Source: Escherichia phage vB_EcoM_PHB13. From it: 64,000 bases of DNA. The notes below the pieces were generated by a model. The model worked only from the letters and a program-made list of their open reading frames with translations. It did not search any database and had not been told where the DNA came from. The stretch lies in the sequence record MK573636; one strand, written 5' to 3'. A program made the position numbers and the translations under genes. Below are positions 1 through 64,000 of the stretch, piece after piece; position 1 is the first letter of the stretch, and every line of letters starts with the position of its first letter.

Positions 1-975
1 AGATTCACGCATTACCGGAGCAAGTTCACGAATACGTTCGATTGATTCAGGATCACCACCACCATCTGCACCGACATAATCACGATCATTTGTCGGATTC
101 TCAATAATTTTAACAATAGAGATAGATGCAAGGGTATCCGCGTATGTGAAATTGACAGATCCGTTTGCTTCCGCGCCTTTAGTGCTAATATATTCAATTA
201 CGATATTAGCACCAGTTGACGGCTTAAGTCCACCAATATAATTTGCTTCCAGTGCACCGCCAGCAGCAGATAAAGTTGATTCACCCTCACCAAAGAAAAT
301 TTCAGTATGTCCGTCTACGGTTTCACGCATATAGAAAATATTACTAGCGCCAGTTGCATTAACAATACTTTCTCGCGTCCAGTCTTTCCATTCAGCACCG
401 TCTACCCACAACTTAACCTGAGCGCGGTCAATATCAGGATCGCGGATCAGAATTTGTTTCTTCGGATTAAATAACATCTCTGTACGAACGATACGACCTT
501 GTGCGACTTTAAGCATAGGCGTATATAAACCATTTGAACCCAAAACGCTTACAACATCCTCGGTAGTAACAAACGGGTAAGAAGTCTGGCGATCCACACT
601 TGCAATAAATTTAGTTCCTCGTGGGATTCGAATACTTGCCGGATTTCGTGGATGTGATACGTGCAACATAATAGTAGTTGATGCACTAGTTTTACTCGCT
701 GGCAAATATCCTAAATCTTGCGCGGCTTGAACAACTGAACTACGCTTAATTGCCGTTCTGATAAAAGATTCATATAGCGCGGCGTTAGCGAATTGCTGAA
801 TATACAGAGTGTTATATGCGAGCAAGTCCATCAATACGTTAATACCAGCACCATTAAAATCAAAATCTTTAAATTCTTCCTGGTTTCTCATCCAGTCTGT
901 TAATGCGCTTTTAATTTCATCGAATGTAGCAGCATTAAAAATATCAGGAATTTGTGTAATCTTTTGCTTTGTCAT
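1..975 (-). CDS. 6: baseplate wedge subunit gp6, N-terminal ~325 aa (gene runs off the window start)
   Basis: Reverse-complement translation from the ATG at ~975 ([13 protein letters not shown]...[12 protein letters not shown]...SSVVQAAQD...) stays open to the window edge and resembles the conserved N-terminus of T4 gp6. ATGA overlap with the 5.4 stop; synteny 53-5-5.1-5.4-6. Absent from the ORF track because it is truncated. Confidence 0.75.
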
Positions 976-1265
976 TTTATAAACACCTTCGGTGATGCCA
1001 TAGCGACGGTATCGCCACAGCTAATACGATCTGCCATTTGAATTGCTTTCTTTCCGGTAACAAATACTTTCGGGGTACTGGCGACCGTAGTTCCCCCGTG
1101 TGTATCATAAGGTTTTGTTGTTCTTGTATGTGGGGTAATAGAATCACCTTCTACTAATACAGGGATACCCTCAACAAATACCTTAGATTGAGTTGCATTA
1201 ATTACCGTAGGTGGGTAGTTTCCGTGCCCTGTAGTTTTAGCTTTATCGTAGGATAATCCAGCCAT
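972..1265 (-). CDS. 5.4: PAAR-repeat spike tip protein gp5.4
   Basis: 97 aa, same size as T4 gp5.4; immediately downstream of gp5/gp5.1; start overlaps the 5.1 stop. Confidence 0.8.
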
Positions 1266-1831
1266 TAAACACCCCTATGTACATAATCTCTTAGTTGCTG
1301 CGCCCACACATCCCAATTTCCAAAAACGGTTTGAGTATAAACTTTCTCTATTGTGTGCTCGGTTACTACCGGAGGAGGATTAGTTTCACCAGCACCCTCT
1401 CGGCTATTGGAACCACCACTATTTCCTTCACCAGAACCACCAGAAGACTCTGAAACAGATTGGATATAGGTTAGGGTTACTTTATAAGTATAAACCTCCT
1501 GTAGACGTGTAGGAGCGTTAAAATAATATAGATCTGCGGTAGTTGGATCTGGTAAATCATCAAAACTTCCGGCAGATTTTTTAATTCTATCTTTCGTTAT
1601 ATATTTAAGAGAATCCGCGCCAAGCGAAAAACTATCCCGATACTCACCAGATATTTTAGTTTCTTCAACGGTAACGCCCTTATTAGGGCGATACTCGCTG
1701 ATCTTAAACTCTTTAATCGTGTATGTGGTATTTGCATCCGGTGGCGTTGCTTTATAAGAGAACACCACCTCAAAGATTTCTCGCTCGCTGATATCCTCCA
1801 ATTTTGAACTCATCGGAAGAATTTCAACCAT
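1265..1831 (-). CDS. 5.1: baseplate-associated conserved protein gp5.1
   Basis: 188 aa ORF between gp5 and gp5.4 in the late baseplate operon; Gly/Ser-rich central segment. Confidence 0.55.
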
Positions 1832-1839
1832 TAGTTACC

Positions 1840-3639
1840 TCACCCAAGATCAATACGGCTACCATCAATTTTAACTGTACCAGATGCAATATCTTTAACG
1901 CTTGCACCACAATTACGGGACCAGTCACCATTAACCTGGTCTGATTTAGTGCCATTGACGGTCATATTAAAATTACCCTCAACGGTTAAATCATAGTTAC
2001 CTTTAATTGTTTCGGTAGTGTTACCCTCGATCATTAATTCAGCATTACCCTTGACGTTAGCCGTCAAATTGGCGTCAAGCTGCGCGGTAACATCACCTAC
2101 AACATGCATATTTGCAGTACCTTCAACGGTCTGATTAACATTGCCACGAATAAATTCAGTGACGTTACCATCAACGGTTTGCATCACATTACCCATATAA
2201 TAAACTTGCGCGTCACCTTCAACAACAACTTGCAGATTTCCTTTAACGTTGACTTTGCGACCTTGCTTAACGATCAAATAATCATCACCTTCAATCTTTT
2301 CTACCCTCGTTCCGTCCGGTCTGGTTTCTTCAAATGTACCAGAAGGATGTTTACGATGATAACGCTCGTGAGAAGGAGTATCATCAATCTCGATAATATG
2401 ACCGCTCTCTGACTCGTACACATGGTTATATGGATACCTTGCAGAATACGAACTCTTAGGCTCTTTAAACATGATTCGTGTGTCTTGTGGGGTAAACGGT
2501 GCTTCTGGGTCTTCTTCTGCTCTCTGCGTCTTATAGGCAGCAATACGGGCATTTCTCAAACGTGCTCGCGGATCATCCGAAATTGATTCCTCTTTCTTTG
2601 GAGCAATTACGCCATATGATTCTAAGTTACCAGTTAAAATAATTTTAGAAACACGGCTTGAACGTCCTGGAGTTTGGTTAGCCCATACCGATTGACGTAA
2701 TCCATCATAGGCTTGTTTCCATTCTTCCGCTAACATCGCAGCAAGACTATTCTTAAATTTACCCAATCCACCAACGCCCATTTGAAACGCCATATTTTCT
2801 AATGCCATACGACGAGAAGCATTACACTTATTATAGACAGGTGCAATTCGTGGATGTTTGCGCATATCACGACGAGTCTTTTCTATATCGTCAGCAAATA
2901 CTTTACTGACTTCTTCGGCTGTAAGTCTTCCGTTTGTAACTTCACGCCCTACCAGCTTAGAAAGTTCATTATTGATAATACCCAGATCACTGGTTTTCTT
3001 ATAAATGATCAAATGCCCGATTCCTATTGTCGGATATCCTTCTGAATCAAGATACCATTTCTCACGATATCCCTCATCGCCACGAAGCATTTTTTCTATT
3101 GTAAAATCAGGATTATCATCAACCGGAATTTGATCTAATGGCTCGTCGTCTGGATTTACTGCAACTCCAGTGTTTTCATCTCGAATATAGACACTATCAG
3201 GTTTTGTTGTTTGTCCGGTTTCTGGGTTAATACCGCCACGGGCAAGAATATTAACATCATTACCGATATAACGCGGATATGCACCGGAAGGGTCGCAAAA
3301 ACCTTCTGTAGTGAGTGGTTTCTCTGTATATTGTCCGGCAATAGTACCCAGAATAACGCAGTTTAAATAACGTTCATCTAAAGCCAAACCAAATACCATT
3401 GAACCTTCAACAATACCAGTAGGGCTTTGACCTATACCGGAGATCGCCGCGCTTGTAATATCTTGTACTGGCGTAATCCATAATAGATCTTCGGTTGGAA
3501 GACCTTGAATGTCACCGTGTGCGGATAGCGAAGGATGTATACCATGAATCCTAACCTGAACACGCCCCAGCATTAATGGGTCTTCCCTGTTTTCTACAAT
3601 TCCGGTAAACCATTTAACGGAGTTATTAAACATTAGCAT
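1840..3639 (-). CDS. 5: baseplate central spike / tail lysozyme gp5
   Basis: 599 aa. Central T4-lysozyme-like domain (...MLRGDEGYREKWYLDSEGYPTIGIGHLI...) and C-terminal beta-helix repeats (VxGNxxxxV repeated many times) are typical of the T4 cell-puncturing device. Confidence 0.9.
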   Translation of the reverse strand: MLMFNNSVKWFTGIVENREDPLMLGRVQVRIHGIHPSLSAHGDIQGLPTEDLLWITPVQDITSAAISGIGQSPTGIVEGSMVFGLALDERYLNCVILGTIAGQYTEKPLTTEGFCDPSGAYPRYIGNDVNILARGGINPETGQTTKPDSVYIRDENTGVAVNPDDEPLDQIPVDDNPDFTIEKMLRGDEGYREKWYLDSEGYPTIGIGHLIIYKKTSDLGIINNELSKLVGREVTNGRLTAEEVSKVFADDIEKTRRDMRKHPRIAPVYNKCNASRRMALENMAFQMGVGGLGKFKNSLAAMLAEEWKQAYDGLRQSVWANQTPGRSSRVSKIILTGNLESYGVIAPKKEESISDDPRARLRNARIAAYKTQRAEEDPEAPFTPQDTRIMFKEPKSSYSARYPYNHVYESESGHIIEIDDTPSHERYHRKHPSGTFEETRPDGTRVEKIEGDDYLIVKQGRKVNVKGNLQVVVEGDAQVYYMGNVMQTVDGNVTEFIRGNVNQTVEGTANMHVVGDVTAQLDANLTANVKGNAELMIEGNTTETIKGNYDLTVEGNFNMTVNGTKSDQVNGDWSRNCGASVKDIASGTVKIDGSRIDLG

Positions 3640-3650
3640 AATTAATCACC

Positions 3651-4205
3651 TTACACATCAGCCTTTTCCATTTCTCGAATGAATGCGTTAATAAATTGTT
3701 TAATTTGTGTAGGATCTATGATCTTGATCTTGCGTCGTTCCTCATTACGGAGGATCGCATCTTCCAGTGTGTCTACTGCCGATAATGCACCTTGAAACTG
3801 CAAATGACGATGATGAATATCCCCTTTATCATACCAGTTGCTTGATCCTTTCGGATATTCGGTAAGATTCCAATACTTGTTTCCGTCAATATCAACGTGG
3901 TATAATACTTGATTTCCTCCTACATTTGCATATCGTTGTTCGGCTGATTCATATGCTGTCTCTTGATCGGTGATCCAGTCATGAAACGGATCGTATACGT
4001 CATTAAGCATCAGCAAGATCCAATAAAGTTGCTGGTTTCCGTATACTTCATATGCAACTTGTTCCGGTCGTGGACTACCTTGAATGTAATATGTTTGTAT
4101 GTTATAATCAGAAATTATTGCGTTGAAATATGCGCGGTAATTGCGCACAATGTCAGTAATCATCTTGCCGTTGTATTCTATGGCAGGGAAGAAAGAAAAG
4201 AGCAT
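3651..4205 (-). CDS. 53: baseplate wedge subunit gp53
   Basis: 184 aa, first gene of the minus-strand late operon upstream of gp5; size and position match T4 gp53; late promoter motif just upstream. Confidence 0.75.
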   Translation of the reverse strand: MLFSFFPAIEYNGKMITDIVRNYRAYFNAIISDYNIQTYYIQGSPRPEQVAYEVYGNQQLYWILLMLNDVYDPFHDWITDQETAYESAEQRYANVGGNQVLYHVDIDGNKYWNLTEYPKGSSNWYDKGDIHHRHLQFQGALSAVDTLEDAILRNEERRKIKIIDPTQIKQFINAFIREMEKADV

Positions 4206-4237
4206 TTTATCACCCTCAATTGATAAATAGTATTATG

Positions 4238-4245
4238 TATTTATA
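4238..4245 (-). promoter_or_regulatory. T4-type late promoter (TATAAATA on the minus strand) for the 53-5-5.1-5.4-6 operon
   Basis: Plus-strand TATTTATA, i.e. TATAAATA on the minus strand, about 33 bp upstream of the gene 53 start, with a GAGGGTG Shine-Dalgarno between them. Confidence 0.5.
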
Positions 4246-4260
4246 ATAAAGGGTGCTAAA

Positions 4261-4734
4261 ATGGGAGGATCTAACACTTATAAGGGCAAGTATGTTCCTG
4301 AGAATAAGGAAAAATATAAAGGGGATATACGGAAAATCACATACCGTTCAAGCTGGGAATTGCATGTTTTTAAATGGTGTGACCGTAATCCTCATGTGGT
4401 TAAATGGGGGTCTGAGACCGTTGTAATTCCTTACAATTCATCAACAGACGGTAAGCGTCACAGATATTTTGTTGATGTTTATGTTAAGTTTGATGATGGA
4501 AAAGAGCATTTATGGGAAATTAAGCCAGCCAAAGAGACTAGACCACCAGAAAAGCCAAAGCGATTAACGACTAAAACAAAGCAGCGTTATATGATGGAGG
4601 CTTGGACGTGGACGAAAAATACCGAAAAGTGGGCAGCGGCAGTAGCATTGTGTAAAAAACATAATATGGAATTTAAAATCATAACCGAACACACATTAAA
4701 AAAGGTGTTCGGTTTTAAAGGTTTAAATAAGTGA
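4261..4734 (+). CDS. 4: head completion protein gp4
   Basis: 157 aa, divergent from gene 53 as in T4; contains ...ITYRSSWELHVFKWCDRNPHV... region; size matches T4 gp4 (150 aa). Confidence 0.75.
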   Translation: MGGSNTYKGKYVPENKEKYKGDIRKITYRSSWELHVFKWCDRNPHVVKWGSETVVIPYNSSTDGKRHRYFVDVYVKFDDGKEHLWEIKPAKETRPPEKPKRLTTKTKQRYMMEAWTWTKNTEKWAAAVALCKKHNMEFKIITEHTLKKVFGFKGLNK

Positions 4735-5745
4735 GTTCTTAAAGTCTTTTACTATAGTTTGATAGCATTGGTCGGGATACCCATTCTCGACCGCTATTTT
4801 TCTTGTTTTTCTATCGCTAGGCATACCATGTTCTTTCCACAGCTTATATATTTCGTCATAATATACCCAGACACCAGAATTTTTTCTGGGATTTAATTTT
4901 ATTAGGTCGTTTCCATTCTCCTTTATGTACTTATTTTTCATTTCTTTAACGATGTAATCATATGACCTATCTGGGTATCCACGTTTAATGGCCTCGCGCT
5001 TGAATACATATTGACCCGGCATATTCAGATCAATCCATAATGCATATAACTCATCAAATTTCCCCCATGTTTCTTTCGGTTTTTGTGAATCTGAAAGTAG
5101 TTTGGCGATTCTTTGTTTTTCTTCGTCTGACTTTGAGTTTATAGTTTGTAGAAGCCTTTCTCTTCGTAATTTAAGTTTTTCCTCTGATCTATTACTTAAC
5201 GCCTTTGATATTTTCTTTCCACGTTCTTTATACTTTCTTTCTCGTTCTTCATCGCTCAAGTTTCTAAAATGTTCTTTAACGGAATCAGTTCTTTTCTTAT
5301 GGCGACGTTTTAATTCTTCTTCATCAAGAGAAGCCATGAAACGTTTTTGTGATTCCGACATTTTCAGTCTAGATTCTTCCGTGTATACATGTTTTCGCTT
5401 TGCCTCTTCTGATATACCAGCAAGTTTCAACACAATATCTTCTGGCAATTCCTTCATAATATCAATTCTGGTATTAAACATCATAACAACAGACTTCCAA
5501 ATGGAATTTGTTGCTTTACTGAAATAGTAGTGTGCCATCATATGACGAACGGTGTTCAAGTGAACAGCATTAAAATCATGAATTTTAAGGTCTTCATATT
5601 CCTTCCAAATTGATTTTGGTAGAATATGATGCCTCTCTAATTCCCCATCCTTATCTGGGTTTTCACAAATTTCTAGATACTTTTCTAAATACTTGATATC
5701 TGCATTCGGAAACTGCATCAAAATTTTGTTCTTAATATCTTGCAT
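4723..5745 (-). CDS. free-standing HNH homing endonuclease (seg/mob-like)
   Basis: 340 aa. N-terminal His-Asn-His arrangement (ERHHILPKS...NAVHLNTVRHMMAH); C-terminal half carries two copies of a GYPD(R/Q)xY..IVK(E/D)xKN module consistent with a duplicated DNA-binding domain. Opposite strand, inserted between conserved genes 4 and 2. Confidence 0.5.
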   Translation of the reverse strand: MQDIKNKILMQFPNADIKYLEKYLEICENPDKDGELERHHILPKSIWKEYEDLKIHDFNAVHLNTVRHMMAHYYFSKATNSIWKSVVMMFNTRIDIMKELPEDIVLKLAGISEEAKRKHVYTEESRLKMSESQKRFMASLDEEELKRRHKKRTDSVKEHFRNLSDEERERKYKERGKKISKALSNRSEEKLKLRRERLLQTINSKSDEEKQRIAKLLSDSQKPKETWGKFDELYALWIDLNMPGQYVFKREAIKRGYPDRSYDYIVKEMKNKYIKENGNDLIKLNPRKNSGVWVYYDEIYKLWKEHGMPSDRKTRKIAVENGYPDQCYQTIVKDFKNSLI

Positions 5746-5871
5746 CTAATGTTCCTCCTGTGTTATAATGATATTTATCAACAAGTATCGCTGTTTATTT
5801 TCGTCTGCATTTTAGCAATAGCAAAGAGGATTGTCAAGTGTGTAACAAACATAAACATAGAGGATAATATT

Positions 5872-6693
5872 ATGAGCGTATTTGAAATAATCACCGAAGA
5901 CGAAAAGCCGTCTCCCCAAAAACGAAAGTCTAAACAGTGGGTCGAATTGGGTGTAGAATTTGCGAAGGCAAAAGCCAAAGGCATGACAGCTAAAGCATTT
6001 GCAGATTCTAAGGGAATAGCCTATGCGACTTTCACTAAAAGTATGTCTCGTTATGCAAGCGAAATTAAAACAGCAATAGAAGTTGAAAAACTAAAAGGGA
6101 AAGGTGCAAAGGGTCTCAATAAGCAGCAACGCGCAATGATGATGATTAATGATTTTCGTGCGTCTATGCGTGCTGTATCAAAGAGTCGTCCTAAAGAAAA
6201 ATCACAAGAGTGGTTTACTAAAACAATAAAATCGGGAATAAAGGGACACCAGATTGTAAAACCGCAAGTAGGGCGAATCTATACCTTTATGTATGATGCG
6301 AAGTATAAAGACACTTTGCCATATTGGGATGTTTTCCCGCTGATCATTTGTCTGGGTGATTCTAAGACAAAGGCGGGTAATACTGTAATGCTGGGTCTTA
6401 ACTTACACTATGTAACGCCTAAAGCCCGTCAGCAGTTTTTAGAGGCACTTTTAAAGCAATATGCATCTACTCCTACCTTGAGTAATAAAACACGCTTAAA
6501 AATCAAATGGAGCGATGTAAAAGGTATGCGTGGAAGTGATCACATGATCAAAGCATATCTACCGGGACACATTAAAACAAAACTTGTTGAGATTAGCCCG
6601 AAAGATTGGTCGAATATCATCTATATGCCAACATATCAGTTTATGTCAAAAGGCAAGAAATACGACGCAAGGAAAGTCTGGAAGGATGCATAA
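5872..6693 (+). CDS. 2: DNA end protector protein gp2
   Basis: 273 aa from the ATG at 5872 (SD AGAGGATAATATT-ATG); the ORF-track start at 5740 lies in the promoter region. Size and synteny (4-2-3-1) match T4 gp2. Confidence 0.8.
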   Translation: MSVFEIITEDEKPSPQKRKSKQWVELGVEFAKAKAKGMTAKAFADSKGIAYATFTKSMSRYASEIKTAIEVEKLKGKGAKGLNKQQRAMMMINDFRASMRAVSKSRPKEKSQEWFTKTIKSGIKGHQIVKPQVGRIYTFMYDAKYKDTLPYWDVFPLIICLGDSKTKAGNTVMLGLNLHYVTPKARQQFLEALLKQYASTPTLSNKTRLKIKWSDVKGMRGSDHMIKAYLPGHIKTKLVEISPKDWSNIIYMPTYQFMSKGKKYDARKVWKDA

Positions 6694-6699
6694 GATTAA

Positions 6700-6722
6700 G
6701 CCCGTCAATGACGGGCTTTTTA
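6700..6722 (+). terminator. intrinsic terminator after gene 2
   Basis: GCCCGTCAATGACGGGC hairpin followed by a T-tract. Confidence 0.6.
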
Positions 6723-6977
6723 TTATAGATCGATAGCATGAGCATAACCATGTAAGAAGTCTTTTAATTCTTCCTTATTGGTAACACGCTGTAAAATCTC
6801 TAATGCCTTGTCGCGATCACGTAATGCGCCTGAAAGGGATTTTATTTGGTCATCCCTTTCGGCAATCTGCTTAATCAGATCTGTATTGCATTTAGACAAA
6901 TAGAGAACTTCACCCCGCAATGTTGCTAATTCGTTATCCAAACGATCATAGAGTTTTAACAAAATGTCTTCTGTCAT
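6723..6977 (-). CDS. hypothetical coiled-coil protein
   Basis: 84 aa minus-strand ORF between genes 2 and 3; heptad-like charged sequence; no recognisable domain. Confidence 0.35.
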   Translation of the reverse strand: MTEDILLKLYDRLDNELATLRGEVLYLSKCNTDLIKQIAERDDQIKSLSGALRDRDKALEILQRVTNKEELKDFLHGYAHAIDL

Positions 6978-7166
6978 AAGAAGTCCTCGTATAGTACCCG
7001 TTTTATTTATTACTGTATAAAAATATAGTTATTGGTTAAAACATAACCAAAACGAAGAAAGATCTTTAGAATATAGAAAATTTGTTTCGGTTAAAAAGTA
7101 GTCAGTGCCTACGGCACGTCGCAAAGCGACAATTGTTAATAAATATTTTCATTTGAGGAATCGAAA

Positions 7167-7757
7167 ATGTCCAATCTCTTTAATTATGCTAACCCTAGTA
7201 ACTGGCAGATCAATATTCCAGATGGACAACTAACAAAAGGCTTTACTTTAAATGCTCAAGGTGTTACACTTCCGGCTATAACCATTCCACCGACTAAACA
7301 AGTTGCTGGTCAATATGGTTTGGCGGTCGCTGATTATCCTTCCAGTCATGTAGAGTTTGACCCGTTGGTAGTCCGGTTTATTGTCGATGAGCATTTGGAA
7401 AGCTATCTAAACCTTTACACATGGATGCTTTCTATAGTAGACTACAATAACGGTAACTCCACCGCGTGGAAGGATTCAATGCCGGAAGCCGTTCAAGTTC
7501 ACATGATGGACAACGAACGCCGTAACATTGTGTGCACTTTTAACTTTTATGGTTGTTGGTGTTCACAATTGGGGGAACTTGAGTTAACATACACCGATGA
7601 CATGCATGAATCTCTGGTGTGTACTGCAATTCTTCCATTTAAAACAATGAGCATTGAACGTGATGGTCAACTGATCGTTCCTCGCCCAGCAATTCAGGCG
7701 GCGGATCGTCAGCGAGTGGAAGGTATTAAAGCTATGCACCCTGCATTTAGAAAGTAA
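7167..7757 (+). CDS. 3: tail completion and sheath stabiliser gp3
   Basis: 196 aa; position between 2 and 1 as in T4. Confidence 0.7.
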   Translation: MSNLFNYANPSNWQINIPDGQLTKGFTLNAQGVTLPAITIPPTKQVAGQYGLAVADYPSSHVEFDPLVVRFIVDEHLESYLNLYTWMLSIVDYNNGNSTAWKDSMPEAVQVHMMDNERRNIVCTFNFYGCWCSQLGELELTYTDDMHESLVCTAILPFKTMSIERDGQLIVPRPAIQAADRQRVEGIKAMHPAFRK

Positions 7758-7772
7758 CAAGAGGCTTATATT

Positions 7773-8429
7773 ATGAAATTGATTGCACTTTGTGGTAAAA
7801 AGCGCGTAGGAAAAGACACTGCCGCGTTAATCATTGATGGACACAGTTATCAACTGGCAGCACCGATCAAAGAAATCTTATGCGAATGCCAACCAGACTT
7901 AGGTCTGACTTATCTTGACTTTGACGGGTTGGGGCGTGACAGAGAAGCCGATCTAGGTATTGATACATACACAGCGCATAAGTGGTTTATTCAGTGTCTG
8001 CTTATGCTAGATTCGAAGTATGGCGGTAGTTCCTTTACTTGTGATAGTCTGGCTGAGATTTACAAGGTCGTTAATGAGATCGGCGAAAAACATAATAACG
8101 TCTGGTCTATTCGTCTTATGTTAACCACTCTCGGTACTGACATAATGGTTAACTTGATTAATCCGCTTTATTGGTGTAATCTCTTCGTGAATGAGTTTAT
8201 GAAGCGCAAAAGTGAAGAAGGGTATTTTGTAGTAGTTGATGTGCGTCAGCCTATTGAAATTGCTCTCATGCGTACTATGGGTGCTAAGGTGTTGCATATT
8301 CAGCGTGATACCGGTATTGTATCGACTCACTCCACCGAAAAAGGAATTTTGCCTATTGACGGTGAAACCATTATCATAAATAATGGTACATTAGAAGAAT
8401 TTGAAAGCGCGATTCTCGCGAACATTTAA
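7773..8429 (+). CDS. 1: deoxynucleoside monophosphate kinase gp1
   Basis: 218 aa; N-terminal P-loop (LCGKKRVGKDT) with the T4 gp1 pattern; synteny 3-1-57A. Confidence 0.8.
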   Translation: MKLIALCGKKRVGKDTAALIIDGHSYQLAAPIKEILCECQPDLGLTYLDFDGLGRDREADLGIDTYTAHKWFIQCLLMLDSKYGGSSFTCDSLAEIYKVVNEIGEKHNNVWSIRLMLTTLGTDIMVNLINPLYWCNLFVNEFMKRKSEEGYFVVVDVRQPIEIALMRTMGAKVLHIQRDTGIVSTHSTEKGILPIDGETIIINNGTLEEFESAILANI

Positions 8430-8461
8430 TAAAAAGTTATCAACAAGTAGGAGATGTGAAT

Positions 8462-8722
8462 ATGTCCAATCAGCATGAACAAATGATTAATGTCCTGAAA
8501 GTACGTCTGTTCGACACTCAAGAAAAAGCCGCATTCTTAGAAGGCCAACTGAAAGATCGTGAGCGTGTATTGATGGAACTGGTACGCATTCTGGGTATTC
8601 AGCCAGACGAAAACGGGACTGTTTCCCTTGATGCTATTGTCGAAGAAGTGAAAGCACTTCTCCCTAAAGACGAAGCAGCGGAAGACGCAGAAGAGGAAGT
8701 AGAACTGATCACGGAGGCTTGA
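8462..8722 (+). CDS. 57A: tail-fibre assembly chaperone gp57A
   Basis: About 86 aa, acidic coiled-coil protein after AGGAG SD; position after gene 1 as in T4. Confidence 0.65.
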   Translation: MSNQHEQMINVLKVRLFDTQEKAAFLEGQLKDRERVLMELVRILGIQPDENGTVSLDAIVEEVKALLPKDEAAEDAEEEVELITEA

Positions 8723-9189
8723 TTATGACCCCGTTTAGAGAATCCGTTAAAGGTACATATGCGGCGGTTAAATTCACTGAGGATACACTAGACCGCATTG
8801 AAAAATTGCAGGAGTTCTACGATCTGCCTAATGCCGTTCCTCGTGATAAACTGCATAGCACTATCTTATATTCTCGTGTCTATGTTCCGTTTATCCCAGA
8901 AGAAGGGGAGAAGTTCTTAGGCTCTCTATGCCATCTGAAAGTGTTTGAAACTCAATCCGGTACTAATGCTCTTGTGCTGGCATTTGAAAGCGACTACATG
9001 CAATTCAGACACGATATCGGCACTGCTTTAGGTGCGACGTGGGATTATCCTGAATATGTACCGCATATCACGCTTTCTTATGATGTTGGTGCGCGTAAAT
9101 TTGGCACTGACCTAGAGTTCGATTTAGAGATTGTCCGATCTCATGAGTATGTCGAAGATCTAGACCTGGAGTGGACGACCAAACTGTAA
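8719..9189 (+). CDS. 57B: gp57B-like protein, 2H phosphoesterase fold
   Basis: 156 aa with two H-x-T/S-x motifs (HSTI, HITL) characteristic of the 2H phosphoesterase superfamily; T4 57B position. Confidence 0.6.
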   Translation: MIMTPFRESVKGTYAAVKFTEDTLDRIEKLQEFYDLPNAVPRDKLHSTILYSRVYVPFIPEEGEKFLGSLCHLKVFETQSGTNALVLAFESDYMQFRHDIGTALGATWDYPEYVPHITLSYDVGARKFGTDLEFDLEIVRSHEYVEDLDLEWTTKL

Positions 9190-9196
9190 TTTTATA

Positions 9197-9226
9197 CCCC
9201 GAAAATTTTTCGGGGTTTTTTGTTTT
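9197..9226 (+). terminator. intrinsic terminator after 57B
   Basis: CCCCGAAAATTTTTCGGGG hairpin plus T-tract. Confidence 0.65.
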
Positions 9227-9232
9227 TAGTTG

Positions 9233-9261
9233 TTGACAACCATAAACGACTATAGCATAAT
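9233..9261 (+). promoter_or_regulatory. sigma70-type early promoter cassette (TTGACA-N17-CATAAT) with conserved leader
   Basis: TTGACA, 17-bp spacer, CATAAT, then leader ATCGAAACGAAACAC...AGGAGAATCAAA-ATG. Confidence 0.6.
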
Positions 9262-9298
9262 GCACATATCGAAACGAAACACACTTAGGAGAATCAAA

Positions 9299-9676
9299 AT
9301 GATGATGATGTTTAAAGATAAATTCGAATGTCACTACACCCGTAACTTTGACTTAGTATCCCGCTACTACATTCATAAAGAAACTGGTACGCAAGTAGTT
9401 CTTGAATCTCACAGCGAAGTAGGATTCGATTCAACAAAAGTAGCAATTAGTGCTCGCTTCTGGGATAACGGCAAATTTGCTTATATCGCTTGGAACGACG
9501 ACGAAAATGTAATTACAGTAGCTTTCGGTGATGACTACTACACTAAAAAGACTTTCGATAGTAAGCCATCAAATGAATACCTGAAAGCGTATGTGCAGCA
9601 CATGTTCCAACGTGTTCTGACCGGAATGGAAATCAATGTCATGAAAGACATTGTAGACGAAGTAAAATATTCTTAA
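9299..9676 (+). CDS. hypothetical early protein
   Basis: ATG 8 nt after the GGAG of the conserved leader; the ORF-track start at 9230 is a TTG inside the -35 element. Confidence 0.5.
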   Translation: MMMMFKDKFECHYTRNFDLVSRYYIHKETGTQVVLESHSEVGFDSTKVAISARFWDNGKFAYIAWNDDENVITVAFGDDYYTKKTFDSKPSNEYLKAYVQHMFQRVLTGMEINVMKDIVDEVKYS

Positions 9677-9682
9677 AAATAG

Positions 9683-9711
9683 TTGACAATATGAAACGGG
9701 GGTAGTAAGAT
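9683..9711 (+). promoter_or_regulatory. sigma70-type early promoter cassette
   Basis: TTGACA-N17-TAAGAT followed by the AAGGAGAATCAAA-ATG leader. Confidence 0.55.
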
Positions 9712-9742
9712 ACCACCACAAACAAACGAAAGGAGAATCAAA

Positions 9743-9901
9743 ATGAAATTTATCGGTAAAACTTTTATGTTCGTAGCTGGTACTCTGTTTACTGCAACTC
9801 TGTTAGCTGGTGGGTTGGATATCTTTACTACATTTGAAACTTTCGGGTATACTGTAGCATCGGGTGCTCTCTTCGGATTGGGTTTAGCGATTAGCAAATA
9901 A
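9743..9901 (+). CDS. small hydrophobic protein (52 aa)
   Basis: ORF below the ORF-track size cutoff, directly behind a promoter cassette with consensus SD; predicted single or double TM peptide. Confidence 0.4.
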   Translation: MKFIGKTFMFVAGTLFTATLLAGGLDIFTTFETFGYTVASGALFGLGLAISK

Positions 9902-9910
9902 GGTGATAAT

Positions 9911-10114
9911 ATGGAATTGGATATGGTTAAAGCAAAATTTATGGGTAAGGATAAGAGCGGTAAAACATTTGTTATTAATAGAACATTGTTTCGCTCTGAC
10001 CTTAAGTGGGTGACACAACAATTTGCGGAAGTCAACGAGGCAGTTGTGACATGCTTCGTTGATGATAAAAAAGTTTTTGAAATTGATCGTCGTGGGGTGT
10101 CTAATGATCACTAA
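9911..10114 (+). CDS. hypothetical protein
   Basis: 67 aa ORF with AAGGTG SD. Confidence 0.4.
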   Translation: MELDMVKAKFMGKDKSGKTFVINRTLFRSDLKWVTQQFAEVNEAVVTCFVDDKKVFEIDRRGVSNDH

Positions 10115-10301
10115 ACTGTTTAGCAATACTTTGTTTATGATTGCATTTGTTTTCTTTCTGTGTCTGATGATCGGTGTTGTTACAGTAGGTAGCTATTCCG
10201 GTGTTACCTTAGATGATTTTTGCAAACTTGTTATGGTCTCGTTTATACCTAGTATTCTGCTCGCTTTATGTGGTGCTTTTAAATGGCTTTGTACGCTATG
10301 A
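10104..10301 (+). CDS. small membrane protein
   Basis: Hydrophobic 65 aa from an ATG overlapping the previous stop (ATGATCACTAA). Confidence 0.4.
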   Translation: MITKLFSNTLFMIAFVFFLCLMIGVVTVGSYSGVTLDDFCKLVMVSFIPSILLALCGAFKWLCTL

Positions 10302-10389
10302 ACGAAATAGAACGAATGATGTTGATAGGTGGACCTGAGTTCACTAAATTTGATGCAATTCTTATTGCGTTGGGTTTTCTTATGATCTG

Positions 10390-10629
10390 TTGTATGGTGG
10401 CGCTATGAGTAGTATAAAATATTTCGCTTTCTTGTGCTTTATGATGTTCTTTACATTCTTAGCATGTGTTTTCTTTACCTGGCTTGCTCATGTTGATAAT
10501 GCAACCGGACCGTTTTACTTCTTCTGTGTATTGTCTGTGTTGACTGGTGCTCTTGTTACGTGGATGATTCGAGATTGTTACGGAATGTATAAGTTTGAAA
10601 AGACTCGACCGAAATGGGGCAAACGATGA
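10390..10629 (+). CDS. small membrane protein
   Basis: 79 aa with two hydrophobic segments; start uncertain. Confidence 0.4.
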   Translation: MYGGAMSSIKYFAFLCFMMFFTFLACVFFTWLAHVDNATGPFYFFCVLSVLTGALVTWMIRDCYGMYKFEKTRPKWGKR

Positions 10630-10808
10630 AATTATTTGCGTGGCTAATTATTTTAAATGTAATTGTTAAGACCTTTCTCGCTGGTCTGATGATGGCGCAT
10701 AGCACCGAACCAGAAGAAGCATTAACGTATTTTGTTGCTTATGTGTTGGGATTCTTGCTTACTGCGTGGATGTGTGATGAATATCGAAGAATTGAGGTAA
10801 AACCATGA
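10614..10808 (+). CDS. small membrane protein
   Basis: 64 aa hydrophobic ORF overlapping its neighbours. Confidence 0.4.
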   Translation: MGQTMKLFAWLIILNVIVKTFLAGLMMAHSTEPEEALTYFVAYVLGFLLTAWMCDEYRRIEVKP

Positions 10809-11023
10809 AGATGACTTTTTATATCTTAGCAAGTATCATGCTTGTGATCTCTTCTGCACTATTTGCATTTCTTACCGTTTGGGGGATCTGCACTGATGCG
10901 AAGCCGTGGGATATCATAGAAAATACGGTTATGTTCCTGATCAGTGTCATGTGTCTTTTTGATGCATTTAACTCTATCAAGGAAGAAGATCAAAAACGTC
11001 GCGAGAGAAAGCGATATAAATAA
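10805..11023 (+). CDS. small membrane protein
   Basis: 72 aa with two TM segments and a basic C-terminus. Confidence 0.4.
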   Translation: MKMTFYILASIMLVISSALFAFLTVWGICTDAKPWDIIENTVMFLISVMCLFDAFNSIKEEDQKRRERKRYK

Positions 11024-11029
11024 TAGTGA

Positions 11030-11199
11030 ACTAAAGACAGCGCGGTTAGAATGATTTGGACGTCACCTAGCCGCATTTATTGCAGCGTATGGGGTGATCC
11101 GGTACGCTAAAGCATTCACTTGCTAGGCCGCTAGCAGGTTGGAGACAAGGAAGATTCGCTACCTTCCCCTATAAGCCACTCTTCGGAGTGGCTTTTTTA
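11030..11199 (+). ncRNA. candidate structured small RNA
   Basis: About 170 bp without ORF; TATAAATA late-promoter-like motif at 11015-11022 upstream; four consecutive predicted hairpins then an intrinsic terminator. Syntenic with the T4 tRNA/stable-RNA region, but no tRNA T-loop consensus. Confidence 0.3.
11174..11199 (+). terminator. intrinsic terminator
   Basis: AAGCCACTCTTCGGAGTGGCTT hairpin followed by TTTTTT. Confidence 0.65.
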
Positions 11200-11226
11200 T
11201 TGCCTAAATTTTTTTGAAAAAAGTGG

Positions 11227-11255
11227 TTGACACCAGACCCAGCCTATAGCATAAT
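11227..11255 (+). promoter_or_regulatory. sigma70-type early promoter cassette
   Basis: TTGACA-N17-CATAAT followed by ACACCCATCGAAACGAAACAC...GGAGAATCAAATT-ATG. Confidence 0.6.
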
Positions 11256-11301
11256 ACACCCATCGAAACGAAACACACTTTCTTAAACGGAGAATCAAAT
11301 T

Positions 11302-11487
11302 ATGGCACGTCGCATCACTAAAGCACTGAAAGCAGTAAGCAAAGAAAACGTAGTAGCTATTCTGGTAATCTGGGGTTATAACGAAGAATCCGCTAAACAG
11401 AAAGTTGAAGCAGGGTTTGAACTGGCAGTAAAAGCAATGCCGAATGATGACTCTGTAGGGCTGGCAAACTATATTGCATATTTCTGA
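11302..11487 (+). CDS. hypothetical early protein
   Basis: 61 aa behind a promoter cassette. Confidence 0.45.
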   Translation: MARRITKALKAVSKENVVAILVIWGYNEESAKQKVEAGFELAVKAMPNDDSVGLANYIAYF

Positions 11488-11495
11488 TAAAAGTG

Positions 11496-11524
11496 TTGAC
11501 AGGGGAGGATAACTCCCCTACAAT
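11496..11524 (+). promoter_or_regulatory. sigma70-type early promoter cassette with spacer palindrome
   Basis: TTGACA, then AGGGGAG-GATAA-CTCCCCT inverted repeat filling the spacer, then TACAAT. Confidence 0.55.
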
Positions 11525-11553
11525 ACAACCATCAACGAAACGGGAGAATCAAA

Positions 11554-11781
11554 ATGATTAACTTTAAAGACGCAGCAAAAGAAATTATCGACTTTGAGCG
11601 TGAACTGTTTGAGATGGAACCGCAGATGGGTAAAATGGAACTGGCTAACCAGATCTGGGCTACTAGACTGAATCCGGCTGATCGCTTAGAGATCATGAAC
11701 ATTGTAGGCGCAAGCGACATGAAAGGTGGTGCTATGGCTAAACTCCGCAAATGCACCGCATACATTGCTGATCAACTGTAA
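11554..11781 (+). CDS. hypothetical early protein
   Basis: 75 aa behind a promoter cassette. Confidence 0.45.
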   Translation: MINFKDAAKEIIDFERELFEMEPQMGKMELANQIWATRLNPADRLEIMNIVGASDMKGGAMAKLRKCTAYIADQL

Positions 11782-11792
11782 GAGGGTATATT

Positions 11793-11981
11793 ATGGGGGA
11801 GAAACCATTAGTACAACTAAGAGTACGCTATAACCAGATTTTAGCATTACTTAAAGCTGAGGGTGTAGATCCATCGGACCGCGAGGCTGTAAAAGCGTGT
11901 CTATCTGATACGGTACAACCAAAACAGAACTATGCTTGTTATATGTACTTTCAAAATCGATTGAATAACGTTAAGTGTTGA
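11793..11981 (+). CDS. hypothetical protein
   Basis: 62 aa ORF. Confidence 0.35.
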   Translation: MGEKPLVQLRVRYNQILALLKAEGVDPSDREAVKACLSDTVQPKQNYACYMYFQNRLNNVKC

Positions 11982-11990
11982 GGTGATACT

Positions 11991-12179
11991 ATGGAAGACA
12001 AAATTGAACAATTACGCGAATCCGCTAAAGAGCATGGTATGAGCGAAGAGTTTGTAGAATGGTTTATTTCTAAAAAGGCTGATTCCTGCGGGTGCTTTAC
12101 CTTCATCACTATGTCCATTATGTGGGAAGGTTGGAAAGGTGCGGTAGAAACTGCCCTAGAAATTATGAAAAAAGACTAA
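11991..12179 (+). CDS. hypothetical protein
   Basis: 62 aa ORF with SD. Confidence 0.35.
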   Translation: MEDKIEQLRESAKEHGMSEEFVEWFISKKADSCGCFTFITMSIMWEGWKGAVETALEIMKKD

Positions 12180-12188
12180 AAAAAGTTG

Positions 12189-12217
12189 TTGACACACGAT
12201 AGGGTGTATAGCATAAT
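12189..12217 (+). promoter_or_regulatory. sigma70-type early promoter cassette
   Basis: TTGACA-N17-CATAAT followed by ACACCCATCGAAACGAAACAC...AAGGAG...ATG. Confidence 0.6.
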
Positions 12218-12259
12218 ACACCCATCGAAACGAAACACGAACTACTAAGGAGTATCAAA

Positions 12260-12586
12260 ATGAAACCAGTATCTGTTAAAGTTATCTTCTCTGAATCTTC
12301 TGTATTCGCTAACGCAAACGAAGTATTCCACTTCGAAGACTTCGAGCGTAAAGCACAGGACGCGGCAGCAAAAGCCTATGAAAGCGAATATGACAAAACT
12401 CAAATCGAGGTTACTTTCGAAAACGGCACTACTTACGCTTGCCGCCTTGACCTGGGTGATCGTCTGTCTGGCTTCCGTCACCATGTAGAGAAGACAATCG
12501 CTTTCTCTAAAACCGAAAAAGGAAAACACTACTTTTCTGTTTTCGGTACTGAAAATCTGGATTTCTTGAAAACTGTTTCTTTCTAA
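12260..12586 (+). CDS. hypothetical early protein
   Basis: 108 aa behind a promoter cassette. Confidence 0.45.
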   Translation: MKPVSVKVIFSESSVFANANEVFHFEDFERKAQDAAAKAYESEYDKTQIEVTFENGTTYACRLDLGDRLSGFRHHVEKTIAFSKTEKGKHYFSVFGTENLDFLKTVSF

Positions 12587-12594
12587 GGTATATT

Positions 12595-12777
12595 ATGAAA
12601 AAGATTAATTGGTTAGCGAACATAGGCGCGGTCTGCGCCTTTAACATCCTCGGATGGATAATGTTACATTTTGATGAGCGAGTTTCAAAATGTGAGGGTG
12701 TATTGATTCTCGGATCTGCTAGCATATTCATTATGCTGTATGCAATTGCTGTTGACTTAAGCCGCGATGGTTGTTAA
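12595..12777 (+). CDS. small membrane protein
   Basis: 60 aa, two hydrophobic segments. Confidence 0.4.
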   Translation: MKKINWLANIGAVCAFNILGWIMLHFDERVSKCEGVLILGSASIFIMLYAIAVDLSRDGC

Positions 12778-12976
12778 TATGACGCTCAAGAATATGTTTT
12801 TTAACTTCGTAGGTGCTTCCATTCTTTCAATGCTATATCTTGTGATTGTATGGATGGGCGACTATGAATTAACTAACGATGAAAATTTGACAGTGTTTAC
12901 TGTCTTGACGATGATCATTTACACTGTCTTTCTTGTCTTGGATTTTATTGTGTTTCTTTACAAAACGGTGACTTGA
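12767..12976 (+). CDS. small membrane protein
   Basis: 69 aa hydrophobic. Confidence 0.4.
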   Translation: MVVNMTLKNMFFNFVGASILSMLYLVIVWMGDYELTNDENLTVFTVLTMIIYTVFLVLDFIVFLYKTVT

Positions 12977-13173
12977 TGACGATTAGTAAAAATGATATTG
13001 GTTTTGTTGCGGGTATCGCTAGCGTCTTTACTGTTGTTATTTTGCTAATGCTTTTACCCGGTGTATTCTCTGACCAGATTGAATTGTATGTAGCTTTTAT
13101 CTGTTGCATTTATACTTGGTTTGCAATGTTTGTGATTAGTCTAATTATGCAATTCGTCGTTAACAAATTTTAG
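12973..13173 (+). CDS. small membrane protein
   Basis: 66 aa hydrophobic. Confidence 0.4.
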   Translation: MMTISKNDIGFVAGIASVFTVVILLMLLPGVFSDQIELYVAFICCIYTWFAMFVISLIMQFVVNKF

Positions 13174-13194
13174 ATTTAATGTGAGGATTATATT

Positions 13195-13515
13195 ATGAGT
13201 AAACTGTTTGAAACTCCGCGCGAAATTCTGATCGATAAACTGAAAGAACGTGGTTTTAAGATCAAAGATGCAACCAAATACAGCCGAATTGATGAAATTA
13301 AGTTGCATTCTCTTGATGAACTGGTAGAATATGTTGCGGCAGTTGCTGATCCGCAGTTTGATGTGATTGTAGGTGACGTTGAATATCTCGATAATGTATA
13401 TTCATTCTTCACTTATGGTAAAATTGTGTCGGTGAAAATTTCATTCTGTGAAAATGTGGAGGTAGTTGCTAGTGAACCAGAAGAACCAACTGACAACGGT
13501 CCTACGGCAGCGTAA
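13195..13515 (+). CDS. hypothetical protein
   Basis: 106 aa behind a GAGGATTATATT-ATG type initiation region. Confidence 0.45.
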   Translation: MSKLFETPREILIDKLKERGFKIKDATKYSRIDEIKLHSLDELVEYVAAVADPQFDVIVGDVEYLDNVYSFFTYGKIVSVKISFCENVEVVASEPEEPTDNGPTAA

Positions 13516-13786
13516 CAAGGAAGACCGCCTGATTTATGCGCTGGCGGTTATCCTAGAAAAAGAATTACCGGATCTTGAGGTAGTCTTTACTGACCGACCA
13601 GTAGGCCAACGTTACGGAGGGTATGATAGCCTAGTTTATCCTTCATATAGCCTTGAAATGTGGGTAGAAGATTTTAAAAACCTGGCTGATACATCTAAAC
13701 CGCTTTATCTATGGGATGTTGAGTATAATTGCGATCCTAACTGGCCTGGTATTAATGTCTATGCGTCTATGACTTTGAAGGTGTGA
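13466..13786 (+). CDS. hypothetical protein
   Basis: 106 aa ORF; start uncertain, overlaps the preceding gene. Confidence 0.35.
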   Translation: MLVNQKNQLTTVLRQRNKEDRLIYALAVILEKELPDLEVVFTDRPVGQRYGGYDSLVYPSYSLEMWVEDFKNLADTSKPLYLWDVEYNCDPNWPGINVYASMTLKV

Positions 13787-13788
13787 TA

Positions 13789-13947
13789 ATGATTGAACAA
13801 ATGTTAACTGCAATGGTAATGGCTTTCTGTATGGTTGTTGTTATGATTGCAATGATCCCTAAAGAGAGAATGAGTCTTCTTGTCGCTGTCTGTATGGGTG
13901 TTGTTTGCGGATGGTTTGGAATCGCTTTAGAACAAGCTCTACGTTGA
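13789..13947 (+). CDS. small membrane protein (52 aa)
   Basis: Sub-cutoff hydrophobic ORF starting 2 nt after the previous stop. Confidence 0.3.
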   Translation: MIEQMLTAMVMAFCMVVVMIAMIPKERMSLLVAVCMGVVCGWFGIALEQALR

Positions 13948-14170
13948 TTAACAAAGCGGGTAGGGGAATGTACTACCCGCACTAAATTAGCTAACTGGAG
14001 GGCTTTCTATGGCGTTTTATTATAGTATGCTTTGTGCTGGGGTTGTGCTTCTATACTGGCGTATTCTGTTTGATTGGCTGGATAGACGGCGGATTCTCTA
14101 ATATCATTTTGCTTGCTGGATCAATCGCCTCGTTTCTGTTGATATGGCTTTTTTCTTATTTGTTTGGTAA

Positions 14171-14362
14171 ATGGGATTTATTATGAACAAATATATGTTT
14201 TGGGCGACCATTGCCTATGTTGTGATTGCTGTAGTCTGGGGACTCTGTGTTATCGTCGCTTCCCTTATATGGTGGGAATCACTTGGCGCGGGTTGTCTTA
14301 TTAGCGGCGCATCATGTCTTATCACTGGCGTGATTGTTGGTTTTCTTATGTCGGAGGATTGA
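14171..14362 (+). CDS. small membrane protein, holin-like candidate
   Basis: 63 aa with two TM segments, upstream of the endolysin. Confidence 0.4.
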   Translation: MGFIMNKYMFWATIAYVVIAVVWGLCVIVASLIWWESLGAGCLISGASCLITGVIVGFLMSED

Positions 14363-14364
14363 CA

Positions 14365-14580
14365 ATGGTTTTCTTCGGTCTTATTATAATGGTGCTTAAT
14401 GTCATTTGTGGCGTTGCTATGTTAGCTATGGCCTTTACTGTTCCTATGTCTGTTGACAGCGCCGCGTCAGTAGGTGTGTTGGGAATTGTAAACCTGTTTA
14501 CTGCCATAGCATGTTGGATCACCGGACGCGATGAGGTAATGTATTACTTTTATAAACGTAAACAGAGAAAAGGAAAATAA
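14365..14580 (+). CDS. small membrane protein, holin-like candidate
   Basis: About 72 aa, two TM segments and a highly basic C-terminal tail (KRKQRKGK), the classic holin layout. Confidence 0.4.
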   Translation: MVFFGLIIMVLNVICGVAMLAMAFTVPMSVDSAASVGVLGIVNLFTAIACWITGRDEVMYYFYKRKQRKGK

Positions 14581-14581
14581 T

Positions 14582-14773
14582 ATGAGATTTGCATTTGGTT
14601 TTACCGTGATGTTGATTATTGCTCTGAGTATGTGTACCGGAATGCTTGTATTTGGCCTTGCAAACGGATTTGGCATTTATAATAATCCGTGGGTTGATTG
14701 GGGAATGGTTGTCGTTAATGCGATCCTGATTGGTGCTAATACAAGAACTCTATGCAGGATCGCCGGAATCTAA
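14582..14773 (+). CDS. small membrane protein
   Basis: 63 aa with two TM segments, directly upstream of the endolysin. Confidence 0.4.
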   Translation: MRFAFGFTVMLIIALSMCTGMLVFGLANGFGIYNNPWVDWGMVVVNAILIGANTRTLCRIAGI

Positions 14774-14801
14774 ATATTATCACTCACAAAGGGGGTGAAT
14801 A

Positions 14802-15191
14802 ATGTTTAAATTATCTCAAAGAAGCAAAGATCGGCTTGTTGGTGTACATCCAGACCTAGTAAAAGTCGTTCATCGTGCATTAGAACTGACTCCGGTCGAT
14901 TTTGGTATTACGGAAGGTGTGCGTAGTCTAGAAACGCAAAAGAAATATGTTGCGGAAGGTAAATCTAAGACTATGAAATCTCGTCATCTTCACGGTTTCG
15001 CGGTTGACGTTGTAGCGTATCCTAAAGATAAGGATACATGGAACATGAAATATTACCGCATGATCGCTGATGCATTTAAACAAGCTGGTCGAGAATTGGG
15101 TGTTCCTGTTGAATGGGGTGGGGATTGGTCTAGTTTCAAAGATGGTCCTCATCTACAATTGCCACACAGCAAATACCCAGATCCAAAATAA
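14802..15191 (+). CDS. L-alanyl-D-glutamate peptidase endolysin (peptidase M15 / VanY-like)
   Basis: 129 aa with zinc-binding SRHLHGFAVD motif and a second His (DGPHLQ) diagnostic of M15 peptidases such as the T5 endolysin; occupies the approximate position of T4 gene e but is not a T4-type lysozyme. Confidence 0.75.
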   Translation: MFKLSQRSKDRLVGVHPDLVKVVHRALELTPVDFGITEGVRSLETQKKYVAEGKSKTMKSRHLHGFAVDVVAYPKDKDTWNMKYYRMIADAFKQAGRELGVPVEWGGDWSSFKDGPHLQLPHSKYPDPK

Positions 15192-15253
15192 AATATTAAC
15201 CATCAACGGGGAGACAATCTAAGGATCTCTCCCCGTTCACTGGAGACTTTACC

Positions 15254-15739
15254 ATGAATATTGATGTAAAATTAGAAAGTAAAGATTTGATTTATGCTGC
15301 GTGTGTATCTGCCGTAGATGGCATCATAGAACGCCGTAAGCGACGTAATTTTGCTGATGACCTAGATTCCATCGTCTCAATCAATTTAGGCCGTCAAACA
15401 GGGCATACAGACGCTACAATAAAGTTATATGACCATTATACGCGAAAAGGCTATAGTGTCTTTATCGTTTCAACGACGAGGGAACATGCCAAAACGATCC
15501 GAGAACGCGGTCGCGGTGAAAATGTAAATATTTCAAATGTAGATTGTACGTCGATCCGAACTTTCCTGAATCCGATCACATGGCGAGGTCGTAGTCTTGA
15601 CAAAACAATTTTTATCCTAGATACTACCATGCGCGGATTTACTGACAGCGTATTGCAGTTTTTAGAAGTAAATCGACTTAGTGTTGGGATGGGTAATGTA
15701 GAAGACCAACCTATTTTCATTGGCTTAGGTATCAACTAA
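15254..15739 (+). CDS. hypothetical protein
   Basis: 161 aa ORF; no confident domain. Confidence 0.4.
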   Translation: MNIDVKLESKDLIYAACVSAVDGIIERRKRRNFADDLDSIVSINLGRQTGHTDATIKLYDHYTRKGYSVFIVSTTREHAKTIRERGRGENVNISNVDCTSIRTFLNPITWRGRSLDKTIFILDTTMRGFTDSVLQFLEVNRLSVGMGNVEDQPIFIGLGIN

Positions 15740-15874
15740 TGAAAAATAAAGATAGCGTAGCTCGTCGATTCCGTGCTACAATTAAAAAGAATCGTAAAGT
15801 CCAACCTGATAAACTCTATGGTGTTTTGGTTGGTAAAATTAATGACGAACGTCCTGATCTATAAGAGGTGAATT

Positions 15875-16291
15875 ATGGAATTTAAAGCAATTCAAATCAT
15901 GAAAGGTGAGCATAAAGGTACTATTATCGGTGGACACTTCGCGCCTATGATTCTGGTATCCGAACCGAAAGCACTGATCGGCGCTAAAGTAATTGTTAGT
16001 AAGACTTTCGCAGAAGACCATGCGATCACCGCAGAAGACGTCGATTCTCTGGCACTGCACACAACTAGCTTCCGTCCTGTTATTGTAGATAATGGTGCTC
16101 CTGTTGTCGAAGGTGGTCAGCATTTGAATGTTAACGTATTGTTACGAGAAATGTTGCTGGACGCTGTTGAACATCCTGAGAAGTACCCGCAGCTTACAAT
16201 TCGCGTTTCTGGTTACGCAGTGCGCTTCAATAGTCTGACTCCAGACCAGCAACGTGATGTTATCGCTCGTACCTTTACCGAATCTCTCTAA
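15875..16291 (+). CDS. autonomous glycyl radical cofactor (GrcA/YfiD-like)
   Basis: 138 aa; C-terminal ~60 aa ([59 protein letters not shown]) is nearly identical to the glycyl-radical domain of enterobacterial GrcA/PFL, including the RVSGY motif. Confidence 0.85.
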
Positions 16292-16302
16292 TTTTTCATC
16301 AA

Positions 16303-16334
16303 GCCAATCCGAAAAGGGTTGGCTTTTTCGTTTT
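16303..16334 (+). terminator. intrinsic terminator after the grcA-like gene
   Basis: GCCAATCCGAAAAGGGTTGGC hairpin plus T-tract. Confidence 0.6.
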
Positions 16335-16377
16335 ATGATGATATGATGCAATCTCTTAATCAACTGAGGGTTTAATT

Positions 16378-17076
16378 ATGCATACAATGGTTAAAATGGT
16401 CTTCGGATCTCACTTGTACGGCCTTGATACTGAAAATTCCGATAAAGATTATCGTGGTATCTTTGTTCCGACTGCGAAAGAAATTATCTTAGGATCTATG
16501 AAAGAACACTATGACCAAAGCACTAGCGGTCAAGGTATCAAGAACACCAAAGACGATATTGACGTTAATGTGTTCAGTCTAAAACGGTTTATCAATCTGG
16601 CATGTAAAGGCGATATTGGCGCTATTGACATGGTGCACGCGCCTAGTAACATGTTGATTGAATCCTCCAGAGAATGGGAATACATCCGAACACATCGCGA
16701 TAAATTCTATCATGTTGGTATGTGGGGTTTGTCTGGTTATCTCAAAAAGCAGGTAGCCAAATCTGAAAAGTATTTCAGTAACTGGAAAGATCTTTCTCAT
16801 GCTCTGCGTGTTGGTTATCAGCTACTTGAAATCTATCAGACAGGTGATCTACAATTCCCGCTCGCGCGACGTTCTTCTATTTTAGCGTGTAAATTGGGTG
16901 AGAGAACCTTTGATAATGTGCGGGAAGAATTGAAAGATCTCTACGAGCGTGTTAAACTCGCGCGTGAAGAGGCAAAGAAAAACGGTATGCCGGAAGAACC
17001 AGATGTTGACTTTTGGAAAGATTTATTAGAATATATTCATCTGACCGTTGTTCTGGAACACTATACCCGTGGTTAG
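16378..17076 (+). CDS. predicted nucleotidyltransferase (Pol-beta superfamily)
   Basis: 232 aa with N-terminal GSxxxGxDxxxSDxD motif (GSHLYGLDTENSDKDYRGIF), the nucleotidyltransferase-fold signature. Confidence 0.5.
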   Translation: MHTMVKMVFGSHLYGLDTENSDKDYRGIFVPTAKEIILGSMKEHYDQSTSGQGIKNTKDDIDVNVFSLKRFINLACKGDIGAIDMVHAPSNMLIESSREWEYIRTHRDKFYHVGMWGLSGYLKKQVAKSEKYFSNWKDLSHALRVGYQLLEIYQTGDLQFPLARRSSILACKLGERTFDNVREELKDLYERVKLAREEAKKNGMPEEPDVDFWKDLLEYIHLTVVLEHYTRG

Positions 17077-17097
17077 TTAATATAGGAGATTAAGAAA

Positions 17098-17292
17098 ATG
17101 CAAGTTTATACCAATAGCAATAAAGGACAAGATATTACGCCCGGAAAGATGTATGATTTTACCCCGGCACGAGACGACGAACATCCACCGACTATCGGGT
17201 ATATTGAAGATGATGTGGGGTTTCGTATTACGATCCTTCTTGATGGTGGATGTTCTCATCTTCGCGGTGATAAATGGGAGTTAGTACCATGA
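17098..17292 (+). CDS. small paralogous protein A
   Basis: 64 aa; shares K(M/L)Y.FTP...GYI.DD.G...GCSHL...W motifs with the next two ORFs. Confidence 0.45.
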   Translation: MQVYTNSNKGQDITPGKMYDFTPARDDEHPPTIGYIEDDVGFRITILLDGGCSHLRGDKWELVP

Positions 17293-17534
17293 TGTATGTG
17301 ATGACACCTTATAGTAGTAGATCGTACATCACCCCAAATAAACTGTATAAGTTTACGCCAGATGAAAGAATGTCTACCTACGGTTACATCAAAGATGATA
17401 AAGGATACAAACTTTTTATTTCTCTGAAAAGCTGTGCATACTTAGACGACCGTCCGTGGACACTGATCGAAGAACCAAAACAACCTGAGAATAAAGGTCT
17501 TTGGAATGTGCTAAAAAAATTCTTGAAAAAGTAG
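17289..17534 (+). CDS. small paralogous protein B
   Basis: About 81 aa paralog of 17098; ATG after GGAG SD. Confidence 0.45.
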   Translation: MMYVMTPYSSRSYITPNKLYKFTPDERMSTYGYIKDDKGYKLFISLKSCAYLDDRPWTLIEEPKQPENKGLWNVLKKFLKK

Positions 17535-17563
17535 TTGACAGCATGAAACGGGGGTAGTAATAT
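17535..17563 (+). promoter_or_regulatory. sigma70-type early promoter cassette with spacer palindrome
   Basis: TTGACA...GGGGG-TAGTAATATA-CCCCC...; the -10 (TAATAT) lies in the loop of the palindrome; leader ATCGAAACAAAGGAG. Confidence 0.55.
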
Positions 17564-17591
17564 ACCCCCATCGAAACAAAGGAGTATTAAA

Positions 17592-17927
17592 ATGAGTGTT
17601 AAAGAAGTATTTGTTTATACTGACTATGAAGGGTGTGCCTATCTCACTGCTGGAAAACTTTACCGTTGTGAGATTATTCATGGTACGTTAGGTCGAATTA
17701 TGTGCGATCCTATTACAAAATTGTGGAAAAATAATCCTAGTGAGCGAGAAACTCTTATTAACCTAGATCCAGACGGTTGTTCACATTTGGACTATAGAAA
17801 ATGGCATATAGTTACACATGATGCTTATGGTATTCATCTTGCTACTAAAGAATTAACTATTGACAAGTTCAAGTTTAAAGAAATCCCGTTTGTATACTGG
17901 CTTCGCAATTTGTTTAAGAAAGGATAA
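17592..17927 (+). CDS. small paralogous protein C
   Basis: 111 aa, third member of the family (KLYRCE...DPDGCSHLDYRKW). Confidence 0.45.
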   Translation: MSVKEVFVYTDYEGCAYLTAGKLYRCEIIHGTLGRIMCDPITKLWKNNPSERETLINLDPDGCSHLDYRKWHIVTHDAYGIHLATKELTIDKFKFKEIPFVYWLRNLFKKG

Positions 17928-17931
17928 TAAA

Positions 17932-18354
17932 ATGGAAACAATTAACGTACATGTTCGCCGTAGTAAGCTGCGTAGATTCTTCGAAACCGAAATGCGCAAA
18001 ACCAATGCGCAGATCAAAGAAAAGTGCTTGAATGATGGTTACGGTGAGTATATTTTCATTCGCTTTAGTCCGCATATGATCGACCGTCTAACCGATCGTC
18101 ATATCGATGAACATAAGACAATGGAACTATTCAATAAGGTAGAAACTCGTTTGCCGGAGATCTTCGACTTCCTGAGAATGGAAGACCGACCTAATCGATT
18201 AGAAATTACTGACGGTAACATGTGGATCGGAATGACAGTAGATCTAATCGAAGAGGGTAAACCGTATCACGGTCTATGCTGCCGAATGATTATAGAGAAT
18301 CCAAAACGACTTGCGGGTAAAATGTCGGCTGTTGTTTTGAGGGTAGACCAATAA
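17932..18354 (+). CDS. hypothetical protein; possible RegB-like endoribonuclease by position and size
   Basis: 141 aa from the ATG at 17932 (METINVHVRRSKLRRFFETEMRK...RLEITDGNMW...). Located between the e-equivalent region and tk, where T4 carries regB (153 aa). Assignment is by synteny only. Confidence 0.3.
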   Translation: METINVHVRRSKLRRFFETEMRKTNAQIKEKCLNDGYGEYIFIRFSPHMIDRLTDRHIDEHKTMELFNKVETRLPEIFDFLRMEDRPNRLEITDGNMWIGMTVDLIEEGKPYHGLCCRMIIENPKRLAGKMSAVVLRVDQ

Positions 18355-18376
18355 TGGAAATTGGTTAAATTAATGC

Positions 18377-18405
18377 TTGACTTTCTGGTGATAGGGCTAT
18401 ATTAT
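18377..18405 (+). promoter_or_regulatory. sigma70-type promoter upstream of the transglycosylase gene
   Basis: AATGCTTGACT ... TATATTAT; -35 overlaps a TGCTT MotA-box-like motif. Confidence 0.4.
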
Positions 18406-18439
18406 GGAATCAGAAAGTTAAGCCAAACAGGAGAAATTA

Positions 18440-19030
18440 ATGTTAAAAGTTCTAAAAGCGATAGTATTGAGTCTGTCACTAGCCGTTGGTGCTACACACG
18501 CATCGACTAGCGCACCGATCAAAAAAGCGCCGATAGACAACTTTACAGCACACCAACTAGATAATTTACATTTCGCCTATCAATACGGCGAACAATTCGA
18601 GAAAAGCGGTAAGTTGAAAAAGCACCATCCGAATATTCGCTATAACGGAAAGGGTTTAGGCCACATCCTGGCGGGTATCGCATGGCAAGAATCAAGCGCG
18701 GGTGCAAACTTAGCACCAAAGAAAAATCATCATGCTTATGGATTATTTCAAAATTACCTTAAAACGGTGAAAGCGAAAAATGCAAAGCGCGGTGTTAAAA
18801 TGAGTGATCGCCAGACTATCAACTTTATAATGAATCGCGAGGTTTCTGCATTCTACGCGATGGATGAGTTAGCATACTGGCTGGATGTTCGAAACGGTAA
18901 TATCCGACTCGCGCTAGCTTCTTACAATGCAGGATGGAACTATAAAGCCGGTTTAGGTTATGCTGATGATGTACTAAAAAAGGCTAACCATCTAAAGAGT
19001 AAAGGCATTCTTAAAACTAAACGCTATTGA
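18440..19030 (+). CDS. secreted lytic transglycosylase-like protein (SLT domain)
   Basis: 196 aa; N-terminal signal peptide (MLKVLKAIVLSLSLAVGATHA); SLT signature AWQESS...GLFQ...YNAG. Confidence 0.6.
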   Translation: MLKVLKAIVLSLSLAVGATHASTSAPIKKAPIDNFTAHQLDNLHFAYQYGEQFEKSGKLKKHHPNIRYNGKGLGHILAGIAWQESSAGANLAPKKNHHAYGLFQNYLKTVKAKNAKRGVKMSDRQTINFIMNREVSAFYAMDELAYWLDVRNGNIRLALASYNAGWNYKAGLGYADDVLKKANHLKSKGILKTKRY

Positions 19031-19037
19031 GGAATGT

Positions 19038-19397
19038 ATGAAAAAGTTGACAATAATTGCTATGATTGCTATGATGTTCTCTGCTGGTGCGCTTGCTAGT
19101 AATGAGCGACCTTATCCAAAGTTCGAATACAAAGGATTTGAGATCAACAAAAAGATCATTAAAACCTTCTGTGATGATGATAACATGTGTAGCGATTTTA
19201 TAGCACTTGAACTCGACGAAGCCTATAAACAAGGTCGAGATGAAAAACGAAAAAATCGAGCGTGGGATCTGAGTATTGCCAGCTTTGCTAAAACAAAACG
19301 CAATCTGTGTGATACTGCCCCTGATAAGCAATTATGCTTTGCCTATCGAGACACACTGTTAAGCCGTTTTATGGCTGGGTTGTCTTCCCGTGACTAA
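19038..19397 (+). CDS. secreted hypothetical protein
   Basis: 119 aa with cleavable signal peptide (MKKLTIIAMIAMMFSAGALA) and four Cys; immediately downstream of the SLT gene. Confidence 0.45.
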   Translation: MKKLTIIAMIAMMFSAGALASNERPYPKFEYKGFEINKKIIKTFCDDDNMCSDFIALELDEAYKQGRDEKRKNRAWDLSIASFAKTKRNLCDTAPDKQLCFAYRDTLLSRFMAGLSSRD

Positions 19398-19412
19398 TTA
19401 GAGGTTTATATT

Positions 19413-19868
19413 ATGATTATTGATACTGTAAAGGGCGATCTCATCGCCCTGTTTAAACAAGGAAACGGTCATTTAATTCATGGTTGTAATTGTTTTCATA
19501 CTATGGGCGCTGGTATTGCTGCAAAGATCGCGAAAGAGTTCCCACAAGCGTTAGAGATTGACAAGCAAACTTCTCGCGGTAAGGTAGAAAAGCTGGGTGG
19601 GTTTAGTGTCTGGACGCATCAAGTTAATGGTTATAATTGGTGCGGGGTGAATCTCTATACCCAATTCCGACCGGGTCCAAATGCTGAATATGGTGCTATC
19701 CTGAAAGGATTTGAGACTATCAATGATGTTTTTGAAGGTGCTATACAGCCTTTCTATATTCCTAAAATCGGTTGCGGTATCGGTGGCCTTGAGTGGGAAT
19801 GTGTAGAAGAGATCATTAATATTGCTACTCCAGACATTAACATTGTGGTGGTTGAATATGACAAATAA
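19413..19868 (+). CDS. macro-domain protein (putative ADP-ribose binding / ADP-ribosylhydrolase)
   Basis: 151 aa; Gly-rich motifs (HGCNCFHTMGAGIAAKIA and IPKIGCGIGGL) in macrodomain-like arrangement. Confidence 0.5.
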   Translation: MIIDTVKGDLIALFKQGNGHLIHGCNCFHTMGAGIAAKIAKEFPQALEIDKQTSRGKVEKLGGFSVWTHQVNGYNWCGVNLYTQFRPGPNAEYGAILKGFETINDVFEGAIQPFYIPKIGCGIGGLEWECVEEIINIATPDINIVVVEYDK

Positions 19869-20052
19869 AAATGATCTATATTCCGGTGATTGGGTGAAAC
19901 GTCAGTCTGTAGAAAACGTAACTTGTTTTCGTTGTTTCACTGAATACAATATAAAAACCGCTCCTGTTAGTGTTCCAAAGACAGACGGGTATTATATTAA
20001 AGAACCGCATTGCCCTAAATGTAAATGTCGATTATATTGGAGTCATCTATGA
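19858..20052 (+). CDS. Cys-rich zinc-ribbon-like small protein
   Basis: About 64 aa with CxxC...CPKCKC motifs. Confidence 0.4.
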   Translation: MTNKNDLYSGDWVKRQSVENVTCFRCFTEYNIKTAPVSVPKTDGYYIKEPHCPKCKCRLYWSHL

Positions 20053-20267
20053 ATAAGCCTAATACCGCTCACATGAAGGAAAACTGCCGTTGTGGTAGAT
20101 GTGGTTGGCCTATCATCTTCACTTGCTGTAACGACGATATGCAGCGTTTACCGTGGGGAATGTGGGATTGGTGGATGTATTGCAGCAATAAAGGTTGCGA
20201 CCATCATGAAGGTGAAGGAGTCTTTCAGGAAACACCTGATTGGGTGGAGGTGATAGAAAATGCTTGA
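20049..20267 (+). CDS. Cys-rich small protein
   Basis: About 72 aa with CRCGRCG and CCND...CSNKGC motifs. Confidence 0.4.
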   Translation: MNKPNTAHMKENCRCGRCGWPIIFTCCNDDMQRLPWGMWDWWMYCSNKGCDHHEGEGVFQETPDWVEVIENA

Positions 20268-20553
20268 GACTATCATTAACCTTGTTATGTGGACTTTCAA
20301 TTTCGTTATTGTTATTATGGCGGGTATTGAGATTGTCAAGCAGTATCTGTTACAATCCAGAAATAAACATGTTGTAATTGATATGGACTCTCAAGGAAAT
20401 AAGCTGATCCGGTTAGAAGATGGTCGGGAATATTGGGTAGGTTATCCAAAGACACTACGCGGATTTATCTTTGCTATGGGTGTTTGCTTCTTTTTCCTTT
20501 GTATCTGGACTTATATCGGTTTAGGTCTTGTTGGATTTTTGGAGATTAATTAA
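20260..20553 (+). CDS. small membrane protein
   Basis: 97 aa with two TM segments; start overlaps the upstream stop, and its end overlaps the tk start (ATGGCG at 20553). Confidence 0.4.
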   Translation: MLETIINLVMWTFNFVIVIMAGIEIVKQYLLQSRNKHVVIDMDSQGNKLIRLEDGREYWVGYPKTLRGFIFAMGVCFFFLCIWTYIGLGLVGFLEIN

Positions 20554-21149
20554 TGGCGCAATTATATTTCTACTATGCATCTATGAACGCTGGCAAATCA
20601 ACTTCTCTGTTACAAAGTGCTTATAACTATACCGAACGTGATATGCGAGTATTAATTCTTAAGCCAGCGATTGATAATCGAGATTCAGAAAGTGAAGTCG
20701 TTTCCCGAATTGGCCTAAGTGTCCCAGCGATCACCTTCACTAAATCTGATGATCTTTTCGATTTGGTTTATCGTGAATCGTTAGGTAAGCGTAGACCGGA
20801 TCGATGGCGTCCAGATGCAGTTTTTGTAGACGAAGCCCAATTTATGACTAAAGAGCATGTTTTAGGCTTGTGTGCGCTTGTTGATGATGCTAATATCCCT
20901 GTACTGTGCTATGGCCTTCGCACTGACTTTCAGGGCAATCTATTTGAAGGATCTGCGGCATTAATGGCATTTGCTGATAAACTGGTCGAAATGAAGGGTA
21001 TTTGTCATTGTGGCAAGAAAGCGACTATGGTCCTTCGCGTAGATAAAGATGGTAATGTTATTCGCGATGGTGCTCAAATAGAAGTTGGTGCAGAGGATAA
21101 ATATGTTTCTGTGTGTCGTAAACATTTTATTGATGGTACTACCAAATAA
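20553..21149 (+). CDS. tk: thymidine kinase
   Basis: 198 aa; P-loop (ASMNAGKST) and C-terminal zinc ribbon (CHCGKKAT...CRKHF) of type II thymidine kinases; T4 tk position. Confidence 0.9.
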   Translation: MAQLYFYYASMNAGKSTSLLQSAYNYTERDMRVLILKPAIDNRDSESEVVSRIGLSVPAITFTKSDDLFDLVYRESLGKRRPDRWRPDAVFVDEAQFMTKEHVLGLCALVDDANIPVLCYGLRTDFQGNLFEGSAALMAFADKLVEMKGICHCGKKATMVLRVDKDGNVIRDGAQIEVGAEDKYVSVCRKHFIDGTTK

Positions 21150-21176
21150 GAGTTAATCATAAATAAAGCCCCGGAT

Positions 21177-21184
21177 TATAAATA
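21177..21184 (+). promoter_or_regulatory. T4-type late promoter motif TATAAATA upstream of the rI-like gene
   Basis: Exact TATAAATA about 34 bp upstream of the ATG at 21218. Confidence 0.45.
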
Positions 21185-21217
21185 TAACTGAATATTTTCA
21201 ATCTGGGGGAATGACTT

Positions 21218-21520
21218 ATGTCATTTATTCGTAAAACTCTAACAGCGGCAATATGCTTGACTGCGGTCGGAAGTGTCAGTGCTGATCAATATGATCCAAC
21301 TGGTGACTTTACTGATTATTTCGACGGCGCAATGATAGTATATGTAAACAAAATATCTCCTTCCATTGAAACCAGCCAGAAATTTCATGCCCATATTATG
21401 AAGATGTATGCTCGTAGTAAATGTATGGATTCTAGGCAGTGTTTTATTATGGGGGGATATGCCGCACAACAATTTGTTCTGTTGCATAATATGGAGAATC
21501 GAGAACATGAAATTCAGTGA
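21218..21520 (+). CDS. rI: lysis inhibition regulator RI-like periplasmic protein (antiholin)
   Basis: 100 aa with N-terminal signal-anchor sequence and a two-Cys C-terminal domain; directly after tk, as rI is in T4 (97 aa). Confidence 0.5.
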   Translation: MSFIRKTLTAAICLTAVGSVSADQYDPTGDFTDYFDGAMIVYVNKISPSIETSQKFHAHIMKMYARSKCMDSRQCFIMGGYAAQQFVLLHNMENREHEIQ

Positions 21521-21905
21521 TTTTCTAAAGACTTCCGAAGAGGGAAAGGCTAATAAAGTTGACCGCTTTATCGGTGAATGTCTGATGAGTGTTACTTATA
21601 TGCATTCTGCGCATTTTGGGGTAACTGGTCCTGGATCTTATGCAAAACATAAGGCTCTAGAAGAGTTCTATCTTGAAATGCAAGAATTGGTTGATAATTT
21701 CACTGAAACCAATATTGGGATCACTGGTCGTTATCAGCCAAAGTTGGTCGTCCGCAAGGAGATTAGCGAAATTGCCTATTTGCAAGAGTTAACGCAAATG
21801 GCTAGTGAGATTTATAATGATGTTGATAGCTCGTTACAGAGTGTTTTAGACGATATCAAAGCTCTATGCTTTAAAACAATTTATAAACTCACTCGACTGG
21901 CTTAA
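21507..21905 (+). CDS. hypothetical protein (rI.-1 position)
   Basis: About 133 aa from the ATG overlapping the rI-like stop. Confidence 0.4.
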   Translation: MKFSDFLKTSEEGKANKVDRFIGECLMSVTYMHSAHFGVTGPGSYAKHKALEEFYLEMQELVDNFTETNIGITGRYQPKLVVRKEISEIAYLQELTQMASEIYNDVDSSLQSVLDDIKALCFKTIYKLTRLA

Positions 21906-22139
21906 TGTTAGTCACCGTGGGATGCATACCATAAGTAAAAGAATACTAGCATTAACACAACTATTTGGCTTCCTCATAATTTCGCGTGTTCAATTACTGC
22001 CGAATCGGAAGACCCGTCTAAGACGAGGAAGGGTTATCATTGGAAAGGGATGGTGAATTGGTTACTATGTTTAACTAGTTTAGCAAAGGTCGATTCAAAC
22101 ACTACTATACAAATGGACGTGAATAAAATATAATCAAAA

Positions 22140-22164
22140 GCCATCCGAAAGGGTGGCTTTTTTG
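22140..22164 (+). terminator. intrinsic terminator
   Basis: GCCATCCGAAAGGGTGGC hairpin plus TTTTTT. Confidence 0.65.
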
Positions 22165-22174
22165 TTTTTAGGTG

Positions 22175-22203
22175 TTGACAACCGGAATAGTGTATAGCAT
22201 AAT
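22175..22203 (+). promoter_or_regulatory. sigma70-type early promoter cassette
   Basis: TTGACA-N17-CATAAT followed by GCACACATCGACAACAAAGGAGAATCAAAA-ATG. Confidence 0.6.
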
Positions 22204-22233
22204 GCACACATCGACAACAAAGGAGAATCAAAA

Positions 22234-22449
22234 ATGATTAATCCAGTAGCGGCAGCACTTGCTTCCGAAGAAACTTTGAAGTATATGGTAGAACATGCAG
22301 CAAAGAAAGGAGAAATTGTTACTGCCGATGAGATCGTAGAAACCATGCTCCGCGATCCGAATGGTAACACTGCAAAGTTTTTCGGTGATCATCTTAAACT
22401 GGCTTACAAAACAATTATGGAGACCGTGAAAAAATGCAAAATGATGTGA
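22234..22449 (+). CDS. hypothetical early protein
   Basis: 71 aa behind a promoter cassette. Confidence 0.45.
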   Translation: MINPVAAALASEETLKYMVEHAAKKGEIVTADEIVETMLRDPNGNTAKFFGDHLKLAYKTIMETVKKCKMM

Positions 22450-22772
22450 TTGAAGTTATTATGAATCAATACCGAAACCGGATTTGGTCTGGACGTATCA
22501 AAGAAGAAAAGGCAAAACGGATCATCGAAAAATATGCTGAAAAGACTAAGCAAGCGCCAACGGCTAACAGAGTTATGATTCTTAAATGTCTGGTGCTTTC
22601 CGGTGACGATATGCCTATTGATGCAGAGACAGCCACCGATTTTCATAAGACCTATCGCCAGTGTGATGTAATTTTTACTTCTGGCTTCGGTAGTTATGAC
22701 TCTATTATGTGGAATTTAATGCACCTTGACGCAACGATCTGGGATGTACTTTCGGAGGAGGGTTACAAATGA
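22434..22772 (+). CDS. hypothetical protein
   Basis: 112 aa ORF overlapping its neighbours. Confidence 0.4.
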   Translation: MQNDVIEVIMNQYRNRIWSGRIKEEKAKRIIEKYAEKTKQAPTANRVMILKCLVLSGDDMPIDAETATDFHKTYRQCDVIFTSGFGSYDSIMWNLMHLDATIWDVLSEEGYK

Positions 22773-23119
22773 ACATTGACATTCAACGACTAATTGATCA
22801 CCTTCACGCGGGAATACCTTATCATGGCGACGTTACCCGTGATATTCTTGATGTGTTGGAATATACCAAGCAAGTGATCAACGAAAAGCAAGCATTAGAA
22901 TCATGGATCGACGAGGCAATAGGAAACATTGCAACCGAAGATGAATTAGATAATCACTTTGGACCTGTTCTTGATGCTCTTATGGCTGCGCGTGATACCA
23001 AACTGAAACAGGATAAACAAGAATTTATCCTTGATGGTTTAGCTCGTTATCACAATGCAATTGATATTATGAATAACCAGCATGATTATGCTATTAGTGT
23101 TTTGCGAGGTCTGGCATGA
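22769..23119 (+). CDS. hypothetical protein
   Basis: 116 aa; ATGA overlap with the upstream gene. Confidence 0.4.
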   Translation: MNIDIQRLIDHLHAGIPYHGDVTRDILDVLEYTKQVINEKQALESWIDEAIGNIATEDELDNHFGPVLDALMAARDTKLKQDKQEFILDGLARYHNAIDIMNNQHDYAISVLRGLA

Positions 23120-23400
23120 AAGACACAAACGAATTTAACTGTATTCAGGTAAGCCCGAATTTTATTGTTCCATCACTGGTGACTAAGCTGAATGGTCATA
23201 TGGTCGCTTTGTCTTCCACACCGCCAGAATCAGGAAAGTTTATTACTATCGTAGTTTATGCGGGGCAAATTTTCTCTCATGATTGCTGCATGAAAAATGG
23301 TCAGTTGATGGTTGCAAATTATGACTACGGCGACCTTGAATGGGAAGTTTTAGGACTGGCTAAAGGCGCTGAAATTCTGGGCTATATTCGATTAATTTAA
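23116..23400 (+). CDS. hypothetical protein
   Basis: 94 aa; ATGA overlap. Confidence 0.4.
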   Translation: MKDTNEFNCIQVSPNFIVPSLVTKLNGHMVALSSTPPESGKFITIVVYAGQIFSHDCCMKNGQLMVANYDYGDLEWEVLGLAKGAEILGYIRLI

Positions 23401-23418
23401 ATTTTTTCTTAGAAAGTG

Positions 23419-23447
23419 TTGACAGCGATCCGGTGTCATTGCATAAT
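23419..23447 (+). promoter_or_regulatory. sigma70-type early promoter cassette
   Basis: TTGACA-N17-CATAAT followed by ACACCCATCGAAACGAGATAC...AGGAGAATCAAAA-ATG. Confidence 0.6.
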
Positions 23448-23488
23448 ACACCCATCGAAACGAGATACACTTTCTAGGAGAATCAAAA

Positions 23489-23710
23489 ATGGCAACTGTT
23501 AAAATTATCAAATCTTCCGCTGGTTTCGGTTTCATGCGTGGAGCTAAGTACCCGATGATTATTGAAAACGTTGCCATCGAAGATGGTATGGCTAAAGTGA
23601 CCAGCCGTCAATTGTTCGAAGCTGGTGTTAAAACTGCTGAATCATGGGCGCTTCGTTACCCAAACAAAACTTGGTCTTTCTTCCTGAATGGAGAAGCAGA
23701 GGTCATCTAA
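23489..23710 (+). CDS. small protein, KIEII/GVKLPII family member
   Basis: 73 aa; KIIKSSAGFGFMRGAKYPMIIE resembles the N-termini of ORFs at 26061, 26277 and 26534. Confidence 0.45.
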   Translation: MATVKIIKSSAGFGFMRGAKYPMIIENVAIEDGMAKVTSRQLFEAGVKTAESWALRYPNKTWSFFLNGEAEVI

Positions 23711-23728
23711 GTAATATTATTAATCAAT

Positions 23729-23750
23729 GCCCCTTAATTGGGGCTTTTCT
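23729..23750 (+). terminator. intrinsic terminator
   Basis: GCCCCTTAATTGGGGC hairpin plus T-rich tail. Confidence 0.5.
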
Positions 23751-23764
23751 TGTGAGGAAATTTT

Positions 23765-24544
23765 ATGGCAATATCTTCTGGATGGGTAGGATCATCTGCT
23801 GTGTCCGAGACTGGTCAACGGTGGATGAGTGCCGCAATGGAAGCTGTACGCTTAGGTCGTCCGGCGTATATGTCAGCAATGGTCGGACGTTCTAAAGAGA
23901 TTCATTATAGCATTGGTGCTAGTAACTCTTACAATAAAGATACGCTTATTAACTGGATGAAAGCACAAGGATCTACTCCGGTAGTAATTACTATCACAGG
24001 TAATATTGTTTCCCAATCTACTGGCGTTCCTTGTCTTGACTTCCCTAGCTCGTTAACAAACGAATATGTAACATTGATCATTAACTCCGGTGTTCATGTT
24101 TGGGGGCGTGGTGGTAATGGTGGCAATAACTCCGCTGGTGGTGCTGGTGGTAATGCAATTAACAACGGTATAGGCACACGCTTACGCATCACAAATAACG
24201 GTGTTATCGCAGGCGGTGGCGGTGGCGGTGGTGGCGGATATTATTCTCCTACGAAACCAATGAAATTAACCTTTGGTGGTGGCGGCGGTCGTCCATTTGG
24301 TGCTGCTGGTGGGTCTGCTAATATGGAACGGGGTGCTACTGCTGGTACTATTTCCGCGCCAGGTAAAGGGTCTGTCAACGGTGTATATAATGGCGGTAAC
24401 GGTGGTGATGCTGGCGGTGCTGGTGGTAAATGTAATATCCGTGGACAGGGATCGGAATATAATGGCGGTGCGGCTGGTAAGGCTGTTACTGGCAATGCCC
24501 CTCGCTGGGATAAAGTAGGCACGATCTACGGTGCTCGCGTGTAA
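23765..24544 (+). CDS. glycine-rich protein with gp38-adhesin-like polyglycine motifs
   Basis: 259 aa; about 110 aa N-terminal domain, then GGNGGNN, GGAGG, a run of nine Gly, GGGGG and GGNGGDAGGAGG segments resembling the glycine-rich motifs of T2-type gp38 adhesins and colicin translocation domains. Confidence 0.5.
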   Translation: MAISSGWVGSSAVSETGQRWMSAAMEAVRLGRPAYMSAMVGRSKEIHYSIGASNSYNKDTLINWMKAQGSTPVVITITGNIVSQSTGVPCLDFPSSLTNEYVTLIINSGVHVWGRGGNGGNNSAGGAGGNAINNGIGTRLRITNNGVIAGGGGGGGGGYYSPTKPMKLTFGGGGGRPFGAAGGSANMERGATAGTISAPGKGSVNGVYNGGNGGDAGGAGGKCNIRGQGSEYNGGAAGKAVTGNAPRWDKVGTIYGARV

Positions 24545-24550
24545 TTTTAT

Positions 24551-24587
24551 GGGCTATCCTTCGGGATAGCCTTTTTGTTTTTTGGGT
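24551..24587 (+). terminator. intrinsic terminator
   Basis: GGGCTATCCTTCGGGATAGCC hairpin plus T-tract. Confidence 0.65.
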
Positions 24588-24588
24588 G

Positions 24589-24616
24589 TTGACAATGAAA
24601 ATCATAGTGCTATAAT
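24589..24616 (+). promoter_or_regulatory. sigma70-type early promoter cassette
   Basis: TTGACA-N16-TATAAT followed by GCACACATACCAACTAAGGAGAATCAAAG-ATG. Confidence 0.6.
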
Positions 24617-24645
24617 GCACACATACCAACTAAGGAGAATCAAAG

Positions 24646-24936
24646 ATGACCGCTGAACAATTAATCAAACATATCCGCAACATTATTTGGGATCTGTCTG
24701 GTGATAAAGAGGAACAGGCTGAACGCATTTTAGCTAAACTCTATGAGCGCCGTGACCGTGGAGTATCCGTAAAGAAAGTAGAAACTTTCAAAGAGTTATC
24801 TTTCATCGAAGCTAAAAAGGATGGATTAATTTATCAGTTGACAGATGGTTACTGGTGCTATGATAATACTCGCTATGACACCGCGACTGATGCATTAAAA
24901 GCATGTAATGACCATCTTCGCAAAACTACAATTTGA
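24646..24936 (+). CDS. hypothetical early protein
   Basis: 96 aa behind a promoter cassette. Confidence 0.45.
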   Translation: MTAEQLIKHIRNIIWDLSGDKEEQAERILAKLYERRDRGVSVKKVETFKELSFIEAKKDGLIYQLTDGYWCYDNTRYDTATDALKACNDHLRKTTI

Positions 24937-24946
24937 GGATTATATT

Positions 24947-25144
24947 ATGAAGGTTAAAACATTGGCTGATATGGATGAGATCGAGACTCAAGTACATGCG
25001 GCGCTAGTCGGTTATGAGTTTGGTCGATTCCTTAATAAGTTCCATGATTATAAATGCTTAAATTGTGGTGCTCATAACGTAATTGGTGCTTGCTGTATTA
25101 ATCCTGTTATAGTACCATATAAAAGAAATGAAACAGAAGAGTGA
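24947..25144 (+). CDS. Cys-rich small protein
   Basis: About 65 aa from GAGGATTATATT-ATG; CxxC and CC motifs. Confidence 0.4.
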   Translation: MKVKTLADMDEIETQVHAALVGYEFGRFLNKFHDYKCLNCGAHNVIGACCINPVIVPYKRNETEE

Positions 25145-25154
25145 GGAATATAGA

Positions 25155-25412
25155 ATGAATGCCAACGAACAAGTAATACCGCCACCTTTCGGTCGCATTC
25201 CTATAGTTATCACAAAGTCAAATATGTCTTTCGTTGAGGTTGGTGAGCGTACACACATAACAACGATGCACGGAAAACAGTATATTTGGTCATCTTTCTG
25301 TAAATCGTATGAGCTTTTAAGCTGGGCGATTGATGTATGGAAAATTGAATATGAAGTAATTACAGAAGAGAGAGGAATACAAAATGAAAAAGTTGATGGC
25401 TACATTTCATGA
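25155..25412 (+). CDS. small paralogous protein
   Basis: About 85 aa; ITKSNMSFVEVGERTHITTM...SWAIDVWKIEYEVITEE duplicated in the next ORF. Confidence 0.45.
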   Translation: MNANEQVIPPPFGRIPIVITKSNMSFVEVGERTHITTMHGKQYIWSSFCKSYELLSWAIDVWKIEYEVITEERGIQNEKVDGYIS

Positions 25413-25474
25413 CATGCGAGATCTACCAGGTTTAGCACATATCGATTTTCCTGTTACTATGGAAGTGTCGGAAT

Positions 25475-25819
25475 ATGACGGTTATCATGATATTCTGTTC
25501 ATTAAAAAATACTGAGTTTATCCGCTTAGGCGCTAAACCTGCTGTGCTATACCCAGAAGGAAACCGGACAGCGGTCAGAAAAACAAATTCTGTTAAATTG
25601 TCATTTAGTTCAGATGTTGGCTTGGAACCCGCTTTCGGATATACTCCGGTCGAGATCACAAAATCGAATACTTCTTTCGTGAAAGTTGGAGAGAAAACGC
25701 ATATTTCAACTATGCCGAACGGTGCACAATATCTATGGTCCGATTTCTGCCAGCGTTATGAGCGTTTATCATGGGCTACCCGCTTATGGTGTGTTGAGTA
25801 TAAGGAGATCACAAAATGA
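25475..25819 (+). CDS. small paralogous protein
   Basis: Paralog of 25155 (EITKSNTSFVKVGEKTHISTM...SWATRLWCVEYKEITK); start uncertain. Confidence 0.4.
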   Translation: MTVIMIFCSLKNTEFIRLGAKPAVLYPEGNRTAVRKTNSVKLSFSSDVGLEPAFGYTPVEITKSNTSFVKVGEKTHISTMPNGAQYLWSDFCQRYERLSWATRLWCVEYKEITK

Positions 25820-26064
25820 TCACCGGATATATTCCATATTCAACGACAAAACACATTATCGGATTTGAAGACATAGAAAAGTCTTGCTTTCCTCTCAAGG
25901 TTGAAGTAGACTTTATTACAGCGAACGGATGGGCTTACGTCACTGTTTCAGAAATGAAGCGAGTGGGGTGGGAAAACTGCATACACCTACCGCATCTTAT
26001 CCTAGATGTTCGCGCTGGTGAAATTGATATTGCTGGAAAGATCTATGGAGATAATGTAACATGA
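25816..26064 (+). CDS. hypothetical protein
   Basis: 82 aa; ATGA overlap. Confidence 0.4.
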   Translation: MITGYIPYSTTKHIIGFEDIEKSCFPLKVEVDFITANGWAYVTVSEMKRVGWENCIHLPHLILDVRAGEIDIAGKIYGDNVT

Positions 26065-26258
26065 AAATTGAAATTATTGATGACGGTGGATTTTCTTTCA
26101 TGAATGGCGTTAAACTTCCTATTATCGTGGAAGGTCGTCGGTATGGGCTTGATTATCTTGTAGAAACGCAGGAACTACAAAAAGCTGGAGTGCCGATTAA
26201 AGGTTATTTTCCTGAGTATGAATGGTGTTTTCGTGCCAATGAAGCATGGGTAGTGTAA
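26061..26258 (+). CDS. small protein, KIEII/GVKLPII family
   Basis: 65 aa (MKIEIIDDGGFSFMNGVKLPIIVEG...YEWCF). Confidence 0.45.
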   Translation: MKIEIIDDGGFSFMNGVKLPIIVEGRRYGLDYLVETQELQKAGVPIKGYFPEYEWCFRANEAWVV

Positions 26259-26276
26259 CTAATTGAGGATTATATT

Positions 26277-26534
26277 ATGAAGATTGAAATTATTAGTGAT
26301 GCCGATTATTCTTTCTTGAAAGGTGTTAAACTTCCGATCATTGTTAGAGGAACTCCCTTCTATGATAGTTTTTTGGTAACGACCAAAGAATTACGCAAAG
26401 CTGGCGTTTCCTTTGAGGGAATTTACAATGATGATTATGAATGGTGTTTCTTGGATAGATTTGCCCGTAAAGCAGAAAAAGCACGAAAAGAATCATGCTT
26501 TGCTCGCTTTAATAACTGGTTGAGGAAGCTGTAA
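26277..26534 (+). CDS. small protein, KIEII/GVKLPII family
   Basis: 85 aa (MKIEIISDADYSFLKGVKLPIIVRG...YEWCF), tandem paralog. Confidence 0.45.
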   Translation: MKIEIISDADYSFLKGVKLPIIVRGTPFYDSFLVTTKELRKAGVSFEGIYNDDYEWCFLDRFARKAEKARKESCFARFNNWLRKL

Positions 26535-26872
26535 TGAACGAACCGAAAATGTATTTGTTGCTGAATGATTCAGGATACACCTTCTTACAAGGTGTCGAAA
26601 GTGATTCCCGTCCGATTGTATATGGCAAGGAGCATCCGACCATTCCTGGGATCATTCTTGTTACGACAAGATCACTTCGTCGAGTGTCGGAAAGCCCATA
26701 CCTACAAAACGTAAAGCAAGACCGAGAATGGGCTTTCGAGTTGGGTAAAGACCTTGTTGAATGGGTAAACTGTGAAGACAAGAACCAAAGAAATCATGAA
26801 AAGAAGATTGCACGACTTGAACATAGAAGAAAACTTGATGAAATCAAAAACAGGATTCTACAATCAATGTAA
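26534..26872 (+). CDS. small protein, KIEII/GVKLPII family (divergent)
   Basis: 112 aa (..DSGYTFLQGVESDSRPIVYG...REWAF). Confidence 0.4.
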   Translation: MNEPKMYLLLNDSGYTFLQGVESDSRPIVYGKEHPTIPGIILVTTRSLRRVSESPYLQNVKQDREWAFELGKDLVEWVNCEDKNQRNHEKKIARLEHRRKLDEIKNRILQSM

Positions 26873-27101
26873 CAGAGTATTCATTGTCCTGATGGAGTCG
26901 GAAAACTATCCTGAACTCTCTAAAACGCGTTTTCCGTGCGTTGTTGAAGCATATAAGGTAAATGCACCGGATAAACAGTTTATCGTGTTAGCTAGCGAAA
27001 TAGAGCGGCTAGGGGCGATTCCTAAACATGATGAATACGTGTTTCGTAAGGTGTACTCTGTACATCATTTTGATGTAGTAGTTAATTTACTAAAATCATA
27101 A
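26772..27101 (+). CDS. hypothetical protein
   Basis: ORF-track frame; the true start is probably an internal ATG near 26892 after the upstream stop. Confidence 0.3.
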   Translation: MKTRTKEIMKRRLHDLNIEENLMKSKTGFYNQCNRVFIVLMESENYPELSKTRFPCVVEAYKVNAPDKQFIVLASEIERLGAIPKHDEYVFRKVYSVHHFDVVVNLLKS

Positions 27102-27109
27102 AAAAGTTG

Positions 27110-27138
27110 TTGACAGGGGATCGCGTATCCCCTATACT
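27110..27138 (+). promoter_or_regulatory. sigma70-type early promoter cassette with spacer palindrome
   Basis: TTGACA-GGGGATCGCGTATCCCC-TATACT followed by ...ACGAAACACACTTTCTTAAGGAGAATCAAA-ATG. Confidence 0.55.
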
Positions 27139-27180
27139 ACACACATCAAAACGAAACACACTTTCTTAAGGAGAATCAAA

Positions 27181-27459
27181 ATGAGCAATCTGTCTTTCGC
27201 TAAAGTAGAAATTTCTAAAACTCGCGGTGGCTTTAAAATCAAAACTTCCAATATCACTTCCTGCCGTGGTTGCGACCAGTTTGCTCGTGACCTTGCTGTG
27301 AAGCTGGGTATCAAAACCTTTACCGTTGAGAGCGGATCTAACTGGACTACCCTGATTGTTGCTGCCGCTTGGATCAATGGCGAGTATGTGGAAAAAGCAT
27401 ACTTTGACATTTTCTACGACTACGAAGAAAAATGCTTTTATGCACTGCAAGACATGTAA
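27181..27459 (+). CDS. hypothetical early protein
   Basis: 92 aa behind a promoter cassette. Confidence 0.45.
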   Translation: MSNLSFAKVEISKTRGGFKIKTSNITSCRGCDQFARDLAVKLGIKTFTVESGSNWTTLIVAAAWINGEYVEKAYFDIFYDYEEKCFYALQDM

Positions 27460-27468
27460 GGAGGTATT

Positions 27469-27777
27469 ATGGATTTAAACGCGTTAGGCAGAAATCTTTC
27501 TATCTGGGCGGTAGGTGCAATGATCTCGTATCTTGTATTCTGCTTGTATGCCAGATTCGACAAGGACACTAAAGAGGTTGATATAGGAGCATTTTGTATT
27601 GCTGCGATCGTCTGGCCTATAACGTGGATTATTGTAGAAATTGTCATGATCTATAAAGGATTGAAATGTTTTGGTCTATCAATTGCTGGTAAGCCGGAAG
27701 CTAAACCGCGCACGCATAAAGGATTCAGTCCAAAACAGGAAGATGGCGGTCGATATAAACCGGAAGAAGATTTTTAA
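27469..27777 (+). CDS. small membrane protein
   Basis: 102 aa with two TM segments and a charged C-terminus. Confidence 0.4.
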   Translation: MDLNALGRNLSIWAVGAMISYLVFCLYARFDKDTKEVDIGAFCIAAIVWPITWIIVEIVMIYKGLKCFGLSIAGKPEAKPRTHKGFSPKQEDGGRYKPEEDF

Positions 27778-27783
27778 AAACTG

Positions 27784-27812
27784 TTGACATGAAAATGCGG
27801 TTATCCTATAAT
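27784..27812 (+). promoter_or_regulatory. sigma70-type early promoter cassette
   Basis: TTGACA-N17-TATAAT with ATGCGG...CCGCAT inverted repeat around the -10; leader of the GAGGATTATATT-ATG type. Confidence 0.55.
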
Positions 27813-27846
27813 AGCCGCATCAAATGAACGATGTGAGGATTATATT

Positions 27847-28155
27847 ATGTTTATCTCTTCTGCTACTCCAGTTAAAGTTTACGGCGAAACTGTGTATCTT
27901 CCGGCTGGCTATCGCTATGTTATCGTTGACCGTTACGGTGATGTATATGCTTTTAAAGGCCGTCCGGTTGAGATTGATGCTGAATATTGTACATGGGGAT
28001 ATAAAGCCGCTTACATGGATATTCCTGATTTGGGAGTACGCTTAGGAAGATTTGATAATGATGTTAAACCATGCTTGATTAAGTATGCATCCTATGGTAA
28101 AACTGTTAAACCAAATAGCGTCGGCTGGATTGATGACGGCGTTAACGTGAAATAA
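27847..28155 (+). CDS. hypothetical early protein
   Basis: 102 aa. Confidence 0.45.
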   Translation: MFISSATPVKVYGETVYLPAGYRYVIVDRYGDVYAFKGRPVEIDAEYCTWGYKAAYMDIPDLGVRLGRFDNDVKPCLIKYASYGKTVKPNSVGWIDDGVNVK

Positions 28156-28169
28156 TGTGAGGTGAATTT

Positions 28170-28463
28170 ATGCTGTCTACTCGTAAAATGGTTGTTGGTG
28201 TCGCTGAAAATGCTTTAGAAATCGCTGATGAGGCTTTGACCGTCGCTTATGTTCGACGTGAAGAACTGCTACTGAAACACGCGGATCTGTTGGTTGAACT
28301 GAAAGAGACTATGAAAGCGGGTAAAAGCAGTACCGCTATTGCCATTAAACTTTCTGATAGTGAAGATGAGATCGTGGAGATCCACACTAAGATCAAGGAA
28401 GTAGAAAAATACTCTGAAATGCTGCGACACAATCTTGATGAATTGGGGGTAAATCATGGCTAA
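28170..28463 (+). CDS. hypothetical protein
   Basis: 97 aa. Confidence 0.4.
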   Translation: MLSTRKMVVGVAENALEIADEALTVAYVRREELLLKHADLLVELKETMKAGKSSTAIAIKLSDSEDEIVEIHTKIKEVEKYSEMLRHNLDELGVNHG

Positions 28464-28677
28464 GTTACGATCTGGACGAATTTTAACGCTGGCTGAACTG
28501 AGAGAAAAAGGATTAGACCCTGATTCTGTCGGTATAAGACCTATTAATTACATTCTGTTTCTAGAGGGTAAACTCTTTACTAATGCTCATCCAGCATTAA
28601 ATGCACCACATTTTTATAAGTGCAATGACTTTAACGGTTATATCGTTCCAGAATATTTCTTAGAATTTGATGATTAG
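28456..28677 (+). CDS. hypothetical protein
   Basis: 73 aa. Confidence 0.4.
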   Translation: MAKLRSGRILTLAELREKGLDPDSVGIRPINYILFLEGKLFTNAHPALNAPHFYKCNDFNGYIVPEYFLEFDD

Positions 28678-28963
28678 TATAAAACACTCACCGACCGGAA
28701 AGGGGTCGGTGATTTTCAATGACGATAAACCGTTAATCTTAATTCGTAATGGTGACTGGACATTACACGATACCCGTGTTACTATCCATTCACCGCCTAA
28801 AGAGATTCAACGGGAATTGGTTAGGATCGCCCTAACCGATAAGCATAAAGAGGCGGTAGGCTATTCTCTTTTGAAGTTGGGTGTTGACTTTCCTTTCGAG
28901 TATACGCTAACATTCAGAGAGCAGTCAGTGCGATTAACAGAGATTCTATTCTCTGAGATATGA
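28667..28963 (+). CDS. hypothetical protein
   Basis: 98 aa. Confidence 0.4.
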   Translation: MMISIKHSPTGKGSVIFNDDKPLILIRNGDWTLHDTRVTIHSPPKEIQRELVRIALTDKHKEAVGYSLLKLGVDFPFEYTLTFREQSVRLTEILFSEI

Positions 28964-28973
28964 GGATTATATA

Positions 28974-29405
28974 ATGGTTTATCCAACTCCTAGTAAGATT
29001 TACATTGATGATACCCATTTTATGGTTGATATGATGGGTATAAAGTTTAGTGGTATTGTTAAAATTGTAGAATGGGAATTGCACGGTCAACCTGTCACTG
29101 ACTATGACCATTACATTCCTTTTTTGGGTGATGACAATTTTGTCTCGTTTGACCATGAAGGTTACATGATCTTTGAACAGTCTGACGTACCGACCTATCT
29201 GGCAATGATGCAAATTCCTACGAAGGTTTCTGTTGCTGAGGGTGATTGCGATTGCTGCGGTTGGTATAGTGTAACAGATATTAAGTTGCCATCCGGTAAA
29301 GAACTCTATAACGAAGACCATTTTGGAAACTGCAACTTTCCGTGTGATTGGGATGAATTTTTCGAACTGGTAGAAACTGAAAGAACTTATTTAAGGAAGG
29401 GATAA
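28974..29405 (+). CDS. hypothetical Cys-rich protein
   Basis: 143 aa; CDCC and CNFPC motifs. Confidence 0.4.
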   Translation: MVYPTPSKIYIDDTHFMVDMMGIKFSGIVKIVEWELHGQPVTDYDHYIPFLGDDNFVSFDHEGYMIFEQSDVPTYLAMMQIPTKVSVAEGDCDCCGWYSVTDIKLPSGKELYNEDHFGNCNFPCDWDEFFELVETERTYLRKG

Positions 29406-30220
29406 TGAAGAAAGCATTAGGTTTAATTCCCTATACTGGCAATAAGGAAAAGTTATTGCCTGGTGTTAGTAAGTATTTCCCTAAGCACTACAACCGCTTT
29501 GTTGATGCCTTTTGTGGTGGTTTGAGCGTGTCTCTGTATGTTGAAGGTGATGTGCTGGCTAATGACTATGATCACCGTTTAATTGACGCTTACAAGGCCA
29601 TTGATGCGTGTCCTGACCCAGTTTCTACGATCAAGCGGATTATTGCCGAGAATGGTTTGTCTCGCGATGATAAAGATGCTTACATGGCATTCCGCAAGAA
29701 GTATAACGAGAATCCAGATCCGCTATCTCTGTTTGTGTTGATTCAACATAGTTTTAGCAACATTAACCGCCATAACCGGAAGGGCGAATTTAATGCTAAT
29801 TTTGGTCGCCGGACTTTTAACGAAAACGCGGTAGAGCGTGTCCTGAATTTTAAGGAAGAAAACAAAGACGGTCGAATCAGTTTTACGTCTGGACGATATG
29901 ACGAGATCGAGATCTTGCCGGATGATTTCGTTTTCCTTGATCCGCCATATTGGATCACGTCGGCAGAATATAATAAGTTCTGGAGTGAAGAAGAAGAGAT
30001 TAAATTCTACATGTGGATAGAATCATTAATGTCTAGCGGTGCTAAGTTTGGATTAAGCAATGTTACTCACCACAAAGGGAAAGTTAACAACCATCTGCTC
30101 GATTTTATCGAACGTAATGATGTTTCTGTTGTTGAACTGGATAAAACATATTGTTTAGATCGTAGCGGGGGTAAAAAATCCGATACTAAGGAAGTTTATG
30201 TCACCAATGTTAAAATATGA
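29405..30220 (+). CDS. dam: DNA adenine methyltransferase (Dam-like, N6-A MTase)
   Basis: 271 aa; N-terminal AdoMet motif (FVDAFCGGLSV) and catalytic DPPY (FLDPPYW), typical of T4 Dam / GATC MTases. Confidence 0.85.
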   Translation: MKKALGLIPYTGNKEKLLPGVSKYFPKHYNRFVDAFCGGLSVSLYVEGDVLANDYDHRLIDAYKAIDACPDPVSTIKRIIAENGLSRDDKDAYMAFRKKYNENPDPLSLFVLIQHSFSNINRHNRKGEFNANFGRRTFNENAVERVLNFKEENKDGRISFTSGRYDEIEILPDDFVFLDPPYWITSAEYNKFWSEEEEIKFYMWIESLMSSGAKFGLSNVTHHKGKVNNHLLDFIERNDVSVVELDKTYCLDRSGGKKSDTKEVYVTNVKI

Positions 30221-30953
30221 GGTTATACACAAGACTCCAGAAGATAAACGTTTATATGATTTATATCATTCACGGTTTTATTATGATGATGGTTTTCTTA
30301 GGTGGAAGATTCACCCGCACCGAAAAGGTGTTATAAACGGATTAGCTGGAAGTGATACCCCCGATGGGTATCGTATTGTATGGACTGGCGAGCGATACGA
30401 ACGTATGCACCGTGTTATCTATCATATGTTTCATGGTCATTGTCCTAAGTATATAGATCATAAAGACCGAGATCGTTATAATAGCCGCATTGAAAACCTT
30501 AGAGAGACGACAAGCAAACAAAATAATATGAATATGAGCAAGACCAAATGCAAAACATATTCGAAGTATAAAGGTGTGTCGTTTAATAAGAATAAAGGTT
30601 ATTGGACTGGTGCAATAATGTTGGATGGGAAGTCGATACATTTAGGATATTTTCCCTCTGAGATCGGTGCGGCGTATGCATATAATCTTGCAGCGTTGAA
30701 ACATTTTGGTGATAGGTATTGTATAAACGAGATTGATGATATAGAATATGCAAAGTCTGAATATGGCAAGAAGCTCCAAAAAGCAGCAAGTTCCCGTCAT
30801 AGATACGTTTACAAAGTACCAAAACAAGGTAATTACGGTGCTAAAGTTCGCGGTGTGTATATAGGAAGATTTGACACAGAAGATGATGCGGCACGGGCAG
30901 TTAATGCCTATATTATTGAAAATGAACTTGATATAGAACTGAATGAGGTATAA
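30198..30953 (+). CDS. HNH-AP2 homing endonuclease
   Basis: 251 aa; HNH_3-type motif (IDHKDRDRYNSRIENLRETTSKQNNMN) followed by two AP2-like DNA-binding domains (YKGVSFNKNKGYWTGAI..., NYGAKVRGVYIGRFDTEDDAARAVNAYI). Start overlaps the last 23 nt of dam. Confidence 0.75.
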   Translation: MSPMLKYEVIHKTPEDKRLYDLYHSRFYYDDGFLRWKIHPHRKGVINGLAGSDTPDGYRIVWTGERYERMHRVIYHMFHGHCPKYIDHKDRDRYNSRIENLRETTSKQNNMNMSKTKCKTYSKYKGVSFNKNKGYWTGAIMLDGKSIHLGYFPSEIGAAYAYNLAALKHFGDRYCINEIDDIEYAKSEYGKKLQKAASSRHRYVYKVPKQGNYGAKVRGVYIGRFDTEDDAARAVNAYIIENELDIELNEV

Positions 30954-30954
30954 C

Positions 30955-31236
30955 ATGGTAGAAATTTTTGGTTTTGAGGGTTACAACTGTAAGTATTGCC
31001 AGAATGCAAAGCGACTTTGTGAATCGCGTAAGATCCCTTACATCTACATTCCGGTTAATGATGGTGTAGACGAAAACGGTCGTCCGGTAAAGATTGATTA
31101 TATCATTGCCGACATTCAGGATCGCGCAGGGGTAGAAGTTATTGCCACCATGCCGCAGATTTTCTATAATGGTGATTATATTGGTGGTTTTGATGAGTTC
31201 CGTTCCTTTGTAGTCAAAAACAAGATTAATGGTTAA
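30955..31236 (+). CDS. nrdC: glutaredoxin / thioredoxin NrdC
   Basis: About 93 aa with CKYC active site and C-terminal PQIFYNGDYIGGFDEF glutaredoxin signature; T4 nrdC position next to gene 49. Confidence 0.75.
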   Translation: MVEIFGFEGYNCKYCQNAKRLCESRKIPYIYIPVNDGVDENGRPVKIDYIIADIQDRAGVEVIATMPQIFYNGDYIGGFDEFRSFVVKNKING

Positions 31237-31260
31237 ATACCTTCTTTGGAGGGTGAATTT

Positions 31261-31734
31261 ATGTTACTGACTGCTAAGAGTGCTAAAGAGTACAAACAAG
31301 AACTATTCGAAAAACAAGGGGGCATTTGCCCCCTTTGTCAATTGCCACTTTTTGAGGATATGAGCAAAAACCATCTTGACCATGATCACGATCTAGATGG
31401 GAAAGGGCAAGGCCGCGTAAGGGGATTGCTTCATTCGTGTTGCAACCGCCTAGAAGGATCGTTGACCGGAGACTTTAAACGGTTTGGTGTTGGTGCTTTA
31501 GGTGCTGATTTCGTTGTTTGGGCTACAAACTATGTTAATTACATCAAAGGAGACTACACCGACAATCATTTACATCCTCAATATGCTGTTGATAAAGTAA
31601 AACGATTTTCACGCTTGACACGCGCGGAGATGGTTGCTATTATGGACGCAGAAGGTTTCGATTATTGTGACGCTGATACACGAGAAGAAATCACGAAGAA
31701 GTATAAGAAACAATTTATACAAAGATTAAGATAG
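31261..31734 (+). CDS. 49: endonuclease VII (Holliday junction resolvase) gp49
   Basis: 157 aa from MLLTAK; zinc site CPLCQ...HLDHDHDLDG...RGLLHSCCN and overall pattern match T4 endo VII. Confidence 0.85.
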   Translation: MLLTAKSAKEYKQELFEKQGGICPLCQLPLFEDMSKNHLDHDHDLDGKGQGRVRGLLHSCCNRLEGSLTGDFKRFGVGALGADFVVWATNYVNYIKGDYTDNHLHPQYAVDKVKRFSRLTRAEMVAIMDAEGFDYCDADTREEITKKYKKQFIQRLR

Positions 31735-31737
31735 TAG

Positions 31738-31766
31738 TTGACAATAAGAAATGGGAGTAGTAAAAT
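31738..31766 (+). promoter_or_regulatory. sigma70-type early promoter cassette with spacer palindrome
   Basis: TTGACA...GGGAGTAGTAAAATACTCCC...; the -10 is inside the palindrome; leader AAGGAGAATCAACA-ATG. Confidence 0.55.
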
Positions 31767-31797
31767 ACTCCCATCTAATCAAGAAGGAGAATCAACA

Positions 31798-32070
31798 ATG
31801 CGTAAGATGTTTAAATCCGGTGTGGCCTATGTTTTTAAATCTGAGCAAGCACGTAAAGACTTCTTAGAGGATGACTACGAAGGTTTGAAAGATACCTACG
31901 AAGTCATCAAGAATGGGTTTACTGTTCTTAAAGTGTCACCTATTGGTTATGTAAGTGAAATCTCGGTTGATGGGAAAACATATACCGCTAAAGACTTTGA
32001 TCCGCGTTGGGAATTTATGCTTCTTCCGTGTGACCGCATTCTGTTTCGTGCTGTTCAATTAGTGAAATGA
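31798..32070 (+). CDS. hypothetical protein, FKVL/ERKYFKRI-family module
   Basis: About 90 aa; the ORF-track start at 31738 is the promoter TTG. Shares the GFxVLKV...G.V...DG..YTA.DF module with the next two genes. Confidence 0.45.
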   Translation: MRKMFKSGVAYVFKSEQARKDFLEDDYEGLKDTYEVIKNGFTVLKVSPIGYVSEISVDGKTYTAKDFDPRWEFMLLPCDRILFRAVQLVK

Positions 32071-32084
32071 TAGAGGATTATATT

Positions 32085-32645
32085 ATGGTACAGAAAACGT
32101 ATAAATTGTATCCGGCTAAGTCTTCAACTGATGCTGTTTTTGAACGAGGTCGTTATTACACTTTCCGTAATGCTGAGTCCGCAGAGGAATTTATCAAACG
32201 ATGTCCGCAACATAATAAGTTCTTGTATGACGTGCTTTGTAACGGCTTTAAAGTTCTCACTGTTGATGCGATGGGGCGTGTGTATCTGGTAGAAACTCAT
32301 GAGTATGAAGGTGCATCTGTTCTGATTGCTGCAAACGAGCGCAAATACTTTAAACGCATCACTAAAAAGCAGTTTGAAGAAATGAAACCAGTTAAGAAAG
32401 AAGAATCTCTGGGAGATCTGATTAACTTGTTTGGTAAAGTTCGCTCGATCTCCTTTGCGATTGAAGATGACATTACTGACAATAAAATCTTTATCAAGAG
32501 CGCGGAAGACCTGAAAGAGTTTCTTATTGAAAATAGATTTCGGCTGGAAACCTTTCTTGAAAGTGAAATTATTCGACATGATACTTACGCTAAATTCAGC
32601 GCCGATAAAGTAGCTGAACTGAAAGAGATCCAAAAGTCACTTTAA
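32085..32645 (+). CDS. hypothetical protein, FKVL/ERKYFKRI family
   Basis: About 186 aa from GAGGATTATATT-ATG; contains ...GFKVLTVDAMGRVYLVE...ERKYFKRITKKQFEEM. Confidence 0.45.
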   Translation: MVQKTYKLYPAKSSTDAVFERGRYYTFRNAESAEEFIKRCPQHNKFLYDVLCNGFKVLTVDAMGRVYLVETHEYEGASVLIAANERKYFKRITKKQFEEMKPVKKEESLGDLINLFGKVRSISFAIEDDITDNKIFIKSAEDLKEFLIENRFRLETFLESEIIRHDTYAKFSADKVAELKEIQKSL

Positions 32646-32648
32646 CAC

Positions 32649-32677
32649 TTGACATGATGAAACGGGAGTAGTAAGAT
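32649..32677 (+). promoter_or_regulatory. sigma70-type early promoter cassette with spacer palindrome
   Basis: TTGACA...GGGAGTAGTAAGATACTCCC... Confidence 0.55.
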
Positions 32678-32708
32678 ACTCCCATTTAAACAACTAGAGG
32701 ATTATATT

Positions 32709-33887
32709 ATGGCTAAATTCTTTGAAGGTCATTACTATGCATTCCGTGAAGGTGGTAAAGATGAGTTTCTAGACTTTTCTCGCTATTCAATTATTCTGAC
32801 CGATGCTTCGCGCCGTGGTCATATTCGGGTTGCTGAAATCGTCGAAAAGGGCTTTAAAGTATTAGAAAAAGATGACAACGGTCATGTTATTACTATTGAA
32901 GCTGGAGATGTAGTTTATTCCGCTGAGGATATCGTTTATTATTGGGCTACTATGATTATGCACGATGAGCGTAAATACTTTAAACGCATCTCAAAAGAGG
33001 CATACGAAGCGATGAACAAGAAAGAGGATGCAATGCCGACTTACTTTGAAAAAGGTAAATGTTATTCGTTTACACCAGAAGGTTTGCAAGAATTTAAGCG
33101 ATTCTGGGGAGAGCATGATCCAGATCACAAAGAAGCTATGAAACTTGTTGATTTTGTCGAATATGGCTTTTTAGTTGAAGAAGAATTGCACGGATCAGCT
33201 ACCATGATCACCGCGAAAGGTGAAACTGTTAAGGCAGATCGTTTTTGTGATCAATGGGCTTGTGTGTTTGATGGTGGCGAATTTGAATACTTCGCGGAAA
33301 TCACGAAACAACAATTTCATTCTATGCAAGCGGATGGTCAGAGATTTAAAGTAGGTGAACGCTACAAGCCAAATCAGCATAATTTGCCATATTGGTTTAC
33401 CGCTGAAACTGTATCAAGTCATGTTGTTGAAATTGTTCAAAAGCTGGGACAAGGATTTAAGGTGACTAAAGTAGATGATTATGGAAGTGTTGACGCGGTT
33501 GAAATTGATGGTGTAGAATATACACCGAAATCTTTCGGGCTTTGCTGGTATCACTTGATCAGCAATGATGAACGTTATAACTTTGTTGAACTGCCATCTG
33601 AACCGGAAGAAGCACTAGAAGATCATGATCATCTGTCTGAACTGGTTAAACTGTTTGGTGATCTGCCGGATGGTGTAGGCGTGGCGGTAATGGGTGAAGG
33701 TACTGTTATTCGCAACCTGAAAGACCTTAAAAAGTTCTTGATTGACATGCTGCCTAAACTTGATGATAATCTCGATAAAGATATTCAGAATCGCAAAGAA
33801 ATTGTTAAAGATACTGAAAAAGAGATCGAAGAGATTCGAGCAATTCGCCAGAAGGTGAAAGCAGTAAAGAAAAAAGTTAGTGCTTGA
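32709..33887 (+). CDS. hypothetical protein, FKVL/ERKYFKRI family (multi-module)
   Basis: 392 aa with at least three related internal modules (GFKVLEKDDNGHV..ERKYFKRISKEAYEAM; GFLVEEELHG...; GFKVTKVDDYGSV...). Confidence 0.45.
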   Translation: MAKFFEGHYYAFREGGKDEFLDFSRYSIILTDASRRGHIRVAEIVEKGFKVLEKDDNGHVITIEAGDVVYSAEDIVYYWATMIMHDERKYFKRISKEAYEAMNKKEDAMPTYFEKGKCYSFTPEGLQEFKRFWGEHDPDHKEAMKLVDFVEYGFLVEEELHGSATMITAKGETVKADRFCDQWACVFDGGEFEYFAEITKQQFHSMQADGQRFKVGERYKPNQHNLPYWFTAETVSSHVVEIVQKLGQGFKVTKVDDYGSVDAVEIDGVEYTPKSFGLCWYHLISNDERYNFVELPSEPEEALEDHDHLSELVKLFGDLPDGVGVAVMGEGTVIRNLKDLKKFLIDMLPKLDDNLDKDIQNRKEIVKDTEKEIEEIRAIRQKVKAVKKKVSA

Positions 33888-33911
33888 CATGCGAAGGGAG
33901 TATGCTATAAT
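33884..33911 (+). promoter_or_regulatory. sigma70-type early promoter cassette with spacer palindrome
   Basis: TGCTTGACA-...GGGAGTATGCTATAATACTCCC...; consensus TATAAT within the palindrome. Confidence 0.55.
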
Positions 33912-33941
33912 ACTCCCACTTAACAACGAGAGGATTATATT

Positions 33942-34436
33942 ATGTGGGTACAAGATGTTTGGTATACTGTAACTAAAGAAAACCTTGACGCATTCAGCGA
34001 CCAATCTTGCGCTAATAGCTCAATTGCTGGTATACTTACTGATGTGTTTGGTGGTGTAGATAAAATTCGTTTTAAAGTTGTTGTTAGTTCGCTGGGTCAG
34101 GTGAAAGATCTTTACACCGAAGATAAAGACCTTGATCTTGAACTTCGTCTTCGTATTGATAATGCAAGTCTAGGTTATTGGTTTGAAGATAACGAATATG
34201 AATACTTCACACCAGCAATTAAAGTTTTTGCGACTAAACTGGAAGCTGTACTGAATCTACGACCAATTAATGTTGACGGCTACATTATCAAAAATATTCA
34301 GGATTGGGAGTTGTATCTAGATCAGGTTATCCGAAATAGTAAGCAGGAAGCCGCTAATAAGAAGCGACAAGAGATTAAACAGCTTAAAGCTGAACTGGAA
34401 GCGGCGGAAAAAGAATTAGCAGAACTGGTAAAATAA
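33942..34436 (+). CDS. hypothetical protein
   Basis: 164 aa; C-terminal coiled coil. Confidence 0.45.
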   Translation: MWVQDVWYTVTKENLDAFSDQSCANSSIAGILTDVFGGVDKIRFKVVVSSLGQVKDLYTEDKDLDLELRLRIDNASLGYWFEDNEYEYFTPAIKVFATKLEAVLNLRPINVDGYIIKNIQDWELYLDQVIRNSKQEAANKKRQEIKQLKAELEAAEKELAELVK

Positions 34437-34444
34437 CTATCAAC

Positions 34445-34468
34445 GAGCGGGAGAAATCCCGCTTTTTC
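34445..34468 (+). terminator. intrinsic terminator
   Basis: AGCGGGAGAAATCCCGCT hairpin plus TTTTT. Confidence 0.6.
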
Positions 34469-34480
34469 ATAGGTGATACA

Positions 34481-36343
34481 ATGGAAAAACTAATCAAAGA
34501 CATTACAGAGATCGCAACGGGTAAAGAAAACGAAGTAAGCAAAGAGAACGCGAACAAAGACGCGCGAACATTCCCGACACGTCGAGATCTGATTGCTGGT
34601 GCTGTGTCTAAACAGATTGCTAAAACCGTGTTACCTGAGCACATCTATAAAGCGCATGTAGACGGTGACATTCATTATCATGATATGGATTATGCACCCG
34701 CTATGCCGTTTACTAACTGCTGTCTTGTTAATCTCAAAGACATGTTAGAGAATGGTTTTAAATTGGGTAGCGCACAAATCGAAAGTCCGAAATCAATCGG
34801 CGTTGCTTGTGCTGTAACCGCTCAAATTATCGCACAGGTGGCAAGTCATCAATATGGCGGGACCACAATCGCAAACATCGACCAGGTGTTAGCGCCGTAT
34901 GTTAAGAAAACATATCATAAACACCTTGCTGATGCCGAAGCCTACGGAATCAAAGCTGATACTCTCTATGCACAAGAGAAAACAGAAAAAGAAACGTTAG
35001 ACGGATATCAGGCGTTGGAATATGAGATCAACACTTTGTTCTCTACCAACGGTCAAACACCTTTTGTGACTTTAACCTTTGGTATGGGTACTAGCTGGGA
35101 AGAAAAACTGATTCAGAAAGCGATCCTGAAAGTTCGAACTAAAGGTTTAGGTAAAGACGGTATAACTCCGGTGTTTCCTAAGCTGGTGATGTTCTTAGAA
35201 GAAGGATTAAACCTTAAACCGGAAGATCCGAACTACGACATTAAGCAACTTGCATTGGAATGTTCTAGTAAGCGTCTTTACCCTGATTATATCTCTGCGA
35301 AGAATAACCGTAGCATCACTGGATCTAGTGTTCCGGTTAGCCCGATGGGTTGTCGTAGCTTCCTGGGTGTGTGGCATAATGATAAAGGCGAGGAAGTATT
35401 AGACGGACGTAATAACTTAGGTGTTGTGACTCTGAATCTTCCGCGTATTGCCCTTATTGCCGCTCGTCGTGCTGGTAAAGCGTCTGTAATGCGCAGAATT
35501 GAGCTATTCGAACAAGAGCTAGCTAATCGTATGCCTATTTGCTTTGATGCGCTCATGAGTCGCGTAGACGCTTTAAAAGGGGCTAAAGCCAATGTTGCTC
35601 CGGTGCTGTATACAGAAGGTGCATTTTTCCGTATTCATCAAAACGATGAAATTTTGGAAGTGTTGAAAGATGGTCGCGCTAGTATCTCTCTTGGGTATAT
35701 TGGTTTACATGAGGTATTGAGCGTCCTGTTTGGTGTTCATCCGTTTGATTCGGAAGATGCGCAGCGATACGGTAAACATATTCTTAAGATCTTGCGTCAT
35801 TATACTGAAAAATGGAAGGATGAAACCGGACTTGGGTTTAGTCTTTACGGTACGCCAGCCGAGAGCCTTTGCTATCGATTTAATCGACTGGATCGAGAGC
35901 AATTTGGTATTGTTAAGGGTGCTACCGATAAAGACTGGTACACCAACTCATTCCACCTTGACGTAGACCGGAAAGTCACACCATTTGAGAAAATCGACTT
36001 TGAGAAAGATTATCACTGGCTGGCGTCCGGTGGCATGATCTCTTATGTTGAGTTCCCAGACATGAAAAACAACCTGAAAGGTCTTGAAACTGTAGTAGAC
36101 TATGCAATGGATAAATTGCACTACTTCGGTGTTAATACTCCTTCTGATGTATGTCATGTATGCGGATCTAATAAGGAAATGAGAGCGACCGAGTCTGGTT
36201 TTGTTTGCCCTGATTGCGGCAATGACAATCTGGAAAAGATGAATGTTATCCGTCGCGTTAGTGGATATCTTGGATCTGTTGATCTGCGTCCATTCAACCA
36301 CGGGAAACACTCCGAGATGGTAAACCGCGTTAAGCACATGTAA
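34481..36343 (+). CDS. nrdD: anaerobic ribonucleoside-triphosphate reductase NrdD
   Basis: 620 aa; class III RNR size with C-terminal zinc ribbon (CHVCG...CPDCG) and glycyl-radical region (RRVSGYLGS). Uninterrupted reading frame, no intron. Confidence 0.9.
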   Translation: MEKLIKDITEIATGKENEVSKENANKDARTFPTRRDLIAGAVSKQIAKTVLPEHIYKAHVDGDIHYHDMDYAPAMPFTNCCLVNLKDMLENGFKLGSAQIESPKSIGVACAVTAQIIAQVASHQYGGTTIANIDQVLAPYVKKTYHKHLADAEAYGIKADTLYAQEKTEKETLDGYQALEYEINTLFSTNGQTPFVTLTFGMGTSWEEKLIQKAILKVRTKGLGKDGITPVFPKLVMFLEEGLNLKPEDPNYDIKQLALECSSKRLYPDYISAKNNRSITGSSVPVSPMGCRSFLGVWHNDKGEEVLDGRNNLGVVTLNLPRIALIAARRAGKASVMRRIELFEQELANRMPICFDALMSRVDALKGAKANVAPVLYTEGAFFRIHQNDEILEVLKDGRASISLGYIGLHEVLSVLFGVHPFDSEDAQRYGKHILKILRHYTEKWKDETGLGFSLYGTPAESLCYRFNRLDREQFGIVKGATDKDWYTNSFHLDVDRKVTPFEKIDFEKDYHWLASGGMISYVEFPDMKNNLKGLETVVDYAMDKLHYFGVNTPSDVCHVCGSNKEMRATESGFVCPDCGNDNLEKMNVIRRVSGYLGSVDLRPFNHGKHSEMVNRVKHM

Positions 36344-36349
36344 TTTTCA

Positions 36350-36381
36350 GCCGATCCGAAAGGGTCGGCTTTTTCGTTTTT
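36350..36381 (+). terminator. intrinsic terminator after nrdD
   Basis: GCCGATCCGAAAGGGTCGGC hairpin plus T-tract. Confidence 0.65.
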
Positions 36382-36386
36382 GGGTG

Positions 36387-36414
36387 TTGACAACCTGATT
36401 AGCTAATGTATAAT
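36387..36414 (+). promoter_or_regulatory. sigma70-type early promoter cassette
   Basis: TTGACA-N16-TATAAT followed by ...CATCGAAAACAACGAGAGG...ATG. Confidence 0.6.
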
Positions 36415-36443
36415 GCTCACATCGAAAACAACGAGAGGACAAC

Positions 36444-36986
36444 ATGATGATGATGTTTTGTGTACTGAGCAAAGAAGTTAAACTTCGTAAACTGGAAATT
36501 GGCGATGGTGTTGTTGTTAAAATGCACGCTAGCACATTGGCTAGTTTTAATTTAAAGGAAAGTTTTTTTATTAGAGGAACGGTGGTTAATGTCTGCTGGA
36601 GTCAAGGCGAAGGAATCCGTAGCTTTTGCGTAATTGACGATGATAATAACCTGTATGTGATTCGCTATCATAATAATTCTGTATTGGTCTATACCGACAA
36701 TTCACGAGAATTATATACTCTTGAATTTGTTAAGCGTACTGATTGCGACCGATTTGTTCGTGCTTATGAAGAAGATGGCTGTTTTGCGACTGAAACAGAA
36801 ACAAATGAATATGTTCCTATGGAAGTAGGAGCAGAAATTAAACACAAGATCACGGATCGTATTTTTAAGGTTGTGGCGGTTGCTCATACTCAATTTGTAG
36901 CGCAAGCGCCGGATGAAGAATTTATTATCTACAATATTGGTAATGCAAGTTCTCATTTTCATAATGTACTATATCGCGACCTTTGA
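36444..36986 (+). CDS. hypothetical protein
   Basis: 180 aa between nrdD and nrdG, where T4 has mobC / I-TevIII; no nuclease motif recognised. Confidence 0.45.
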   Translation: MMMMFCVLSKEVKLRKLEIGDGVVVKMHASTLASFNLKESFFIRGTVVNVCWSQGEGIRSFCVIDDDNNLYVIRYHNNSVLVYTDNSRELYTLEFVKRTDCDRFVRAYEEDGCFATETETNEYVPMEVGAEIKHKITDRIFKVVAVAHTQFVAQAPDEEFIIYNIGNASSHFHNVLYRDL

Positions 36987-37003
36987 TAATGTGTGAGGTG
37001 AAT

Positions 37004-37531
37004 ATGAAATCATTAAACCGTAAGCGTAAAGCACAACGACACAAAGAACTAGCTAAAAAGATTGCTATTGAACTGGTTGAGCGTGAGGATAGCTATTTGT
37101 CTACGGGTCGTTTGTATACATTCCATGCATTGATTGATGGTAAGCCAGTGTTGCATAATCATGATTGTTTGGCACTGTTTCACGAAATCAAACCAATTCA
37201 TCGTGAATGGGATGACAACAAAGCAAAAGGTCAATATTTCCTTACTTGTTCGTGTGGTCATGCTGGATGTGCTGGATATTGGGAACCTGTTACTATCCGT
37301 GAGAAAAATGATACCATTCAATGGGTCGCCCGTACCCGCGATGGTTATGATAAAGGTGCTGATGGTACTGGAGATAACGTAGTTTACTTTAATCGTGATT
37401 GGTATTATATGGCGCGATGTATGATCCTGTTTTATCTTGACTCGATGCCGTATGAATATTTCAGTTTCCAGAATGGGACCGAACTGACAGGGAAGGAATG
37501 GTCTGACTACATTCGAAAAAATTTAAAATAA
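37004..37531 (+). CDS. hypothetical protein
   Basis: About 175 aa from GAGGTGAAT-ATG; contains CSCGHAGCAG. Confidence 0.45.
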   Translation: MKSLNRKRKAQRHKELAKKIAIELVEREDSYLSTGRLYTFHALIDGKPVLHNHDCLALFHEIKPIHREWDDNKAKGQYFLTCSCGHAGCAGYWEPVTIREKNDTIQWVARTRDGYDKGADGTGDNVVYFNRDWYYMARCMILFYLDSMPYEYFSFQNGTELTGKEWSDYIRKNLK

Positions 37532-37535
37532 ATGC

Positions 37536-37564
37536 TTGACGGGGATCGCGAGATCCCCTATACT
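37536..37564 (+). promoter_or_regulatory. sigma70-type early promoter cassette with spacer palindrome
   Basis: TGCTTGACG-GGGATCGCGAGATCCCC-TATACT followed by ...ACGAGATAC...AGGAGAATCAAAT-ATG. Confidence 0.55.
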
Positions 37565-37606
37565 ATATTCATCAAGACGAGATACAACTTTACAGGAGAA
37601 TCAAAT

Positions 37607-37759
37607 ATGTGGACTTTACTGATTTGGGAAACTGAAAACGCACAAGTAGAAATCCGTGAATACGAATACCTAAGCCCAGCTTATCTATTAGCATCTCGCG
37701 GTGGTTACTATAAAGCGCAGATTGTAAACGAGTTCGGGGTAATTGAATATGAGTTCTGA
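37607..37759 (+). CDS. small hypothetical protein (50 aa)
   Basis: ATG at consensus distance from the cassette SD; the ORF-track start at 37532 lies in the promoter. Confidence 0.4.
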   Translation: MWTLLIWETENAQVEIREYEYLSPAYLLASRGGYYKAQIVNEFGVIEYEF

Positions 37760-38252
37760 TACATACGGCAAACTACGCTATGCCGATATTAAAGATTGTG
37801 ATATGGTTAACGGTGAGGGAGTGAGAGTCTCCCTTTACGTTACCGGATGTTCACACGCATGTGATGGTTGCTTTAATGCTAGCCTACTCAATCCTAAGAA
37901 CGGGGAACCATTCACCGATGATACAATGGGATTGATTCTGGATCTGCTTAGACCTGATTTTATTCAGGGGCTAACATTCTTAGGTGGCGATCCACTGTAT
38001 AAACGCAATTTAAAGGGTGTACAGCGGATCATCGATGAAGTAAAATCATGGATGCCAAATAAAGATATTTGGCTATGGTCTGGTTATACCCTTGACCAAT
38101 TGAATGATGAGCAAAGAAAAATTGTAGAATCAGTTGACATGTTCATCGATGGGCGTTATATTAAAGATATGCCAACGAAGAAGCCGTGGCGGGGGTCTGA
38201 CAATCAAGTACAATACAAGATTGTTAATAGTATTCCAGTGAAAATTATTTGA
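37743..38252 (+). CDS. nrdG: anaerobic RNR activating protein NrdG (radical SAM)
   Basis: 169 aa with radical-SAM Cx3Cx2C cluster motif (GCSHACDGC) and NrdG size; T4 order nrdD-nrdG. Confidence 0.8.
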   Translation: MNMSSDTYGKLRYADIKDCDMVNGEGVRVSLYVTGCSHACDGCFNASLLNPKNGEPFTDDTMGLILDLLRPDFIQGLTFLGGDPLYKRNLKGVQRIIDEVKSWMPNKDIWLWSGYTLDQLNDEQRKIVESVDMFIDGRYIKDMPTKKPWRGSDNQVQYKIVNSIPVKII

Positions 38253-38262
38253 GGTGATTATT

Positions 38263-38790
38263 ATGGAATGGGAAGTTGGTAAAACTTACAAGATTGAATG
38301 CGAAGCGTCGAAAGCCGAACTGACTAAATTTTCGTCGTCTATTAACAGATGTATTGTTGACTTGTTGGCTGGTCGCCCGTTTAGGGTAGAAGACCTTGAC
38401 GATGATGGTGATGTTAGAGAAATTACTATTATTGGTAGTAATTTCGACTCTATGACGTTAAAAGAATCCCCTATTGGCTGTTCCGGTGTGTGGTTTTGGT
38501 CGGGTGAGCGTCGTTTCTTTACCGAAGTTACTATTGAACCTAAGATTCCAGATTCGGAAGAAAAAGAAGAAGACCTAACTTTAGAACGCCTGGGTCTGCT
38601 TATGGAAGCCTACGACATTCAGTTGATCGATAAGATGGGGTTACATAATAGCATTGCCAAAATTACTACCCTAGAAGGTATTAAGAGCGTGCTTGATGGT
38701 ATGCCTAGCCGGATCGGTGCTATCCGAGAATACAAGCAAACGCGCGACCGTATGATCCAATTAGAATCACGTATCAAAAATGAGAGATGA
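38263..38790 (+). CDS. WExGKTY-family protein (paralog 1)
   Basis: About 175 aa starting MEWEVGKTYK. Confidence 0.45.
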   Translation: MEWEVGKTYKIECEASKAELTKFSSSINRCIVDLLAGRPFRVEDLDDDGDVREITIIGSNFDSMTLKESPIGCSGVWFWSGERRFFTEVTIEPKIPDSEEKEEDLTLERLGLLMEAYDIQLIDKMGLHNSIAKITTLEGIKSVLDGMPSRIGAIREYKQTRDRMIQLESRIKNER

Positions 38791-38794
38791 TATT

Positions 38795-39259
38795 ATGAAA
38801 TGGGAAGCTGGTAAGACCTATGCGTGGAAAGATGTAAAAGATGCAAACCAATTTTTTAAATGGTATGATGTTGATTATTTGAAATATCTGAGATTACCGT
38901 TTAAAGTTGCGTCGGTTGATGCGAAAAAAGGATACGTGCGGTCTGTTTATCTTCATGATGGAACTTATATGAGTTCAACCGATGTAGGTCTATCTTGTTG
39001 GTTTCTGGATCATGACCGTAGCAGATTTGAAGAAATTATTATTCCAGAAGAATCTAAATTAATTGATCTTCTCAAGTTGGCGATGGATAATTATAAAATC
39101 CGCTTTGAATGCAAATCACATGCGGCTATCGGTGCTAACGCCTTGCGTCATATCTCCAGTTTTGAAGAGTTGAAAGATTTTCTTGACAAAATGCCGGAAA
39201 GGGTGCAAGCTATACAGGAAGCAGAGAAAGCATTAAACGAACTTGATAAAATCGGTTAA
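38795..39259 (+). CDS. WExGKTY-family protein (paralog 2)
   Basis: About 154 aa starting MKWEAGKTYAWKD. Confidence 0.45.
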   Translation: MKWEAGKTYAWKDVKDANQFFKWYDVDYLKYLRLPFKVASVDAKKGYVRSVYLHDGTYMSSTDVGLSCWFLDHDRSRFEEIIIPEESKLIDLLKLAMDNYKIRFECKSHAAIGANALRHISSFEELKDFLDKMPERVQAIQEAEKALNELDKIG

Positions 39260-39271
39260 GGGGAATATATT

Positions 39272-40096
39272 ATGAAATGGGAAATTGGTAAAACTTACAC
39301 CTGGAAAGACGAAAACGCTAAAACTGAGTTTATTACTAACGGAGAAGGTGTTCTTTCTCCACTTAACAGCGATATTAGTGCAGCTATTGGTGACAAGCCA
39401 TTTACCATCATCGAGATCGAGGGTAACGGTTGGATTGATGCAATAGAGCTAGACGGTGTTTATCATACGGCGAAAACTGCTACAGGAAAAGACATTTGGA
39501 AGTCAACATATTTGTTTAGTCCATTTGATAGAAAATTCTTTCGTGAAGTTGAAGAAGTTCCCCAGAAATGGGAAGTTGGTAAAACTTATACTTGGAAAGA
39601 TATTAAGGCTATGACCGACTTCTGTCATTATGCCGAAAACGTATCTAACCTTAATTATGTTATTGCACGAGCAATAAATTATAGACCTTTTACTGTTAAA
39701 AATGTTCGTCCATGTGGGCAAATTGATGTAATTGAAATTGATGGTAAAGACCATACTCTAATGAGCGCAACCGAAGATAGAGACCATAAAGGAACTAGCT
39801 GGTTTATTGATTCTGATAGAAAATTCTTTCGTGAAGTAGAAGAATTGGAAGTTATAACCACTGATTCTAAGATCGTTGGACAGTTGAAACGTCTGTTTAG
39901 TAGTCGTTACGGCCTGACAATGGTTAAATTTGGCGAAGCAAATGAAGGTAAAACCTTTGAACGTTTCGATGATTTCATTTCGGCACTTGACAAGATGGAT
40001 GAAATCATGCAAGATCGCCAGAAGATTAAAGACCTTCAAGAAGACATTAAACGTCGTGAAGTTGAATTTTTGATTGGTAAAGAGCGAGGATGGTAA
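39272..40096 (+). CDS. WExGKTY-family protein (paralog 3, internally duplicated)
   Basis: 274 aa with two copies of the module (MKWEIGKTYTWKD... and ...QKWEVGKTYTWKD..., each ending DRKFFREVEE). Confidence 0.45.
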   Translation: MKWEIGKTYTWKDENAKTEFITNGEGVLSPLNSDISAAIGDKPFTIIEIEGNGWIDAIELDGVYHTAKTATGKDIWKSTYLFSPFDRKFFREVEEVPQKWEVGKTYTWKDIKAMTDFCHYAENVSNLNYVIARAINYRPFTVKNVRPCGQIDVIEIDGKDHTLMSATEDRDHKGTSWFIDSDRKFFREVEELEVITTDSKIVGQLKRLFSSRYGLTMVKFGEANEGKTFERFDDFISALDKMDEIMQDRQKIKDLQEDIKRREVEFLIGKERGW

Positions 40097-40097
40097 T

Positions 40098-40583
40098 ATG
40101 TTTGTTGCTGGCGTGACCTATCAGTGGAAAGATAAGAAAACGAGAGAAGATTTTGCAAACTTTAGCGTTGCAAATGATGCAATAGCAGAGTTTATCGGCG
40201 ACCGTCCATTTAAAGTTATTGCATTTGATCACCACCATGCATCGGATGTGAATTATGTTTCTGTGATTGAAATTGATGGCACGGTATACACCTGCTGCAA
40301 TGTTGATGATGTACGGGAATACGCGCACAACTGGTTTTTGCAATCAGAAGAACGTCATTTTAAAGTGGTATCGGCAGAGCTATCATCCGAAGCAATGTTG
40401 GAACAATTTTTCAACAACTACGAAGTTTCTGTACGTCGCTATGGCGAAGAAGAAGTGTTTAAAATCGATGATTACAATCAGTTTAAACGAGTATTCGCCA
40501 CTAAGTTACAGCGTGATTTTGAACGCGAGAAGCGCATCAAGGAACTGGAAGAAGAATTGGAAAGATTAAAGGCTGAGAAATGA
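40098..40583 (+). CDS. WExGKTY-family protein (paralog 4)
   Basis: About 161 aa starting MFVAGVTYQWKD. Confidence 0.45.
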   Translation: MFVAGVTYQWKDKKTREDFANFSVANDAIAEFIGDRPFKVIAFDHHHASDVNYVSVIEIDGTVYTCCNVDDVREYAHNWFLQSEERHFKVVSAELSSEAMLEQFFNNYEVSVRRYGEEEVFKIDDYNQFKRVFATKLQRDFEREKRIKELEEELERLKAEK

Positions 40584-40849
40584 TCGAGATATACGGTATA
40601 CCGAAAGAGGCTTATCATTGTTATGGTTGTATTAGTGCAATGAAGCTACTGGATGATCTGGGTATTCCGTATACACTTAAACCAGTATTCAAGCAGGTCG
40701 GGGTTGACATTATTCCCGACCGTGATATGATTGAAGAACTGGCGGGGAGGCTAAACTCAAAGAGCCTCCGGTTTGTATACCCCCAGATATTCATTGACAA
40801 CGAGCACATTGGAGGCTATAAAGAACTGAGGGCGATTTATGATTATTGA
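40580..40849 (+). CDS. nrdH: glutaredoxin-like protein NrdH
   Basis: 89 aa with CYGC redox motif and C-terminal PQIFIDNEHIGGY glutaredoxin signature; T4 nrdH position. Confidence 0.7.
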   Translation: MIEIYGIPKEAYHCYGCISAMKLLDDLGIPYTLKPVFKQVGVDIIPDRDMIEELAGRLNSKSLRFVYPQIFIDNEHIGGYKELRAIYDY

Positions 40850-40997
40850 GAATTTAGTTTCGGTGTTCATTATTGCTTTATTTGCTATAATGACTTTACC
40901 GTTGAAGAAGTGTAAACACTGTAACGGAACAGGATTGCGTGGTGATGGGTGTTGCGCTCATTGTCATGGATCTGGTAAAGTAAGTATCATTAAGTAA
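40839..40997 (+). CDS. small membrane-anchored protein with DnaJ-type zinc-finger repeats (52 aa)
   Basis: Sub-cutoff ORF: N-terminal TM helix followed by two CxxCxGxG repeats (CKHCNGTG, CAHCHGSG). Start overlaps the end of nrdH in another frame. Confidence 0.35.
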   Translation: MIIENLVSVFIIALFAIMTLPLKKCKHCNGTGLRGDGCCAHCHGSGKVSIIK

Positions 40998-41018
40998 TTC
41001 TTGAGTGAGGAATATATT

Positions 41019-41306
41019 ATGTTAGTACACAATGCAATCGCACACATGGTTTATTCTCGATTTGGGCGCAGGGAAGAAATCAATATTACCGACGCAGATT
41101 TAGATCTGATGCAAGTAGAAGGTCAGACATATCTGAAAAATAACGGCGTGAATATCGGTAAAGCGCGTGTGCGTGAATTGTTGGTTGAATATATTCTCTC
41201 TGAATTTGGCATTAGTGCTTTCGGTGTGAAAGAGCTTGCACCTAAGCGCGAAATTTCTGATAAAATGATCAAGAAATGCCAGAAAGCACGACGTAAGGGT
41301 TTCTAA
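41019..41306 (+). CDS. hypothetical protein
   Basis: About 95 aa from GAGGAATATATT-ATG; stop overlaps the start of the NTPase gene. Confidence 0.45.
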   Translation: MLVHNAIAHMVYSRFGRREEINITDADLDLMQVEGQTYLKNNGVNIGKARVRELLVEYILSEFGISAFGVKELAPKREISDKMIKKCQKARRKGF

Positions 41307-42775
41307 TGAAGATTGAAACATTAATCGCATTGCCAGCGGCGGGGAAAACTGATGCTATACTTTCCCACGTCCTAGAGACAAAAGAAAAAGCGGTTATTGC
41401 TTCGCCATCTCGTGTTTTAAGTGAACAATCTTACAATAAGTTTAAAAGAATGGGCGGTCGTGCTGTCTTGATCGATAGCACAAGACTAAGAAGCCTTAAG
41501 ACAGTGCAAGCGTCGATAATGCAATCAGTTAAAGACGGTGCTGATGTGATATTCATTACACATACAGCGTTATCTAATATGGAACGTTCAAAAATGTTTG
41601 GTGAATATGCTCTTTACATTGATGAAGTTCCTCAACTGGTTGAATTTAATGAGTATCCGTTTAAGTCTAATCTTGAACTTATCACGAAGCATTGCGAACC
41701 AATCGCCGACGAATCGGAATGCCTACAGAACTTAGTTCTAAAAGACTCTGAGAAGGCCGCTATCAAAGAAAAGATAGAAAGTGCAAAGGATGGTACTGAT
41801 ATGATCGATTCTTCTCTTAGAGGGCTTTATGAGGCGTTATTAGAGAAGAAAATCAACGTTATGGTAAAACATAACGAAGGACACCGGAAGAATGGGTCGA
41901 AAATTGTTTTCTTGAACGATAACAAACACGGTACGTGGGGAGACTTTAAAAAGGTTACGATAGCATGTGCAAATCTCTTTGATACATATAGCGGGAAGTA
42001 TCTACGATACTATGCAAATTGCGATTTTGTTCCGAGTGCGCTAGAATCCAGACTATATTTCAAAGAGTATAAAAATACAGATAGAGTTAATATCATCCTT
42101 ATGACGGACTCCGAACGATGGTCGCGTCACCAGTCAGAAACAAACAATACCTTTGAACGTCTTGTTGATATGGTTAAAAATGAATGTGGTGATGACTTCA
42201 TTTATACCGTGAATCGGGACCGTGAAGCGTGCACAAATGGTATTGGCGAGCGGATACCTTACGGATCTTATGGTCTTAACTCTTACATTCATCATAAAAA
42301 TGTTGCTGTGATGTTCAGCTTTAACCCTCAACGATGGGAGATTGATATTTTAAAAGGTCTTGCTAATAGTTGTGATCTCCCGACAAATGAGTTTTTGAAA
42401 GCGCGTCATGTGTCTGATTATCTGGAACCAGCATTTCAATTATGTTTGCGTTGTAACCTGAGAGACAACGAGAGCAAGGAGAATGTTAATCTATATGTTC
42501 CTGATTGGGCGTTGGTAGATTATCTAAAAACGTTTCTACCTAATGCCAATGTAATAACAGACAGAATGATTCCGCTAGAATGTGGTGAGCGTAAAGGGCG
42601 AAAATCATTTAAAAAGATGTTCGATTTTAACGAGCAAGAGAATGCAAGATTTAACGGATTTAAGTACCGCATGAAGAAAAAGGGAAAAACTCTTGATCCG
42701 TCTGACGGTGAATCAGTAGAGATGGTTAGAGTGTGGATAACTAAGCAAAGAAAGTATAATGGCAATGGGGAATAG
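41306..42775 (+). CDS. P-loop NTPase of unknown function
   Basis: 489 aa; Walker A-like LPAAGKT near the N-terminus and Walker B-like ALYIDEV about 95 residues later; no further helicase motifs recognised. Lies between nrdH and gene 55, where T4 has only small 55.x ORFs. Confidence 0.5.
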   Translation: MKIETLIALPAAGKTDAILSHVLETKEKAVIASPSRVLSEQSYNKFKRMGGRAVLIDSTRLRSLKTVQASIMQSVKDGADVIFITHTALSNMERSKMFGEYALYIDEVPQLVEFNEYPFKSNLELITKHCEPIADESECLQNLVLKDSEKAAIKEKIESAKDGTDMIDSSLRGLYEALLEKKINVMVKHNEGHRKNGSKIVFLNDNKHGTWGDFKKVTIACANLFDTYSGKYLRYYANCDFVPSALESRLYFKEYKNTDRVNIILMTDSERWSRHQSETNNTFERLVDMVKNECGDDFIYTVNRDREACTNGIGERIPYGSYGLNSYIHHKNVAVMFSFNPQRWEIDILKGLANSCDLPTNEFLKARHVSDYLEPAFQLCLRCNLRDNESKENVNLYVPDWALVDYLKTFLPNANVITDRMIPLECGERKGRKSFKKMFDFNEQENARFNGFKYRMKKKGKTLDPSDGESVEMVRVWITKQRKYNGNGE

Positions 42776-42815
42776 CCCGAAAGGGTTATTTCCTAAATAA
42801 TAGCGAGGGTGCGAA

Positions 42816-43349
42816 GTGTCTGATTATGTAAACAATAAAGAGCTTTACGAAGAAATTTGCCGTTGGAAACAACAAATTGCAGCAGAAGGTCGGCAAGTTC
42901 CAATGAGCGATCAAATCGGCCTAGCAATTATGCAAATCTCTAAAAATCTATCACGTCGTTTTAACTTTTCTGGTTATAGTCAAACATGGCGCGAAGAAAT
43001 GATCGACGACGGAATCGAAGCGGCGGTCAAGGGTTTGATTAATTTTGACGAGACAAAGTATAAAAATCCTCATGCTTACATCACGCAAGCGTGCTTTAAT
43101 GCTTTTGTACAGCGCATTAAAAAAGAGAGAACAGCGACAGCCGCAAAATACAAATATTTTGTGCATCATGTATATGACGAACGCGACGCTGATATGTGCC
43201 AGATTGCTGATGAGGCATTCATACAGGACATTTACGATAAAATCAACAACTACGAGGAATCGGTCAATAAACCGAAAGCGCCAAAGGTTGAAGATGTATT
43301 GACTGAGGAATTGCCTAGCCTGGACCAATTTTATGAGATTGAAAATTAA
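42816..43349 (+). CDS. 55: late-transcription sigma factor gp55
   Basis: 177 aa (GTG start); size, order (nrdH...55...47) and conserved central region ([21 protein letters not shown]...[15 protein letters not shown]) fit T4 gp55. Confidence 0.8.
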
Positions 43350-43566
43350 CATTTCCCGTTTGCTGGAAGAAGCAGAGTTTGAAACTGACCTCGTGCCGTA
43401 TTTCGCCAAATTATTTTTGAGAGATTGCGGCGTTCCGGTGATTATCGATCCGTGCAATATCAAATCACCGGATCTTGAGGTCTTGACGGGTACAATCTCA
43501 CATAGCTATAATGTATCAGAAGATGAATTTTCTTTAATAATTGATTATATCCCAGAGGTAAAATAA
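43333..43566 (+). CDS. hypothetical protein
   Basis: 77 aa. Confidence 0.4.
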
Positions 43567-43567
43567 C

Positions 43568-43855
43568 ATGACTTACGATGAACAGCATGACAAGATTGCA
43601 GTGAATGAAGTAGACAAAGTACAAGCAGAACTAGAGGCTAAAGCCGCTAAGAAAGCGGAAAAGATCTTGCGTAAGAACTCGCGAGAGATTGCACGACTTA
43701 AGCGGTGGGCTGAACAAGCTATCATCGATGATAACCGTGATGCGTATATCTACGCTATCGGAAAGTTACGTGATATCTACAAACAGCCACACACGCCAGA
43801 ACTGCTTTCTGCTATGTGGATTAGTACACGGCAAACGGTATTAAGTATGCTGTAA
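43568..43855 (+). CDS. hypothetical protein
   Basis: 95 aa, basic and helical. Confidence 0.4.
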   Translation: MTYDEQHDKIAVNEVDKVQAELEAKAAKKAEKILRKNSREIARLKRWAEQAIIDDNRDAYIYAIGKLRDIYKQPHTPELLSAMWISTRQTVLSML

Positions 43856-43945
43856 TGGCTTTATAAGGGAGACTCCGAAAGGGGTTTCCCTTTTTATTTT
43901 TCTGTGATATAGTGAGAGCATCGAAAACGAAGAGAGGAAGAGACT

Positions 43946-44971
43946 ATGAAAATTTTGCTTTTAGGTGATCTGCATACTGGCATCGGTGGCGATGATCCGT
44001 GGGTGCATGAGTATATTTTAGACACGATCAAGAAAGCTGTTGATTATTCTAAAGAAAATGGTATTAAGATATGGATTCAAACAGGGGATTGGTTTGATTG
44101 TCGCAAGGCTATCACACATGAAACCATGAAATTTAACCGTACTAAGGTCATCCCATTACTGGAAGAGGCAGGAATCACCTGTTATATCACGGTCGGGAAT
44201 CATGATATGTTTAAACGCAATAAGATCCAGCCTAACGCGCCGCGTGAAGTGTTAAGCCAGTATGATTGCATTAAGGTTATTGATAAGCCAGAAACAGTTA
44301 CCTTTGATGGGGTATCATTCGACCTGTTCCCGTGGTTTTGTGATGACAATAAATCCGAGGTTTTAGAGTTTATTCAAAATTCATTCAGCGAATATTGTGT
44401 AGGCCATTGGGAATTGTCCGGCTACTATTTCTATAAAGGGTTAAAATCCGAAGGTTATAGCGCGGACTTCCTCAAGAAATACCGTGAAGTGTTTTCCGGT
44501 CACTTTCATACTATCAGTGATGGCGGTAACGTAACGTATATTGGCACACCATACACACTAACGGCTGGCGACGAAAATGATCCGCGTGGTTTTTGGGTAT
44601 TCGATACAGATACACACAAAAAGGAGTTTATCCAGAATGACAAAACTTATCATGTGCGTATCACTTACCCGTCAGATGATAAAATCGATGTAGAACGCTT
44701 TAAAGGGCTTAGTGTGCGCCTAATTGCAACGGTCGCTGATAATGGGTTAACTAAGTTAGAAAGCGCGTTAGAAGCCGTTGTGCATAAGCTAAAAGTTGTC
44801 CATAAGCTGGAGAGTAGCGCATCACAGGAAACAGGTGTTATTGAAGTTAAAAGCACTATTCAGATGGTCTATGAATATCTGGAAGAACAAAACCTAGAAC
44901 CGGAAGAACTTGCGGCGGTCAAGCGTATTTCTGATGAACTTTTAGCCGAAGTAAATAACGCAAAAAGTTAG
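43946..44971 (+). CDS. 47: recombination endonuclease subunit gp47 (Mre11-like)
   Basis: 341 aa; calcineurin-like phosphoesterase motifs (LGDLHTG, GDWFD, GNHD, GHFH); T4 gp47 is 339 aa. Confidence 0.85.
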   Translation: MKILLLGDLHTGIGGDDPWVHEYILDTIKKAVDYSKENGIKIWIQTGDWFDCRKAITHETMKFNRTKVIPLLEEAGITCYITVGNHDMFKRNKIQPNAPREVLSQYDCIKVIDKPETVTFDGVSFDLFPWFCDDNKSEVLEFIQNSFSEYCVGHWELSGYYFYKGLKSEGYSADFLKKYREVFSGHFHTISDGGNVTYIGTPYTLTAGDENDPRGFWVFDTDTHKKEFIQNDKTYHVRITYPSDDKIDVERFKGLSVRLIATVADNGLTKLESALEAVVHKLKVVHKLESSASQETGVIEVKSTIQMVYEYLEEQNLEPEELAAVKRISDELLAEVNNAKS

Positions 44972-45000
44972 TTGACGCGGGGAGAAATCCCCGTTATACT
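44972..45000 (+). promoter_or_regulatory. sigma70-type early promoter cassette with spacer palindrome
   Basis: TTGACG-CGGGGAGAAATCCCCG-TATACT. Confidence 0.55.
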
Positions 45001-45025
45001 CTCTAAAAATTGATTGGAGGTTGTT

Positions 45026-45271
45026 ATGGTTACTAATGCACTGAAAGAAATCAACGAAGGTTTGTCGAAATTCACTAAGATCCATGTATTTGAGGTTGTG
45101 CGAGATGGTCAGTATATGCTATCATTTCGGTCTAACTATGGTTTATGGACTCATGACGAAATCCCATTTGATCGTGAAAATATCACCAAAGAGTGGCTAA
45201 CAAACATCGTATCCCGTAAGGTTGCTGATATTACCCAGAATGTTATTGCTCGTGAATCGTGGAGTATGTAA
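45026..45271 (+). CDS. hypothetical protein
   Basis: About 81 aa after GGAGG SD. Confidence 0.4.
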   Translation: MVTNALKEINEGLSKFTKIHVFEVVRDGQYMLSFRSNYGLWTHDEIPFDRENITKEWLTNIVSRKVADITQNVIARESWSM

Positions 45272-45272
45272 A

Positions 45273-45590
45273 ATGAAAACACTTGCACAAAAAGTAGTAG
45301 AATTTAATGCAGCTTTGCCTATGTTTGCTCGACGTAAGGGGATCTCCGTTGATGTATGGTATTCTAAAGAGCATGAAGAAGTTCGGATGATGGTCGAAAA
45401 GCGACTCACCGATACTACTGTTAAGTGTAAGATTCGCTCTATTCCTCGCGCGGAAATAGAATTTGATGAAAGCTATTACTTTACGCTGCGTCATGTGCTG
45501 AAACAAGCAGTGGATGAACTTTTAGAAGACCTGAAACAATATGAGATTGAACGAGGAACATATTATGAATACGACTATGGTCGCGGCTGA
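45273..45590 (+). CDS. hypothetical protein
   Basis: About 105 aa. Confidence 0.4.
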   Translation: MKTLAQKVVEFNAALPMFARRKGISVDVWYSKEHEEVRMMVEKRLTDTTVKCKIRSIPRAEIEFDESYYFTLRHVLKQAVDELLEDLKQYEIERGTYYEYDYGRG

Positions 45591-46137
45591 TTCTGATTGG
45601 TTGGTAATGGAACATTTTATTAAATTGGTGCACACATACACACTAAAACAATCACATTGCAAGAATCCGATCTATGGCTATCTGAAAGCGCGTATTGCTA
45701 AAATGTGGGGTCAGCCAGTGGTTAAGATGTGGTATGATGACGGTTATCGTCGTTACCTTAAAGTGATTCATCCACAGGATTTGATGGTAACTATGGACAT
45801 TGGCGACTTTGTAAAAGACAAAGTAGAATCCATTATTAAGAGTGTGGTTGGTGAATATAATCCGATTGTATATGGTGCTTTCGTACAGTGGAAACAATCC
45901 AGCAAGTATTATTTTCCGAATACTCCATTGACGTTAACAGGTTGGATCTCTGTCATGCATAGTGGGGTATTCCTGGAAGCGTCAGAGACAATGTATAAAG
46001 GGTATATTCTCCCGCATCGACTGGTGAAATGTGATTACCGCTTGACTGTAGGTGAATTTCGCGATATTCTGGAACAGCAAGCGGAAGACCTGCAAGGTGA
46101 AATTGAAGAATTTTTAGAGGAACATAAACTAAAATGA
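45565..46137 (+). CDS. hypothetical protein
   Basis: About 190 aa from GAGGAACATATT-ATG. Confidence 0.4.
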   Translation: MNTTMVAADSDWLVMEHFIKLVHTYTLKQSHCKNPIYGYLKARIAKMWGQPVVKMWYDDGYRRYLKVIHPQDLMVTMDIGDFVKDKVESIIKSVVGEYNPIVYGAFVQWKQSSKYYFPNTPLTLTGWISVMHSGVFLEASETMYKGYILPHRLVKCDYRLTVGEFRDILEQQAEDLQGEIEEFLEEHKLK

Positions 46138-46397
46138 TTCTATCGATGACCTACCTTAGACACAGGGTTATAGAAGGTCTTCGCGAATATCTGGCATTGA
46201 ATAAAGGGATTTATGTTGATCCCTTTATGACATATGATCCTGCGACACTGGATTATGTGATCATGTTGCCAGATCGCAGAGACACATTAGTTAAAGTGAA
46301 GGCGGCAAGTGTTTACAACATTGATGAAGATGTGTTAGCATTTAATATTATGGAATGTGTGATTGCGGAGTGGCTTAATGGCAAAGTTAAATTTTAA
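46134..46397 (+). CDS. hypothetical protein
   Basis: 87 aa; ATGA overlap. Confidence 0.4.
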   Translation: MILSMTYLRHRVIEGLREYLALNKGIYVDPFMTYDPATLDYVIMLPDRRDTLVKVKAASVYNIDEDVLAFNIMECVIAEWLNGKVKF

Positions 46398-48060
46398 AAC
46401 CTTGCGCTATCAAAATATAATGAGCGTGGGTGCTGAACCTGTTGAGATTCAGCTAGACGGATTCAAAAAGACACTAATCACTGGTGTCAACGGTGCTGGT
46501 AAATCGACCATGATCGAGGCGCTTTGCTTTGTGTTGTTCGGTAAACCGTTTCGTAGTATCAAGAAAGGCCAATTGATTAACAGCGTCAACAAAAAGAAAC
46601 TGTTAGTCGAAGTCTGGTTTGAACTGGACGGGAAAGAGTTTTATATCAAACGTGGTCAAAAACCGGAAGTATTCGAAGTGCATCGAGACGGTCAAAAGAT
46701 CGACGAGAGCGCAAGCACCAAAGACTTTCAGGAATATTTTGAAGGTATCATAGGAATGAACCTAGCCAGCTTTAAACAGATCGTTGTTTTAGGCACTGCT
46801 GGTTATGTTCCGTTTATGAGTCTTCCGGCAGCGGGTCGCCGTAAACTGGTCGAGGATTTGCTTGATATTGCTACGCTAGGCGAAATGGATAAACTGAATA
46901 AAGCGTATGTGCGCGAGATAACCCAGAATATCCAAATGCAGGAAATGAAAGCTAATCACGTTCAGCAACAAATCAACACTCATAAAAAGTACATAGAGGA
47001 CGCGAGCAAGGCTAGTGCCGAGAATCTACAGCGTTTGCAGAATATGTATGATAAAGAGGTAGAATCGGCTAAAGCATTTAAAGCCGAAGAAACGCGCTTG
47101 ACCGATGAGCTATTGGCTGTTGTTATGCCGGAAGATCCTAGCGCGGCATTGGCTAAAATTAATACGGCTATCGCACAGATTGGTGCGCAGATCCAGAACT
47201 TTGACCGTGTTATCCATATGCACGAGAAAGGCGGGATCTGTCCTACGTGCACACAACCGATCATTCAAGGTAATGATCAAGCTGTACGCGAACAAAAAGC
47301 ACAAGCAGAACATAAACTGTCTCTGATTGACGAGAAACGCGTAGAATACGCAGAGAAGGCCAATTCTTTCCAGACAGCACAAACTAAGGTCTTGGAAATT
47401 AAACGCGCTATAGAGTCACAGAGAGCGAATTTAACAGCATCTGTAGGTCGGGCTAAACAGATCCAGAAAGAAATTCAGGAATTACAAAAAGAAAGGGTTG
47501 ACAATTCCGAAGAACTTGCTAAACTGGAACACGAACTGGTAGAGATTACTAATGAAAAATCAAAGCTAGTTCTTGAAAAATATCACCGTGGATTTGTAAC
47601 AGAAATGTTGAAGGATTCCGGTGTTAAGGCGTCTATCGTCAAGAAATATATTCCATATTTCAATGATCGGATTGCGTATTATCTTGATATCATGGAAGCG
47701 GATTATATCTTTACGCTAGATGAAGAGTTTAACGAAACAATCAAATCACGGGGGCGTGAATCGTTTTCGTATACATCGTTCAGTCAAGGCGAAAAGGCAC
47801 GTATTGACCTTGCGATGCTCTTTACATGGCGTGATGTTGCTGGTAAAGTATCTGGTACTAATATTTCTTTGTTGGTGCTCGACGAAATTTATGATGGGGC
47901 TACGGACGTTCAAGGCGTAAAAGCACTTGATTCCATCATTGACAAATTAGATGATAACGTGTATATTATCAGCCATCGTGACCATAACCCTGATGATTTT
48001 AGCCGTCATCTCAAGATGGTTAAACGTGGGCGATTCACTGAAATGAATGTTAACATTTGA
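46378..48060 (+). CDS. 46: recombination endonuclease subunit gp46 (Rad50/SbcC-like ATPase)
   Basis: 560 aa; N-terminal Walker A (GVNGAGKST), long central coiled coil with CxxC zinc hook (CPTC), C-terminal ABC signature/Walker B (SQGEKARIDLA...LLVLDE). Confidence 0.85.
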   Translation: MAKLNFKTLRYQNIMSVGAEPVEIQLDGFKKTLITGVNGAGKSTMIEALCFVLFGKPFRSIKKGQLINSVNKKKLLVEVWFELDGKEFYIKRGQKPEVFEVHRDGQKIDESASTKDFQEYFEGIIGMNLASFKQIVVLGTAGYVPFMSLPAAGRRKLVEDLLDIATLGEMDKLNKAYVREITQNIQMQEMKANHVQQQINTHKKYIEDASKASAENLQRLQNMYDKEVESAKAFKAEETRLTDELLAVVMPEDPSAALAKINTAIAQIGAQIQNFDRVIHMHEKGGICPTCTQPIIQGNDQAVREQKAQAEHKLSLIDEKRVEYAEKANSFQTAQTKVLEIKRAIESQRANLTASVGRAKQIQKEIQELQKERVDNSEELAKLEHELVEITNEKSKLVLEKYHRGFVTEMLKDSGVKASIVKKYIPYFNDRIAYYLDIMEADYIFTLDEEFNETIKSRGRESFSYTSFSQGEKARIDLAMLFTWRDVAGKVSGTNISLLVLDEIYDGATDVQGVKALDSIIDKLDDNVYIISHRDHNPDDFSRHLKMVKRGRFTEMNVNI

Positions 48061-48277
48061 CAGAGTAACGCAGCCGGAGTTAGAATTGTATACCTTAATC
48101 AATCTATATTCCGGTGAAGAATATGTAGTTAGTATGGGGGATATGAAAAACAGCATATACAGCGATGCAGACATAACAAAAATGTTGTCTTGTCGTCATC
48201 ATGAGTTTATGCTGGTCCCCAACTTTGATAAACTTGATTACCCTGATGCTGGGGTTGCAACAAACTTTAGAACGTGA
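48047..48277 (+). CDS. hypothetical protein
   Basis: 76 aa. Confidence 0.35.
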   Translation: MLTFDRVTQPELELYTLINLYSGEEYVVSMGDMKNSIYSDADITKMLSCRHHEFMLVPNFDKLDYPDAGVATNFRT

Positions 48278-48307
48278 TATACTGATTTTATTTTGGAGAT
48301 TAATATT

Positions 48308-48685
48308 ATGACTACTTCCGCAAACCTGGCTAAAATTACTGTAGCAGACATTCAGAACAAGAAAACCAGTCTCGAATTTGACCGAGCAATGAACAAGATC
48401 CGTAAAGCGTGGGTACTACAAATGCCAGAAAGCGAGAAAGCTAAAATGAAGGTTATCCCGCAGCAAGCACGCTTTGAACTGTACGCGCATATTGATGATA
48501 TGGTGCAAAAAGAATGGATCGCGGCAATGCGCAAGTATTACGATGATTCAATTGCTAAAGGCGCTAAAACTATTCGAGGTAAAGATATTCTCGAAAAGGG
48601 TTATCAGATTGACACCGATGAACTGCTGATTGAAGCCGCTAGCGTAGTAGTAACTCGTCTGATCGCAATTGCTGATGGGAAGTGA
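48308..48685 (+). CDS. hypothetical protein
   Basis: About 125 aa from GGAGATTAATATT-ATG. Confidence 0.4.
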   Translation: MTTSANLAKITVADIQNKKTSLEFDRAMNKIRKAWVLQMPESEKAKMKVIPQQARFELYAHIDDMVQKEWIAAMRKYYDDSIAKGAKTIRGKDILEKGYQIDTDELLIEAASVVVTRLIAIADGK

Positions 48686-48689
48686 TAGA

Positions 48690-49067
48690 ATGAAACGTAT
48701 GAGCTTAAAAGAACAATTAATGTTTATCGACCTTGACTATAAACTATTCCCGATACCGTTTGATTATGTCAAACGTGGCTGTGTGGTTAATTTTGATATT
48801 GGAACCGATAGCAACATTTGGCATTTTGTTGTTGATGAGTTTGTTGATAATGTGATTCGTCGTAAACTTGCGTTTGATGTTCGTGGTGATCTGGTATATC
48901 TCGAAGGTAAGAAGACCGCAAAGAATCCTGTTACTGTCTATGCTCTGCAACAATACTTGACAGCATACATTGGATTTAAGTATACTCATGCTATTGATGA
49001 GCAAGCTGCGGAAAACTTCCAAAACAAAATGCTCAAGATTCGTAACGAACACGCAGTAAACCCATAA
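48690..49067 (+). CDS. hypothetical protein, possible RNA polymerase-binding protein RpbA by position
   Basis: About 125 aa, immediately upstream of gene 45 where T4 has rpbA (129 aa). Synteny only. Confidence 0.3.
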   Translation: MKRMSLKEQLMFIDLDYKLFPIPFDYVKRGCVVNFDIGTDSNIWHFVVDEFVDNVIRRKLAFDVRGDLVYLEGKKTAKNPVTVYALQQYLTAYIGFKYTHAIDEQAAENFQNKMLKIRNEHAVNP

Positions 49068-49099
49068 TTAATTGATTAACATGATAAGGTGATTTGAAT

Positions 49100-49786
49100 A
49101 TGAAACTAACTAAAGAAACTGTTGCGATCCTGAAAAACTTTTCCGCTATTAACCCAGGTATCATCCTGAAAAAAGGAAACGTCCTGATCACCAAAAACAT
49201 GACAAACGTTGTATATGGTGAAGCGACTCTGAATCAAGAACTGGAACACGAAATCGGGATCTATGATCTTAACTCTTTCCTGGGCATTCTGAATCTGGTG
49301 GGCGATGAAGCAGATATTACGGTTGATAACCGCACCGGAAACATTCGTGTGTCTAATGATCGTCTGAAAATTAATTATCCTGGTGCTAGTGCTGCTGCTA
49401 TCGTATCACCGAAAGGCCGAGTTACTCCACCTGCAAGCGATGTAGATTACGAACTGAGCAACGACGATCTGAAACAGCTTATGAAAATGAGCAATCAGCT
49501 TAAAGTGGATCGCCTTGAATTTCTTCCGATTGATGGTCGTCTGATGATCAAAGGTTGGGAAGAGATTGACAAAAATAATCCTAATGAGATGTTTTGTCTT
49601 GATATGGGCGAATATACCGGAACCGCAGACTTCCATTTCTTTATTCGTAAAGATAACATGAAACTGGTTGCTACTGACTTCGGCGATTACAAACTTAGCT
49701 TCACTCGCCGTAAGGCTGTATGGCTGGCAAGTGAAACCGTATCTTATATGATCGCGTGTGACCTTGACTCAAGCTACACCGACTAA
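49100..49786 (+). CDS. 45: sliding clamp gp45
   Basis: 228 aa, same length as T4 gp45; N-terminus MKLTKETVAILKNFSAINPGIILKKG matches the T4 pattern. Confidence 0.85.
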   Translation: MKLTKETVAILKNFSAINPGIILKKGNVLITKNMTNVVYGEATLNQELEHEIGIYDLNSFLGILNLVGDEADITVDNRTGNIRVSNDRLKINYPGASAAAIVSPKGRVTPPASDVDYELSNDDLKQLMKMSNQLKVDRLEFLPIDGRLMIKGWEEIDKNNPNEMFCLDMGEYTGTADFHFFIRKDNMKLVATDFGDYKLSFTRRKAVWLASETVSYMIACDLDSSYTD

Positions 49787-49851
49787 TATAATATTTGTGG
49801 GGAGTGTAAATACTCCCCGTTTTAATGATGTAATTTGTGAGAGGTGATTAT

Positions 49852-50826
49852 ATGCTGAGTGTTAATGAAAATGAGTTTCAGTGGGAACAGAAATACCGTC
49901 CGAAATCAATTTCTGAATGTATTCTGCCGGAAGCAGATAAAAAGATCTTCGCGCAGATTGTTAAGCAAGGCCGAATCCCTTCTATGATCCTGCATAGCCC
50001 ATCGCCAGGTACTGGTAAAACAACCGTTGCTAAGGCGCTTTGCGAAGATGTGGGTGTTGATTATCTGTTTGTTAACGGCGCAGATTGTAAGATTGATTTT
50101 ATCCGCGATGAGATTACACGCTTTGCGCAGAGTGTATCACTCGATGAAGAAAAACGAGAAAAAGGCAAAGTTGTTATTATCGATGAGTATGACCGAGCGG
50201 GGTTGGCTGACGCTCAAAGACACTTGCGTAGTTTCTCTGAGGCATACTCAAACAACGTGACATTCATTATCACAGCAAACGATCTAGAAGGTATTATCCC
50301 GGCATTACGATCTCGATTTGATCCCATCACGTTTGGATCTCCGACTAAAGATGATCAGCTTCGCATGATGAAAGAAATGATCGTCCGGTGTAAAGCAATT
50401 CTTGATAAAGAAGGTGTACCAGTAGAAGAAATGCGCGTATTAGCGGAATTGGTTAAGCAGAACTTCCCAGACTTCCGGCGCGTAATGAAACTTTTGGACC
50501 GCTACGCTAAACATGGTAAAATTGATGCTGGCGTATTGAGCATGGTTATCGAAAGTAGCAATACCGAAGTAACCGATGTGGTGGAAGCACTTAAAACTAA
50601 ACAGTTTGCTAATGTGCGTAAACTCGCACCACGCTATACCAATACATACGCTCAATTTGTCAAGAAACTTTATAATGAGTTGTATACTCAAGTTAAGCCA
50701 GCTTCTATTATTCGTCTCACTGAGATTATCGGTGAAAATAATCAGATGTTTGCGCACGCGGCTGATAAAGAGATTCACATTGTCTTTTTGTTAATGCAAT
50801 TAATGGTTGAATTGGAGTTCGTATAA
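49852..50826 (+). CDS. 44: clamp loader large subunit gp44 (AAA+)
   Basis: About 324 aa; Walker A SPSPGTGKTT, Walker B VVIIDEYD, sensor SRF; T4 order 45-44-62. Confidence 0.85.
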   Translation: MLSVNENEFQWEQKYRPKSISECILPEADKKIFAQIVKQGRIPSMILHSPSPGTGKTTVAKALCEDVGVDYLFVNGADCKIDFIRDEITRFAQSVSLDEEKREKGKVVIIDEYDRAGLADAQRHLRSFSEAYSNNVTFIITANDLEGIIPALRSRFDPITFGSPTKDDQLRMMKEMIVRCKAILDKEGVPVEEMRVLAELVKQNFPDFRRVMKLLDRYAKHGKIDAGVLSMVIESSNTEVTDVVEALKTKQFANVRKLAPRYTNTYAQFVKKLYNELYTQVKPASIIRLTEIIGENNQMFAHAADKEIHIVFLLMQLMVELEFV

Positions 50827-51404
50827 TGTTAGGTCAATTTTTCGGTGAAGATGATACACAATTAAACGAGCATGAAATTGCATGGCGCTCTCGTGATTGG
50901 GAAAAGGTGTCTGAATTAGCTGACACATTCACCGAGAAAACCGACAATGCATTGTTTGCTCTGATGGATCATATCACCTTAGATAAACAGCGTGTTAATG
51001 TGGGAAACAATTCTGCATATAACCAGAGATGGATTAATACCGCTCTTTCCCAGCACGCAGATTGCCTATATAGCGCGTATGTGATGAATTTAATCGGTCA
51101 TGGCCTCCCAGATCAAATGCATTTTGATTATCTCTTACAGAGTATTTCTAAGGGGAAACGATACGGTAAATGGGCTAAACTAACAGAAGAATTGGACCAA
51201 AAATTGGTTTTAATGGCAGTGGCGAAAGCATATTGTGTAAATATGGATGACGCCCGGTTTTATCTCGATTTGGCTAATGAAAAGGGATATATGGACAAGT
51301 TATTGAAGCACATTAAACCGTATGCGACCGATGAACTTTTGGCGGGTGTTACTAAGAATCAGACAGAAAGGAAACGACTTAAAAAGATTATAGAAAGGTG
51401 GTAA
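50826..51404 (+). CDS. 62: clamp loader small subunit gp62
   Basis: 192 aa; ATGTTAG overlap with the gp44 stop; position as in T4. Confidence 0.7.
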   Translation: MLGQFFGEDDTQLNEHEIAWRSRDWEKVSELADTFTEKTDNALFALMDHITLDKQRVNVGNNSAYNQRWINTALSQHADCLYSAYVMNLIGHGLPDQMHFDYLLQSISKGKRYGKWAKLTEELDQKLVLMAVAKAYCVNMDDARFYLDLANEKGYMDKLLKHIKPYATDELLAGVTKNQTERKRLKKIIERW

Positions 51405-51405
51405 A

Positions 51406-51768
51406 ATGATTGAAATTAATTTGATTAGTCCTGAAAACTTCCTTAAAATTAAGGAGACTTTAACCCGCTGCGGCATTGCCAACAATCGTGACAAGACCCT
51501 GTATCAGTCTTGTCATATTCTCCAGAAGAAAGGGCGCTATTACATCGTTCATTTCAAGGAGTTGTTGAAATTAGATGGTCGTAGTGTTAAAATGACGTGG
51601 GAAGATGAATTACGCCGTAATAACATTGCAAAACTTCTTGCGCAGTGGAATCTGTGTACCCTGATTGATAGTGATTTTGAAACTACCGAAGTTAATAATT
51701 TCCGTGTACTGTCTTTCAAACAGAAAGAAGAGTGGACGCTGATCGAGAAATATCAGATCGGACGCTAA
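51406..51768 (+). CDS. regA: translational repressor RegA
   Basis: 120 aa; MIEINL...HILQKKGRYYIVHFKELL; T4 RegA is 122 aa at the same position. Confidence 0.8.
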   Translation: MIEINLISPENFLKIKETLTRCGIANNRDKTLYQSCHILQKKGRYYIVHFKELLKLDGRSVKMTWEDELRRNNIAKLLAQWNLCTLIDSDFETTEVNNFRVLSFKQKEEWTLIEKYQIGR

Positions 51769-51789
51769 GATACTGATGGGATAGGGGTA

Positions 51790-51818
51790 TTGACAAACTA
51801 AGTCGATTCCCCTATAAT
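51790..51818 (+). promoter_or_regulatory. sigma70-type promoter upstream of gene 43 with palindrome around the -35
   Basis: AGGGG-TATTGACAAACTAAGTCGATT-CCCCT then TATAAT; canonical TTGACA-N17-TATAAT. Confidence 0.55.
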
Positions 51819-51850
51819 GAGTGTCTTTCGTAAGTGAAGGAGTTTATATT

Positions 51851-54529
51851 ATGTATTTTCTGTCATGTGAGCGAGTAGGTGATAAGATCTACGAGCGTTA
51901 TATTGATGATGCTGGACAAGAACAAGAGCGTTACGTTGAATATACGCCAACTTTATTTCATCATGCCGCGCCTGGTATGGTTACGAATTATAAAGATATC
52001 TATGGCAAGCCTTGCATTGCTAAAAAATTCCCCTCTATGAACGAGGCCAACAAATGGCGTAAAAAGATGGGGGAGATGGGGCAAGAGGCACTAGGGATGG
52101 ATGATTTTATCATCTCCTATCTGTCTGATACGTATAAAGGCGAGATTCGATATGACCGAAATAAAATCCGTGTAGCATGGGTTGATATCGAGGTCACTGC
52201 CCCAGAATTTCCTAAACCAGAAGAAGCGAAATATCCTATCGATGCAATTACGCATTATGATTCCGTACATGATCGTTTCTTTGTATTTGATTTGAAAGGA
52301 AAAAACGGTGAATCTTGGGAAGCAAGCAAGTCTATTCTTCGCCCAGATATTGTAGAACGTGTTGTTTATAACGTCTATGACACAGAAGATGAATTGCTGT
52401 TAGAATACATCCGATTCTTTGAGGAAAACCGACCCGTTGGTTTCACTGGCTGGAACACAGAAACATTCGATATTCCATATATCATTAAACGTATCAGTAA
52501 TAAGTTCGGAAGTAGAACCGCTAACCGTCTAAGCCCGTGCGGTAAGATTAAATCCCGAATCTCACAGGATGATTTTGGCAACGAGCGTGAAGCATTTACG
52601 ATCATGGGGATCGAAAGCCTTGATTATATTGACCTGTACAAGAAATTTAGCTTTACGACTCAACCAACATATGCATTAGATTATGTTGCTGAATACGAGA
52701 CAGGAATCGGTAAGGTTGATTATGATGGTCCGTTAAAGAAATTGCGTGATGACAACCATCAACTTTACATCGATTATAACATCGGCGACGTTGATCGTGT
52801 GCTGGCGATTGATAAAAAGCGTGGATTTATCGATCTGGTGTATAGCCTATGTTTCTATGCAAAGATTAAATTTAACCATGTTTATAACCCGATGAAAGTA
52901 TGGGATGCTATTATCTTCGGATCTCTGAAAGCTGAGGGTAAAGTAGTACCGGAAAATAAGATACAACCTAAGCAGACGTATCCAGGCGCATTTGTAAAAG
53001 AACCTGTGCCAAATGCTTACCGTTGGATGATGAGCTTTGACTTAACAAGTTTGTACCCATCTATTATTCGACAGGTTAATATTTCGCCTGAAACAATCGC
53101 TGGATCTTTTGATGCTGCACCGATGCACGAGTATATCAATAAAACTGCACCACGTCCTAGTGATGAGTATTCTTGCTCGCCTAACGGATGGATGTATCGA
53201 AAAGATATTCATGGTATCGTACCGATTGAGATTAAAAAGGTATTCGATCAGCGTAAGCAGTACAAAAACATGATGTTGGCATGTGATCGCAATGCTGAAC
53301 TATGTAAAGCGATTCTACACGATGAAAATCATGTTTATGGGGGAACCATTAGCTATAGCGTTGAAGTGCGTCACGACTTCGATGAAGCGTTTAAATCGAT
53401 GCTTTCTGAATTAAGTAAAGACGCCTTAGAGAAATTGCTGGAAGAATGTAAAGACGAGTCGATCTTGTGCAATACAAACCAGCTTTCTCGAAAAGTTTTG
53501 ATCAACTCCCTTTATGGTGCGTTGGGGAATCCTAAATTCCGTTTTTATGATCTCCGTAACGCTAGTGCGATCACACTGTTCGGTCAGCTTGCAATTCAGT
53601 GGATTGAGCGTAAGATTAACGAATACTTAAACGAGCTTTGCGGAACAACCGATTTTGCATATGTTCGTTATTGTGATACTGACTCCGTTTATGTGCTGGT
53701 TAACAATGTTGTTGATAAGGTTGGCGGGGAAGACCGTTTCGACGATACCGAAAAACTTGTTGACTTCCTTGATAATTTCGGTAAACATCGAATGGAACCT
53801 ATTATCGACAAGGGATATCGCGAGTTATGCGAGTACATGAACAACTATGAGCACTTGATGTTTATGGACCGCGAGGCAATTGCTGGTCCTCCGTTGAAAT
53901 CTGCGGGTATCGGTGGATTCTGGACTGGTAAAAAGCGTTATGCTCTTAATGTTTGGGATATGGAAGGAACGCGCTTTGCTGAACCTAAGCTAAAAATCAT
54001 GGGCTTGGAAACGCAACGTAGCTCCACCCCGAAAGCATGTCAGAAATCACTGAAAGAATGTATTCGCCGTATGTTGCAGGAAGGTGAAGAGTCATTGCAG
54101 GAATACTACGGTATTTTTGAGCAAGAATTTAGAAAACTTGACTATCTTGATGTTGCTGCGGTATCATCTGCAAACAACCTACAGAAATACAGCGATTCAA
54201 ACGGGTATCCGATTAAGGGTTGTCCGTATGCGGTTAAGAGTGTATTGTGTTATAATCGTAATGCTCGAAAATTCGGACTAGATCCGATTCGTGAAGGCGA
54301 GAAGGTTATGATTGTACCGCTGAAAGATCGAAATCCGTTTGGAGAAATCTGTTTTGGTTGGTTGTCCGGTACTCGTATTCCTCCAGAGATTGAAAGCGAG
54401 GTGTTAAAGTGGTTAGACTGGTCTTTGTTGTTTAATAAGACTTTCGTCAAACCACTGGAGAACATTACAACGGCTGCAAAGCTGCAATATGAAAAAGTGG
54501 CATCTCTTACAGACCTGTTTGACATTTAA
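51851..54529 (+). CDS. 43: DNA polymerase gp43 (family B)
   Basis: 892 aa from the ATG at 51851; exonuclease motifs (WVDIEV, YNIGDVD), polymerase motifs (SFDLTSLYPSIIRQ, KILINSLYGALG, YCDTDSVY); strong resemblance to T4 gp43 throughout. Confidence 0.92.
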   Translation: MYFLSCERVGDKIYERYIDDAGQEQERYVEYTPTLFHHAAPGMVTNYKDIYGKPCIAKKFPSMNEANKWRKKMGEMGQEALGMDDFIISYLSDTYKGEIRYDRNKIRVAWVDIEVTAPEFPKPEEAKYPIDAITHYDSVHDRFFVFDLKGKNGESWEASKSILRPDIVERVVYNVYDTEDELLLEYIRFFEENRPVGFTGWNTETFDIPYIIKRISNKFGSRTANRLSPCGKIKSRISQDDFGNEREAFTIMGIESLDYIDLYKKFSFTTQPTYALDYVAEYETGIGKVDYDGPLKKLRDDNHQLYIDYNIGDVDRVLAIDKKRGFIDLVYSLCFYAKIKFNHVYNPMKVWDAIIFGSLKAEGKVVPENKIQPKQTYPGAFVKEPVPNAYRWMMSFDLTSLYPSIIRQVNISPETIAGSFDAAPMHEYINKTAPRPSDEYSCSPNGWMYRKDIHGIVPIEIKKVFDQRKQYKNMMLACDRNAELCKAILHDENHVYGGTISYSVEVRHDFDEAFKSMLSELSKDALEKLLEECKDESILCNTNQLSRKVLINSLYGALGNPKFRFYDLRNASAITLFGQLAIQWIERKINEYLNELCGTTDFAYVRYCDTDSVYVLVNNVVDKVGGEDRFDDTEKLVDFLDNFGKHRMEPIIDKGYRELCEYMNNYEHLMFMDREAIAGPPLKSAGIGGFWTGKKRYALNVWDMEGTRFAEPKLKIMGLETQRSSTPKACQKSLKECIRRMLQEGEESLQEYYGIFEQEFRKLDYLDVAAVSSANNLQKYSDSNGYPIKGCPYAVKSVLCYNRNARKFGLDPIREGEKVMIVPLKDRNPFGEICFGWLSGTRIPPEIESEVLKWLDWSLLFNKTFVKPLENITTAAKLQYEKVASLTDLFDI

Positions 54530-54590
54530 GATAAAGTGTGTATAATGGCGGGTGTTGGGTGACGATACCCGCCAATGTGAGAAATATATT

Positions 54591-54779
54591 ATGAGAGACA
54601 TTGAAAAGATTAAACGTGAACGTGAGGAAGGCATAGAGCATTTCAAGAAAGTTCACGGAAATCACAGTAACGAAGTATTTGTGACGATCAATGTTGATGC
54701 GATGAAAAAGTTAATTCAAGAGCACTACAAAGATCGAATAACAATGAAGCAATTAAAGTATTACGGATTAACTGAATAG
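54591..54779 (+). CDS. small hypothetical protein
   Basis: About 62 aa from GAGAAATATATT-ATG; the only ORF between genes 43 and uvsX. Confidence 0.4.
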   Translation: MRDIEKIKREREEGIEHFKKVHGNHSNEVFVTINVDAMKKLIQEHYKDRITMKQLKYYGLTE

Positions 54780-54790
54780 AGGTATTAATA

Positions 54791-55861
54791 ATGTCTGTAC
54801 TGGAAAAACTGAAAAAGAACTCTACCCTGAAAACTACTGCGGTACTGTCTAAATCCAGCTTCTTTAACGAAAAAACAAATACTCGCACTAAGATCCCGAT
54901 GCTGAATATTGCGTTTTCCGGTGATCTTAAAAAAGGCTTTCAATCTGGTCTGATTTTCTTTGCTGGTCCGTCTAAGCACTTTAAATCAAACATGGGATTA
55001 ACCTGTGTTAGTGCATACATGAAACAGAATCCTGATGCGGCTTGTTTGTTCTTTGATTCTGAGTTCGGTATTACTCCCGCTTATCTGGAATCTATGGGCG
55101 TAGATCCTGATCGCGTAGTGCATGTTCCAATCAAGAACATCGAAGAACTTAAATTTGAAATCATGAACCAGCTTGAGCAAATTACCCGTGAAGATAAAGT
55201 GATCATCTTTATTGACTCAATTGGTAACTTAGCAAGTAAAAAAGAAGTTGAAGACGCGATTAATGAGAAATCCGCACAGGATATGACGCGAGCGAAAGCA
55301 CTTAAAGGCTTGTTCCGTATGGTTACGCCGTATCTGACTATGAATGATATCCCGTGCATCGCTATTAACCACACTTACGAAACGCAAGAAATGTTTAGTA
55401 AGACCGTTATGTCCGGCGGTACGGGCGCGATGTACAGCGCGAATGAAGTTTTTATTATCGGTCGTCGCCAGCAGAAAGAAGGTACAGAGTTGACTGGTTA
55501 TGAGTTTATATTGAAGGCCGATAAGTCACGAACTGTTAAAGAAGGGTCGAAGTTCCCGATTGATGTAACGTTTAGCGGTGGTATTAACCCATATTCCGGT
55601 TTACTGGATCTCGCAATCGAGCTTGGGTGGGTCGTCAGCCCGTCGAAAGGTTGGTATTCTCGTTCCATTCTGAATACTGAAACAGGAGAAATGGAAACAG
55701 AAGAACGCAAGTTCCGTGCTAAAGAAACTAATAGTGTTGATTTTTGGAGACCGCTTCTGACTAATGATAAGTTTAACGAAGCGATTAACGAACACTATCA
55801 GCTGGGTCAAGTTATAAGCGATGAGGCAGTTGACAAAGAAGTCGAAGATATGTTAGCATAA
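54791..55861 (+). CDS. uvsX: RecA-like recombinase UvsX
   Basis: 356 aa; Walker A AGPSKHFKS, conserved IAINHTYETQEMFSKTVMSGGTG region typical of T4 UvsX. Confidence 0.85.
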   Translation: MSVLEKLKKNSTLKTTAVLSKSSFFNEKTNTRTKIPMLNIAFSGDLKKGFQSGLIFFAGPSKHFKSNMGLTCVSAYMKQNPDAACLFFDSEFGITPAYLESMGVDPDRVVHVPIKNIEELKFEIMNQLEQITREDKVIIFIDSIGNLASKKEVEDAINEKSAQDMTRAKALKGLFRMVTPYLTMNDIPCIAINHTYETQEMFSKTVMSGGTGAMYSANEVFIIGRRQQKEGTELTGYEFILKADKSRTVKEGSKFPIDVTFSGGINPYSGLLDLAIELGWVVSPSKGWYSRSILNTETGEMETEERKFRAKETNSVDFWRPLLTNDKFNEAINEHYQLGQVISDEAVDKEVEDMLA

Positions 55862-55872
55862 CAATGGTAGTA

Positions 55873-55895
55873 AAGGGGCTACGTGCCCCTTTTTC
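55873..55895 (+). terminator. intrinsic terminator after uvsX
   Basis: GGGGCTACGTGCCCC hairpin plus TTTTT. Confidence 0.6.
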
Positions 55896-55916
55896 ATATC
55901 TAGAGAGGATTATATT

Positions 55917-56234
55917 ATGGATAAGAAACCAACAAGTTTAGAAGAAGCACACAGCTTGATTCAAGAAGCAATGAAGACAGTTATCCAGGAACTGATAATT
56001 GTTGATGAAGAGGGAGAACATCATATTGTCTATATTCATAATGTTGAATACGATCCAGACACTAAAGGTATTGTGGTCGACTACTCCACGCCGTCAGATC
56101 GTGATGTGGTATATCCACACGTCATTAAGGCGTTAACCGCGCAGATCAAAGAAGCAGAAGAAAAGTTGAAAAAAGAAACTTTCTGGTATAAACTCAAGAC
56201 CTTTGTTATGCGTGTAGTTGGGGGCTATGTATGA
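55917..56234 (+). CDS. 40: gp40-like head vertex assembly chaperone (by position)
   Basis: 105 aa between uvsX and the gene 41 helicase, as gene 40 is in T4; C-terminal hydrophobic tail. Confidence 0.4.
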   Translation: MDKKPTSLEEAHSLIQEAMKTVIQELIIVDEEGEHHIVYIHNVEYDPDTKGIVVDYSTPSDRDVVYPHVIKALTAQIKEAEEKLKKETFWYKLKTFVMRVVGGYV

Positions 56235-57643
56235 TTAAAACTATCTTTTCACAGTTGATTTACAATGGCGCATTCTTTACGAATGTATGGCCTCACCTTA
56301 AAGCGGACTACTTCACCGAAGACGAAGAAAAACTGATTTATAAGCTGATTAAAAAGCACGTAGACGAATATTCCAATATTCCTACGCCAACAGCATTACA
56401 GATTGCTTTAGACAAGGAGAGAGGCAATCAGACAACATATGAAGGGGCTAAAACTCTTCTTGATTCGCTTGAGAATACACCGGAAGACCTTGATTGGTTA
56501 ATGAAGGAAACCGAAAAATTTATTCGTGACCGTGCCATGTATAATGCAATGTCACGGGCGCTAGAGATTCAGGCGAACGCACAACTACCAAAAGAGAAAC
56601 AGAATAAGAAATTGCCGAGTGAGGGTGCTATTCCTGAGATCATGCAGGAAGCACTATCCATTACGTTTGATTCTGATGTAGGTCATGACTGGTTTAATGA
56701 CTTTGAAAAACGATTCTTGCTATATCAGACTAAGGCGAATAAGATCCCGTTTAAGCTGCCGATGTTGAATAAAATCACGAAAGGAGGTGCGGAAAGAAAA
56801 ACGCTAAATGTGTTGCTTGCTGGTGTAAACGTTGGTAAATCGCTTGGCTTGTGTTCTCTTGCTGCGGATTATATGGAATGTGGTTATGATGTATTGTATA
56901 TATCAATGGAGATGGCAGAGCATGTCGTAGCAAAACGTATCGACGCAAACTTGCTTGACATTACATTAGATGAATTGGATAATGGTAATGTTTCTTTTGC
57001 GGAATATTCCGCACGCATGAAGCGTGTTAAGAATAAGAAGATCGGAGATCGTCCGGTTGGAAAATTGATGATCAAGCAGTATCCGACTGGTGGCGCAAAC
57101 TCCAATCACTTTGAGGCGTTAATGAATGAATTGCGACTCAAGAAACAGTTTAAACCTGATGTTGTGATTGTTGACTATCTGGGGATTTGCGCATCGTCTC
57201 GCTTGCGTGTATACTCTGAAAATAGTTACACACTAGTTAAGGCGATTGCGGAAGAACTGCGAGGATTTTTTGTTAAGTGGGATGTTGTTGGTTGGACTGC
57301 GGCACAGACTACCCGCGCGGGTTGGGATGCTTCCGACCTTAACATGAGTGATACCGCTGAATCAGCAGGTCTTCCGGCTACTGCCGACTTTATGTTGGGT
57401 GTTATCGAAACCGAAGACCTGGCTAAAATGGGCGTCCAACTCATGAAGCAGATCAAGTCTCGTTACGGTGATAAGAACTATTATTCACGGTTTAACGTTG
57501 GTGTGAAGAAAGGCAATCAGCGTTGGTATGAAGTACCAAACCAGATCGCAGATCAGGAGAATACACAAGTTAAACCACAAAGCGCACAGCAAGCCGAGAA
57601 ACGCGAAAAACTCGACGAGCTAGCAAATACCATGACTTTCTAA
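56231..57643 (+). CDS. 41: replicative DNA helicase gp41 (DnaB-like)
   Basis: 470 aa; Walker A AGVNVGKS, Walker B VVIVDYLG, DnaB-family layout; T4 gp41 is 475 aa. Confidence 0.85.
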   Translation: MIKTIFSQLIYNGAFFTNVWPHLKADYFTEDEEKLIYKLIKKHVDEYSNIPTPTALQIALDKERGNQTTYEGAKTLLDSLENTPEDLDWLMKETEKFIRDRAMYNAMSRALEIQANAQLPKEKQNKKLPSEGAIPEIMQEALSITFDSDVGHDWFNDFEKRFLLYQTKANKIPFKLPMLNKITKGGAERKTLNVLLAGVNVGKSLGLCSLAADYMECGYDVLYISMEMAEHVVAKRIDANLLDITLDELDNGNVSFAEYSARMKRVKNKKIGDRPVGKLMIKQYPTGGANSNHFEALMNELRLKKQFKPDVVIVDYLGICASSRLRVYSENSYTLVKAIAEELRGFFVKWDVVGWTAAQTTRAGWDASDLNMSDTAESAGLPATADFMLGVIETEDLAKMGVQLMKQIKSRYGDKNYYSRFNVGVKKGNQRWYEVPNQIADQENTQVKPQSAQQAEKREKLDELANTMTF

Positions 57644-57693
57644 TAAAATGCGCCCTACGGGGCGCTGGTGAATGATTTGATAGGAGATATAAC

Positions 57694-58329
57694 ATGATCG
57701 CTAATGCTTTACCGCCAAAATGGATCGTAAGTCGCTTTTATACTCTCAAGGAAGGTAACGCACCTGATGGTCGTCCGATCCGAGATCTGTTTCTGGAGAT
57801 GACTACCGCCGAAGCACAATTTTATAATGATCTGACAGACGATAAGCCGTTTCTTGTAAATTCTGTGGATCTTGATGGTAATGTTACGTCAATTATCGCA
57901 CATGGTGGGGAAGTGAAAAATATTACTTCTCTGCGTGAACACGGTTGGGAAATTGCTTGTGTATTTCCTGCGGATGTACGCGGATTCTTTGATGAGGTAT
58001 CTGATATTAAAGTAAATGCACTAGAACCATATGACGAGATCCCACCACTGAAAGAAGAAAAAGAGTTGACACCGGAAGATGTAGATAGTACACTACACCC
58101 AGACCTATTTAAGAAGATTAGCGGTTTATGGACTGTTACCCTGCATCCAACCGCATTAGGTCTAGAATTGGGTATGCCAACTTATTCTGATATTGATAAT
58201 TGGACTAAGCATATTGATAAAGATGTTGAAAAACAGCGAAATAATGCTAAAATGCAACTTAAAGAGAAACGAAAAGATCTTGAACGACAACTGAAAGAAA
58301 CCAAACATTTGCTTTCTACGTTCGCTTGA
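57694..58329 (+). CDS. hypothetical protein
   Basis: 211 aa. Confidence 0.4.
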   Translation: MIANALPPKWIVSRFYTLKEGNAPDGRPIRDLFLEMTTAEAQFYNDLTDDKPFLVNSVDLDGNVTSIIAHGGEVKNITSLREHGWEIACVFPADVRGFFDEVSDIKVNALEPYDEIPPLKEEKELTPEDVDSTLHPDLFKKISGLWTVTLHPTALGLELGMPTYSDIDNWTKHIDKDVEKQRNNAKMQLKEKRKDLERQLKETKHLLSTFA

Positions 58330-58359
58330 TCTATAATGAAACTCTAAGGAGACTATATT

Positions 58360-58734
58360 ATGAAAAATATGATTACGCCGGAAGATGTAGCATTTAAAAC
58401 CGCAAATAACGGAGACATTCTTATTTTTATCGACGGTAAACATGCTGGTATGGTTGAACCGGAAGGACGCTGGGGAGTCGCCGAACTTTATGATGTGGCT
58501 GGTGTAGATCCGAAAACTGCAATTGTTTTTCTGGCGGATAAAGATCAAATGCGTCGAAAAATTGCTGCGCTCTATAATGAAGCATTGTATTTCTACGAAC
58601 CGTTTCATCGTATTAAAACGATCTCCCGCGTGACTCGAAAAGATGTTAATGCTTGTGTTATCAAGATTGTAGAGAATCAGGATAAACTGACGAAAGACCA
58701 GATTGTTGACTTACTGAAAGAGATTATTCTATGA
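58360..58734 (+). CDS. hypothetical protein
   Basis: 124 aa from AGGAGACTATATT-ATG. Confidence 0.4.
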   Translation: MKNMITPEDVAFKTANNGDILIFIDGKHAGMVEPEGRWGVAELYDVAGVDPKTAIVFLADKDQMRRKIAALYNEALYFYEPFHRIKTISRVTRKDVNACVIKIVENQDKLTKDQIVDLLKEIIL

Positions 58735-59054
58735 TTGGCTTTAAACAGTTTGTTGAAGAAAATAAACTCAAAGAAGATATGACCGCTGGCGATGCTGGCG
58801 GCAATCCTGAGAAGATCGCAGCAGGTGAAACGAGCGGATCTATTACCAATCGTGGACCTAGTGTAGCGGGTAAAGAAAAACGCAAAAAGGAGAAAGACGG
58901 TGCTTAGTATCATCATGTTTATCGTTGGCTTGCTGTCCGCTATTATCGGTGTTGTTGTTTTCGGATTATCTGGACACAAAACAAAAACAGAAAAGTTATC
59001 CGAGATCACAATGTATGTTGGTGTAGTTCTCATTCTGTTGTCGGTGGCGCTTAA

Positions 59055-59258
59055 ATGATTACGATGAAATGTCTTAAAAGCACATATGCACTTTTTGAAG
59101 CCGGAAAAGAATATGAATTTACAGAACTTGACCCGGTAGGACGTTTTCGTGTATTCTCTTACACATCGCCAGATGGTAGTGTCTACAAATTTGGCTTAGA
59201 TGAAAACGGAGAGAATGAAAATGAAAGTGTAGGAACTTTCATGAAATTTGAGCTATAA
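59055..59258 (+). CDS. hypothetical protein
   Basis: 67 aa. Confidence 0.35.
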   Translation: MITMKCLKSTYALFEAGKEYEFTELDPVGRFRVFSYTSPDGSVYKFGLDENGENENESVGTFMKFEL

Positions 59259-59267
59259 GAGGTTATT

Positions 59268-60296
59268 ATGATTTACTACGCAGATTATGAAATAGCGGAA
59301 AAAGCCATATACGGCGAACGAAATTTTAAACGGTTGCATACTAGCTCATTTACGCTGGTCTGTAGTTGTCCGATCTGCGGTGACTCAAAGAAAAATCATA
59401 CTCAAGCGCGATTCCGTATCTATACCTATAAGGATAGTTTGCGTTGCGGCTGTTTCAACTGTAACTACAATCAGCCGTTAGGTGAATTTCTCAAACAGTA
59501 TAAGCCGGACCTATTCAGGGAATGGCTTATGGAACGACGGAAGGAACAAGGCGACCACAAGAACACCACGTTCAAGCCACTGAAAAAGGTAGAAAAGCCG
59601 GAGATTAAGAAAGTGCAAACATTGCCTTTCTGCGAGAGATTAGATACTCTTCCGGCTAATCATCCTATAATAAAGTATGTCAGTGATCGTTGCATCCCTC
59701 ACGATAAATGGGATCTTCTGTATTTCACGAGAGAATGGCAAAAGGTAGCAAATCACATTAAGGCTGATACTTTCAAGAATCCACAACCTGAACCGCGTTT
59801 AGTGATTCCTATCTTTAACCGCGAGAACAAGATAGAATCCATTCAGGGGCGAGCATTGAGAAAGGATTACGGAAAGACCAAATATATGACGATTAAAACT
59901 CACGAGTTAGCGAGTAAGGTCTATGGTCTTGAACGCGCCGATCCGAGTAAACCAGTGTATTTCTTAGAAGGTCCGATCGATTCATTGTTTATTGATAACG
60001 GGTGTGCAATTACTGGCGGTACGTTGGGATTAGATGAAATCCCTTTCCCAGACCAGCGAGTGTTTGTACTTGATGCGGAACCACGGTCTGCCGATACAAT
60101 GCACCGACTGGAAAAGTTTATCAACGCAGGGGAAAAGATTGTATTATGGGATCGTTGCCCGTGGCATTCTAAAGACGTTAACGCCATGATTCAGGATGAG
60201 GGTGCTACACGCGACCAGATCATGGAATATATCAAAGAGAACACCGTACAAGGTCTGATGGCTAAAATGCGGTTTATGAAATATTGTAAATTTTAA
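59268..60296 (+). CDS. 61: DNA primase gp61
   Basis: 342 aa, same length as T4 gp61; N-terminal zinc ribbon (CSCPICGD...CGCFNC) followed by TOPRIM region. Confidence 0.85.
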   Translation: MIYYADYEIAEKAIYGERNFKRLHTSSFTLVCSCPICGDSKKNHTQARFRIYTYKDSLRCGCFNCNYNQPLGEFLKQYKPDLFREWLMERRKEQGDHKNTTFKPLKKVEKPEIKKVQTLPFCERLDTLPANHPIIKYVSDRCIPHDKWDLLYFTREWQKVANHIKADTFKNPQPEPRLVIPIFNRENKIESIQGRALRKDYGKTKYMTIKTHELASKVYGLERADPSKPVYFLEGPIDSLFIDNGCAITGGTLGLDEIPFPDQRVFVLDAEPRSADTMHRLEKFINAGEKIVLWDRCPWHSKDVNAMIQDEGATRDQIMEYIKENTVQGLMAKMRFMKYCKF

Positions 60297-60310
60297 TTAA
60301 TGAGGTGAAT

Positions 60311-60829
60311 ATGTCAGAATTTAATTCTTGTGCTGGTCTGGTTAACGAAAAAGATATTAACGCGGCTATCGCCGCATATCATCACGCTATTGCAGAAGGT
60401 AAAGATCCGTTTCAGGTGATGCTCGAAATGCAAACTGGTTTGCAGGTTGCATTATCCGAAAAATTTGATTGGGTCCCAAATCCAACTAAGCTAGAGACTT
60501 GCGGTGAAATGCTGGATTGGATGCAACGGATGGATGACGCTATCGCAGACGAAACACGAGAGCTTTACACATCGCTGGGTGGAATGTCCAATGGTAAAGA
60601 TGCAAGTGCAATCTGGAAAATGTGGAAAAAGAACCACGGAGAAGCGCGAGCGCGTAAATTCTCTGAACTGTCACCGGAAGATCAGCTTGAAGTGAAATTT
60701 GAATTTGTGGACGCGATCCACTTCATTCTGTCAAAGATGATCCCGCTGGGTATTGACGCTCAAGAACTCTTTATTCTGTACTATCTGAAAAATGCTGAAA
60801 ACTTCGCCCGTCAAGAACGCGGCTACTAA
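60311..60829 (+). CDS. gp56-like nucleotide pyrophosphatase candidate (assignment by position and size)
   Basis: About 172 aa acidic protein after gene 61, where T4 carries gene 56 (dCTPase, 171 aa). No active-site motif verified. Confidence 0.4.
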   Translation: MSEFNSCAGLVNEKDINAAIAAYHHAIAEGKDPFQVMLEMQTGLQVALSEKFDWVPNPTKLETCGEMLDWMQRMDDAIADETRELYTSLGGMSNGKDASAIWKMWKKNHGEARARKFSELSPEDQLEVKFEFVDAIHFILSKMIPLGIDAQELFILYYLKNAENFARQERGY

Positions 60830-60865
60830 AAATTAGTTGACACTACTCTATCATGGTTTTATTAT

Positions 60866-60896
60866 GCCTCCCGTCGAAAGATTGGAGGCTTTTTTA
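60866..60896 (+). terminator. terminator-like hairpin sequestering the SD of the downstream gene
   Basis: GCCTCCCGTCGAAAGATTGGAGGC hairpin plus TTTTTT, ending 3 nt before the ATG at 60899; the only GGAGG upstream of that ATG is the 3-prime arm of the stem. Confidence 0.5.
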
Positions 60897-60898
60897 TT

Positions 60899-61402
60899 AT
60901 GCAATTTACACCAGAAGAACTTAACATCATTGATGAGGTGATGAACTCTAAAGAAAATATCGATATGTCGATCCTTAATGGATTGATTGAAAAGACTGAG
61001 CGGTTAGTGCATCATGAAGCCTTGTATCGCGGTGTGAGCAAAAGAGAAGGTCGTAAGCTGGATACCTTAATTGTAGGCGATTCTTTCGTTGTAGAGCGTC
61101 CTATGAGCTTTACGCCACTGCAATCAACAGCAGAGGACTTTGCAACCGATGTTTATGCAACAGGAAAGATTATTGCAATAAAACCTACCAAGCCTTGCAT
61201 GAATTATTACGAACATGCTATTGACCGAGTGGTGTCTAAAGAGTATGACAATCCGACTACTCGACTGTCTTTGTATGCTATGTTGGCAGATGAGCGCGAG
61301 TGCATATACAAGACAGGGACGACCATGATCCTTGACGAGATCGAGGAAGTTTACGCGTGTAATGGCGATCTGATAGAGATTTACAAATTTTCTTTAATTT
61401 AA
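60899..61402 (+). CDS. putative mono-ADP-ribosyltransferase (ModA/ModB-like)
   Basis: 167 aa with an ordered R (ALYRGVSKR) - S/T (MSFTPLQST) - ExE (DERE) triad like R-S-E ADP-ribosyltransferases; position corresponds to T4 modA/modB between 56 and srd. Confidence 0.4.
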   Translation: MQFTPEELNIIDEVMNSKENIDMSILNGLIEKTERLVHHEALYRGVSKREGRKLDTLIVGDSFVVERPMSFTPLQSTAEDFATDVYATGKIIAIKPTKPCMNYYEHAIDRVVSKEYDNPTTRLSLYAMLADERECIYKTGTTMILDEIEEVYACNGDLIEIYKFSLI

Positions 61403-61405
61403 GTG

Positions 61406-61434
61406 TTGACAGCACAAACCAGATAGACAATAAT
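61406..61434 (+). promoter_or_regulatory. sigma70-type early promoter cassette
   Basis: TTGACA-N17-(C)AATAAT followed by ACACACATACCAACTAAGGAGAATCAATT-ATG, a leader identical to the one at 24617-24645. Confidence 0.55.
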
Positions 61435-61463
61435 ACACACATACCAACTAAGGAGAATCAATT

Positions 61464-62219
61464 ATGAAACTGTTTGCTTTTAAATCTAACGAAGAATTGG
61501 CGCTGGTTGTTTTCCGTCTGAACTCTATCATGGCTGGTGCTTCACGTCGCAACAAAGACTTCTCTATGAGCTTAGTCACTGTGCGTAACATTTACCGACA
61601 GACTCATTGCGCCTATTCCGGTGAGGCTTTCGGTGAAGGTGATGATGGACTCTCCTTAGAGCGCATTGATTGCAATCTGGGATATGTTGATGGCAATGTA
61701 ATTCCGGTTAAACTGAAATACAATTCTTTCCGTGGCAATCACACTATCGAATCTCTTAAAGAGATCCAGGAACTAGGAACTAACGGTAAACTTTCTGATG
61801 ATGAAATTGCCCTACGTGCGAAGTACATCGAGTGGATCGAACTTAACGAGAATCGCATCAAAAATCAGGAAATGGCAATCGAAGAAAAGAAATTAGCAAT
61901 CGAGCGCCATAAAAAGCACAACGAACCGGAGAAAGCAGAGGCAGCCGAGCGAGCGATTAAAAATACTCTCTTCCGTATGGAAGAACGTTATCAGAAAATT
62001 GCAGATCTCAAGCAAGCCCTTAGCGAAATCAACAAGAAAGAAGAAAAACTTAAGGCTATTGCAAACAATACCGAAATCGTGCTAAAATATACCAGCGTTT
62101 TGATTGAATCTCTTTCTAAGTATGAGAACTTAACGCCAGCACAAAAAGAACGCGTGAAATACGGGCTTCCGATTGATGCGTCGTGGATTGAATTGATGAA
62201 AGCGAAGGTAGGTTTATAA
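61464..62219 (+). CDS. Srd-like protein (by synteny)
   Basis: 251 aa; position between the mod-like gene and dda.1/dda matches T4 srd (about 250 aa). Confidence 0.35.
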   Translation: MKLFAFKSNEELALVVFRLNSIMAGASRRNKDFSMSLVTVRNIYRQTHCAYSGEAFGEGDDGLSLERIDCNLGYVDGNVIPVKLKYNSFRGNHTIESLKEIQELGTNGKLSDDEIALRAKYIEWIELNENRIKNQEMAIEEKKLAIERHKKHNEPEKAEAAERAIKNTLFRMEERYQKIADLKQALSEINKKEEKLKAIANNTEIVLKYTSVLIESLSKYENLTPAQKERVKYGLPIDASWIELMKAKVGL

Positions 62220-62533
62220 TGCATGTATTTGCTGTATGTTATCGTGATAAAGACGGATTCTTTCAATACTCAGTGGACGCGAAGGGTCGCGTCCTAACTT
62301 GCGAAACACATGATGCTGCGTTAGCGTCAATGTGTGATCAGATAGATTATTGTGAGAGTCTATTGGCGGGTGAACCGAAATACAAGGTTGTACCTAAACG
62401 AAAATTTGGCATAATCCGGTCTTCTGAAATTGTTCGGGATGGTATCGAATATAAAATTCCTGAATATGAAAAAGAACGGGTACGGCGAGAACTCAATACT
62501 ATCTGTGTTCGCAAGGTGAGGATTTTAGGATAA
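62219..62533 (+). CDS. hypothetical protein (dda.1 position)
   Basis: 104 aa; ATGA overlaps at both ends. Confidence 0.4.
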   Translation: MHVFAVCYRDKDGFFQYSVDAKGRVLTCETHDAALASMCDQIDYCESLLAGEPKYKVVPKRKFGIIRSSEIVRDGIEYKIPEYEKERVRRELNTICVRKVRILG

Positions 62534-63924
62534 TGAGCAGAGTATTAACTTTCGATATGTTAACAGACGGGCAAAAACATGCTTTTGATGTTCTAATGAA
62601 ACGCATTGAACAAAAGAAGCATACAACTGTCCGTGGTGCGGCGGGTACTGGTAAAACCGCAATGATGAAATTCATTGTTCAGGAAATGGTCCGTCGTGGT
62701 GTAACTGGTGTGGTTTTGGCAACGCCTACCCACCAGGCTAAAAAAGTTTTGAGTAAAGCGGTAGGTCGTCAAGCATTTACTTTACATGCTTTATTGCGTC
62801 TTAATCCGACCAACTATGAAGATACTCAAGTATTTGAACAAAAAGATACTCCTAAGCTAGATGATGTTCAGATCATCATTGTTGATGAAGCGAGTATGGT
62901 CGATAAGAAGTTATTTGATATTCTCATGAAGAGTATCAACGGTCGAATTGTTGTTATTGCAGTTGGCGATCCGCACCAGTTACGACCAGTTGATCCAAGC
63001 GGTGCAACGTCAATTTCTCCTTTCTTCACGGATGAAAATTTTCAAAACGTGGAGTTGACAGAAATTAAACGATCTAATGCACCGATCATTGATGTGGCGA
63101 CCGCTGTCCGTAACGGTAAATGGGTATTCGAAAAGCAGTGCGGTAACGAGGGTGTATTCCATAGCTCAACTCTGCCGGAGTTTATGAAGCATTATTTCGA
63201 AACCGTTAAAACGCCGGAAGACCTTCTAGAAAACCGTATTCTGGCTTACACTAACAAGAGCGTCGAAAAACTCAATGAAATTGTGCGTAAGCGCGTTTAT
63301 AACACCGATGAACCCGTGATTGTAGATGAAATTCTGGTTACTCAGGAACCGTTGATCGAATATCTGCGAGATGAACGCGGGAAGAAAATTCCCAATGTTA
63401 TTTTTAACAATGGTGAGATGATCCGGGTTAAAGAGGTTATACCGCGTGAATTTACATTACGTTGCACGGGGGTAGATCCGCAACCAGTTTTAGGCTATAC
63501 TCTGAAAGTGGAAAGCGTCGATGATGACGAAGACAAAGAAATCCTAAATCAGAAAGTCGGTTTAGATGCAGTCGGAATCACTACAGATAAACCAGATTTA
63601 GTAGAAATCAACATTCTGACAGAACAACGTCAGAAGAACATTTTCTCTATCTATCTGAATACGGTCGCCGGACAATATCGCGAAATGAAGAAAGAGAATC
63701 CAAAATTTAAACCAGATTGGGATTCCTTCTGGACGATGAAACGTATGTTCTTGAATGTAAAAGCATTACCAGCTTGCACCATTCATAAGTCACAAGGGAT
63801 CAGCGTAGACCGCGTGTTCCTGTATACTCCTTGTATGTGTACAGACAATGTTGACTTTGAATTGGCAATGCAGTTATTATATGTGGGTGTTACCCGTGCG
63901 CGGTATCGAGTAGACTATATTTGA
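62533..63924 (+). CDS. dda: SF1 DNA helicase Dda
   Basis: 463 aa; Walker A GAAGTGKT, motif II IIVDEASM, conserved ATPTHQAKK and ELTEIKRSNAPIIDVATAVRNGKW regions closely matching T4 Dda. Confidence 0.85.
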   Translation: MSRVLTFDMLTDGQKHAFDVLMKRIEQKKHTTVRGAAGTGKTAMMKFIVQEMVRRGVTGVVLATPTHQAKKVLSKAVGRQAFTLHALLRLNPTNYEDTQVFEQKDTPKLDDVQIIIVDEASMVDKKLFDILMKSINGRIVVIAVGDPHQLRPVDPSGATSISPFFTDENFQNVELTEIKRSNAPIIDVATAVRNGKWVFEKQCGNEGVFHSSTLPEFMKHYFETVKTPEDLLENRILAYTNKSVEKLNEIVRKRVYNTDEPVIVDEILVTQEPLIEYLRDERGKKIPNVIFNNGEMIRVKEVIPREFTLRCTGVDPQPVLGYTLKVESVDDDEDKEILNQKVGLDAVGITTDKPDLVEINILTEQRQKNIFSIYLNTVAGQYREMKKENPKFKPDWDSFWTMKRMFLNVKALPACTIHKSQGISVDRVFLYTPCMCTDNVDFELAMQLLYVGVTRARYRVDYI

Positions 63925-63934
63925 GGAAATTATT

Positions 63935-64000
63935 ATGATTATGCGAAGTATCCCAGAATTTAATGATGTGACGGTAAGCCGTCACAATGGAACTGTTACC
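63935..64000 (+). CDS. start of a further early gene (truncated by the window end)
   Basis: ATG after AGGAAATTATT SD; open to the window edge (MIMRSIPEFNDVTVSRHNGTVT...). Confidence 0.3.
   Translation, partial: MIMRSIPEFNDVTVSRHNGTVT

Follow-up and report, generated by a model that had tools for sequence, protein, structure and literature searches.

An RlaP-family nucleotidyltransferase, three tandem mini-barrel paralogs and RegB in an early-gene block of an RB49-like coliphage

When a small nucleotidyltransferase (NTase) is followed by a row of short paralogous genes, do the enzyme and its neighbors work as a module, or do they merely share a stretch of genome? The question is raised by a locus of Escherichia phage vB_EcoM_PHB13 (sequence record MK573636), in a stretch of 64,000 nucleotides that we call the window. 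The original prediction had suggested an enzyme of the toxin-antitoxin or signalling kind, whose small neighbors could set its specificity or inhibit it. The five open reading frames on which this reading was built are all present, and the purifying selection acting on each of them indicates that they are real genes (against three relatives, dN/dS lies between 0.01 and 0.06 in the NTase and between 0.08 and 0.44 in the small genes). The locus and its borders contain the following features.

16301..16325, plus strand: terminator-like hairpin and T-run after vs.6 (a grcA-like gene), a 10-bp stem followed by TTTCGTTTTA, predicted to close the upstream transcription unit
16319..16347, plus strand: weak sigma-70-like promoter candidate upstream of the NTase gene, TTGGCT-17-TATGAT with extended TG, only 9 of 12 positions matching the consensus and unannotated in relatives
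16378..17076, plus strand: nrdC.11 ortholog, RlaP-family Pol-beta NTase, 232 aa (Pfam PF10127, phrog_388, RB49/Phi1 annotation)
17098..17292, plus strand: mini-barrel paralog 1 (s1), 64 aa, acidic (pI 4.6), no tail (phrog_6261, E 5e-29)
17289..17534, plus strand: mini-barrel paralog 2 (s2), 81 aa, basic amphipathic C-terminal tail GLWNVLKKFLKK (phrog_15978, E 4e-42)
17535..17575, plus strand: predicted PeSL-type cassette boundary between s2 and s3, an early promoter overlapped by a stem-loop
17592..17927, plus strand: mini-barrel paralog 3 (s3), 111 aa (phrog_6261, E 1.5e-37)
17932..18354, plus strand: regB, sequence-specific endoribonuclease, 140 aa (Pfam REGB_T4, PF10715; phrog_1323)
18377..18405, plus strand: early-promoter-like site, TTGACT-17-TATTAT, opening the next unit (vs.1, vs, tk.4 onward); GEC-3S has an annotated promoter there too

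Published Krischvirus genomes (RB49, Phi1, GEC-3S and others; 58 in all) match the full 2.1 kb at 95-96% DNA identity, and the order of the five genes is the same in all 58 records matched. By sequence comparison, the segment is an ordinary block of early genes, catalogued before, from a T4-type coliphage of the RB49-like kind (Krischvirus). It consists of the nrdC.11/RlaP nucleotidyltransferase, three tandem beta-barrel paralogs and the RegB endoribonuclease, and does not constitute a module of the toxin-antitoxin or signalling kind. An Rfam scan of the window returned no RNA families.

The nucleotidyltransferase and RegB

The first gene had been described as encoding a 232-aa Pol-beta-type NTase with the motif GSxxxGxDxxxSDxD, and its residues are exactly those (G10-S11...G15.D17...S21-D22-K-D24). 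Profile searches assign it to the RlaP/NrdC.11 family: residues 7-191 align to positions 24-198 of the 249 in PF10127 (53.9 bits, the Pfam gathering score being 23; E 2.7e-14), phrog_388 is matched at E 1.9e-79, and the RB49 and Phi1 records annotate the gene as nrdC.11. G10, S11, D22, D24, D59, D60, D62 and D84 are invariant when the protein is aligned with 12 homologs (13 phage proteins); T4 NrdC.11 falls in the same family by profile, with the GS and the Asp residues invariant in both. Judging from the alignment to the RlaP profile, an N-terminal NTase domain would be joined to a C-terminal helical domain at canonical length, and a close relative of 234 aa (P0171) aligns over residues 6-221 to profile positions 23-229 of 249. 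While T4-type NrdC.11 proteins reach about 336 aa and carry an insert of some 105 aa after profile position 142, the Krischvirus protein lacks this insert and is colinear with the Pfam model. The gene also lies elsewhere, between nrdC.10 and mobD in T4 but between vs.6 and regB here. No sequence link was found between the NTase and solved structures. By family profile and length, it is a canonical RlaP, a family of the RNA-repair type.

Members of this family from Pseudomonas add one or two NMPs to the 3'-OH of damaged RNA, an activity that needs three strictly conserved Asp residues (preprint, PMC12776372). By homology with them, the phage NTase would add one or two nucleotides to the 3'-OH ends of broken RNAs. 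No RNA ligase gene adjoins it; the Krischvirus genus encodes PseT and RnlA, as does T4, and in RB49 (95% identical here) pseT and rnlA lie about 75 kb away. The PseT kinase/phosphatase and the RnlA ligase of the phage would most likely be its partners, and the three together would restore tRNAs cut and nibbled by RloC-type host anticodon nucleases. Both this scenario and the activity itself are carried over from the Pseudomonas enzymes of the preprint and not from the phage protein.

The last gene had been listed as a 141-aa basic protein in the position of RegB. Its product has 140 aa and is basic only weakly (pI 7.8), and it is RegB itself, matching REGB_T4 (PF10715) with 163.6 bits (cut-off 27, E 4.1e-48), phrog_1323 at E 4e-50, and T4 RegB over its full length with 41% identity (BLASTP, E 5e-34). 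In T4 regB occupies the same position, upstream of vs.1-vs-tk.4. Equivalents of T4 RegB E19, H48 and R52, which we take to be functional residues, are kept in the alignment of Krischvirus RegB. The Krischvirus protein differs from that of T4 in being 13 residues shorter, with a deletion in the 80-95 region, and in having Asn at the position of T4 H68.

Three mini-barrel paralogs and their viral family

That three small paralogs of 64, 81 and 111 aa lie between these two genes is borne out by BLASTP: s1 shares 41% identity with s2 (E 2e-13) and 33% with s3 (E 1e-4), and s2 shares 30% with s3 (E 4e-5). These alignments make s1, s2 and s3 true paralogs. The motif that they had been said to share is roughly right, with the correction that s3 has GRIMCDP instead of GYI.DD.G. 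A profile built from the three revealed no fourth copy when the window was translated in all six frames, the next match having an E of 0.66. The start of s2 overlaps the stop of s1 (ATGA); with the ATG further upstream, at 17274, the protein would have 86 aa, and we favor the start at 17289 because homologs begin MMYVMTPY or MYVMTPY. The slot between vs.6 and regB holds nrdC.11 and the three small genes here. T4 Vs.3, Vs.4 and Vs.5, which come from the same slot, were considered as homologs and rejected, since the profiles give them E values of at least 0.3 and do the same on ten other small T4 proteins.

The AF2 model of s1 (pLDDT 88.7) is all-beta and SH3-like. The AF2 model of s3 (pLDDT 74.5) places strands within residues 5-74 and helices over 76-89 and 99-109; the barrel, which contains an insertion of 10 residues, is followed by a helix and then by a C-terminal helix that is amphipathic (PFVYWLRNLFKKG). 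The hydrophobic moment of the tail is 0.74 in s2 and 0.65 in s3, and both proteins may perhaps be tethered to the membrane through these C-terminal helices. The nearest matches of s1 are the single copies that other T4-type lineages carry (58-61% identity). The s2 of the window is a divergent allele, with 70-77% amino acid identity to RB49 and to two further relatives (L002 and L022) and a dS of 0.57-0.73 against these three, most flanking genes being at about 0.1. Relatives also carry a second allele type of s3 (103 aa, 39% identical) that has the same tail, and a metagenome contains a hybrid protein of copy 1 and copy 2 (P0003). The small genes probably arose through local duplication; purifying selection maintains them and recombination reshuffles them, as the divergent alleles of s2 and s3 and the s1/s2 hybrid suggest.

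The three proteins match PHROG groups 6261 and 15978, which have no assigned function, at E 5e-29 to 4e-42, each of them cross-matching the other group. The family is far larger than these groups imply: it comprises 357 representative clusters at E<=1e-3, nearly all viral and mostly stand-alone proteins of 58-70 aa, together with tandem-repeat and fusion forms. Tandem arrays of three copies (L037) and of two (L039 and L061) are found elsewhere, and P0025, P0026 and P0030 are multi-domain members. The family consensus reads Y-I-T-x-G-K-x-Y ... I-x-D-D-x-G ... C-A-H-L-x-G-x-x-W, and the median pI is 4.7 among the 90 listed members that are 56-70 aa long. No Pfam model covers the family, and searching the small proteins against Pfam, NCBIfam and PADLOC gave nothing besides sub-threshold FosA noise for s3. 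With the single motif tried, no relatives appeared in representative bacterial genomes.

As to what the mini-barrels do, the hits of the fold searches were confined to generic barrels, SH3 or KOW-like, and to uncharacterised proteins of viruses, and the family profile had no sequence match beyond noise at E<=10 among PDB chains. Gp54 of phage Bas11 (PDB 9axb), the small beta-barrel trigger of CapRel-SJ46, is an analogy of fold only, with 6% identity and no detected sequence homology, and generic SH3 domains score almost as high as it does against the mini-barrels. Fused domains gave no functional clue: the partners are all without assigned function, and one Tad2-like match of 20.4 bits is under the cut-off of 25. 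We rejected RNA binding as a primary guess because the stand-alone members are acidic. The mini-barrels are most likely independent early accessory proteins that would serve as small protein-binding modules aimed at host factors. This idea and that of the membrane tether are drawn from charge, fold and hydrophobic moment only.

Predicted promoters, a terminator-like hairpin and a PeSL-type cassette

The upstream end of the block is marked by the terminator-like hairpin, and the corresponding position of the GEC-3S record carries a terminator annotation. Within the block, the 57-nt spacer between s2 and s3 contains TTGACA at 17535-17540, TAATAT at 17558-17563 and, overlapping this promoter, a GGGGGTA/TACCCCC stem-loop at 17550-17569 whose hairpin fold was computed. 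These are the features of the PeSLs of RB49 and phi1, in which a consensus early promoter and an overlapping polyG/polyC stem-loop are repeated in intergenic spacers (Arbiol et al., 2010, PMC2839356). The window holds three more copies, at 9683, 31738 and 32649. Consensus promoter matches are observed 12 times where 0.25 are expected, and four of them have the GAAAYGGGRGTAGTAAKATACYCCC core in common, the stem showing a compensatory change from G-C to A-T. The corresponding spacer of GEC-3S has an annotated promoter. The main text of Arbiol et al. (2010) makes no mention of regB or of these ORFs. By its sequence, the s2-s3 spacer is a PeSL cassette, with predicted promoter and attenuator functions.

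From this promoter regB would share a transcript with s3. Each of the three small genes has GGAG in its Shine-Dalgarno region (at 17085-17088 for s1, 17277-17280 for s2 and 17581-17584 for s3), which is only weakly unusual because about 34% of such regions here do. Predicted cleavage by RegB at these sites would plausibly confine expression of the small genes to the first minutes of infection.

Partners or neighbors

Whether the mini-barrels belong to the NTase depends on where each occurs. A family member adjoins RlaP in three T4-type lineages only (the Krisch type, which includes L006; L009/L010; and L027), and one lies directly upstream of regB in all five T4-type lineages found (Krisch, L009, L011, L026 and L027). 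In the phage and metagenome loci examined outside the T4 type, the family has neither RlaP nor RegB as a neighbor, about 17 of these loci having at least 5 kb of flank. RlaP is missing from 11 loci of IMG/VR and 29 of metagenomes, from two Vibrio phages and from an ERF/YqaJ phage, among them many short loci and some that repeat one another, as judged with a profile that derives from T4-type sequences and might overlook a very distant RlaP. Across unrelated loci no neighbor recurs except RegB, RlaP and Vs.1 in T4-type phages, and tblastn over 50,697 records found the family only in Krischvirus and in 22 Vibrio phages. Conversely, T4 and many of its relatives have RlaP without the family, and the 12 kb of T4 that hold both nrdC.11 and regB contain no member. 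As the family occurs without RlaP and RlaP without the family, the notion of small partners of a minimal NTase is unsupported, and the mini-barrels are not supported as dedicated partners of the enzyme. Synteny accounts for the adjacency in three T4-type lineages as well as function would.

It is unlikely that an s1-type mini-barrel acts as an accessory subunit of the phage RlaP, be it a specificity factor, an inhibitor or a selector of tRNA ends. The proximity is suggestive, the family member lying 0-21 nt downstream of RlaP in three lineages whose NTases are just 46-58% identical, with a start/stop overlap and a second member upstream of RlaP in L009, and with nrdC.11, s1 and s2 forming one unit bounded by the terminator and the PeSL. 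However, T4-type genomes are syntenic, so that three lineages are not three independent events; L011 has its copy beside regB and no RlaP within 8 kb upstream; RlaP is missing from every non-T4-type locus examined; the RlaP genes of T4 and other named phages have no family member nearby; and Pseudomonas RlaP proteins are active when purified as recombinant proteins (PMC12776372). We hold it slightly less probable still that the mini-barrels modulate RegB, for instance by inhibiting this toxic RNase or acting as its antidote, or by replacing or assisting its S1 cofactor. RegB is the sole neighbor common to all five family-carrying lineages, copies flank it on both sides in L011, and s3 and regB share the PeSL promoter, but T4 RegB does without such a neighbor, with the unrelated Vs.3, Vs.4 and Vs.5 filling the slot; the family is widespread in phages that have no RegB; its acidic members speak against RNA binding; and synteny around a hyperplastic slot would yield a conserved position anyway.

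Far less probable than either is the reading from which we started, which makes the NTase either a toxin or antitoxin of the minimal-NTase type or an enzyme of signalling or anti-signalling (MNT/HEPN, MenT-like or CD-NTase-like) and gives it the small proteins as cognate partners. In its favor stand only a generic GS...DxD Pol-beta signature and the small ORFs downstream. Against it, RlaP is the sole Pfam match of the NTase and well over the cut-off, while PADLOC defence models give nothing beyond noise at E 0.033; no HEPN-like partner is present, the neighbors being SH3-like mini-barrels and RegB; orthologs are conserved across T4-type phages (6/6 genomes, PMC1524935); the gene can be deleted in T4 (PMC9825161); and its low dN/dS is typical of a conserved enzyme. 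The idea is largely refuted already: the NTase sits in a known family, and the small family does not co-occur with it beyond three T4-type lineages, being absent from T4 and from the non-T4 loci examined.

In our judgement the segment is probably a conserved stretch in the early, hyperplastic region of Krischvirus, holding three functionally separate things: RlaP, the mini-barrels and RegB. A bolder proposal makes the acidic mini-barrel of about 60 aa an unrecognised and widespread phage effector domain, a binder for counter-defence or host takeover, of which one copy in T4-type phages was perhaps recruited to modulate RlaP or RegB. We regard this as rather doubtful, if a little less so than a subunit of RlaP.

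The NTase and RegB are known and annotated T4-type genes, and the main gain for them is that the block need not be mis-filed as a toxin-antitoxin or signalling system. Free of the T4-specific insert, the Krischvirus RlaP would also be a convenient minimal phage enzyme for tests of the proposed tRNA 3'-end restoration. As for the three hypothetical proteins, their viral mini-domain family is large and has no Pfam model, and tandem amplification recurs in it along with allele swapping. Families with this behavior have often proved to be host-interaction or anti-defence proteins, and by analogy with that pattern the mini-barrels may have an effector or host-interaction role.

Organization of a block shared by Krischvirus

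Five tightly spaced ORFs lie on the + strand at 16378-18354, which confirms the gene arrangement on which the original prediction was built:

16378-17076, +, RlaP-family nucleotidyltransferase (nrdC.11), 232 aa
17098-17292, +, s1, first small paralog, 64 aa
17289-17534, +, s2, second small paralog, 81 aa
17592-17927, +, s3, third small paralog, 111 aa
17932-18354, +, RegB, 140 aa

The s2 start codon at 17289 overlaps the TGA of s1 (ATGA); starting at an upstream ATG (17274) would extend s2 to 86 aa, and we retained 17289 because homologs open with MMYVMTPY or MYVMTPY. Minus-strand ORFs of the region are short and nested in the + strand genes, GC skew is positive throughout, and Rfam found no RNA family in the window. 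The 2.1 kb block matches 58 phage records over its full length at 95-96% identity, all of them Krischvirus (including RB49, Phi1, JSE, GEC-3S, Brandy and E26) and with the five genes alike in all, so that it has been sequenced and annotated many times before. In the RB49 record the first gene is named nrdC.11 (nucleotidyltransferase) and the last regB, with three hypothetical proteins (RB49p097-095) between them; vs.8 and vs.6 lie upstream and vs.1, vs, tk.4, tk and rI downstream.

Upstream of the block (14171-14773, 14802-15191, 15875-16291) we noted a row of three small ORFs, hydrophobic and membrane-like, together with an M15 peptidase that is labelled endolysin in RB49 and the GrcA-like glycyl-radical protein Vs.6; downstream lies the Macro-domain protein Tk.4 (19413-19868). 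Relatives carry an HNH/NUMOD4 homing-endonuclease gene between vs.6 and the gene that follows (loci L002 3247-3774, L006 3951-4547 and L011 7248-7811), for which 16292-16377 of the window is an empty site, an 86-nt spacer with a terminator only.

The nucleotidyltransferase and RegB

The first gene product matches Pfam RlaP (PF10127) with 53.9 bits (gathering score 23) and PHROG 388, "nucleotidyltransferase", with an E of 1.9e-79, and G10, S11, D22, D24, D59, D60, D62 and D84 are invariant in 13 phage homologs, in keeping with the Pol-beta type first ascribed to it. Other T4-type NrdC.11 proteins have about 336 aa and align only to its first ~130 and last ~95 residues; they (P0247 and others) carry an insert of about 105 aa after RlaP profile position 142, where their alignments to the profile stop, and this insert is missing from both the Krischvirus protein and the Pfam model. 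Since a close relative, P0171, aligns through residues 6-221 to positions 23-229 of 249, the Krischvirus length is the canonical one, and the seemingly minimal enzyme is, judging from these alignments, a standard RlaP. The family owes its name to a linkage with RNA ligases, and is predicted to refill nucleotides lost at cleaved RNA ends ahead of ligation (PMC7824862); two Pseudomonas members add one or two NMPs to RNA 3'-OH ends, with a preference for damaged RNA, in a 2025 preprint that also assigns T4 NrdC.11 to RlaP (PMC12776372). nrdC.11 was present in 6/6 T4-type genomes compared in 2006 (PMC1524935), and that of T4 is deletable (PMC9825161). In RB49, the genes for PseT and RnlA are located some 75 kb from nrdC.11. 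PADLOC gave no defence-system match for the enzyme, a sequence search found no relative of solved structure, and dN/dS against three relatives is 0.01-0.06. Taken together, the family match, catalytic residues, length, RlaP biochemistry, conservation, PADLOC result and selection argue for a conserved RNA-end-modifying enzyme, and against the toxin-antitoxin or signalling role that had been proposed.

The ORF noticed for its RegB-like position is, by sequence, RegB itself, a sequence-specific endoribonuclease (REGB_T4, E 4.1e-48; 41% identity to T4 RegB). It has Asn at about residue 67 (ELFNK) where T4 RegB has His68 (ELFHK), which we take to be catalytic; equivalents of E19, H48 and R52 of the T4 protein are conserved.

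Breadth and neighbourhood of the small-protein family

The three small proteins are true paralogs (BLASTP E 2e-13, 1e-4 and 4e-5), with no further copy in the window. They match PHROG 6261 and 15978, neither with an assigned function, and nothing in Pfam, NCBIfam or PADLOC. A word-indexed search returned Krischvirus-like relatives only; a profile run exhaustively over 1.84 billion representatives returned 357 clusters (E<=1e-3), which places them, by sequence criteria, in a large, functionally unassigned family of phage mini-barrels with the consensus MKVKTDY..C.YITAGKVYE...G.I.DD.G..I.I...CAHL.G..WE.V. Among the 150 members listed, most stand alone at 58-70 aa, P0025, P0026 and P0030 have two to four tandem domains per polypeptide, and some bear C-terminal extensions without assigned function; median pI is 4.7 (n=90 listed members of 56-70 aa). 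Independent tandem copies occur in unrelated contigs (three in L037, two each in L039 and L061). One member was seen on a 626-kb metagenome contig (SWBZ01006464.1, L058), and several long proteins of 340-439 aa have two to four tandem mini-barrels (P0026, P0030; L046, L047).

Could these proteins be dedicated partners of the nucleotidyltransferase, as specificity or inhibitor modules? Every locus in the comparison was searched with a profile of the family, of RlaP and of RegB, the RlaP profile being built from an alignment of T4-type homologs only and many metagenome loci being short. Krischvirus-type loci (window, L001-L006, L022, L050, L053) read, where complete, RlaP, three copies, RegB; L006 breaks off beyond its second copy and L053 contains many errors. 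Two other uncultured T4-type lineages have RlaP beside a copy: L009 and L010 read copy, RlaP (335 aa, 46% identical), copy, RegB, the RlaP of L009 having a member on each side (607-843, 847-1854, 1854-2048) of which the downstream one overlaps its stop codon, and L027 reads RlaP, copy, RegB. In the T4-type locus L011, regB has a member on either side (8001-8186 and 9102-9392), the first preceded by vs.6 and HNH and the second set off from regB by one gene, with no RlaP within 8 kb upstream. On the short T4-type contig L026, which shows no RlaP, a copy precedes RegB by about 0.6 kb, a single 85-aa gene separating the two. Neither RlaP nor RegB was found at 11 IMG/VR loci, Vibrio phages helene 12B3 and 355E48.1, L029 (an ERF/YqaJ-type phage), L012 and 29 of the 31 metagenome loci, about 17 of the non-T4 loci scanned extending 5 kb or more to one side. 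All-against-all clustering of neighbours gave no common family outside the T4-type group.

T4 carries both nrdC.11 and regB, yet the surrounding 12 kb contain no family member, and the interval from vs.6 to regB is occupied by Vs.5, Vs.4 and Vs.3, unrelated to the family. By tblastn against 50,697 phage records the family appears in 58 Krischvirus records and 22 Vibrio phages only, RlaP homologs are named in many Tequatrovirus-like phages, and one motif tried on representative bacterial genomes found no relatives. Because co-occurrence at the loci scanned is confined to T4-type synteny, the family is not a dedicated RlaP partner, and a functional coupling of s1-s3 to RlaP is unlikely. In T4-type phages the steadiest neighbour is regB; these genomes being syntenic, that adjacency is inseparable from shared ancestry, and we consider coupling to RegB unlikely as well. 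The original prediction thus stands in its description (nucleotidyltransferase, paralogs, an ORF in RegB position) and falls in its functional idea.

Expression, allelic variation and possible role

Downstream of vs.6, a hairpin resembling a terminator lies at 16301-16325. In the s2-s3 spacer (17535-17575), TTGACA-17-TAATAT overlaps with a GGGGGTA/TACCCCC hairpin, and another consensus promoter follows regB. Because of these signals, the likely transcription units are nrdC.11-s1-s2 and s3-regB; the GEC-3S annotation has a terminator and promoters at equivalent places. The window has 12 consensus early promoters against 0.25 expected by chance. The spacer element (TTGACA..GAAAYGGGRGTAGTAAKATACYCCCAT) is present in four copies, each just upstream of a gene start, and a compensatory G-C to A-T change among them keeps the stem paired:

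9683-9735, PeSL-type element
17535-17575, PeSL-type element, between s2 and s3
31738-31790, PeSL-type element
32649-32700, PeSL-type element

Its sequence fits the PeSL cassettes, units of promoter and attenuator found beside shuffled ORFans in RB49 and phi1 (Arbiol et al., PMC2839356).

GGAG occurs in the Shine-Dalgarno region of each of s1, s2 and s3 (17085-17088, 17277-17280, 17581-17584) and is absent from those of nrdC.11 and regB; among + strand genes, crudely called, about 34% have it. As RegB of T4 cuts GGAG in the Shine-Dalgarno regions of early mRNAs, the s1-s3 messages are plausible RegB targets.

Within Krischvirus, RlaP, RegB and Vs.1 are 96-99% identical as proteins, against 70-77% protein identity between s2 of the window and those of RB49, L002 and L022. 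Positions of s2 in the window and at two of the loci:

window 17289-17534
L001 4990-5232
L002 4699-4941

Because s2 dS (0.57-0.73 against RB49, L002 and L022) is far above that of most flanking genes (~0.1, at 95-99% identity), and dS also rises locally at regB and vs.6 of L002, s2 of the window is taken as a divergent allele, and the pattern points to a recombination mosaic. s3 comes as two allele types of 39% identity with a common C-terminal tail, the second (103 aa; P0019-P0021, L002 5001-5312) having an identical KFKFKEIPFVYWLRNLFKKGE; the metagenome protein P0003 (83 aa) joins an s1 N-terminus to an s2 C-terminus at GYI.DD. With dN/dS of 0.08-0.44 in the small genes, the variation of s2 and s3 reads as recombinational mosaicism under purifying selection and not as decay.

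For s3, structure prediction (pLDDT 74.5) gives a barrel with two helices after it. Strongly amphipathic basic segments end s2 (LWNVLKKFLKK, 17499-17531, hydrophobic moment 0.74) and s3 (FVYWLRNLFKK, 17889-17924, 0.65), similar in amphipathicity to the FtsA membrane-targeting helix; s1 has no tail. Judging by their charge, fold and tails, together with context and the dynamics of copy number, we tentatively suggest that s1-s3 may be early accessory proteins that would bind host factors independently of the nucleotidyltransferase, s2 and s3 perhaps tethered to the membrane by their tails, and that their expression would be turned off by RegB. The block itself is already known, and what is mildly novel here is only the breadth and behaviour of the mini-barrel family.

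Follow-up and report, generated by a model that had tools for sequence, protein, structure and literature searches.

Vs.1, a candidate exported lytic transglycosylase, and its neighbour Vs: the vs.1/vs gene pair of a Krischvirus

Two adjacent genes of Escherichia phage vB_EcoM_PHB13 (MK573636), ORF1 and ORF2, correspond to vs.1 and vs, two early genes of T4 of which they are the Krischvirus orthologues. Taken as a whole, the data are probably best explained by a conserved envelope module, in which an exported Vs.1 acts as a lytic transglycosylase and Vs is exported as well; that the two proteins cooperate is proposed only tentatively. As a genome feature the pair carries little weight: both are ordinary, catalogued T4-type genes, a 2006 publication already reported the resemblance of vs.1 to SLT enzymes, and GenBank notes mention the secretion signals. 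What is exceptional is the export signal and the four fixed cysteines of the Vs family, which clash with the textbook cytoplasmic function of a protein that has been labelled 'valyl-tRNA synthetase modifier' for some 50 years. Settling this clash would put right an old annotation that hundreds of genomes have inherited, or else show by what route an exported phage protein gains access to a tRNA synthetase. Homologues of Vs.1 occur in more than 2000 phage genomes of three families, and T4 transposon data provide measurable phenotypes for both genes, so their roles are now open to testing.

Identity and genetic context of the gene pair

The window, the whole 64,000-nucleotide stretch of DNA that was analysed, derives from a Krischvirus of the RB49/GEC-3S type, with DNA identity of 97–98% to Krischvirus genomes by megablast. 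The two genes and the sequence elements that accompany them are the following.

18377..18405, + strand: sigma-70-like promoter match TTGACT-17-TATTAT, 10/12 positions, within the 85-nt regB/vs.1 gap
18430..18433, + strand: GGAG, which is also the RegB cleavage motif, within the vs.1 Shine-Dalgarno region, read from the sequence
18440-19030, + strand: ORF1, vs.1 orthologue, ATG start, 196 aa; phrog_600 match and T2 synteny
19029..19034, + strand: vs ribosome-binding site GAGGAA, overlapping the vs.1 stop TGA at 19028-19030
19038-19397, + strand: ORF2, vs orthologue of the 'valyl-tRNA synthetase modifier' family, ATG start, 119 aa

Both reading frames of the earlier note are real and occupy exactly these coordinates on the + strand. 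That note rightly singled out a two-protein pair and missed its identity with T4 vs.1 and vs. ORF1 matches phrog_600 (8.2e-60, residues 6-193) and ORF2 matches phrog_1256 (1.8e-33, residues 1-118); the Pfam family PF26829 (ValRS_modifier) is recorded on P0024, a protein 97% identical to ORF2. The window gene order regB–ORF1–ORF2–macro(tk.4)–…–tk–rI is the same as in T4/T2, and the order regB/vs.1/vs/tk.4/tk is common to the window, T2 and Ec_Makalu_001; ORF1 and ORF2 are therefore assigned as vs.1 and vs. The pair is 97–100% identical to its counterparts in deposited RB49-like phages, and the RB49 copy of Vs is 100% identical to the window protein. A tblastn search with the window Vs did not reach T4.

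T4/T2 Vs.1 (P13311; phrog_600) is 49–52% identical to the window protein, lies likewise between regB and vs, and shares the SLT motifs. It comprises 182 residues as compared with 196 in the window, where an extra linker of ~13 residues (residues 22-34) follows the signal peptide. T4/T2 Vs (P13310; phrog_1256; PF26829) is orthologous by profile and position. It shares with the window Vs the signal peptide, the four invariant cysteines, the conserved residues Gly66 and Gly114 and a mature size of ~11 kDa, whereas the sequence identity between the window and T2 proteins is only 29%.

The 85-nt regB/vs.1 gap, the sole sizeable intergenic gap of the gene block, is promoter-like, whereas the corresponding T2 gap spans 7 nt. 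A sigma-70-like promoter ahead of vs.1 is suggestive only, the 17 promoter-like matches across the whole scan standing at chance level (14.7 expected). The GGAG upstream of vs.1 is not kept in T2, which has GAGG there.

Further downstream in the window, 1.8 kb from the pair, is the RI antiholin (PF24205). The neighbours of vs.1 (regB, the macro-domain gene, tk and rI) include no secretion-system genes, and searches with NCBIfam and PADLOC returned no matches. Two other cell wall enzymes are encoded in the window.

1840-3639, - strand: gp5, Phage_lysozyme domain match
14802-15191: protein with a Peptidase_M15_4 domain match

Vs.1 is separate from both, as had been proposed.

Predicted export signals

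Signal peptides were called with an in-house Sec/SPase-I heuristic that calls for a net positive n-region, a hydrophobic core of at least 8 residues and agreement with the -3/-1 rule. The N-termini of both window proteins pass; a slash marks the predicted cleavage site.

18440..18502, + strand: predicted Vs.1 signal peptide, residues 1-21, cleavage THA/STS (heuristic)
19038..19097, + strand: predicted Vs signal peptide, residues 1-20, cleavage ALA/SNE (heuristic)

The Vs.1 sequence, MLKVLKAIVLSLSLAVGATHA/STS, has a net charge of +2, the core AIVLSLSL and the site THA/S; that of Vs, MKKLTIIAMIAMMFSAGALA/SNE, has a net charge of +2, the core IIAMIAMM and the site ALA/S. For T2 Vs.1 the signal peptide is MRKALLAGLLAISMMAHS/SEH. 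By the same heuristic neither window N-terminus contains a lipobox. Only 11 of the 185 window ORFs of at least 60 aa pass, most of them resembling small membrane proteins or the RI antiholin.

The signal pattern is kept across homologues, in 22 of 23 Vs.1 sequences and 44 of 45 Vs sequences, and 19 further Vs representatives carry a signal peptide, one of them with a lipobox. It is retained at a column conservation of 0.37 in both signal peptides, as compared with 0.55 in mature Vs.1 and 0.42 in mature Vs. Independent notes of a 'periplasmic secretion signal' are found in GenBank MN648195. The signal peptides postulated in the earlier note are thus borne out by the heuristic and by their persistence among homologues, from which we infer that both proteins are exported and cleaved near the predicted sites. 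The accompanying view of exported early proteins as a rarity fails for T4-type phages, in which the RI antiholin and T4 Spackle are counter-cases.

Vs.1 as a candidate lytic transglycosylase

Residues 76-167 of Vs.1 match the Pfam SLT family (PF01464) with 26.1 bits and an E value of 6.7e-6, above the gathering score of 21.3.

18665..18940, + strand: SLT domain core, Vs.1 residues 76-167; Pfam match and fold matches
18689..18691, + strand: codon of Glu84, candidate catalytic acid/base (AWQE84SS), invariant and aligned with the EtgA motif

Three motifs are recognized, A81-W-Q-E84-S-S86, G101-L-F-Q104 and Y162-N-A-G165, such that the catalytic E-S motif (E84-S85), the G-L-M-Q-type and A-Y-N-x-G-type motifs and the downstream Tyr are all present. 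In an alignment spanning Straboviridae, Ackermannviridae and FelixO1-like homologues, the invariant residues are E84, G101, Q104, S161, Y162, G165 and Y174. Glu84 itself is invariant in 23/23 and 24/24 sequences of two alignments, and the family profile aligns its surroundings with the AIAWNES motif of EtgA. Both features that the earlier note had proposed to look for, an SLT profile match and a conserved catalytic Glu, were thus found. Homologues were identified in 2035 phage records.

A second catalytic Asp sets g-type lysozymes apart from transglycosylases. In the alignment of 23 Vs.1 sequences, considering alignment columns only, none of the Asp positions is invariant; as far as sequence can tell, this agrees better with a transglycosylase than with a g-type lysozyme. 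The AlphaFold model (pLDDT 82.9, with residues 18-31 below 50) is predicted to adopt a lysozyme-like alpha-helical fold, and the best 21 Foldseek matches are all lytic transglycosylases or GH23 enzymes. A search of the PDB with the single Vs.1 sequence found no transglycosylase. With the family profile the best PDB match is the specialised transglycosylase EtgA, at an E value of only 0.02. Together, these motifs, the profile match and the predicted fold support Vs.1 as a candidate SLT-type lytic transglycosylase, albeit with a modest SLT score. The protein contains no Cys.

Vs: family, cysteines and predicted fold

Vs conforms to the ValRS_modifier family by its profile, a size in the range of ~100–135 aa, four conserved cysteines and its position after vs.1. 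The cysteines, at positions 45, 51, 91 and 100, are invariant in 45 homologues.

19170..19190, + strand: codons of Cys45 and Cys51, C-x5-C at the helix 1/helix 2 turn, invariant in 45 sequences
19308..19337, + strand: codons of Cys91 and Cys100, C-x8-C before and at the start of helix 4, invariant in 45 sequences

Vs is predicted to be a four-helix protein. The search of this model against known folds provided no informative match and no known inhibitor fold, and family searches were equally uninformative. A PDB search with the single Vs sequence yielded nothing useful. A DUF1311/LprI-like four-Cys helical lysozyme-inhibitor domain was considered and rejected, as the 45 members gave nothing against Pfam at E values up to 1. 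No sequence or fold match of Vs was seen to the inhibitor families Ivy, MliC/PliC, PliG and LprI/DUF1311. A library-wide profile search returned only 27 clusters, all of small single-domain proteins, and no distant relative with a known function among them.

In classical biochemistry T4 Vs reportedly binds the cytoplasmic valyl-tRNA synthetase (ValRS). PMC8076793 cites Mueller & Marchin 1975/1977 for the binding of T4 Vs to the host ValRS, an observation reported for T4 only. ValRS binding conflicts with a purely periplasmic role of Vs. According to PMC8076793, T4 Vs produced in full length with a His tag is not soluble in the cytoplasm.

Linkage of vs.1 and vs across phages

Vs is encoded downstream of Vs.1 in 68 of 87 Vs.1 loci and is directly adjacent in 59 of those 68; a spacing of -8 to +7 nt is likewise seen in 59/68. 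Despite differing flanking genes, Vs follows Vs.1 directly in 11 of the 15 Vs.1 lineages, as expected of a conserved, tightly linked pair. Conversely, Vs.1 lies upstream in all 23 Vs-anchored loci, which were retrieved with four individual Vs proteins as queries and by looking up four exact proteins. No Vs without Vs.1 was encountered among the 87 Vs.1 loci or the 23 Vs-anchored loci. Vs.1 without Vs occurs in three lineages, namely Ackermannviridae, Aeromonas phages and one FelixO1-like phage. Translational coupling of vs.1 and vs is weak evidence for a link, because T4 early genes are all closely spaced. A single run in Acinetobacter phage Konradin comprises Vs.1, Vs, another two signal-bearing ORFs and rI.

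Expression and fitness of the T4 orthologues

T4 vs.1 and vs are classified as early RNA / middle protein, and according to transposon data both are non-essential on LB plates. In liquid LB, the mean insertion counts are 26.6 for vs and 22.6 for vs.1, as compared with 179–652 for their neighbours. No gene is more strongly depleted in M9 than vs (log2FC of -2.19, padj 0); the log2FC of vs.1 in this medium is -0.87. On the UPEC strain CFE299 the log2FC values are -1.20 (padj 0.015) for vs.1 and -1.04 for vs. These values pertain to orthologues whose identity to the window proteins is only ~50% for Vs.1 and 29% for Vs, and insertions in T4 vs.1 may be polar on vs. Since both genes are dispensable and yet reduce fitness when disrupted, the data count against a toxin/inhibitor pair.

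Proposed mechanism and alternative explanations

In the proposed mechanism, a cleavable Sec signal would direct Vs.1 to the periplasm, where the released protein of ~19.8 kDa would be soluble and basic and would consist of one domain without Cys. There it would function as a family-1 (SLT/GH23) lytic transglycosylase, in which Glu84 as the single acid/base would promote the cutting of MurNAc-beta-1,4-GlcNAc bonds to yield 1,6-anhydro-MurNAc ends. Because the transcripts are early and export would be holin-free, the host sacculus would be nicked or remodelled by Vs.1 during the pre-lysis period. The enzyme would be distinct both from gp5, the injection lysozyme, and from the M15 peptidase, the endolysin of the window phage. 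Vs would be translated from the vs.1 message, with a ribosome-binding site that shares nucleotides with the stop codon of vs.1, and exported as a four-helix protein of ~11.6 kDa with two local disulfides, C45-C51 and C91-C100. Within the envelope, Vs would most likely assist or modulate the action of Vs.1, a role as antidote being less likely. On rich plates the module would be dispensable; a fitness gain would arise when phages compete in liquid, grow in minimal medium or infect a clinical host. A disulfide-bonded periplasmic Vs whose job is tied to Vs.1 in a two-gene envelope-remodelling module is a possible but uncertain reading; such a module would increase the fitness of the phage in poor media and on certain clinical hosts, and the ValRS association would then reflect moonlighting, contact after cell breakage or a mis-assigned vs mutation.

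It may also be, though we would not count on it, that Vs is a cytoplasmic ValRS binder whose N-terminus is unused or only partly used for export, that its adjacency to vs.1 is inherited and that Vs.1 acts alone. The family annotation as ValRS modifier, the binding attributed to Mueller & Marchin 1975/1977 in PMC8076793, and the three lineages with Vs.1 and no Vs all agree with such a role, and the strong depletion of T4 vs in minimal medium suits a link to translation or amino acids. A canonical signal peptide in 44/45 homologues and in the 19 further representatives, a single lipobox among them, is at odds with it, as is the insolubility in the cytoplasm of the full-length His-tagged T4 protein (PMC8076793). 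Moreover, the four invariant cysteines lack the close CxxC-type spacing typical of zinc sites, and Vs was not found without Vs.1 in the loci examined.

The earlier note had also thought of superinfection exclusion or lysis timing as roles of the pair, for which none of the results obtained provides support, and had offered Vs as a partner or inhibitor of Vs.1. The linked pair stands; the inhibitor part, in which a periplasmic antidote restrains Vs.1 until lysis, is disfavoured and now appears improbable. Periplasmic protein inhibitors of lysozymes do exist, for example Ivy, MliC and PliG. The genes are conserved, co-expressed neighbours, loss of vs is deleterious in T4, and a PliG–g-type lysozyme complex is among the fold matches of Vs.1. 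However, if Vs merely restrained Vs.1, then vs.1 insertions should be neutral, whereas in T4 they are about as depleted as those in vs in LB and significantly so on CFE299. Vs.1 also persists without Vs in the three lineages named above, and the Vs model has neither a known inhibitor fold nor a Pfam inhibitor family. A role in lysis is similarly doubtful and rated unlikely: Vs.1 would then be an auxiliary enzyme, either tethered to the membrane or of the signal-anchor-release type, that backs or speeds the endolysin late in infection. The predicted fold is muralytic, and the N-terminus contains an uncharged stretch of 21 residues (7-27) rich in Ala, Ser, Thr and Gly. The T4 RI antiholin uses a release-type signal, and RI is encoded in the same region. 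Yet the hydrophobic core of Vs.1 extends over only ~12 residues, with AXA-type sites behind it, the T4 gene is early RNA / middle protein rather than late and is non-essential, and a dedicated endolysin is present both in T4 and in the window phage. Finally, the modest SLT HMM score would suit a catalytically dead peptidoglycan-binding protein with a purely structural likeness to SLT enzymes; this is very improbable, given that neither the catalytic Glu nor any of the four family-1 motifs varies among homologues from three phage families.

Comparison with known systems

EtgA of the EPEC T3SS (PDB 8urn/4xp8) is an enzyme of an envelope-spanning machine, whereas vs.1 is an early-region gene of a lytic phage and has no secretion genes nearby. 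Other specialised lytic transglycosylases of envelope-spanning machines are IpgF, IagB and VirB1. Two features set Vs.1 apart from the EtgA type, an NHHAYG motif and an additional, conserved helix at the N-terminus (Q39...A46-Y47...G50). Vs.1 is not assigned to the EtgA/VirB1-type machine enzymes, its locus not being that of an envelope-spanning machine.

Sequence identity of Vs.1 to Slt70 (1qsa), Slt (6fc4), MltC, MltD, MltE and MltF is only 14–21%, and Vs.1 lacks the accessory domains (superhelical U/L, LysM) and the lipid anchor of the housekeeping family-1 enzymes. The transglycosylases phiKZ gp144 (3bkh) and T7 gp16 (6yt5) are virion-borne and act from outside at injection; unlike these, Vs.1 has a predicted signal peptide and would be made inside the infected cell from early mRNA. 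The RI antiholin and Spackle are, like Vs.1 and Vs, small pre-lysis proteins of T4-type phages, with a periplasmic location that is predicted in the case of Vs.1 and Vs. They share no sequence or fold relation with Vs.1 or Vs, and their functions, lysis inhibition for RI and blocking of the gp5 lysozyme for Spackle, have been tested.

Identification of the vs.1 and vs genes

The two ORFs of the pair were found exactly where the earlier note had placed them, with the ribosome-binding site of the second overlapping the stop codon of the first.

Features of the gene pair
18440-19030 (+): ORF1 (vs.1), ATG start, 196 aa
19029-19034 (+): GAGGAA, ribosome-binding site of vs, overlapping the vs.1 stop codon
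19038-19397 (+): ORF2 (vs), ATG start, 119 aa

The DNA of the region is 97–98% identical to RB49/GEC-3S-type Krischvirus genomes, and the ORF2 product is 100% identical to RB49 Vs. ORF1 matches phrog_600 (8e-60). The second gene, not recognized as vs in the earlier note, matches phrog_1256 ("valyl tRNA synthetase modifier", 1.8e-33), and Pfam PF26829 (ValRS_modifier) is recorded on a cluster representative 97% identical to its product. The order in the window, regB (Pfam REGB_T4, 7e-48), ORF1, ORF2, a macro-domain gene, small ORFs, tk and rI, is the same as the T2/T4 order regB, vs.1, vs, tk.4 ... tk, rI. On the strength of these matches and the shared gene order, the pair is assigned by sequence to the orthologues of T4 vs.1 and vs. 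These are catalogued T4-type genes, for which an SLT match and secretion signals were recorded previously: Nolan et al. 2006 (PMC1524935) reported that vs.1 matches SLT marginally in six T4-type genomes and cited earlier PSI-BLAST results for T4, and the annotators of Acinetobacter phage Konradin (GenBank MN648195) gave Vs.1, the vs homologue, rI and two more ORFs the label "putative periplasmic secretion signal".

A promoter-like TTGACT-17-TATTAT (18377-18405, +) lies inside the 85-nt gap between regB and vs.1, and the RegB target motif GGAG (18430-18433, +) lies within the vs.1 ribosome-binding site. T2, with a gap of only 7 nt and GAGG instead, has no counterpart of either; neither is conserved.

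Vs.1 as a predicted lytic transglycosylase

The lytic transglycosylase signature read from ORF1 in the earlier note holds: AWQE84SS, G101LFQ and Y162NAG are all found in Vs.1, and the SLT HMM search suggested there returned PF01464 at 26.1 bits (gathering score 21.3). An alignment of 23 homologues, drawn from Straboviridae, Ackermannviridae (S117) and the FelixO1-like phage Moogle, shows the candidate catalytic E84 retained in all 23, along with G101, Q104, E143, W147, S161, Y162, G165 and Y174; no Asp column is invariant. The top PDB match of the family profile, at an E value of only 0.02, is the T3SS-associated transglycosylase EtgA, whose AIAWNES aligns with AIAWQES of Vs.1. Judged by sequence and model, Vs.1 shows every testable sequence and predicted-fold feature of SLT family 1. 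The predicted mature protein (175 aa, 19.8 kDa, pI 9.9, Cys-free) would be a soluble periplasmic enzyme rather than a lipoprotein. In predicted function Vs.1 resembles the small exported single-domain transglycosylases EtgA, IpgF and VirB1, but, with genes for an envelope machine absent nearby, it is not counted among them.

The Vs.1 alignment also contains a near-invariant His-His (NHHAYG, residues 97-98 of the window protein) just upstream of GLFQ, and a helix near the N-terminus (residues 39-50 of that protein) is conserved at Q39, A46, Y47 and G50. To our knowledge neither is a standard SLT motif.

Both enzymes from which the earlier note had distinguished Vs.1 are encoded in the window.

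Other peptidoglycan-active proteins (Pfam)
1840-3639 (-): gp5 with Phage_lysozyme (GH24) domain
14802-15191 (+): Peptidase_M15_4 protein, at the position of the T4 e lysozyme

Signal peptides

Signal peptides were assessed with our own Sec/SPase-I heuristic rather than SignalP; it asks for a net positive n-region and a hydrophobic core and applies the -3/-1 rule. As the earlier note had proposed, both proteins carry predicted cleavable N-terminal signal peptides, with likely cleavage at THA|STS in Vs.1 and ALA|SNE in Vs. The heuristic is passed by 22 of 23 Vs.1 homologues (S117 falls 0.04 units short of the hydrophobicity cut-off) and by 44 of 45 Vs family members, the sole failure being N-terminally truncated. 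Only 11 of the 185 window ORFs of at least 60 aa pass. The further statement that exported early proteins are unusual does not stand for T4-type phages, as the RI antiholin homologue 1.8 kb downstream, another exported pre-lysis protein, is among the 11.

This homologue (21218-21520, +; Pfam PF24205, 3e-23) has a signal-like N-terminus. Four back-to-back small ORFs at 10062-11023 (+; 64-79 aa), with strongly hydrophobic N-termini, also pass the heuristic; they are probably clustered genes for small membrane proteins. The 108-aa Vs family representative P0082 begins MKKLFVLLIVFALSGC, a lipoprotein-type lipobox in place of an SPase-I site, which again implies export.

Sequence and structure of Vs

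Only six positions are invariant among the 45 Vs members: C45, C51, G66, C91, C100 and G114, with Cys spacing C-x5/6/10-C ... C-x8/10-C. The structure model (pLDDT 75.8) comprises helices 28-45, 49-68, 76-86 and 97-117; each Cys pair brackets a helix–helix turn, which suggests two local disulfides. A HMMER scan of 1.84 billion representatives yielded only 27 Vs clusters, all single-domain (77-134 aa), and all 19 newly read representatives have a signal peptide and four Cys, one with the lipobox LSGC. The structure model search gave no specific fold match, and the Pfam, NCBIfam and PADLOC scans gave no family match. The inhibitor families Ivy, MliC, PliG and LprI were tried as candidates for Vs and rejected. 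By sequence Vs belongs to the ValRS_modifier family, ValRS modification, the activity that defines the family, being putative here.

Linkage of vs.1 and vs

Vs lies downstream of Vs.1 on the same strand in 68 of 87 Vs.1 loci (80 from IMG/VR, 7 from GenBank), with a gap of -8 to +7 nt in 59. When Vs.1 sequences were collapsed at 70% identity into 15 lineages, Vs adjoined Vs.1 in 11 and lay 0.5-1.2 kb away in one (RB43-like); it was not found in the 1.3-4.0 kb of sequence covered downstream of Vs.1 in the Ackermannviridae, Aeromonas phage 31-like and Moogle lineages. The pair stays together despite changing flanks, as in Acinetobacter phages lacking regB and the macro gene. Vs.1 was upstream of Vs in 16/16 loci retrieved with four different Vs proteins and in 7/7 retrieved for four divergent ones, in Vs.1- and Vs-anchored samples that overlap and are biased to sequenced T4-type phages. 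In the loci sampled the dependence thus runs in one direction: Vs.1 can occur by itself, but Vs was never seen without Vs.1.

In two Aeromonas phage loci (L054, 4871-5311; L056, 5384-5806) another signal-bearing ORF (140-146 aa) stands just before the macro-domain gene, without Vs, and may be its positional replacement. In 11 of the 15 lineages vs.1 is followed, 1-3.7 kb further downstream, by a gene for an antiholin.

Proposed function of the pair

Vs.1 would be exported by Sec and cleaved near residue 21, and would attack the infected cell's sacculus before lysis as a soluble lytic transglycosylase of family 1 whose acid/base is Glu84. Vs would be co-translated, exported and stabilised by two disulfides. 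We consider this core of the mechanism probable. The two proteins might form a fitness module in which Vs is the accessory of Vs.1, a cooperation that we regard as doubtful. Sequences and models show the orthology, the motifs, the fold, the signal-peptide pattern and the linkage; export, cleavage, chemistry and cooperation are inferred.

In T4 multi-omics data, vs.1 and vs are both classed as early RNA / middle protein (PMC9697503). A HIDEN-SEQ preprint (10.1101/2025.11.20.689424) reports both genes as non-essential on LB plates; in M9-glucose no T4 gene was depleted more than vs, a result that a deletion mutant confirmed. In liquid LB the insertion counts average 26.6 (vs) and 22.6 (vs.1), which sets the pair apart from its neighbours regB, tk.4 and vs.3, at 179-652. 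In M9-glucose versus LB the log2FC is -2.19 for vs (padj 0) and -0.87 for vs.1 (p 0.0055, padj 0.155); in UPEC isolate CFE299 versus K-12 the values are -1.04 (not significant) and -1.20 (padj 0.015), respectively. The inhibitor role offered for the second protein in the earlier note does not hold in its pure form: it predicts neutral vs.1 insertions, whereas those in T4 are not neutral, though they could be polar on vs, and Vs has no inhibitor-family match.

Of these findings, only the location of Vs is likely to surprise a specialist. Neidhardt, Marchin and Mueller (1966-1980) reportedly found a ~10 kDa T4 polypeptide that binds to the host's ValRS, altering its stability, as well as genetic interactions between vs mutations and alleles of valS; the cytoplasm is therefore indicated. 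Against this cytoplasmic role, the Vs sequences point to the periplasm. The mature protein (11.6 kDa in the window, 11.0 kDa for the T4 type) would, at ~11 kDa, fit the cleaved form. Dual location, association after cell breakage and a mis-assigned ORF are possibilities, and the paradox is now testable. Full-length His-tagged T4 Vs formed inclusion bodies (PMC8076793), in keeping with a precursor whose leader is hydrophobic and whose Cys can be oxidised.

Other genes in the window

Directly after vs comes the orthologue of tk.4, a macro-domain ORF (19413-19868, +; Pfam Macro, 1.3e-6); T4 Tk.4 has been named AdfM, an anti-DarT2 counter-defence macrodomain (10.1101/2025.11.20.689424). Two overlapping small Cys-rich ORFs between it and tk (19822-20052 and 20025-20267, +) contain CxxC pairs resembling zinc ribbons. 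An Acb1 anti-CBASS homologue (8719-9189, +) and a glycyl-radical (vs.6-type) protein (15875-16291, +) are also encoded. Three consecutive paralogue-like small ORFs upstream of regB (17098-17292, 17274-17534 and 17592-17927, +) share the pattern K.Y.FTP...GYI.DD.G...C.HL...W, and the third matches phrog_6261, a function-less label.

Follow-up and report, generated by a model that had tools for sequence, protein, structure and literature searches.

DarT2 ADP-ribosylates thymidines in single-stranded DNA and thereby blocks replication, and the macrodomain of DarG2 reverses this modification (PMC11825919). When a transposon library of T4 was screened by HIDEN-SEQ on a host expressing DarTG2, tk.4 was the single significant match; a clean deletion of tk.4 makes T4 sensitive to DarTG2, and the gene was renamed adfM, for anti-DarT factor macrodomain (November 2025 preprint, bioRxiv 10.1101/2025.11.20.689424). 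The evidence from T4 is genetic, and removal of ADP-ribose from DNA by Tk.4 is a proposal made in that preprint (bioRxiv 10.1101/2025.11.20.689424). For another phage macrodomain, PhiKZ gp104, removal of DarT2 marks from DNA has been shown in vitro (PMC13309987). In T4, an equivalent role against the guanine-modifying DarT1 is played by the product of gene 30.3 (AdfN), which has a NADAR fold (PMC11825919). Among bacterial proteins, SCO6735 of Streptomyces coelicolor efficiently hydrolyzes the thymidine-ADPr DNA made by DarT and protects cells from DarT (PMC9411070). Its activity on thymidine-ADPr DNA has been reconfirmed, and human TARG1 (OARD1) also cleaves this substrate (PMC12879935).

The window analyzed here is a stretch of 64,000 nucleotides from Escherichia phage vB_EcoM_PHB13 (MK573636), which is about 97% identical to Krischvirus, that is, to the RB49-like relatives of T4. 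It contains an ORF of 151 codons; the RB49 annotation names it tk.4, and in W115 it is called “macro domain protein.” The encoded protein (151 vs 155 amino acids) is 44% identical to T4 Tk.4 over its full length (E 9e-45), with which it shares the motifs NLYTQF, HGCNCFHTMG, and P-x-IG-x-GIG, and a tblastn search of the window with T4 Tk.4 gave positions 19413-19862 as the sole match. The gene order regB–vs.1–vs–tk.4–(small ORFs)–tk is common to the window, RB49, and T4; in the window, the neighbors of the ORF are vs, vs.1, three small ORFs, and tk. Based on sequence and gene order, the ORF is the syntenic ortholog of T4 tk.4 (adfM), from which it differs by 56% sequence divergence and by other small ORFs before tk. 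The anti-DarTG2 phenotype is known for T4 only, and a literature search on Krischvirus and DarTG found nothing. Compared with its RB49 ortholog, the gene has eight nucleotide differences, six synonymous and two nonsynonymous, which points to purifying selection. Since these differences are mostly synonymous and full-length homologs at 40 to 68% identity occur in many phages, the ORF, judged from sequence comparison, clearly codes for a protein. The gene and the candidate signals upstream of it are as follows.

18377..18405, plus strand: candidate sigma70-type (early) promoter, TTGACT-17-TATTAT, 10/12, upstream of vs.1–vs–tk.4; consensus match only.
19047..19075, plus strand: candidate sigma70-type promoter, TTGACA-17-TATGAT with TG, 11/12, 340 nt before tk.4; consensus match only.
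19400..19404, plus strand: Shine-Dalgarno sequence AGAGG, 8 nt before the tk.4 ATG, as read from the sequence.
19413..19868, plus strand: tk.4/adfM ortholog, encoding a 151-aa stand-alone macrodomain of the TARG1/ALC1-like class, Gln type; ATG at 19413 and TAA at 19866-19868, as read from the sequence.

Upstream, vs stops 16 nt before tk.4 starts; downstream, the next small gene begins with an ATG at 19858 and so overlaps the final 11 nt of tk.4. Such tight packing is typical of T4-type early gene clusters. The gene lies within a same-strand block of nonstructural genes, and both a location in the early region and early expression are plausible. The late motif TATAAATA was sought upstream of and near tk.4, and none was found. 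The whole region contains 33 sigma70-like matches, a slight excess over the 25.4 ± 4.7 in shuffled sequence; because shuffled sequence is barely exceeded, the matches near tk.4 are suggestive at most. The candidate promoter at 19047..19075 falls inside the vs ORF (19038..19397), within its initial 40 nt; it could be fortuitous, or it could drive an mRNA without the vs start and with tk.4 as its first gene.

Some features of the neighboring genes were recorded alongside. In the product of vs.1 (18440..19030, plus strand), Pfam recognizes a lytic transglycosylase domain (SLT; 6.7e-06, above cutoff), and the N terminus resembles a signal peptide; the Vs protein has an N-terminal hydrophobic segment that is likewise signal-peptide-like. 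The two small ORFs directly 3′ of tk.4 (19858..20052 and approximately 20050..20267, plus strand) encode Cys-rich, zinc-ribbon-like proteins (CxxC...CxxC) that match PHROGs 4864 and 2306, of unknown function. They hold the place of T4 tk.3/tk.2, and the first of them is translationally coupled to tk.4 via the 11-nt overlap.

A sequence-only reading of this stretch had called the ORF a macrodomain on account of Gly-rich motifs and had suggested a Macro HMM and structure prediction as checks; both give a macrodomain. The Pfam Macro profile (PF01661) matches the protein with 28.7 bits, above the gathering cutoff of 22, over profile positions 1 to 118 of 118, and PHROG 335 (“phosphatase”) matches with 1e-61. 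An AlphaFold2 model built on 100 homologs (pLDDT 97.6, pTM 0.91) has the three-layer α/β/α macro fold. Foldseek searches against the PDB with this model retrieved the macrodomains of TARG1, DarG, Poa1p, BT1257, and SCO6735 with E values of 1e-11 to 1e-6 and TM scores of 0.7 to 0.8. The top match was TARG1 (PDB 4J5R; E 7.5e-11, TM 0.76-0.82, 29% identity). Altogether, 186 PDB entries matched at E<=1e-3, and the best 50 of the 186 are natural macrodomains (TARG1, DarG, Poa1p, viral nsP3/Nsp3) and designed OSH55 serine hydrolases. Among solved structures, the closest in sequence are the Mycobacterium tuberculosis DarG macrodomain, BT1257, SCO6735, and human TARG1. The above-cutoff Pfam score, the confident model, and the structural matches confirm that the protein is a macrodomain of the TARG1/ALC1-like hydrolase class.

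The Gly-rich motifs correspond to the two loops that bind the phosphates of ADP-ribose, M31-G-A-G-I-A36 and P117-x-I-G-C-G-I-G-G125, and both vary little or not at all among 100 homologs. The ADP-ribose pocket (D9, N26, the G32-A36 loop, and the P117-G125 loop) is conserved, and ADP-ribose binding is predicted. The active site was mapped with HMMER alignments to DarG, TARG1, and SCO6735, and conservation was counted in 258 family members.

19488..19490, plus strand: codon of Asn26, the distal-ribose/catalytic Asn, equivalent to N22 of DarG, N23 of PhiKZ AdfM, and N27 of SCO6735 (alignments to DarG and SCO6735).
19506..19520, plus strand: codons of G32-A36 (G-A-G-I-A), first phosphate-binding loop; G34 and A36 are invariant and the others >=92% conserved.
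19662..19664, plus strand: codon of Gln84, at the position of the catalytic Lys80 of DarG, Lys84 of TARG1, and Gln85 of SCO6735 (HMMER alignments).
19761..19787, plus strand: codons of P117-G125 (P-K-I-G-C-G-I-G-G), second diphosphate-binding loop; P117 is invariant, and G120 and G122 vary little if at all.

Asn26 is invariant (258/258 family members), and Gln is found at position 84 in 254 of the 258; T4 Tk.4 has it too, in the same NLYTQF motif. The second member of the TARG1 Lys84/Asp125 dyad aligns with Gly124, a position at which 255 of the 258 members have Gly or Ala. With Gln84 in place of the Lys and Gly124 in place of Asp125, the alignments indicate that the known Lys or Lys/Asp chemistry cannot operate in the Tk.4 lineage. 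The absence from this lineage of the catalytic Lys found in DarG, TARG1, and PhiKZ AdfM appears to be an unreported point. When the family profile was compared with PDB sequences, the two best scores were obtained for the Gln-type proteins BT1257 (1.9e-16) and SCO6735 (9.8e-15), followed by TARG1 (1.8e-14) and the DarGs (4.5e-13 to 2.7e-9), at modest margins.

SCO6735 (PDB 5E3B), a Gln-type ALC1/TARG1-like protein, provides a chemical precedent. It shares with the phage protein the fold, the Gln at the catalytic-Lys position, the locking Asn, and the Gly-x-Gly loop (Gly126/Gly128, equivalent to G120/G122), and it too stands alone, without a cognate DarT. SCO6735 needs these same Asn, Gln, and Gly residues: the Q85A variant is inactive and the N27S variant almost completely so (PMC9411070). 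The mechanism proposed for it is water mediated and backbone assisted, with the Gln positioning the distal ribose (PMC9411070). Since the Tk.4 family lacks the Lys (and the Asp) and has the Asn26/Gln84 pair, an SCO6735-like mechanism is likely; hydrolysis would be Lys independent and water mediated, and Gln84, held by Asn26, would position the distal ribose. The two proteins differ in that they are only approximately 23% identical and in that SCO6735 is a DNA-damage-inducible protein of a bacterium, not of a phage. They also differ in a mobile loop that in SCO6735 carries Lys89/Lys94, residues contacting DNA or diphosphate; the loop of the phage protein (QFRPGPN) is five residues shorter, and Ala33 is found at the position of Lys34, another residue that contacts DNA.

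The macrodomains of DarG (DarG2) from Thermus aquaticus and M. tuberculosis (PDB 5M3E, 5M3I) share the fold, the class, the Asn (N22), the presumed thymidine-ADPr single-stranded DNA substrate, and the logic of neutralizing DarT2. The phage protein differs from them in having Gln84 where DarG has Lys80, and it has neither the C-terminal DarT-binding domain nor an adjacent darT. The NCBIfam DarG model (NF048014) matched with 48.4 bits, compared with a cutoff of 250, and over the N-terminal 141 of the 338 profile positions only. Membership in the DarG antitoxin family was rejected on these grounds, namely, the score below the cutoff and the missing Lys80, C-terminal domain, and darT neighbor.

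The PhiKZ protein carries the name AdfM as well (gp104; Cell Rep 2026, PMC13309987) and is likewise a stand-alone phage macrodomain that counters DarTG2. It is approximately 26% identical to the protein described here, is of the DarG2-like Lys type (N23/K78), is imported into the phage nucleus, and belongs to a separate lineage with a different active site; the shared name is incidental, and identity was rejected. Identity with AdfB of ICP1 was also rejected, as AdfB is a 77-aa DarT binder that is not a macrodomain. T4 AdfN is a functional analog, being an orphan, antitoxin-like eraser of DarT-made ADPr on phage DNA, but its fold is unrelated and it acts on the guanine-ADPr made by DarT1 instead of the thymidine-ADPr made by DarT2 (PMC11825919). 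A tblastn search of the window found no homologs of AdfN/NADAR, AdfA/61.2, or Alt, including no AdfA next to the primase gene 61. In RB49 (AY343333), genes of these kinds are found in the part of the genome outside the window: a 30.3/AdfN (NADAR) ortholog at 125609..126088 (38% identity to T4), alt at 112391..114442, and, at 111489..112313, an additional ORF whose product is similar to the C-terminal portion of Alt.

The best explanation of these data, and one we consider probable, is that the Krischvirus Tk.4/AdfM ortholog hydrolytically removes DarT2-made thymidine-ADP-ribose from phage DNA. According to this proposal, the protein would be a stand-alone ADP-ribosylglycohydrolase, probably expressed early. 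DarT2 would place ADP-ribose on thymidines of single-stranded phage DNA; the Tk.4 ortholog would bind the ADP-ribose and cut the thymine–ribose bond, and a replicable template would be restored. Protection from DarTG2 would then come from the phage itself, as an “orphan antitoxin” activity. We infer that the anti-DarTG2 role is the same as that of the T4 ortholog, and the catalytic action on DNA and its chemistry are proposed on the same footing. The sequence-only reading had suggested counterdefense by mimicry of a macrodomain antitoxin, which agrees with the sensitization of T4 to DarTG2 upon knockout of tk.4/adfM and is already published for T4. The anti-DarTG2 role is thus already described for the T4 ortholog and, with the macro domain annotation in W115 already in place, the gene itself is known; the points of remaining interest are the Gln-for-Lys active site and the macrodomain–NADAR fusions described later.

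Several considerations count against this explanation. The protein is only 44% identical to T4 Tk.4, for which the evidence is genetic and comes from a preprint. It lacks Lys34 and the Lys89/Lys94 loop of SCO6735, and the way in which SCO6735 binds DNA would not be simply transferable. Finally, the family is huge (8,864 clusters) and has a bacterial member, from Pelagimonas, with no DarT nearby, for which reason some members may have other or wider substrates. The Pelagimonas homolog stands alone among housekeeping-type genes, like SCO6735, and no darT was found near it; this is a single case and weak evidence.

On a wider scale, the Tk.4/AdfM lineage could be the phage branch of the Lys-less (Asn/Gln) stand-alone “genome-protector” macrodomains, represented by SCO6735 and BT1257, and not a captured DarG. 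T4-like and nucleus-forming (PhiKZ, Lys-type) phages would then have acquired anti-DarT2 macrodomains independently and with different chemistry, and the Gln-type enzymes would possibly have wider substrates than DarG (DNA, and possibly protein or RNA). We put this forward tentatively, giving it slightly less than an even chance. If the de-ADP-ribosylation of DNA holds true, the Lys-independent mechanism of the SCO6735 type would extend to a very large phage family, and two types of macrodomain would appear to have been convergently recruited against the same toxin.

Among the other functions considered, three are about equally improbable. First, the protein could be a metabolite enzyme, either an ADP-ribose-1″-phosphate phosphatase or an O-acetyl-ADP-ribose deacetylase, that tidies up NAD-derived molecules or feeds NAD salvage. 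PHROG 335 and the T4 annotation read “phosphatase / A1pp motif,” the ADPR-1″-phosphatase Poa1p ranks high in the structural comparison (E about 1e-9, rmsd 4.7 Å), TARG1-like enzymes hydrolyze OAADPr (PMC8120803), and in an Acinetobacter phage a homolog adjoins a nicotinamide phosphoribosyltransferase gene. However, the “phosphatase” label was inherited from the historical name of the domain and not from an assay, and the phenotype revealed by T4 genetics is specific to DarTG2. The catalytic signature is that of the DNA hydrolase SCO6735, and the fusion partners are NADAR domains, which are DNA-ADPr hydrolases. We therefore regard a metabolic role as unlikely.

Second, Tk.4 could act without catalysis, as a stoichiometric antitoxin mimic that binds DarT2 or merely ADP-ribosylated DNA. 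Catalytically dead variants of SCO6735 (Q85A), DarG (K80A), and TARG1 (K84A) still inhibit DarT in vitro by interaction (PMC9411070), and AdfA and ICP1 AdfB, with which other phages counter DarT, act by direct binding. A pure binder is improbable here, however, since the protein has no DarG-like C-terminal DarT-binding domain and since the residues for hydrolysis (N26, Q84, G120, and G122) have been kept across thousands of diverse phage and bacterial homologs, which indicates a conserved enzymatic activity and not coevolution with the surface of one toxin.

Third, and no more probable, the protein could be a broader eraser that takes ADP-ribose off Asp/Glu-modified proteins or RNA, besides or instead of thymidine-ADPr DNA, and counters other ADP-ribosylating toxins. 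SCO6735 and TARG1 also demodify proteins (PMC9411070; PMC8120803), RNA ADP-ribosylating defenses exist (PMC11825919), and the macrodomain family is huge and mostly without a link to DarT. On the other side, tk.4 was returned in the T4 screen with DarTG2 alone among the systems tested, and no phenotype of a broader eraser has been reported. Removal of DarT2 marks from phage DNA remains the reading that we prefer over these three.

The sequence-only reading had also paired the macrodomain, as potential eraser, with a Mod-like ADP-ribosyltransferase (ART), as writer, encoded further downstream.

60899..61402, plus strand: modB-like Arg-type ADP-ribosyltransferase (PHROG 832, 1e-20); tblastn matches are annotated modB or ADP-ribosylase.

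The identification of this ORF stands: besides the PHROG match, its counterpart is annotated modB in RB49 and Phi1, and R44, S70, and E132xE134 align with the R-S-ExE motif of T4 ModB. The pairing, on the other hand, was rejected because of the linkage chemistry and the distribution of the two genes. CTX-type R-S-ExE enzymes modify arginine. The resulting type of linkage, Arg-ADPr, is reversed by hydrolases of the DraG/ARH family; the substrates of TARG1-like macrodomains, by contrast, are Asp/Glu esters, OAADPr, and thymidine-ADPr DNA (PMC8120803). By tblastn, 2,731 phage records spread over many unrelated genera contain a homolog of the macrodomain, among them Cba120 and phages of Pseudomonas, Vibrio, and Acinetobacter, compared with 299 records for Mod, all of them T4-like; Mod proteins diverge fast, so the latter number is an undercount. 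It is thus highly improbable that the macrodomain erases the marks (or RNAylation) that the phage’s own ModB/Alt/ModA leave on host proteins: a ModB homolog is present in the same window, RB49 also has alt and the ORF like its C-terminal part, and both tk.4 and the modB-like gene lie in regions of nonstructural, early-type genes, but the Arg chemistry, the unequal distribution, the DarTG2-specific phenotype of the T4 knockout, and the distance of 41 kb between the two genes all speak against such a pair. The ModB-like ART is probably not functionally coupled to the macrodomain. It is shorter than T4 ModB (167 vs 207 aa), lacking the N-terminal approximately 29 residues and having an internal segment that is 11 residues shorter, and the window has one mod gene compared with the modA–modB tandem of T4.

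The 2,731 records with a Tk.4 homolog were found among 50,697 phage records and include phages of Escherichia, Klebsiella, Salmonella, Pseudomonas, Vibrio, Acinetobacter, Aeromonas, and others. Of clusters formed at 50% identity, an exhaustive profile search matched 1,353 at E<=1e-30 and 8,864 at E<=1e-10; these are mostly stand-alone proteins of approximately 150 aa. In most of the approximately 2,700 phage genomes with a homolog, the gene is labeled “hypothetical protein” or “phosphatase”; it can now be named an AdfM-type macrodomain and a probable anti-DarTG2 factor. This naming would aid host-range prediction for therapeutic T4-like, Vequinta-, Felixouna-, and Ackermann-type phages on strains that carry DarTG. 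Krischvirus Tk.4 is 68% identical to homologs from Vequintavirinae (AlexBoehm, EduardKellenberger) and 44 to 50% identical to those of T4 and other Tevenvirinae, and this closer relationship to the Vequintavirinae suggests that tk.4 has been exchanged horizontally between unrelated coliphage groups.

Longer family members were also observed. In three of them a NADAR domain is fused to a Tk.4-type (Gln) macrodomain, and in two the partner is DUF4326; the fusion proteins include P0242 (378 aa), P0190 (472 aa), P0202 (570 aa), and P0156 (302 aa). If both domains serve DNA de-ADP-ribosylation, the joining of erasers of thymidine-ADPr and guanine-ADPr in one protein is to be expected, and, going by their domain content, the macrodomain–NADAR proteins would in effect be single-chain combinations of AdfM and AdfN. 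DUF4326 may be a further ADP-ribose-related module. For one macrodomain–NADAR fusion whose context was sought, the only contig is 1.5 kb long and gives no information. Finally, a record labeled “Campylobacter phage A147” (MG065644.1, 143 kb) encodes a homolog that is 67.5% identical to the Krischvirus protein and is typical of the Vequintavirinae of Escherichia coli, so the host or the label of this record may be wrong.
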